Positions 1-64,000 of a DNA stretch of 64,000 bases are shown piece by piece. Position 1 is the first letter of the stretch, and each line of letters opens with the position of its first letter. The stretch is taken from contig NC_085846.1 of NCBI RefSeq assembly GCF_035594765.1, forward strand, positions 10,775,190 through 10,839,189, written 5' to 3'. The stretch comes from Anolis carolinensis (lineage: Eukaryota). Below the pieces are notes generated by a model. That model did no database searches, was not told the origin of the DNA, and worked only from the letters and a program-made list of their open reading frames with translations. A program made the position numbers and the translations under genes.

Positions 1-40
1 TACAGGGTGTTTGAAAAAGAACTCCCTATTCACCATTTAT

Positions 41-244
41 GGAGCCCCCAATGGCACAATGTGTTAAACTACTGAGCTGCTGAACTTGCAGATCAAAAGG
101 TCGCAGGTTCAAATCCAGGGAGCGGAGTGAGCGCCCACTGTTAGCTCCAGCTTCTGCCAACCTAGCAGTTCGAAAACATGCAAATGTGAGTAGATCAATA
201 GGTACCGCTCCGGCAGGAAGGTAACGGCGTTCCATGCAGTCATG
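41..244 (+). mobile_element. Sauria SINE, 3'-truncated
   Basis: tRNA-like head with B-box GGTTCAAATCC followed by the typical body ...GCCAACCTAGCAGTTCGAAAACATGCAAATGTGAGTAGATCAATAGGTACC. Confidence 0.8.
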
Positions 245-787
245 AAAGCCTTTGCCAACACACTGTCAAACTAAAATGTAGTTGCACCTTGTGGCTGGAT
301 CTACACTGACATAGTAGTTCGAACTACATTATATGGTAGTGAGGATCCAGCCTATGTCACCCACTATTGGGTTGGTTGGAAAGAACAAGGAAAGCCGTTC
401 CTTTGAGTGCTTCCTTCACTTTTTACAAGTTCTTCCTGGCTTACACAAACACCCTCTGCACTGTTCAGACATGCGGTTGCACCCACAGCCGTCAACGGGG
501 GAAATTCCAGATTGCAAAATTCACCCGGCCAAGAGATAGGTGGAAGCCTTGCGACAAAAGCACATCTGTGTTTTATTCTCGACTGTCATCGCTTTTCAGA
601 GTTTAATCTGCATTAGTAAAAAGGAAGTCACCCCAAGGCTGATCTCGCCCCGTCATAGTTTGGAGCTTATGGTCATGGCACAGTTCCCTTTTTAAAAGGT
701 AGCCTGGCCACCTGTGTGTTGATATTTCTCCTTTTAAGGTAAAAGTTGCCCCCTTTTAAAAAAATTCAAGAGAAGTGAATAGGGATT

Positions 788-821
<34 letters not shown>

Positions 822-942
822 GAACAGGCTAGCACACATTTTGGTGTCTCAGACTTTATATGTGTTTCTGGACATATTTGACCTGCTGATTTCTTTTTTT
901 TTTTAAACCAAGAGAAGTAAATAGGGAGTAGTAGTAGTAGTC

Positions 943-997
<55 letters not shown>
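943..997. repeat. (AAT)n microsatellite
   Basis: Direct reading of the sequence. Confidence 0.95.
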
Positions 998-999
<2 letters not shown>

Positions 1000-1029
1000 G
1001 TCCAAAATGGGAGAAAGAACTTTTGTCTG

Positions 1030-1312
1030 AGTCAAGTGTGAATGTTACAATTGGCCACCTTGATTAGCATTGAATAGCCTTGCAGCTTCAAAGCCTAGTT
1101 TCTTCCTAGAACCAGGTTTCTCGCACCCTGGACATGCCACAGATAGATAAACCCCACTTACCCAGTTTCCAACAGGCCTCACAACCTCTGAGGATGCCTG
1201 CCACAGATATGGGTGAAACATCAGGAGAGAATGCTTCTGGAACATGGCCAAACAGCCTGGAAAACTCACAGCAACCCCATGATTCTGGCCATGAAAGCCT
1301 TTGACAGCACAT
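1030..1312 (+). mobile_element. Penelope-like element 3' fragment with inverted 5' piece
   Basis: Same family as 11661-12515; ends GCCATGAAAGCCTTTGACAGCACA; 1030-1107 is reverse-oriented. Confidence 0.75.
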
Positions 1313-2457
1313 ATTATCAAACTGTTAAAATTTTGCGGTGCAGAAACATGCAGAGTTTATCTGGTTAATAATATTTACATCTGTAGTCATGTGGTTGCTC
1401 AGCAAACATGAAGGCTTAGAAGATAAGTTTATCTAATTTATGGACAGATTCACAAAATCTGAAGGTCCGTGTGATTGCTTCATAGTTTGGCTGTGATATA
1501 TTCCTAAGCTATGTCTAATGGTGCCTCTGCACTGCAGAATTAATGCAGTTTGACGCCACTCGAACTGCCATGGCCCAATACTATGGAATCCTGTGCCTAC
1601 TGTAATCTCTAGTAAACAGCGAAAACGAGAATAATATTTACATCTGTAGTCATGTGGTGGCTCAGCAAACATCAAGACGATCAAAATAGTTCTCAGACTA
1701 AGAGGAAACAATAGCATGGTGAAGCAGCAAGTCAACTCTGGCATATCCCTACCAAATTAATTGCTGATACCAGCTATTATAATTATGAACGGGTGGATGG
1801 TGGCACATCTACAGTGTAAACTTAATGTAGTTTGACACAAGTTTAACTGTCATGTCTCAATGCTATGGAATCATAGGAAGTGTAGGTTTTACTTCTTTAG
1901 CTTTCTCGGACAAGGACTGCTGGTGCTTCAACAAGCAACCCTCTGGGTACAAATGCTTAGTGAAATATCTTTTCTTATACGTATTTTCTTGGGGATCCTG
2001 CACAAATGCTTTACGAAACGCCACAAATGCTTTCCTATAGCAATTGTACACTTTTAATGTGAAAATAATCCCATTTCTAAACAAAAGCCAAGGTAAACAG
2101 GATCCAAATTTCGCAATCTACACTCCTTGCATCCAATGACACAGGTTCAAGTTCATCCAAATGTTTACCATAATAACACACTTCTTGTAAAGATATCACA
2201 AAATATAGTAAAATACAATCACAGCTACAGCTCCGGAAGTGATCTCCAATGGGAATAAAGTTTGTGGAAATCGTTTCACAATACATGTCTTGATACGATG
2301 CCACATATTGTAGTTGTTTTTCTTAATCTGCTTATTTTATTATCTTATATTTATTGTGATGTACTCTGATTGTTGTGTATGTGATTTAAATATGTTGCAA
2401 GCCGCTTTGGTTCCCGTGAGAGAGAAAAGCGGGATATAAATAAACAGTTATTATTTT

Positions 2458-2555
2458 ATTGTATGACACGGCAAACAAGATAGACATGCTGGATTTCATA
2501 TCACAAAATCACAAGTCGAACACTTCCCAAGTGTTTAGGACTGTGTGATGTATTC
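2458..2555 (-). mobile_element. R4/Dong-clade LINE extreme 3' fragment
   Basis: Reverse complement of 35265-35360; flanked by (TTA/TCA)n. Confidence 0.6.
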
Positions 2556-3351
2556 ATTATCATCATTATTATTATCATCATCATTATTTTAAAGGTTCTC
2601 TCATCCTTTCTCCTTTAGTACTACTTCACTTATCTCAAGGCTAAAGGCAGATTTTGAAGTCCCACCCTGGGGAACGCCTTGAATCAATACAGATCCGTGT
2701 CCTTCAGTCTCAAAAATTGGAAAATCTAAGCTCCATATCAGCCTTAAAATGCCACTTGAGTTTCTGCCCTTGGTTTTCAGTTCCTGGCATCTTACCTTGA
2801 CAATCTGAGGCCTCTTCTGAATGTCCCCTCGTCCCAATGCTGAAAAAAAGTTATAAACAAGGCCAGATGTGGGACAAAGCAATGACTGTTGTATTTGTTT
2901 ATTTTCTCTGGGAAATTCCCTTCATAATTTATCACCCGCCCTCTTGGCCTTCGAGGACGTCCGGCAACTGTAGTGCCATCTAGTGAAAGCCTCAGCAAGT
3001 CTCAAAAAAGTTACTTAACAACCAAACTACACATCAAACTGATATCATTATACAGATCATGGGTCAGATTATTTTCCAAAGCACTTTGACATCATTTTAA
3101 CTTTCATGGAGATGTAGTTTTACAAGATCTTTAGCCTTCTCTGTCAAACAGTCCTGGTGCCTCACCAAACTACAAATCCCAGGACTGCATAGTATTGAGC
3201 CATGCCTGTTAAAATGGTGTCAAGACTGCATTAATTCCACAGTGTCAATGAATACTAGTTTTCCATAAAATCATGTAGGTTTGATGGCATTAAATAAAAG
3301 TAATTTGAAGTCCTGGACAGACTAGAAAGCTTTTCTGGATAATAACAGATT

Positions 3352-3860
3352 CCTTGGGTTGCTGTGACTTTTCTGGGCTCTATGACCATGTTCCAGAAGC
3401 ATTTTCTCCTGATGTTTCACCCACATCTATGGCACCTCTCAGAGGTTGTGAGGTCCGTTAGAAACTGGGTAAGTGGGTTTATATATGTGATGAATGTCCA
3501 GGGTGGGAGAAACAACCAGGAAGTAACCAGACTTTGAAGCTGCAAAGCTATTCAATACTAATCAAGGTGGCCAATTGCAATATTGTGAGGTCTGCTGGAA
3601 ACTATGGCAGGCAACTTCAGAAATGCTAATCAAAGGGACCAATTGCATTCACACTTGCCCCCAACAGACAAGAGTTCTTTCTTCCATCCTGGGCATATAT
3701 AAACCCCACTTGCCTTATCTCCAACAGATCTCACAACCTCTGAGGATGCCTGCCATAGATGTGGGTGAAAGGTCAGAAGAAAATGCATCTGGAAGATGGC
3801 CATACAGCCTGGAAAACTCACAGCAACCCAGTGATTCCCGAAAAATCCTTTGACAACAAA
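3352..3860. mobile_element. inverted pair of Penelope-like fragments
   Basis: Minus copy about 3352-3580, plus copy about 3620-3860. Confidence 0.75.
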
Positions 3861-3868
3861 TAGATTCA

Positions 3869-3874
3869 TTTATT
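3869..3874 (-). terminator. candidate polyadenylation signal of SDR39U1
   Basis: AATAAA on the minus strand about 390 nt after the stop codon. Confidence 0.4.
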
Positions 3875-4266
3875 ACAATTTGTAATATAGTGAAGATGAA
3901 AAACATTTTTTGCTGCATGTCTGCAAGGCAGAATCCTGGGATATCGAAATGGACATAACCAAAACTGCACACTATTTTTGTATATTGTCTCCATACAAAA
4001 ACTTCATCCCTAAAATATCCCCCAGAAATTACTATAAAGTCGCTTTGGTGGACCTAGCAAATTCCTAGATAGGATACTTCTGTAGGAATTACTAGGTCTT
4101 CCAGGGAAACTCTGTGTTAATTCTGATAATATAATGATCTTTGGAAATATCCATGGTTTCAAGCAACCATGGTCTTTACTGTATAATTCATCTGATAATT
4201 TATAACACACCGCACCAGCATTATATATACCATAACTGATAATGCATAGGTTTCTTTTGTATCAGA

Positions 4267-4682
4267 TCAGATTAAAATATTCCGGAGGGCAGAGGGAAGA
4301 TCAGGGAACGCAAAGCAGTAGTTGCTCTCCAGAGTCCGCTTAGGCTCCACTCGCTGCCCTTCCAGCAACATAATGCTTCGTTCGGGGCCAAAAATGGCTG
4401 AAACAGCAAAACCTGGCAGGGGCAATAGAGCGGGCCGTCTGAGCACTGACCCCATTGCTTGGGCAAAGTCCTTATTTGTGGTGGTAACAGCCGTTGGTGC
4501 GACGCCGTTCAGGATCCCGCTGACCCCTTCCCGTTCTAGTACATGGACCAAGATGCCCGCCAAATCCGCCACGTGGATCCAAGGAAAAGGCTGGTGGCCA
4601 GAAGAGATGGGCCCTCCCAGACCGAGGCGAAAGGGCCACAACATCTGGGCGATGGCACCACCGTCCTTGCCCAGCACAACAC
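4267..4682 (-). CDS. SDR39U1: SDR39U1 exon 6 (terminal)
   Basis: cag|VVLGKDGGAIAQMLWPFRLGLGG...SALRNILI-TGA. Confidence 0.95.
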
Positions 4683-7600
4683 CTGCAGGCAAGGAAAGGG
4701 ACAATAGTCATTTATAGAGCCATGTTTAGTTCTGTAGGATTGTTACCACTCCCATGCCCTACCCTATTTGCACAAGGACCTTAGGGTGCATCTACACTGT
4801 AAAATTAATGCAGTTTGGCCCTGCTTTAACTGCCATGACTCATTGCTATGGAATCCTGGAATATATAGAGGCACCAACTCTCTTTGGAAGTGAAGGCTAA
4901 AGTCCCATGATTCTATAGCATTGAGCTATGGCGGTGAAATTGAGGTCAAACTGCATTAATTCTCCAGTAATTAAAAGCAAATTAAGGCAAGTAAAAACTT
5001 AACTCAATGCAACACAGTTTCACTGCATTATAAAAACAACTTTAAGAGTGCAGTATTTCTTTGATTTTTCCCCTCCTACAGTTGTTTGAGAATTCTGGTT
5101 GCTTGAGTCCCAGATAACTGTGTGTTTACTGGACCTATACTTGCTTATAGGTACATAATGAAATATCTTAAGTGATGGGATCCAGATTTAAACTCAATAT
5201 CCATTTAGGTTTTGTATATATATAGACTGGAGGTGATTTTATACAATGTTTTCAATGATGTTGTACACGACACCAAATTTGTATATACTGAACCTTCAGA
5301 AAACAAAGGTGTGACTATCTCTGCCACTCAGGTGGGCAATTTTGGAATTCTGGATATGATAATAAATAATAATAAATCTTTATTTATACCCCGCCCCATC
5401 TCCCAACAAGAGACTCAGAGCGGCTTACAGCCATAAAACATAGTAGATAACAGAATAACAAAATAAGTAACATATCAAATGTAAAACAATCACAAAATTA
5501 TACTTTTTGTGCCATCGGCATATCTTATGCTTCACCTCACCAGATCTCACAACTGCTTGGCGTGTGACTTCACCAGGGATTTGAGCCGCTGCTTCCCAGT
5601 GGGTTACTAGGCGAGAGAAGAAATCGAAGTCTCCACCGGGACTGTCTTCTGTGTATTTTGTGGTGTGGCTGGGCCGGTAATATCCTGGAATAACAATAAC
5701 AACAACAACAACATTAGTTTTGTACCCCACCACCATCTCCCCAAGGGGACTCGGAGCGGCTTACCTGTGGGCGAGCCCGGTCAACATCATAGAATATAAT
5801 CACATTAAAATATATACACAATATTATAAAACAGAATAAAAACAACAATTATAACAACATAGCAGTTGTGACAGAATAAAAACAATCTCCAATCAATGAC
5901 CAAAGAGCCTGTAATAAAGTCCATTTCTAAAACATTTCACAACCATTTTACTAAGGTACATAGGAGGCCTACCACCTTGCACTGCTGTAGGTAGATGTTT
6001 TCCTCTATAATTGTGACTTAATGACCTTGCTTTTCTTAACTCTCTTATACCAGGAAGCATTGCGTAAAAGAATCCTGCAGCAAAAAACTGTTCGGTTAAT
6101 CGAAAACAAGGTGATGATTTGGCCCCAGAAAACTCCATGATAGCTCTAGGGTTGCTAAAAGTTGGAAACAATTTGAAGACACATAGCAACAAACAGGTGA
6201 TTATGACATTTTCTTGGCATTTGTTTAGAGACTATTTGCTCTTGATTTTCTTTGAGGCTGAAAGAGTGTGACTTGCACAATGGGTTTCTATAGTCAAGGA
6301 GGGATTTCAACCATAATGTCATGAGTCAGTCCAACATTCAAAGCAATACACCCCACTGTCTCTCATATATGCTGTAACCCGCCTTGAGCCAAGGATTATT
6401 ATATCCTTTCCTCACGTCGAGCATGCACAGACTGAGGTCCTCCAGCTCACTGCTTTTTAAAGTGCGGGTCCCAACCACAAATGAAGTCCCTTTAGCACAA
6501 TGTTTTGGTCAAAAAAATTGGCGACAATAAAAGATTATTGGCTGCAACCCATTTACACAACATGCAGTATTCACAGTGGATTCTGCAAAAAATGCTTGAG
6601 ATGTACTCCACAAAAAAAGAAAACCAGGCTGGTTAGCCAGAGGTGCAAATGCTGGTTTATTATCAGTACATCTTTATACCTATTTTATACACCTGGGGTC
6701 CTGTTAAAATTTCTCAGACAAAAAGGGGTCACAAATGGAAAACATTTAAGATGCACGGCGTTATATATTTTTAGCTGCTACTCCCACTGAGTACATGAGA
6801 AATGATGGAGCTCAATTTCACTAGCATTGAAAAGCTTCACCCAACGTCCTCTTAAGCTTTTCTTACAATCCCTTTAGGTCCTTGTTGTATTTTATTTTAA
6901 ATTTATGGTGTTTAGTTGTAATGACAGAAGTAGCATAACCCATGTCAGAAAATTAAGCGGAAATTAACAGGAAAGGAAAGTGGGGAAAGTCCGATTTCAC
7001 ACTTTTGCACCACGAACTTATTTTTCTTGTTGTCCCCATTAAACTTTTTCCGGACTCTGTCTTCAACCACATCACCTCTGTCCTTCTCTGTTTTGTAACC
7101 CCCATTTCCTTTCAGATGCCTTGCGTATCTTCCTTCCTGTTGACTTCACAGCATCACAACTTGTCCCCCCCAGGTGTTTTCCCCGTTTTCTTTCCTCCAA
7201 ATCATCCCCTTATATAACCTGTGCCATTGGTCAATACTTTTCTAATAATAGCTTCAACCTCAGAAGCTGAAATATTTGTGAACGTTCCAAGGCATCTCAG
7301 CAATTTGGTTAATGGATGGCTTTGGCCAGAAATAGGACAAAACATTTGAATTTTAATATGCAGCTATTGTTTTGGCTAAGTCCTCTGTGTCTCGGCACAC
7401 ACATTTTCTTGCAAGATGCATCAGTAGTTGGTTGAATAGTGGAAGAACCATGTGGACTGATATCTCTAACACAGCTTCCAACCGAGGGTGTATCTACACT
7501 CTAGAATTAATGCAGTTTGACACCACTTTAACTGCCATGGCTCAATGCTAGGGAATTCCAAGAGCTGAGGTTCTACGAGCTCTTTAGCCATCTCTGGCAA

Positions 7601-10600
7601 ATAGGGCTGGTCCCTCAGCAAACTAAGTCTCTCATGAGTCTATGGTATTGTTCCATGGCAGTGAAAGTGGTGCCAAACTACAGTAATTCTACAGTGTAGC
7701 TGTACCATTTTTGACAAAAACCATTACTGATGACACTCAAGTGTGAATGTTGCAATTGGCCACCTTGATTAGCATTGAATGCCCTTGCAGCTTCAAAGCC
7801 TGGCTGCATGAGGTTTATATATTCCATAGCTATATATATTTGCCTAGTTTCCAACAAACCTCACAACCTCTGAGGATGCCTGCCATAGATGTGGGTGAAG
7901 CATCAGGAGAGAATGCTTCTGGAACATAGCCATACAGTCCAGAAAACTCACAGCAACTCATTTGACATTGGTTACAGGTTATGCCAAAACCTTCAACCTC
8001 AACTCATCATTTTTGCTACTGACTCTGGATACATCTACTCTGTAAAATTAATGCAGTTTGGGCCAATATAATTGAGCCAAGGCACTTTACTGCCTTGGCT
8101 CAATGCTATGGGATCATGGCATTTGAAGTTTGGTGAGGCGCCGGCACTCTTTGGCAAAAAAAGGCTGAAGACCTTGGAAAACTACAGCTCCCCATGTTGT
8201 GTAGCTTCAAACAATGGCAGTTAAAGTGGTGTCAAACTGCATTCATTCAGCAATGTAGATGCACTAGTAGAGTCCCATTTCCAAGATATCTCATTATGTA
8301 TATATGCAAATTTAGGAATGTCAAAATCCATAATAACAAATCATCATTGAAAACAGTCATTGTAGATCACATATGCACAACCTATATTGAGTTTTGGAAA
8401 TTTTCTGCCCAAAAGTAGATCAAAAAGTTGCTGCTGGTTACCTACGCCCGTGACCAGGACCCAGGCTTGAGGTGGGTGTTCAGCCCCAGCAATGGCTTTT
8501 GCCAAGGCTTTTGTGGTCTCTATCCGGCTGGCGACCACCTCCTGGCGAAAGGATTCACTCCATCTGCAGGAGCAAGACAAATAGTCAAGGAGTCGCATCT
8601 CATATTATTTGGTTCTCTACTCCAAAACAAAAGAGCAACGGACCCCACCACTATTTATTATTATCCAGCTTTTCTCCTTACCTGGGATTCAAGATAGCTT
8701 ATAATTATTTAAACAGGCATGGGCAAACTTTGGCCCTCCAGGTGTTTTCGACCAACTCCTGGTAGGCTGTTAGGAATTTTGGGAGTTGTGGAGCGCCAAA
8801 GTTTACCCATGCCTGGCATAACTATATGTATACTATAGAATTAATACACCTTGAAAATACATTACCTGCCATGTCTCAATGCTATGGAATTGTGGAGCTG
8901 TAGTTTGTTGAGGCTCCAGCACCTTTTAGTAGAGAAGGCCAGATAAAATTGCAACCCCGATGATAGCATGGAGCCATGGCTATTAAAAGTGGATTCAAAC
9001 TGCATTAATTAATTCTACAGTGTAGTTGCCCTCTATGGTACTTGTGATTGCCAAATTCCAGACCCTGTACAAACTTGGCCAGTAGTGAAATAATGGGATG
9101 GAAAAAACCATAAAATCTTATCAACAATCCCCTCCCATATTTTTTCCAAGTGCGGATGGACTTACCTTCGGAGGGGGTTGAGGACATTTTCTCCAGAAAG
9201 GTTGACCACACCTTCACAAGGAGGGAGCCCCAAGCGGGAAAGTTCATCCTGGGGAACACAGATGGAGAAACACAATAGTAACAGAGAAAAAAGGCTTTAC
9301 ACTGGGTCAACTTGACCAATACGGGCAACTGTCGTTCTGCTAATTTTCAGCCTGGATTTTGTCCTCCTGATGGCTCTAATTAAGCACACTTCATTCAAAA
9401 CCAGAAATGATCTGGTGTTTTCAGGAAAGAAGTTGCACTTGTCACTCCAAAGGCAAGCAGTTCAGTGTTCTCTGGGTACATCTACACTGTAGAATTGATG
9501 CAGTTTGACACCATCTTAGAATAATAGAATTGGAAGAGACTACATATATAAATAAAATATAAATACTGCAAATACATAAATAAATACATTGGCCATCCAG
9601 TCCAACCTCCTGCCATGCAGGAAAAGTACGATCAAAGCATCCCCGACAGATGGCCATTCAGACTCCAAAGAATTGCCAATCTTTTAATTGCTTCAAGGTA
9701 CATTTTATATGGCTCTGTATACACTGACCATTCAATGCAGTTTCAAACCAGTATTGAAGGAAACGGCTTCGCTGTGCAGATGATTACATCGCAAATCCCA
9801 GAACTAGTCTGAGACTGATTATATATACCAAAGGGCATTGGTGCACACTCTAGTCTTTCTTTCGTGCCCTTTTGTGGGAATTTGTTGTCAGGTTGCTACA
9901 GTTTGAAGCTAACTTTGAACTGCATTAAATACTCAGTATAGATGGGGCCACAGTTCCAGGTAGAATCAAAGCCCACGCCACATACCCAGGTAATTCGGTT
10001 CTTTCCGGGACTGCGGGAAACCAGGGTAACTTCATGGCCTCGGTCCTTCAACAACCGGGTTAAGGCTCTGCCAACAAATCCAGTCCCACCACCTAATCAA
10101 AATATAGGTATGTAATTCATAAATGGCATCAATGCTGATCAAGGTGATCAATTGCAACATTCTCGCTTGCCTCGAACACACAAGAGTTCTTTCTCCCACC
10201 CTGGACATCATCCCACAGATATGTAAACCTCACCTGCCTAGTTTCCAACAGACCTCACAACCTCTGAGGATGCCTGCCATAGATGTGGGCAAAACGTCAA
10301 GAGAGAATGATTCCGGAACATGGCCATACAGCCTGGAAAACTCACAGCAACCCAGTGATTCCAGCCATGAAAGTCTTCAACACCTTCAACTCATCATTTT
10401 TTTCTACTGACACTGTATGCATCTAAACTGTAGAATTAATGAAATTTTGGCCAATCTCATTCAGTCAAGGCACTTTACTGTCTTGGCTCAATGCAATGGG
10501 ATTGTGGAATTTGTACTTCTGTGAGGTACCAGCACTCTCTGGCAGAAAAAGACTAAAGACCTTGGAAAACTAAAGCTCCCAAGGTTCCATATCTTTGAAC

Positions 10601-10978
10601 AATGGTAGTTAAAGTTGTGTCAAACTGCATTTATTCAGCAATGTAGATGCATTAGTAGAGAGTCCCATTTTCGAGATATCTCATTATGTATATATGCAAA
10701 TTTAGGAATTACAAAATCCATAATAATATAATCATCGAAAACAGTCATTGTAGATAACTTATGCTCAACCTGTATCGAGTTTTGGAGTTTTTCTGCCCAA
10801 AATTTGCTTCAAAGGTTGCTGCTCCTCGTGCCAATCAAATTACAAATCCAAATCTAATACAGTGTTGTTTTCTTTTGCCAATAAAAACAATGAATGCTTA
10901 TTCTATTTGCAAAACAACATCAAACCCTTTGCATACATGAAACTTGTTCCTAATCCACTCACCTACTAACACTCTCAT
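4267..10978 (-). CDS. SDR39U1: SDR39U1 epimerase-family short-chain dehydrogenase/reductase, 6 coding exons, 295 aa
   Basis: Exons 10963-10978, 9986-10092, 9166-9248, 8442-8563, 5541-5684 and 4267-4682 join with GT-AG sites in consistent phase (888 nt). Protein MRVLVGGGTGFVGRALTRLL...PWIHVADLAG...LLEGQRVEPKRTL matches SDR39U1, with a Rossmann GxxGxxG motif. Confidence 0.95.
4784..4965. mobile_element. PIF/Harbinger-like palindromic MITE (high-copy family)
   Basis: TTA-GGGTGCATCTACACTG...AATTAATGCAGTTT; further copies near 1520, 1802, 3100, 7486, 8025, 8830, 10415, 37248 and 59590. Confidence 0.6.
5541..5684 (-). CDS. SDR39U1: SDR39U1 exon 5
   Basis: cag|YYRPSHTTKYTEDSPGGDFDFFSRLVTHWEAAAQIPGEVTRQAVVRS|gtgagg. 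Confidence 0.93.
5713..5766 (-). mobile_element. L2-like LINE/SINE 3' tail
   Basis: GTAAGCCGCTCCGAGTCCCC...GGGGTACAAAA plus microsatellite tail; sibling copies near 2400, 5380, 21580, 21870, 26140, 33000, 35395, 61735 and 62325. Confidence 0.55.
7738..7958 (+). mobile_element. Penelope-like fragment with inverted piece
   Basis: Family similarity; 7738-7805 is reversed. Confidence 0.7.
8442..8563 (-). CDS. SDR39U1: SDR39U1 exon 4
   Basis: cag|WSESFRQEVVASRIETTKALAKAIAGAEHPPQAWVLVTGV|gtaacc. Confidence 0.93.
9166..9248 (-). CDS. SDR39U1: SDR39U1 exon 3
   Basis: cag|DELSRLGLPPCEGVVNLSGENVLNPLR|gtaagt. Confidence 0.93.
9986..10092 (-). CDS. SDR39U1: SDR39U1 exon 2
   Basis: ttag|GGTGFVGRALTRLLKDRGHEVTLVSRSPGKNRITW|gtatgt. 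Confidence 0.93.
10125..10382 (+). mobile_element. Penelope-like 3' fragment
   Basis: Family similarity including the hammerhead-like segment at 10261-10301. Confidence 0.75.
10963..10978 (-). CDS. SDR39U1: SDR39U1 coding exon 1 (MRVLV-G)
   Basis: ccATGAGAGTGTTAGTAG|gtgagt. Confidence 0.9.
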
Positions 10979-11560
10979 GGTTAAAGCAGGATAGCCGCGC
11001 ATGCGCAGAGAAGCTTTCTGACAGCCACCAGGAACACAGACTTGGAGAAAAATTAGAGAATCACAAAAAACATACTCTGAAGTAAGCGAATTGGAGTTAA
11101 TCTATTTTTCATAGATCTGTGGCTCCGTTTGAGAAACATTTGTTTTTATAAACGTAAGAACTTAATTCCTCAGCCAGGTCGTTTCAGTGATTTTTAAAAA
11201 GTGATTTTTACTCCCAAATTCCCATTAGGCAAACTGTAAATGAAGAATTTACTTAATTCTGACATTTGGACTTCAGTTCCCACAATCCCTTGTCATTGGT
11301 TAAAAGCAGCTGAGGCTTCTGGGAGTTGAAGTTCCAAATGGATAGATGGACAAAAATCTTGAAATTTTTAGTTTTTTTCATGGATAAAGATTACAAAAAC
11401 TAAATGGTTTTTTTTAATCATTTTAGGCTTAAAACTGAGAAAGCCTCGGAGTTCCGAACATAAAGACGCCTGTTAAACTGGAGACTCTTGAGTGACGTCA
11501 GCCGGTAGCAGGAAGTACTGAGTGGAGCCAAACAGGAAGTGACGCAGCCGGGAGGAGAAG
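10979..11560. promoter_or_regulatory. divergent (bidirectional) promoter between SDR39U1 and EMC4
   Basis: NRF1 palindrome GCGCATGCGC 10997-11006; CRE TGACGTCA 11493-11500; ETS CAGGAAGT 11509-11516; ETS/CRE composite CAGGAAGTGACGCA 11533-11546. Confidence 0.75.
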
Positions 11561-11587
11561 AAGAAGAGAGAAGACAAGGCTCGACCC
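11510..11587 (+). other. EMC4: EMC4 non-coding exon 1 (5' boundary approximate)
   Basis: Donor CCC|gtgagt at 11588 just after the promoter motifs; matching acceptor ttttcag| at 12554 upstream of the ATG. Confidence 0.65.
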
Positions 11588-11660
11588 GTGAGTCCAAACA
11601 GATCACTCTTTGCGATCATTCATTGAAAGGACCCGGTGCCTGTGATATGTATTAGTATTT

Positions 11661-12515
11661 GTAATGTGTTGTCGAAGGCTTTCTTGGCCGGAATCACTGG
11701 GTTGCTGTAAATTTTCCAGGCTGTATGGCCATGTTCCAGAAGCATTCTCTCCTGACGTTTCGCCTGCATCTGTGGCAGGCATCCTCAGAGGTTGTGAGGT
11801 CTGGTGGAAACTAGGCAAATAGGGTTTATATATCTGTGGAATGTCAAGGATGGGAGAAAGAACTCTTGCCTGTTTGAGGCAGGTGTGAATGTTGCAATTG
11901 GCCACCTTGATTATCACTGAATAGTAATTTCAAAGCCTGGCGAATTCATGCCTGGGGGAATCCTTTGTTGGGAGGTATTAGCTGGCTCTGATTGTTTCAT
12001 GTCTGGATTTCCCCTGTCTTCCAAGTGTTGTTGTTTATTTATTGTCCTGATTTTAGAGTTATTGAATAAGGGTAGCCAGATTTTGTTCATTTTCATGGTT
12101 TCCTTCTTTCTGTTGAAATTACCCACATGCTTGTGGATTTATTGATTCTCTGTGTAGTCTTGACATTATGGTTGTTAGAGTGGTCCAGCATTTCTGTGTT
12201 TTCAAATAATATGCTGTGTCCAGGTTGGTTCATCAAGTGCTGTGCTATGTCTGGACCACTTACACAGAAAGAATTACCCCAGGCAGGAAGCAGCCAGGCT
12301 TCGAAGCTACAAGGCCATTAAATGCTTATCAAGATGGCCAATTGCAGCAATCATACTTACCTCAAACAGACAAGAGTTCTTTCTTCCACCCTGGACATTC
12401 CACAGATATATAAACCTCACAACCTCAGAAGATGCCTGCCATAGATGCAGGCGAAATGTCAGGAGCAAATGCTTCTGGAACATGTCCATACAGCCAGGAA
12501 AACACAACAACCCAG
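11661..12515. mobile_element. Penelope-like element, inverted pair in EMC4 intron 1
   Basis: Minus copy 11661-~12230 carries degenerate C-terminal GIY-YIG-region coding sequence (...NFNRK.ETMKMNKIWLP); plus copy ~12270-12515. Confidence 0.8.
11751..11791 (-). ncRNA. minimal type I hammerhead ribozyme motif (Penelope-associated), intact core
   Basis: CCU-CUGAGGA-U-GCCUGC-cacagau-GCAGGC-GAAA-CG-UC-AGG: helix I CCU/AGG, 6-bp helix II, catalytic core, GUC cleavage triplet. Confidence 0.7.
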
Positions 12516-12584
12516 TGCTCAGGTTTGTATTGTTTTCTTGATGTTGTTTTTCAGGGCCTCTCTGCATATCTTTGGCTGGGAAAG

Positions 12585-14872
<2,288 letters not shown>

Positions 14873-15113
14873 CCCAACTCAAAAACCAGTGACTGCGTTA
14901 AATGTCTGGATCACAGGATGTCCTTCTCTCATTCATCCTGATTCCCTCATAAAGCTGCCAATTAAGTGGACACTGCTGCGCTAAGGGAGACGAGATGACA
15001 AAGGCAGAGACTAAAGGAGCAGACTGCAAAGGACTGATACGTTCTGCATGGGGAGAAGCAGGAGGCTCTTCCTGTCAGGTTTTTTTTCACCTTTCCCCCT
15101 CTGTTGAAAGTGG

Positions 15114-15119
15114 AATAAA
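15114..15119 (+). terminator. polyadenylation signal of EMC4
   Basis: AATAAA about 240 nt downstream of the stop codon. Confidence 0.6.
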
Positions 15120-15194
15120 AGTTGCTAACACACCTGTTTTCAGAGCTTTCCTGGAATGGTCTACTCTACTGGCTAAGAACTAGCTTTTGTAGGA

Positions 15195-15502
15195 TAAAAT
15201 AGGTCTACTTAAAATGTCGATCCCGATCCCAAATAGGATCCCCTGTGCTCAATGTTGGGGTCTCGAAAAATTTGACGTGTTTTTTTAATGGTACTCTGGC
15301 TGTTTTAGACATTTACACAAATCAGTTGTGCTGTGTTTACAATGAACTCTGCAGAAGATGCTTCAGCTGTTTAGCAAGTCTAGTAAATACTGATTTACTA
15401 TCAGTAAATGTTTGATTTTATACCTATTTTATATACCCGGGGTCATGTAAACATTTCTGAAGCAAAAAGGGGTCTACTGTAGAAAATATTAAGAAACCCT
15501 GG
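15195..15502. mobile_element. hAT-like non-autonomous element
   Basis: Shares GGGGTC-rich subterminal motifs with a second copy at ~6460-6760. Confidence 0.5.
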
Positions 15503-16159
15503 CCTGGAACAACTGACCTTTGCTGGCATCAGTGTTTTAAAGAATTATCTTTTCCCTTTGCAAAAAAGTGGAAATGAACTCAAAACAAACCAGTGTAGTC
15601 ACAGAGCAAGGACTATTCAATGCATTCATGTTCTTGGCTTGATTTCTTTCAATTGGTGATCTGAACAAACACTACAGGATCAAAGCTTAGTTTACAGTGA
15701 CTTACTTACATACATCCAACACACCCTTCTACGTAGGAATCATTTAGCTTCTGGCAATTTTCTTTATACTCTAAAGCAAGAGATTGGCACACTTCTGGAG
15801 AGTCCCAGTACACTCTTGTGGCTGTTTTGGATGAGAATTTCCTATTTTGCTCCCCTTTTGTGTCCTATAAGGGAGATAGCTATTGGGTTGTGGCTGTTAA
15901 TATTAAAGGGGTTTGAGGGAACTGGGAATGACAATGAAGCTCACAAAGGCTGCAAGATTCCAGCTGCTGCTATAAAGTTACTGAGGCAATTTGAAGTTTT
16001 CCCAACAATGTATAGCCTCACATTGCTATAGCCAGCTTTGAGTGAATACAGAAATTGCAGAGCAACGGAGTGTCACAAGTTAACACCCTCAGTGCTGTAA
16101 AATATGGGGATGTACCAGGATTTTTTCAATTAATGAAGATCATGAGAATAGTTATCCTG

Positions 16160-16712
16160 TTGTGTTGTCGAAGGCTTTCATGGCCGGAATCACTGGCTTG
16201 CTGTGAGTTTTCTGGGCTGTATGGCCATGTTCGAGAAGCATTATCTCCTGACATTTCATTCACATATATGGCAGGGATCCTTAGAGGTTGTGAGGTCTGT
16301 TGGCATGAGTGGGGTTTATAAGTCTGGAATGTCCAGGGTGGGAGAAAACTCTTGCCTGTTTGAGGCAAGTGTGAATATTGCAACTGGCCAGTTTGATTAG
16401 CATTGAATGGCCTTGCTGCTTCAAAGCCTGGCTGCTTCCTGCCTGGGGGAATCAAACGACATTATTTCAAAAACAATTGAAAAGTGTTGCAATGCTAATC
16501 AAGGTGATTAATTGCAATATTCACACTTGCTTCCAACAGACAAGAGTTCTTTCTCCCACCTTGGACTTTCCACAGATATATAAACCTCACTGACTTAGTT
16601 TCCAATATACCTCACAATCTCTGAGGATGCTTGCCATAGAAGTGTCTGAAACGTCAGGAGAGAATGCTTCTGGAAATGGCCATGCAGCCCGGAAAAATCA
16701 CAGCAACCCAGT
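16160..16712. mobile_element. inverted pair of Penelope-like fragments between the EMC4 and SLC12A6 3' ends
   Basis: Minus copy 16160-16450, plus copy 16490-16712. Confidence 0.75.
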
Positions 16713-16783
16713 TAACCTGCTGGCAACCGAATGCCCTGTGGTCTTTCACAATGACAAAGAAACCAGAAACTATATATAAAATG

Positions 16784-16789
16784 TTTATT
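16784..16789 (-). terminator. candidate polyadenylation signal of SLC12A6
   Basis: AATAAA on the minus strand after about 1.43 kb of repeat-poor 3' UTR-like sequence, just before the Penelope block. Confidence 0.55.
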
Positions 16790-18220
16790 CTTTACATAAT
16801 TCAGGAAGCCAAAAAAAATCACACCCCCAAAACCTGATGCTATGTAAACAAGGTCACACCCCCAATAAATTAAAGTCTCCCCCAAAGTAAAGACGTGAGG
16901 AAAAGTAGGTGAAATTCCCTTTAAAATGATGAGGAGAGGCTAGAGATCCGTCTGCTTTAAGGCTATCTCAAAGGAGTGGTCCCTGTATGCGATTCTTGAG
17001 CAAAGGATTGAGAAAATTTAGACATCCATCATTGAAACTGGAGGGCACAATACAGACAACGCCATTTGCCCATGTTTGCCTTTGTCGGGATAGGAAGGAG
17101 TCATTCTCAGCACTCACAAAATACACGATGTAGGGCCTCACTATTGAGACACTTGTTCTAAAAAGAGACAGGCATAATAGTTTGGTATAGAAAGAGCTGT
17201 GTCCCTCTTACCCAACTTTGGGGGTAGCAGGGAAGAGGGGGTAGCTCTATATTCAGGCGCACAGGGACAGTTATGCAAGTCAGAAGATATTGCTGTTTTG
17301 CCTCCTGTTTAAATTTAGGAAAGATACTTTCCTCTGCATGATAACTATTAGTGCAGTTTCTTCTGCTTTTCAGTCATTCTACAAAAGATCTGCAAACACT
17401 GGGAAAAACAAGACTCTGAGCTTCCTTGCCCAGAGAGGAGTATGAGAGCCACAGAGGAAAAGAACTGGCAGGACAGATTCCATCACCAGTATGCCTCTTC
17501 TACCCTGGCTTCAGGAATCTATCATTCTCCATCATGCCTTGACAAAGAGTGAACTGGGATTTCAGCATCCCATAAGAGTCAAGAGTCGAGGATAAGTACT
17601 GAAGAAGTCGGCTCCATCTTTCTAAATGCCCCTCCCTTTGCTTTCAGAGGGAAAGAAAGCAGAAAGACTTTGGCACTGACCAGAAGAGAATGGCACAATG
17701 CAGGCGGCATCTCGCTGCTGCCAGCTCTCCAAACAGCATCTCCCATCCCCTCCTCTTTTTAATCGACAGTGTCCGTTCAATTGAAATAGTATTGTATTCT
17801 TGTAAAGGTTAGCAGAGGGTTCCAGCAGCAACTAGGAGACCAAAGCAGTGAGTTTCTCCCTGCTCTTTTGGCTCCTTTCACCCCCGCCCAGCAACATTAG
17901 TACCTGACTCACTAGCTCCTCTACTTCTTGGCAAGAGGCCGAGCCATCTCTTGCTCAAGTCTAAAAGATTAAGTTGTTCCTAATGTGTACCTTTTAACCT
18001 CATGAAAGAATAGGGGGGAATGTCAACATTCCCTCCTCCAAAAGGAGAAAAACCACCCTATCTCAAGACCCCCCCCATCTGCAACTGGAAAAAGAAAGCA
18101 AAGGAGGCGTGACGCTGCTAGCTGCTCTGCTTGAGAGGTCAAATAGCAGGTGGTAACAGGCAGGAAGCAGATGTCAATCTGACAAAACCGAGTTCGTTGG
18201 GAGGAAGGCCTCCCATGCCT

Positions 18221-58537
<40,317 letters not shown>

Positions 58538-60259
58538 ATCGGCAGCAGGAATGGATGGGGCAGAAACAGTATGACTGCCCTGATAACTTTAACCCGCAGT
58601 TGGCTGGAGCGCTAAGTAGTATGAGGAAGGAGACCTTCCAAAAGGGCAAAGATGCCAACCCTGTTACCAAGTACTCCCTTGAGAGAAAGACTCATGTCTT
58701 AGCATTGATTGACGATTCGACTAATACACTGTGGTATCTGGATAGTAATGATTATCAGGTATATTTTCCAAAAGCATGACCAAAGCTGGTGAAATGGTGA
58801 ACGCTCATGATTTTGTAGGCAAATATTTCACAGGTGATTAGCCCAAAGATTCCAATTTATCAGGCAGCAGCGGTAAGGGGTTTTTTCTTCCCAAAGGCAG
58901 CCTACAGAACCAAACCAAAAGGCGGTTGTAACTGATGTATGCTAAAAGATCTTACCGAAAATTTCTGGCCTTGATGTTTACCTTAAAGAGGCAAAAATCC
59001 TGATGGGAAGTCCTGCTTGTTAGGTCAAAAATATTTTTGGCACAGCAAAATGCATAGAGGTAATTTCTTCTGAGCGCAAAGATTTTTCCAAAGCACGTAA
59101 AAAGTCTACAGGGTACCTGGTGAAAGTCAGAATCCACTGTGTTTGCAAAGTGACATGCCAAAAAGATGGGTTATTTTTCATTGCAAATATTCCTTACAAT
59201 CCTGTTGCAGAAACAATGAAAGGCTTCTTATCTCAAAAGGCGGAGGCTGTGTATCACAGTGTCCCATGCAAGAACAGTAAAAACAGATTCCTTAAGATAG
59301 TGCTGTCCCTGTAAAAGGATTGAGAATTGCTCCACAGGCTTTTGGTGATGTTTCAAAAGTCCTGGCATGAGAAGATAACCGTTGGATGAGGCCTAGTGCA
59401 GGGGAATCAACAGCTTCTGATAATCGCATGAGAGAATATTAGGGTCCTGGAGAAACAAAGTGAAAACATTGTTGTTGTTTGTCTGTCACAAGAGTTTTCT
59501 TGGCACAAATTGTTCAAAAAGGGTTTGCTCTTACATTCCTCTGAGGCTGAGAGAGCACGACTTGCCTAAATTCACCCAGTAGCTTTCCATGGGTGCACCT
59601 ATAATGCAAAATTAATGCAGATTGACACCACTTTAACGTGGTAGTTGTAGTCTGACAAGGTCTTTAGCCTTCTCTGCCAAATAGTACCAGTGCCTCACCA
59701 AACTATAATTTCCATTATTCCGTAACACTGAGCGAGTAATGTCAAACTGCATTCATTCTACATTGTAGTTATATCCTTAGATACCAGTCATAGTCCAATT
59801 CTCAAACCACTAGACAACACTAATGTGCGCTCTCTCTCTCACTCTAGATAGATATAGATATAGATATACACACACTGGATGTATATGAGTGTGTGTGTGT
59901 GTGTATATCTATAGTCACAAACAAACCTGAAACTGCAGAGATGAGTCATTTCTACAAAGGGTTTAACAAGTCCCATACTTTGGAGCCCATCTGTTATCTC
60001 ATGGGGACCTTGGATAAGTTCAAGATGAAAGAATTCACAAAAAATAAACAAACTGGTCACACTATTGCTCTTAAAGCACCCAAAAATGTCAGTCAGTAAG
60101 GATGTCATTTCTTTAATGTAAAATGCTCAGAAATGAGAAAAGAAAAAGAAAAAGAAAGATCCGCTTTAGCAAATTTAAACACCGAGCAAAGAAAAGCAGG
60201 CACATGTACAAGACACTGGCAAGCAAGATGATGATGTAAGAGTGAGACTGATCATCAAA

Positions 60260-60752
60260 ACAGGTGGAATGTCCAGAGTGGGAAAAAGAACTCTTGTCTG
60301 AGGAAAGGTGAATTTTGCAGTTGGCCTCCTTGATTAGCACTGAATGGCATTGCAGCTTCAAAGCCTGACTACTATCAGTATTAAAAAACTCTAAATCTGG
60401 ACAATAAATAAAGCACAACACTCAGAAAACAGTGGAATTCCAAACAGGAAACAATCAGAGCAACTAACACCTCCCAACAAAGGATTCCCCCACATAGGAA
60501 GCAGCCAGGCTTTGAAGCTGCAAGGCCATTCAGTGCTAATCAAGCTGGCCAACTGCAACTTTCACACTTGCTTCAAACAGACAAGAGTTCTTTCTCCCAC
60601 CCTGAACATTATTCCACAGATCTATAAACCCCACTTGCCTAGTTTCCAACAGACCTCACAACCACTGAGGATGCCTGCCATAGATGTAGGCGAAACGTCA
60701 GAGAATGCTTCTGGAACATGGCCATACAGCCCAGAAAACTTACAGCAACCCA
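60260..60752. mobile_element. Penelope-like element with inverted 5' piece
   Basis: Minus 60260-60367, plus 60380-60752; hammerhead core CTGAGGA...GAAACGTC at 60665-60699. Confidence 0.75.
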
Positions 60753-60839
60753 AATATAATCTTAATAATAATTCGTATTGTTTTTAGTGTTGTGCGCTGC
60801 TTTGAGACTTTTTTTAAGAGAGAAAAATAAAAAATAAAC

Positions 60840-61640
60840 AGATTAGAGAGATGATTGGCCAAAACTAATAAAATGAAGTTCAACAGGTACAATTGCAAGA
60901 TACTCCATTTAGGCAGAAAAAAATGAAATGCAAAGATACAGAACGGGGGACGCCTGGCTCAACTGTAGTGTGAAAAAGGAGTCCTCATGGACAACGAGTT
61001 AAATGAGTAAACAATGTGATGCAGCAGCTAAAAAAGCCAATGGGATTTTTTCCTACATAAATAGAAGTCTAGTGTCTAGATCCAGGGGAGTCATGCTCCT
61101 CCTCTATTCTGCCTTGCTTCATCAGACCACACCTGGAATACTGTGTCCAGTTCTGGGCGCCGCAATTTAAGGGAGATGTTGACAAGCTGAAATGTGTCCA
61201 GAGAAGGGTGACTAAAATGATCAAGGGCCTGGAGAACATGCCCTATGAGGGGCGGCTTAAAGAGCTGGGCATGTTTAGCCTGCAAAAGAGAAGGCTGAGA
61301 GGAGACATGATAGTCATGTATAAATTTGTGAGGGGAAATCATAGGGAGGAGGGAACAAGCTTCTTTTCTGCTGCCCTGGAGACTAGGATGCGGAACAATG
61401 GCTTTAAACTACAGGAAAGGAGATTCCACCTAAATATGAGGAAGAACTTCCTTACTGTGAGAGCAGTTCAGCAGTGGAACTCTCTGCCCCAGAGTGTGGT
61501 GGAAGCTGCTTCTTTGGAGGCTTTTAAACTGAGGCTGGATGGCCATCTGTCGGGGGTGCTTAGAATGTGATTTTCCTGCTTCTTGGCAGAATGGGGTTGT
61601 ACTGGATGGCCCATGAGATCTCTTCCAACTCTATGATTCT
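60840..61640 (+). mobile_element. CR1 LINE 3' fragment
   Basis: ORF 61208-61570 (TKMIKGLENMPYEGRLKELGMFSLQKRRLRGDMI...LDGHLSGVL) is the CR1 ORF2 C-terminus; CTATGATTCT tail. Confidence 0.9.
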
Positions 61641-62473
61641 AATAATCATCTTGTATTTATTTATTTATTATTTTTTAAATTTCATTCGCACGTTTTTTGG
61701 TATCTGATGTTATTGTATGGTCGTTCTGTATTTATAAGCCGCCCCGAGTCCTCTCGGGGAGATGGAGGCGGGGTACAAAAATAAAATTATTATTATATTA
61801 TTACTATTATTACTACAGTTATATCCTGCCTTTCTCACCCCGAAGGGGACTCAGAGTGGCTTACAAATTATATGTGCACACAATATATTATATTATTAGC
61901 ATAGCACAATATTAGCATTATATATGACTATATTGTACTATACCACTACACTGTAATATTATTAGTAATATTACATGTAATATATAATATATAATTAATA
62001 TTTTTATATTGTGTTTTTACTATCAGCAAGTTCAGCAGCTCAACAGTTTAACCCACTGCGCCACTGGGGGCTCTATATTGTACGTATTACATTATAATAT
62101 CTTTATCAATATTATATGTATATAGAATACATTATATTATTATATATTATTGTGTATTATATTGTATATTATATACAATATTATATATTACTTACATACT
62201 TAGACAATCCCTCGTAGCTTGGGGATGATGGTCCTCCAAGTGTACTGGATGTGCAAATATATATATATAATATTGTATTATTAGCATAGCATGTTAATCT
62301 TTTGCAATTATTTAGTGTTGTCATCTGCTCTGAGTCCCGTTTAAGAGAGGAAAGTGGGATATAAATACAATAATAATAAAAATAATAATAAAAATAAGAC
62401 CTTAATGTTGTCAATCAAACTGCCATTGGCAACACAAGACCTTGGTTAGCTTGGGGCAGGGAGTAAATTATTA

Positions 62474-62605
62474 TTGTCGAAGGCTTTCATGGCCAGAATC
62501 ACAGGGTTGTTGTGAGTCTTCTGGGCTGTATGGCCATGCTCCAGAAGCATTCTCGCCTGATGTTTCACCCACAACTATGGCAAGCATCCTCAGAGATTGT
62601 GAGGT
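62474..62605 (-). mobile_element. Penelope-like 3' end
   Basis: Reverse complement of the family 3' end with hammerhead-like segment 62556-62596. Confidence 0.7.
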
Positions 62606-62689
62606 ATGAAATAATACACCTCACAACCTTTAAGTGAGACTCTATATTAAAATACATTGAACACAATTTTCAGGGGGGGGGACCCAATA

Positions 62690-62973
62690 CAGTAGAGTCT
62701 CACTTATCCAAGCTAGCAGAACCTTGGATAAGCGAATATCTTGGATAATAAGAAAAGCCTATTAAACATCAAATTAGGTTATGATTTTACAAATTGAGCA
62801 CCAAAACATGTTATACAACAAACTTGACAGAAAAAGTAGTTCAATACGCAGTAATGTTATGTTGTAATTACTGTATATACGAATTTAGCACCAAAATATC
62901 ACGATATATTGAAAACATTGACTACAAAAATGTATTGGATAATCCAGAACCTTGGATAAGTGAGACTCTACTG
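62690..62973. mobile_element. Tc1/mariner-superfamily MITE
   Basis: Same TIRs; TA target duplication on both sides. Confidence 0.88.
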
Positions 62974-63149
62974 TACTAATAAAAGGTAAAGTTAGAATTC
63001 ATAATTTTAAAATGGACTGGTGTGGGGAAATGATGCCCAGAGGCCAAATCAAAAACCATAAATTCAGAGATGAAGCATTGAGAGGAAAGCATGGCCATAG
63101 TAGGGAAAATTAAAAAAAAAAAAAAAGGTAGAGAGGAGGATAACAGTAC

Positions 63150-63760
63150 AGGTGTATCATGCAGAAAGGGAACGGGGAGCGCAATGCGCATGCGCGGGGC
63201 TCTCCCTTCGCTCCTTTTCTGCCCCCGCCCATTCTTGGAAGGCAAGAACCCTGGGGAAGAAGAAAAGTCCGAGGCGACCGTTAAAGATCGCCGCCGTTAA
63301 TTGTTTACCTCAGCCCCGCGCGCGCGCCGCACCCGCACCTTGCTTTTTTTCTCCTCAGGACGTTCTCCAAGGAGCGCTTCCCTCGCGCTCGGGTGTGTGT
63401 GTATATGTGCGCACGCGCGTGCGAGGCGCTGCTCTTCGGTTGCTGCTGCTTCTGCTGCTGCAGCTCCCGCTTCTGCTGCCGCTTCGCTTACCTCAGATGC
63501 CGGCTCCGATGTGGGCGGAGGGGAGGAGGGCGGGGAAAAAAAAAAGAGAACAGAACTCTTTTATTATTATTTTTCCTTCCCCTTCGCTTTCGCTTGTCCT
63601 CATCTTCTCCCTAGCCTAGGCTATGATCGTGCGCATGCGTAGAAGCAAGGAGCCGCTACTGTTGCTTGGATTCTCGCCTCTTTCCCTTCCCAAACGGGGA
63701 AGGGGGAATAGAGGGGCTACCAACGCGCTAGGGTTGCTGGGAATTGTAGTTCGTATTCTG
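63150..63760. promoter_or_regulatory. CpG island, probable SLC12A6 (KCC3a) upstream promoter
   Basis: The most CpG-dense stretch in the window; NRF1 motifs TGCGCATGCG at 63185 and 63630; ZNF143-type ACTACAATTCCCA (minus, 63738-63750); minus-strand donors GAG|gtaagc (63491) and GAG|gtaaac (63308). Confidence 0.7.
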
Positions 63761-63791
63761 TGAGGGGGCAATTGAATGATACAAATATATA

Positions 63792-64000
63792 CAGTAGAGT
63801 CTCACTTATCCAACGTTCTGGATTATCCAACGCATTTTTGTAGTCGATGTTTTCAATACATCGTGATATTTTGGTGCTAAATTTGTAAATACAGTAATTA
63901 CTACATAGCATTACTGCGTATTGAACTACTTTTTCTGTCAAATGTGTTGTATAACATGATGTTTTGGTTCTTAATTTGTAAAATTATAACCTAATTTGAT
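63792..64000. mobile_element. Tc1/mariner-superfamily MITE (opposite orientation, runs off the window)
   Basis: TA + CAGTAGAGTCTCACTTATCCAA; body is the reverse complement of 62760-62973. Confidence 0.85.

Follow-up and report, generated by a model that had tools for sequence, protein, structure and literature searches.

Minimal hammerhead ribozymes are thought to act as dimers paired via a palindrome in helix III, and Lunse et al. have reportedly observed dimer cleavage of such hammerheads. Amniotes are also said to carry ultraconserved intronic hammerheads, known as HH9 and HH10. The minimal type I hammerheads (min-HHRs) of Penelope-like elements (PLEs) were defined by Cervera and de la Pena in 2014 (PMC4209133). 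According to the accessible part of that paper, none of them is active as a monomer and activity as dimers is low; the hosts that this part names include turtles and snakes, not anoles.

The closest described system was found in the green anole. Frangieh et al. (2024; PMC11167929) characterised the element Poseidon_Ac (PAc) together with its ribozyme, and we rely here on the accessible sections of their paper. In these sections, cleavage by the ribozyme follows GUC, at a point 26 nt beyond the start codon. Either C3G or G8C abolishes cleavage, the double mutant gives a partial rescue, and no cleavage occurs in vitro without the element's protein. The same sections state that the Poseidon_Ac family is expressed and that PAc insertion in vitro is independent of ribozyme cleavage.

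Here, we focus on a hammerhead in a 64,000-nt stretch of Anolis carolinensis DNA (contig NC_085846.1, positions 10,775,190 to 10,839,189), referred to below as the window; its features are collected in Table 1. The hammerhead lies in intron 1 of EMC4, a gene identified by a Pfam match on a later exon (PF06417, E 6.2e-21) and with its ATG at position 12585. Downstream EMC4 exons are joined, as exon 1 is, in contigs of three sequencing runs; the runs were taken as RNA by guess, and the splice joints agree with RNA. Spliced contigs show that removal of intron 1 persists despite the insertion, and the intron minus the insertion measures about 110 nt. The opposite-strand gene with an ATG at 10979 is presumably SDR39U1, and the motif lies antisense to EMC4, about 770 nt upstream of this start codon. 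The observed/expected ratio of CpG is 0.85 at 11401-11600 vs 0.28 across the window. The GCGCATGCGC just 5' of the minus-strand ATG and the TGACGTCA and CAGGAAGT repeats 5' of EMC4 exon 1 (10991-11003, 11490-11550) are what we take to be NRF1, CRE and ETS motifs. Such motifs are found in housekeeping promoters. Short inverted-repeat elements at 11260-11343, 13195-13273 and 13809-13966 have below-threshold Rfam microRNA matches and very many contigs; they are likely MITE- or SINE-type repeats rather than microRNAs.

Table 1. Features of the window discussed in the text.
Feature	Position	Strand	Evidence or description
Likely first coding exon of SDR39U1	10964-10979	-	ATG, MRVLV and GT donor in sequence; last exon matches DUF1731 (E 1.5e-16)
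EMC4 exon 1, non-coding, 5' end undefined	11533-11587	+	Spanned by contig 26 of run X7, which joins it to 12555
EMC4 intron 1, 967 nt, in 5' UTR; 856 nt are insertion	11588-12554	+	GT..AG joint in run X7 contig
Left arm: 5'-truncated Poseidon (frameshifted end of GIY-YIG region, pLTR, hammerhead, ORF start, tail)	11663-12253	-	78.9% identity over 596 columns to 3' end of the L186 element
First 120 nt of Poseidon ORF, ending with Penelope 'tail'	11663-11782	-	ATG at 11782; homology ends at +120
Minimal type I hammerhead, intact, predicted cut 11754/11753	11751-11791	-	Core letters, palindrome, 6/6 helix II pairs, 3/3 helix I pairs; 38/41 nt vs PAc
Right arm: inverted, shorter, without tail	12268-12518	+	Inverted repeats of 89, 100 and 43 nt
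Second hammerhead, EMC4-sense, damaged	12423-12463	+	U4A; palindrome ACGU changed to AUGU
Nine further pLTR hammerhead copies, all damaged, several inverted pairs	1117-1312, 3355-3861, 7821-7960, 10149-10382, 16161-16712, 60379-60752, 62474-62608		

A sequence-only reading of this DNA had proposed an intact minimal hammerhead within a Penelope element, on the SDR39U1 strand and about 160 nt downstream of EMC4 exon 1. Our pairing and core check bears this out: the motif has all the defining letters of a minimal type I hammerhead, lies inside a Penelope pLTR and starts 163 nt past the end of exon 1. Read on the minus strand from 11791 to 11751, it consists of CCU (helix I), CUGAGGA (the CUGANGA core box), an extra U after A9, GCCUGC (helix II), the loop CACAGAU, GCAGGC (helix II), the second core box GAAA, CG, UC and AGG (helix I). 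Helix II is Watson-Crick throughout with G10.1-C11.1 closing, CCU and AGG are fully complementary, and both the UH cleavage site and the helix III palindrome ACGU are present. With C17 at 11754, this copy would be expected from its sequence to cut after GUC at the position given in Table 1. The motif is not a product of chance, since the intact-core pattern has 15,195 exact matches in the genome (1.85 Gb) vs 0 for the reversed control. Likewise, a generic minimal-hammerhead descriptor gave 14 matches, all of one family, in 101 stretches (1.064 Mb including 30 kb of N), and 0, 0 and 0 matches in its controls (one reversed, two shuffled). The earlier reading had also suggested a search with the Rfam hammerhead models: Infernal returned 14 matches at E<=10 in positions 9000-15000 of the window, none of them a hammerhead, likely because helix III is absent.

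The motif is part of a two-arm inverted, truncated Penelope/Poseidon insertion (11663-12518). Truncated/inverted arms and a one-sided tail of 30-40 bp, which mark Penelope/Poseidon insertions, are both seen here, and the accessible part of PMC8557442 gives inversion of an arm, with the tail confined to one side, as the usual Penelope layout. The ATG of the Poseidon ORF coincides with A9-U-G10.1 of the ribozyme. Relative to the left arm, the right arm is identical in 211 of 277 columns, with a 25-nt deletion. Over the ribozyme part the left arm ranks first among matches to the right arm (91%); over the upstream part it is outside the top 7. Judged by these sequences, a single origin of both arms is likely. 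Homology stops at +120 in the left arm and at about +87 in the right one; for copies elsewhere the end points are +118 to +120 or roughly +82 to +87 (the loci partly overlap and the counts are not independent). In Poseidon_Ac, initiation of reverse transcription is placed 111-118 nt into the ORF (PMC11167929, accessible sections). At EMC4, reverse transcription would have begun about 118 nt into the ORF, gone back through the pLTR and ended early, and the inverted second arm would have been added after this early stop. No target-site duplication is evident by eye at the insertion, and there are no direct repeats in 11000-13200, that is, none of the head-to-tail structure of non-LTR retrozymes. 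The right junction is spanned by contigs from two studies (runs X1 and X15); at the left one, contigs reach 29-30 letters across, slightly below the tool threshold. Among the joints listed for four runs, one of which may be the assembly's source, no insertion-skipping joint points to an empty allele; contigs show presence only.

A near-full-length Poseidon element is found at L186 (G000:C6:13666500-13675500). Its 833-aa frame matches RVT_1 (E 1.6e-13) and has a visible GVYRIP..YIG motif, with no Pfam score for GIY-YIG. The inverted partner of L186 has a 624-aa frame and a hammerhead with G8A, a layout like that of the EMC4 insertion on a larger scale. Five reading frames of the insertion gave no Pfam match to GIY-YIG or RT because its fragments are short and frameshifted. 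Of 10 genome matches to PF01541, none carried a hammerhead of the Poseidon family and one (L158) carried a short ORF-start piece. A different element with RT, GIY-YIG and a Cys-rich linker (L159, G000:C3:264454086-264457343) is likely of the Neptune type.

Given the number of intact cores genome-wide, the intact copy at EMC4 is not special in itself. Its GCAGGC helix II variant has 236 exact matches, and matches with both CpGs allowed to decay number 32,770. To describe the family, we used an unselected, coordinate-based sample of stretches in which chromosome ends and the window region weigh more heavily; from 100 matches, 67 spanning the motif and its flanks were kept and 33 shorter ones dropped. 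Among the other copies in this sample, the core is kept in 31 of 66, the palindrome as well in 12 of 66, and every intact feature in 6 of 66. The non-CpG divergence of the EMC4 copy (3.9%) lies at the lower quartile of the family, whose median is 5.2%. It also keeps four of the five family CpGs, each of which is lost in about half of copies; a neutral cause, the CpG-rich neighbourhood on the promoter side, likely explains this retention. Two helix II pairs that are wobbles in most copies are Watson-Crick in the motif, a joint variant found in 3 of 65 other copies and in both arms of the EMC4 insertion. At the three positions where PAc differs from the motif, the PAc letters are the family majority in the sample. 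In the window, the EMC4-intron copy is the sole fully intact one of 11 and has no intact same-strand dimer partner, the other minus-strand copies (near 3.4, 16.3 and 62.6 kb) being damaged.

Signals of covariation and selection are slight. Both-side changes in helix II occur in 1 of 396 cells (66 copies by six pairs), a count confounded by the youth of the family, the overlap with coding sequence and the decay of CpGs, and the helix II variants in the sample are mostly wobbles or CpG decay. Little covariation is expected here, since this is one young family, and all the more since helix II doubles as the beginning of the ORF. Genome-wide, the ribozyme-killing changes G5A and G8A are found in 186 and 216 copies vs 295 for the free change G7A; dead copies accumulate at a similar order, as in post-insertion decay. 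Mild selection acting on source elements, or else the sequence context, could account for the 1.4-1.6-fold excess of G7A at the free site. At the C11.1-G12 CpG, tolerated TG exceeds lethal CA by 27 to 13 (p 0.04), TG being a synonymous change too. Substitutions are fewer in the core than in the flanks (26/721 vs 261/4304, p 0.007), a difference that is not robust (p 0.11 without columns more than 15% variable; Mann-Whitney p 0.14). Across the family, evidence of selection on the core is weak. As for the broken sense-strand twin in the right arm, it fits chance as well as selection against pre-mRNA cutting, and a single case cannot separate the two.

Predicted folding depends on the right arm. 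In whole-intron folds of either strand, both motifs are predicted to lie in the inter-arm duplex with a helix II probability of 0.0; in modelled transcripts without the right arm this probability is 0.95-1.0. Helix I has a predicted probability of 0.0 in all four folded contexts. For the isolated 41-mer, an alternative hairpin that pairs CUGA with UCAG is predicted at -17.0 kcal/mol vs -10.8 for the monomer hammerhead, and the active-type dimer layout at -22.1 vs a cofold minimum of -37.4; these nearest-neighbour energies take no account of core tertiary contacts. For the EMC4 copy to cut, a minus-strand RNA with its start anywhere from 11792 to about 12260 would have to meet a second hammerhead in trans and, probably, the protein of the element. 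A protein-free cleavage assay of the motif could give a false negative. On the sense strand, folding predicts 230 long-range pairs for EMC4 pre-mRNA with the insertion, an extended duplex that may be a substrate for A-to-I editing.

EMC4 pre-mRNA carries the damaged hammerhead, not the intact one, and ordinary upstream-antisense RNA would begin at the EMC4 promoter, to the left of 11533, and bypass the motif. Contigs from other repeat copies swamp the insertion, and motif-matching contigs of 35-59 nt are unassignable to the EMC4 locus. Among the contigs, which carry no strand or ends, there is no evidence of a minus-strand transcript through the motif, and none of those listed is spliced from the insertion to SDR39U1. 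The sequence-only reading had called the motif a potentially active ribozyme and had overlooked both the inverted twin and the high copy number. The intact motif stands; the local significance implied for it is weak, considering that the family is published, that thousands of its copies are as intact, that PAc did not cleave without protein, that the window holds no intact same-strand partner and that whole-intron pairing is predicted.

Taken together, the motif is the terminal-repeat hammerhead of a truncated PAc-type Poseidon insertion, and very probably a passive relic here, one that rarely or never cuts. Its core would have stayed intact by chance, perhaps aided by low methylation near the CpG-rich promoter. 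Some features weigh against the relic reading: no other copy in the window is fully intact, most family CpGs are retained, two helix II pairs are Watson-Crick where wobbles prevail, the sense twin is the damaged one, and helix II is predicted to form once the right arm is left out. An unlikely alternative is that the EMC4 copy is competent and is occasionally cut in rare antisense/pLTR-driven RNA, with a trans partner and Poseidon protein and without an effect on the host genes. This would agree with the intact defining letters, with the helix II predicted for transcripts lacking the right arm and with a family that is expressed and whose ribozyme cleaves when the protein is supplied (PMC11167929, accessible sections); moreover, pLTRs may contain promoters (PMC6765202, accessible part). 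Yet no locus-specific minus-strand transcript is seen among the strandless contigs, helix I is not predicted in any folded context, the window offers no intact cis partner and, as far as the accessible sections of PMC11167929 report, RNA-seq ends at the PAc cut site were not found even family-wide.

Far less probable is co-option, in which the ribozyme cleaves a pLTR-driven antisense RNA or an upstream leader of SDR39U1 and thereby tunes the EMC4/SDR39U1 divergent promoter. The closeness to EMC4 exon 1, the intact core and CpGs, and the presence of the insertion in data of at least two studies, the listed joints revealing no empty allele, all speak for it. However, such a position is likely by chance given thousands of intact copies, CpG retention fits the promoter-side neutral cause, and no contig among those listed is spliced to SDR39U1. 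An extended version deserves equally little credence: the left-arm pLTR would be an antisense promoter in EMC4 intron 1 whose transcript is cut at 11754/11753 using the partner and protein of expressed Poseidon copies, such that transposon activity tunes the divergent promoter and the sense twin has been selected dead. Finally, the hammerhead look could stem from the start codon and coding sequence of the ORF, with no ribozyme behind it, given that the motif is coding from A9 on (MPATDAGETSG) and that helix II hardly covaries. We give this virtually no weight: the CUGANG box sits 5' of the ATG, and the loss of PAc cleavage in C3G and G8C and its partial return in the double mutant (PMC11167929, accessible sections) refute it at the family level.

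Read as a passive relic, the EMC4 copy adds one to the many copies of a ribozyme-bearing retrotransposon already in the literature. This family and its ribozyme have been described before; the EMC4 copy itself is not named in the literature found, and a literature search gave nothing connecting a hammerhead ribozyme with EMC4. The wider value lies in numbers. With over 15,000 intact cores, a single vertebrate genome allows a test of depletion/breakage among sense-oriented intronic copies, which, if true, would be an indirect sign of minimal ribozymes cutting in vivo; the EMC4 locus alone gives no answer.

Elsewhere in the genome, hammerheads of the Poseidon family also form head-to-tail arrays: six intact units at 141 nt (L033-L038, G000:C1:60536521-60537260), four units at 220 nt of which three are intact (L015-L018, G000:C1:1063399-1064093), three units at 203 nt (L029) and four units at 173 nt (G000:C1:2664324-2664877). 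In the 141-nt unit, the frame is open from its ATG. By their arrangement, these arrays match the definition of non-LTR retrozymes and cis dimers could form in them. They are better test objects than the EMC4 copy for these two reasons.

How, then, does the EMC4 copy compare with known systems? HH9 and HH10 are likewise hammerheads in introns of amniote genes; they are canonical, single-copy and deeply conserved with a full helix III, whereas the motif is minimal and sits in a young repeat. Animal non-LTR retrozymes (bioRxiv 10.64898/2026.07.22.740005, accessible text) also derive from PLE pLTRs and carry a type I hammerhead, but they are head-to-tail tandems and the EMC4 copy is an inverted pair; the words 'Anolis', 'anole' and 'lizard' are absent from the main text of that source as accessible. 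With the metazoan PLE min-HHRs (PMC4209133, accessible part), a long helix II, a short helix I, the extra nucleotide 9/10.1, G10.1-C11.1, a palindromic 15.2-16.2 and the pLTR location are all shared, and those hammerheads are, like the EMC4 insertion, mostly single or in opposite-strand pairs 100-700 bp apart; helix I has 3 bp in the motif vs 4-5 bp in the Schistosoma families. The closest relative is PAc, as described in the accessible sections of PMC11167929. In contrast to PAc, the EMC4 copy has a U-to-C change in loop II and Watson-Crick pairs in place of two helix II wobbles, and it is truncated and non-coding. The two agree in 38 of 41 nt (compared by eye), in the ATG at the start of stem II, in the place of the cut, reported for PAc and predicted for the EMC4 copy, 26 nt beyond the start codon, in a tail end at about +118 and in the ORF start downstream.
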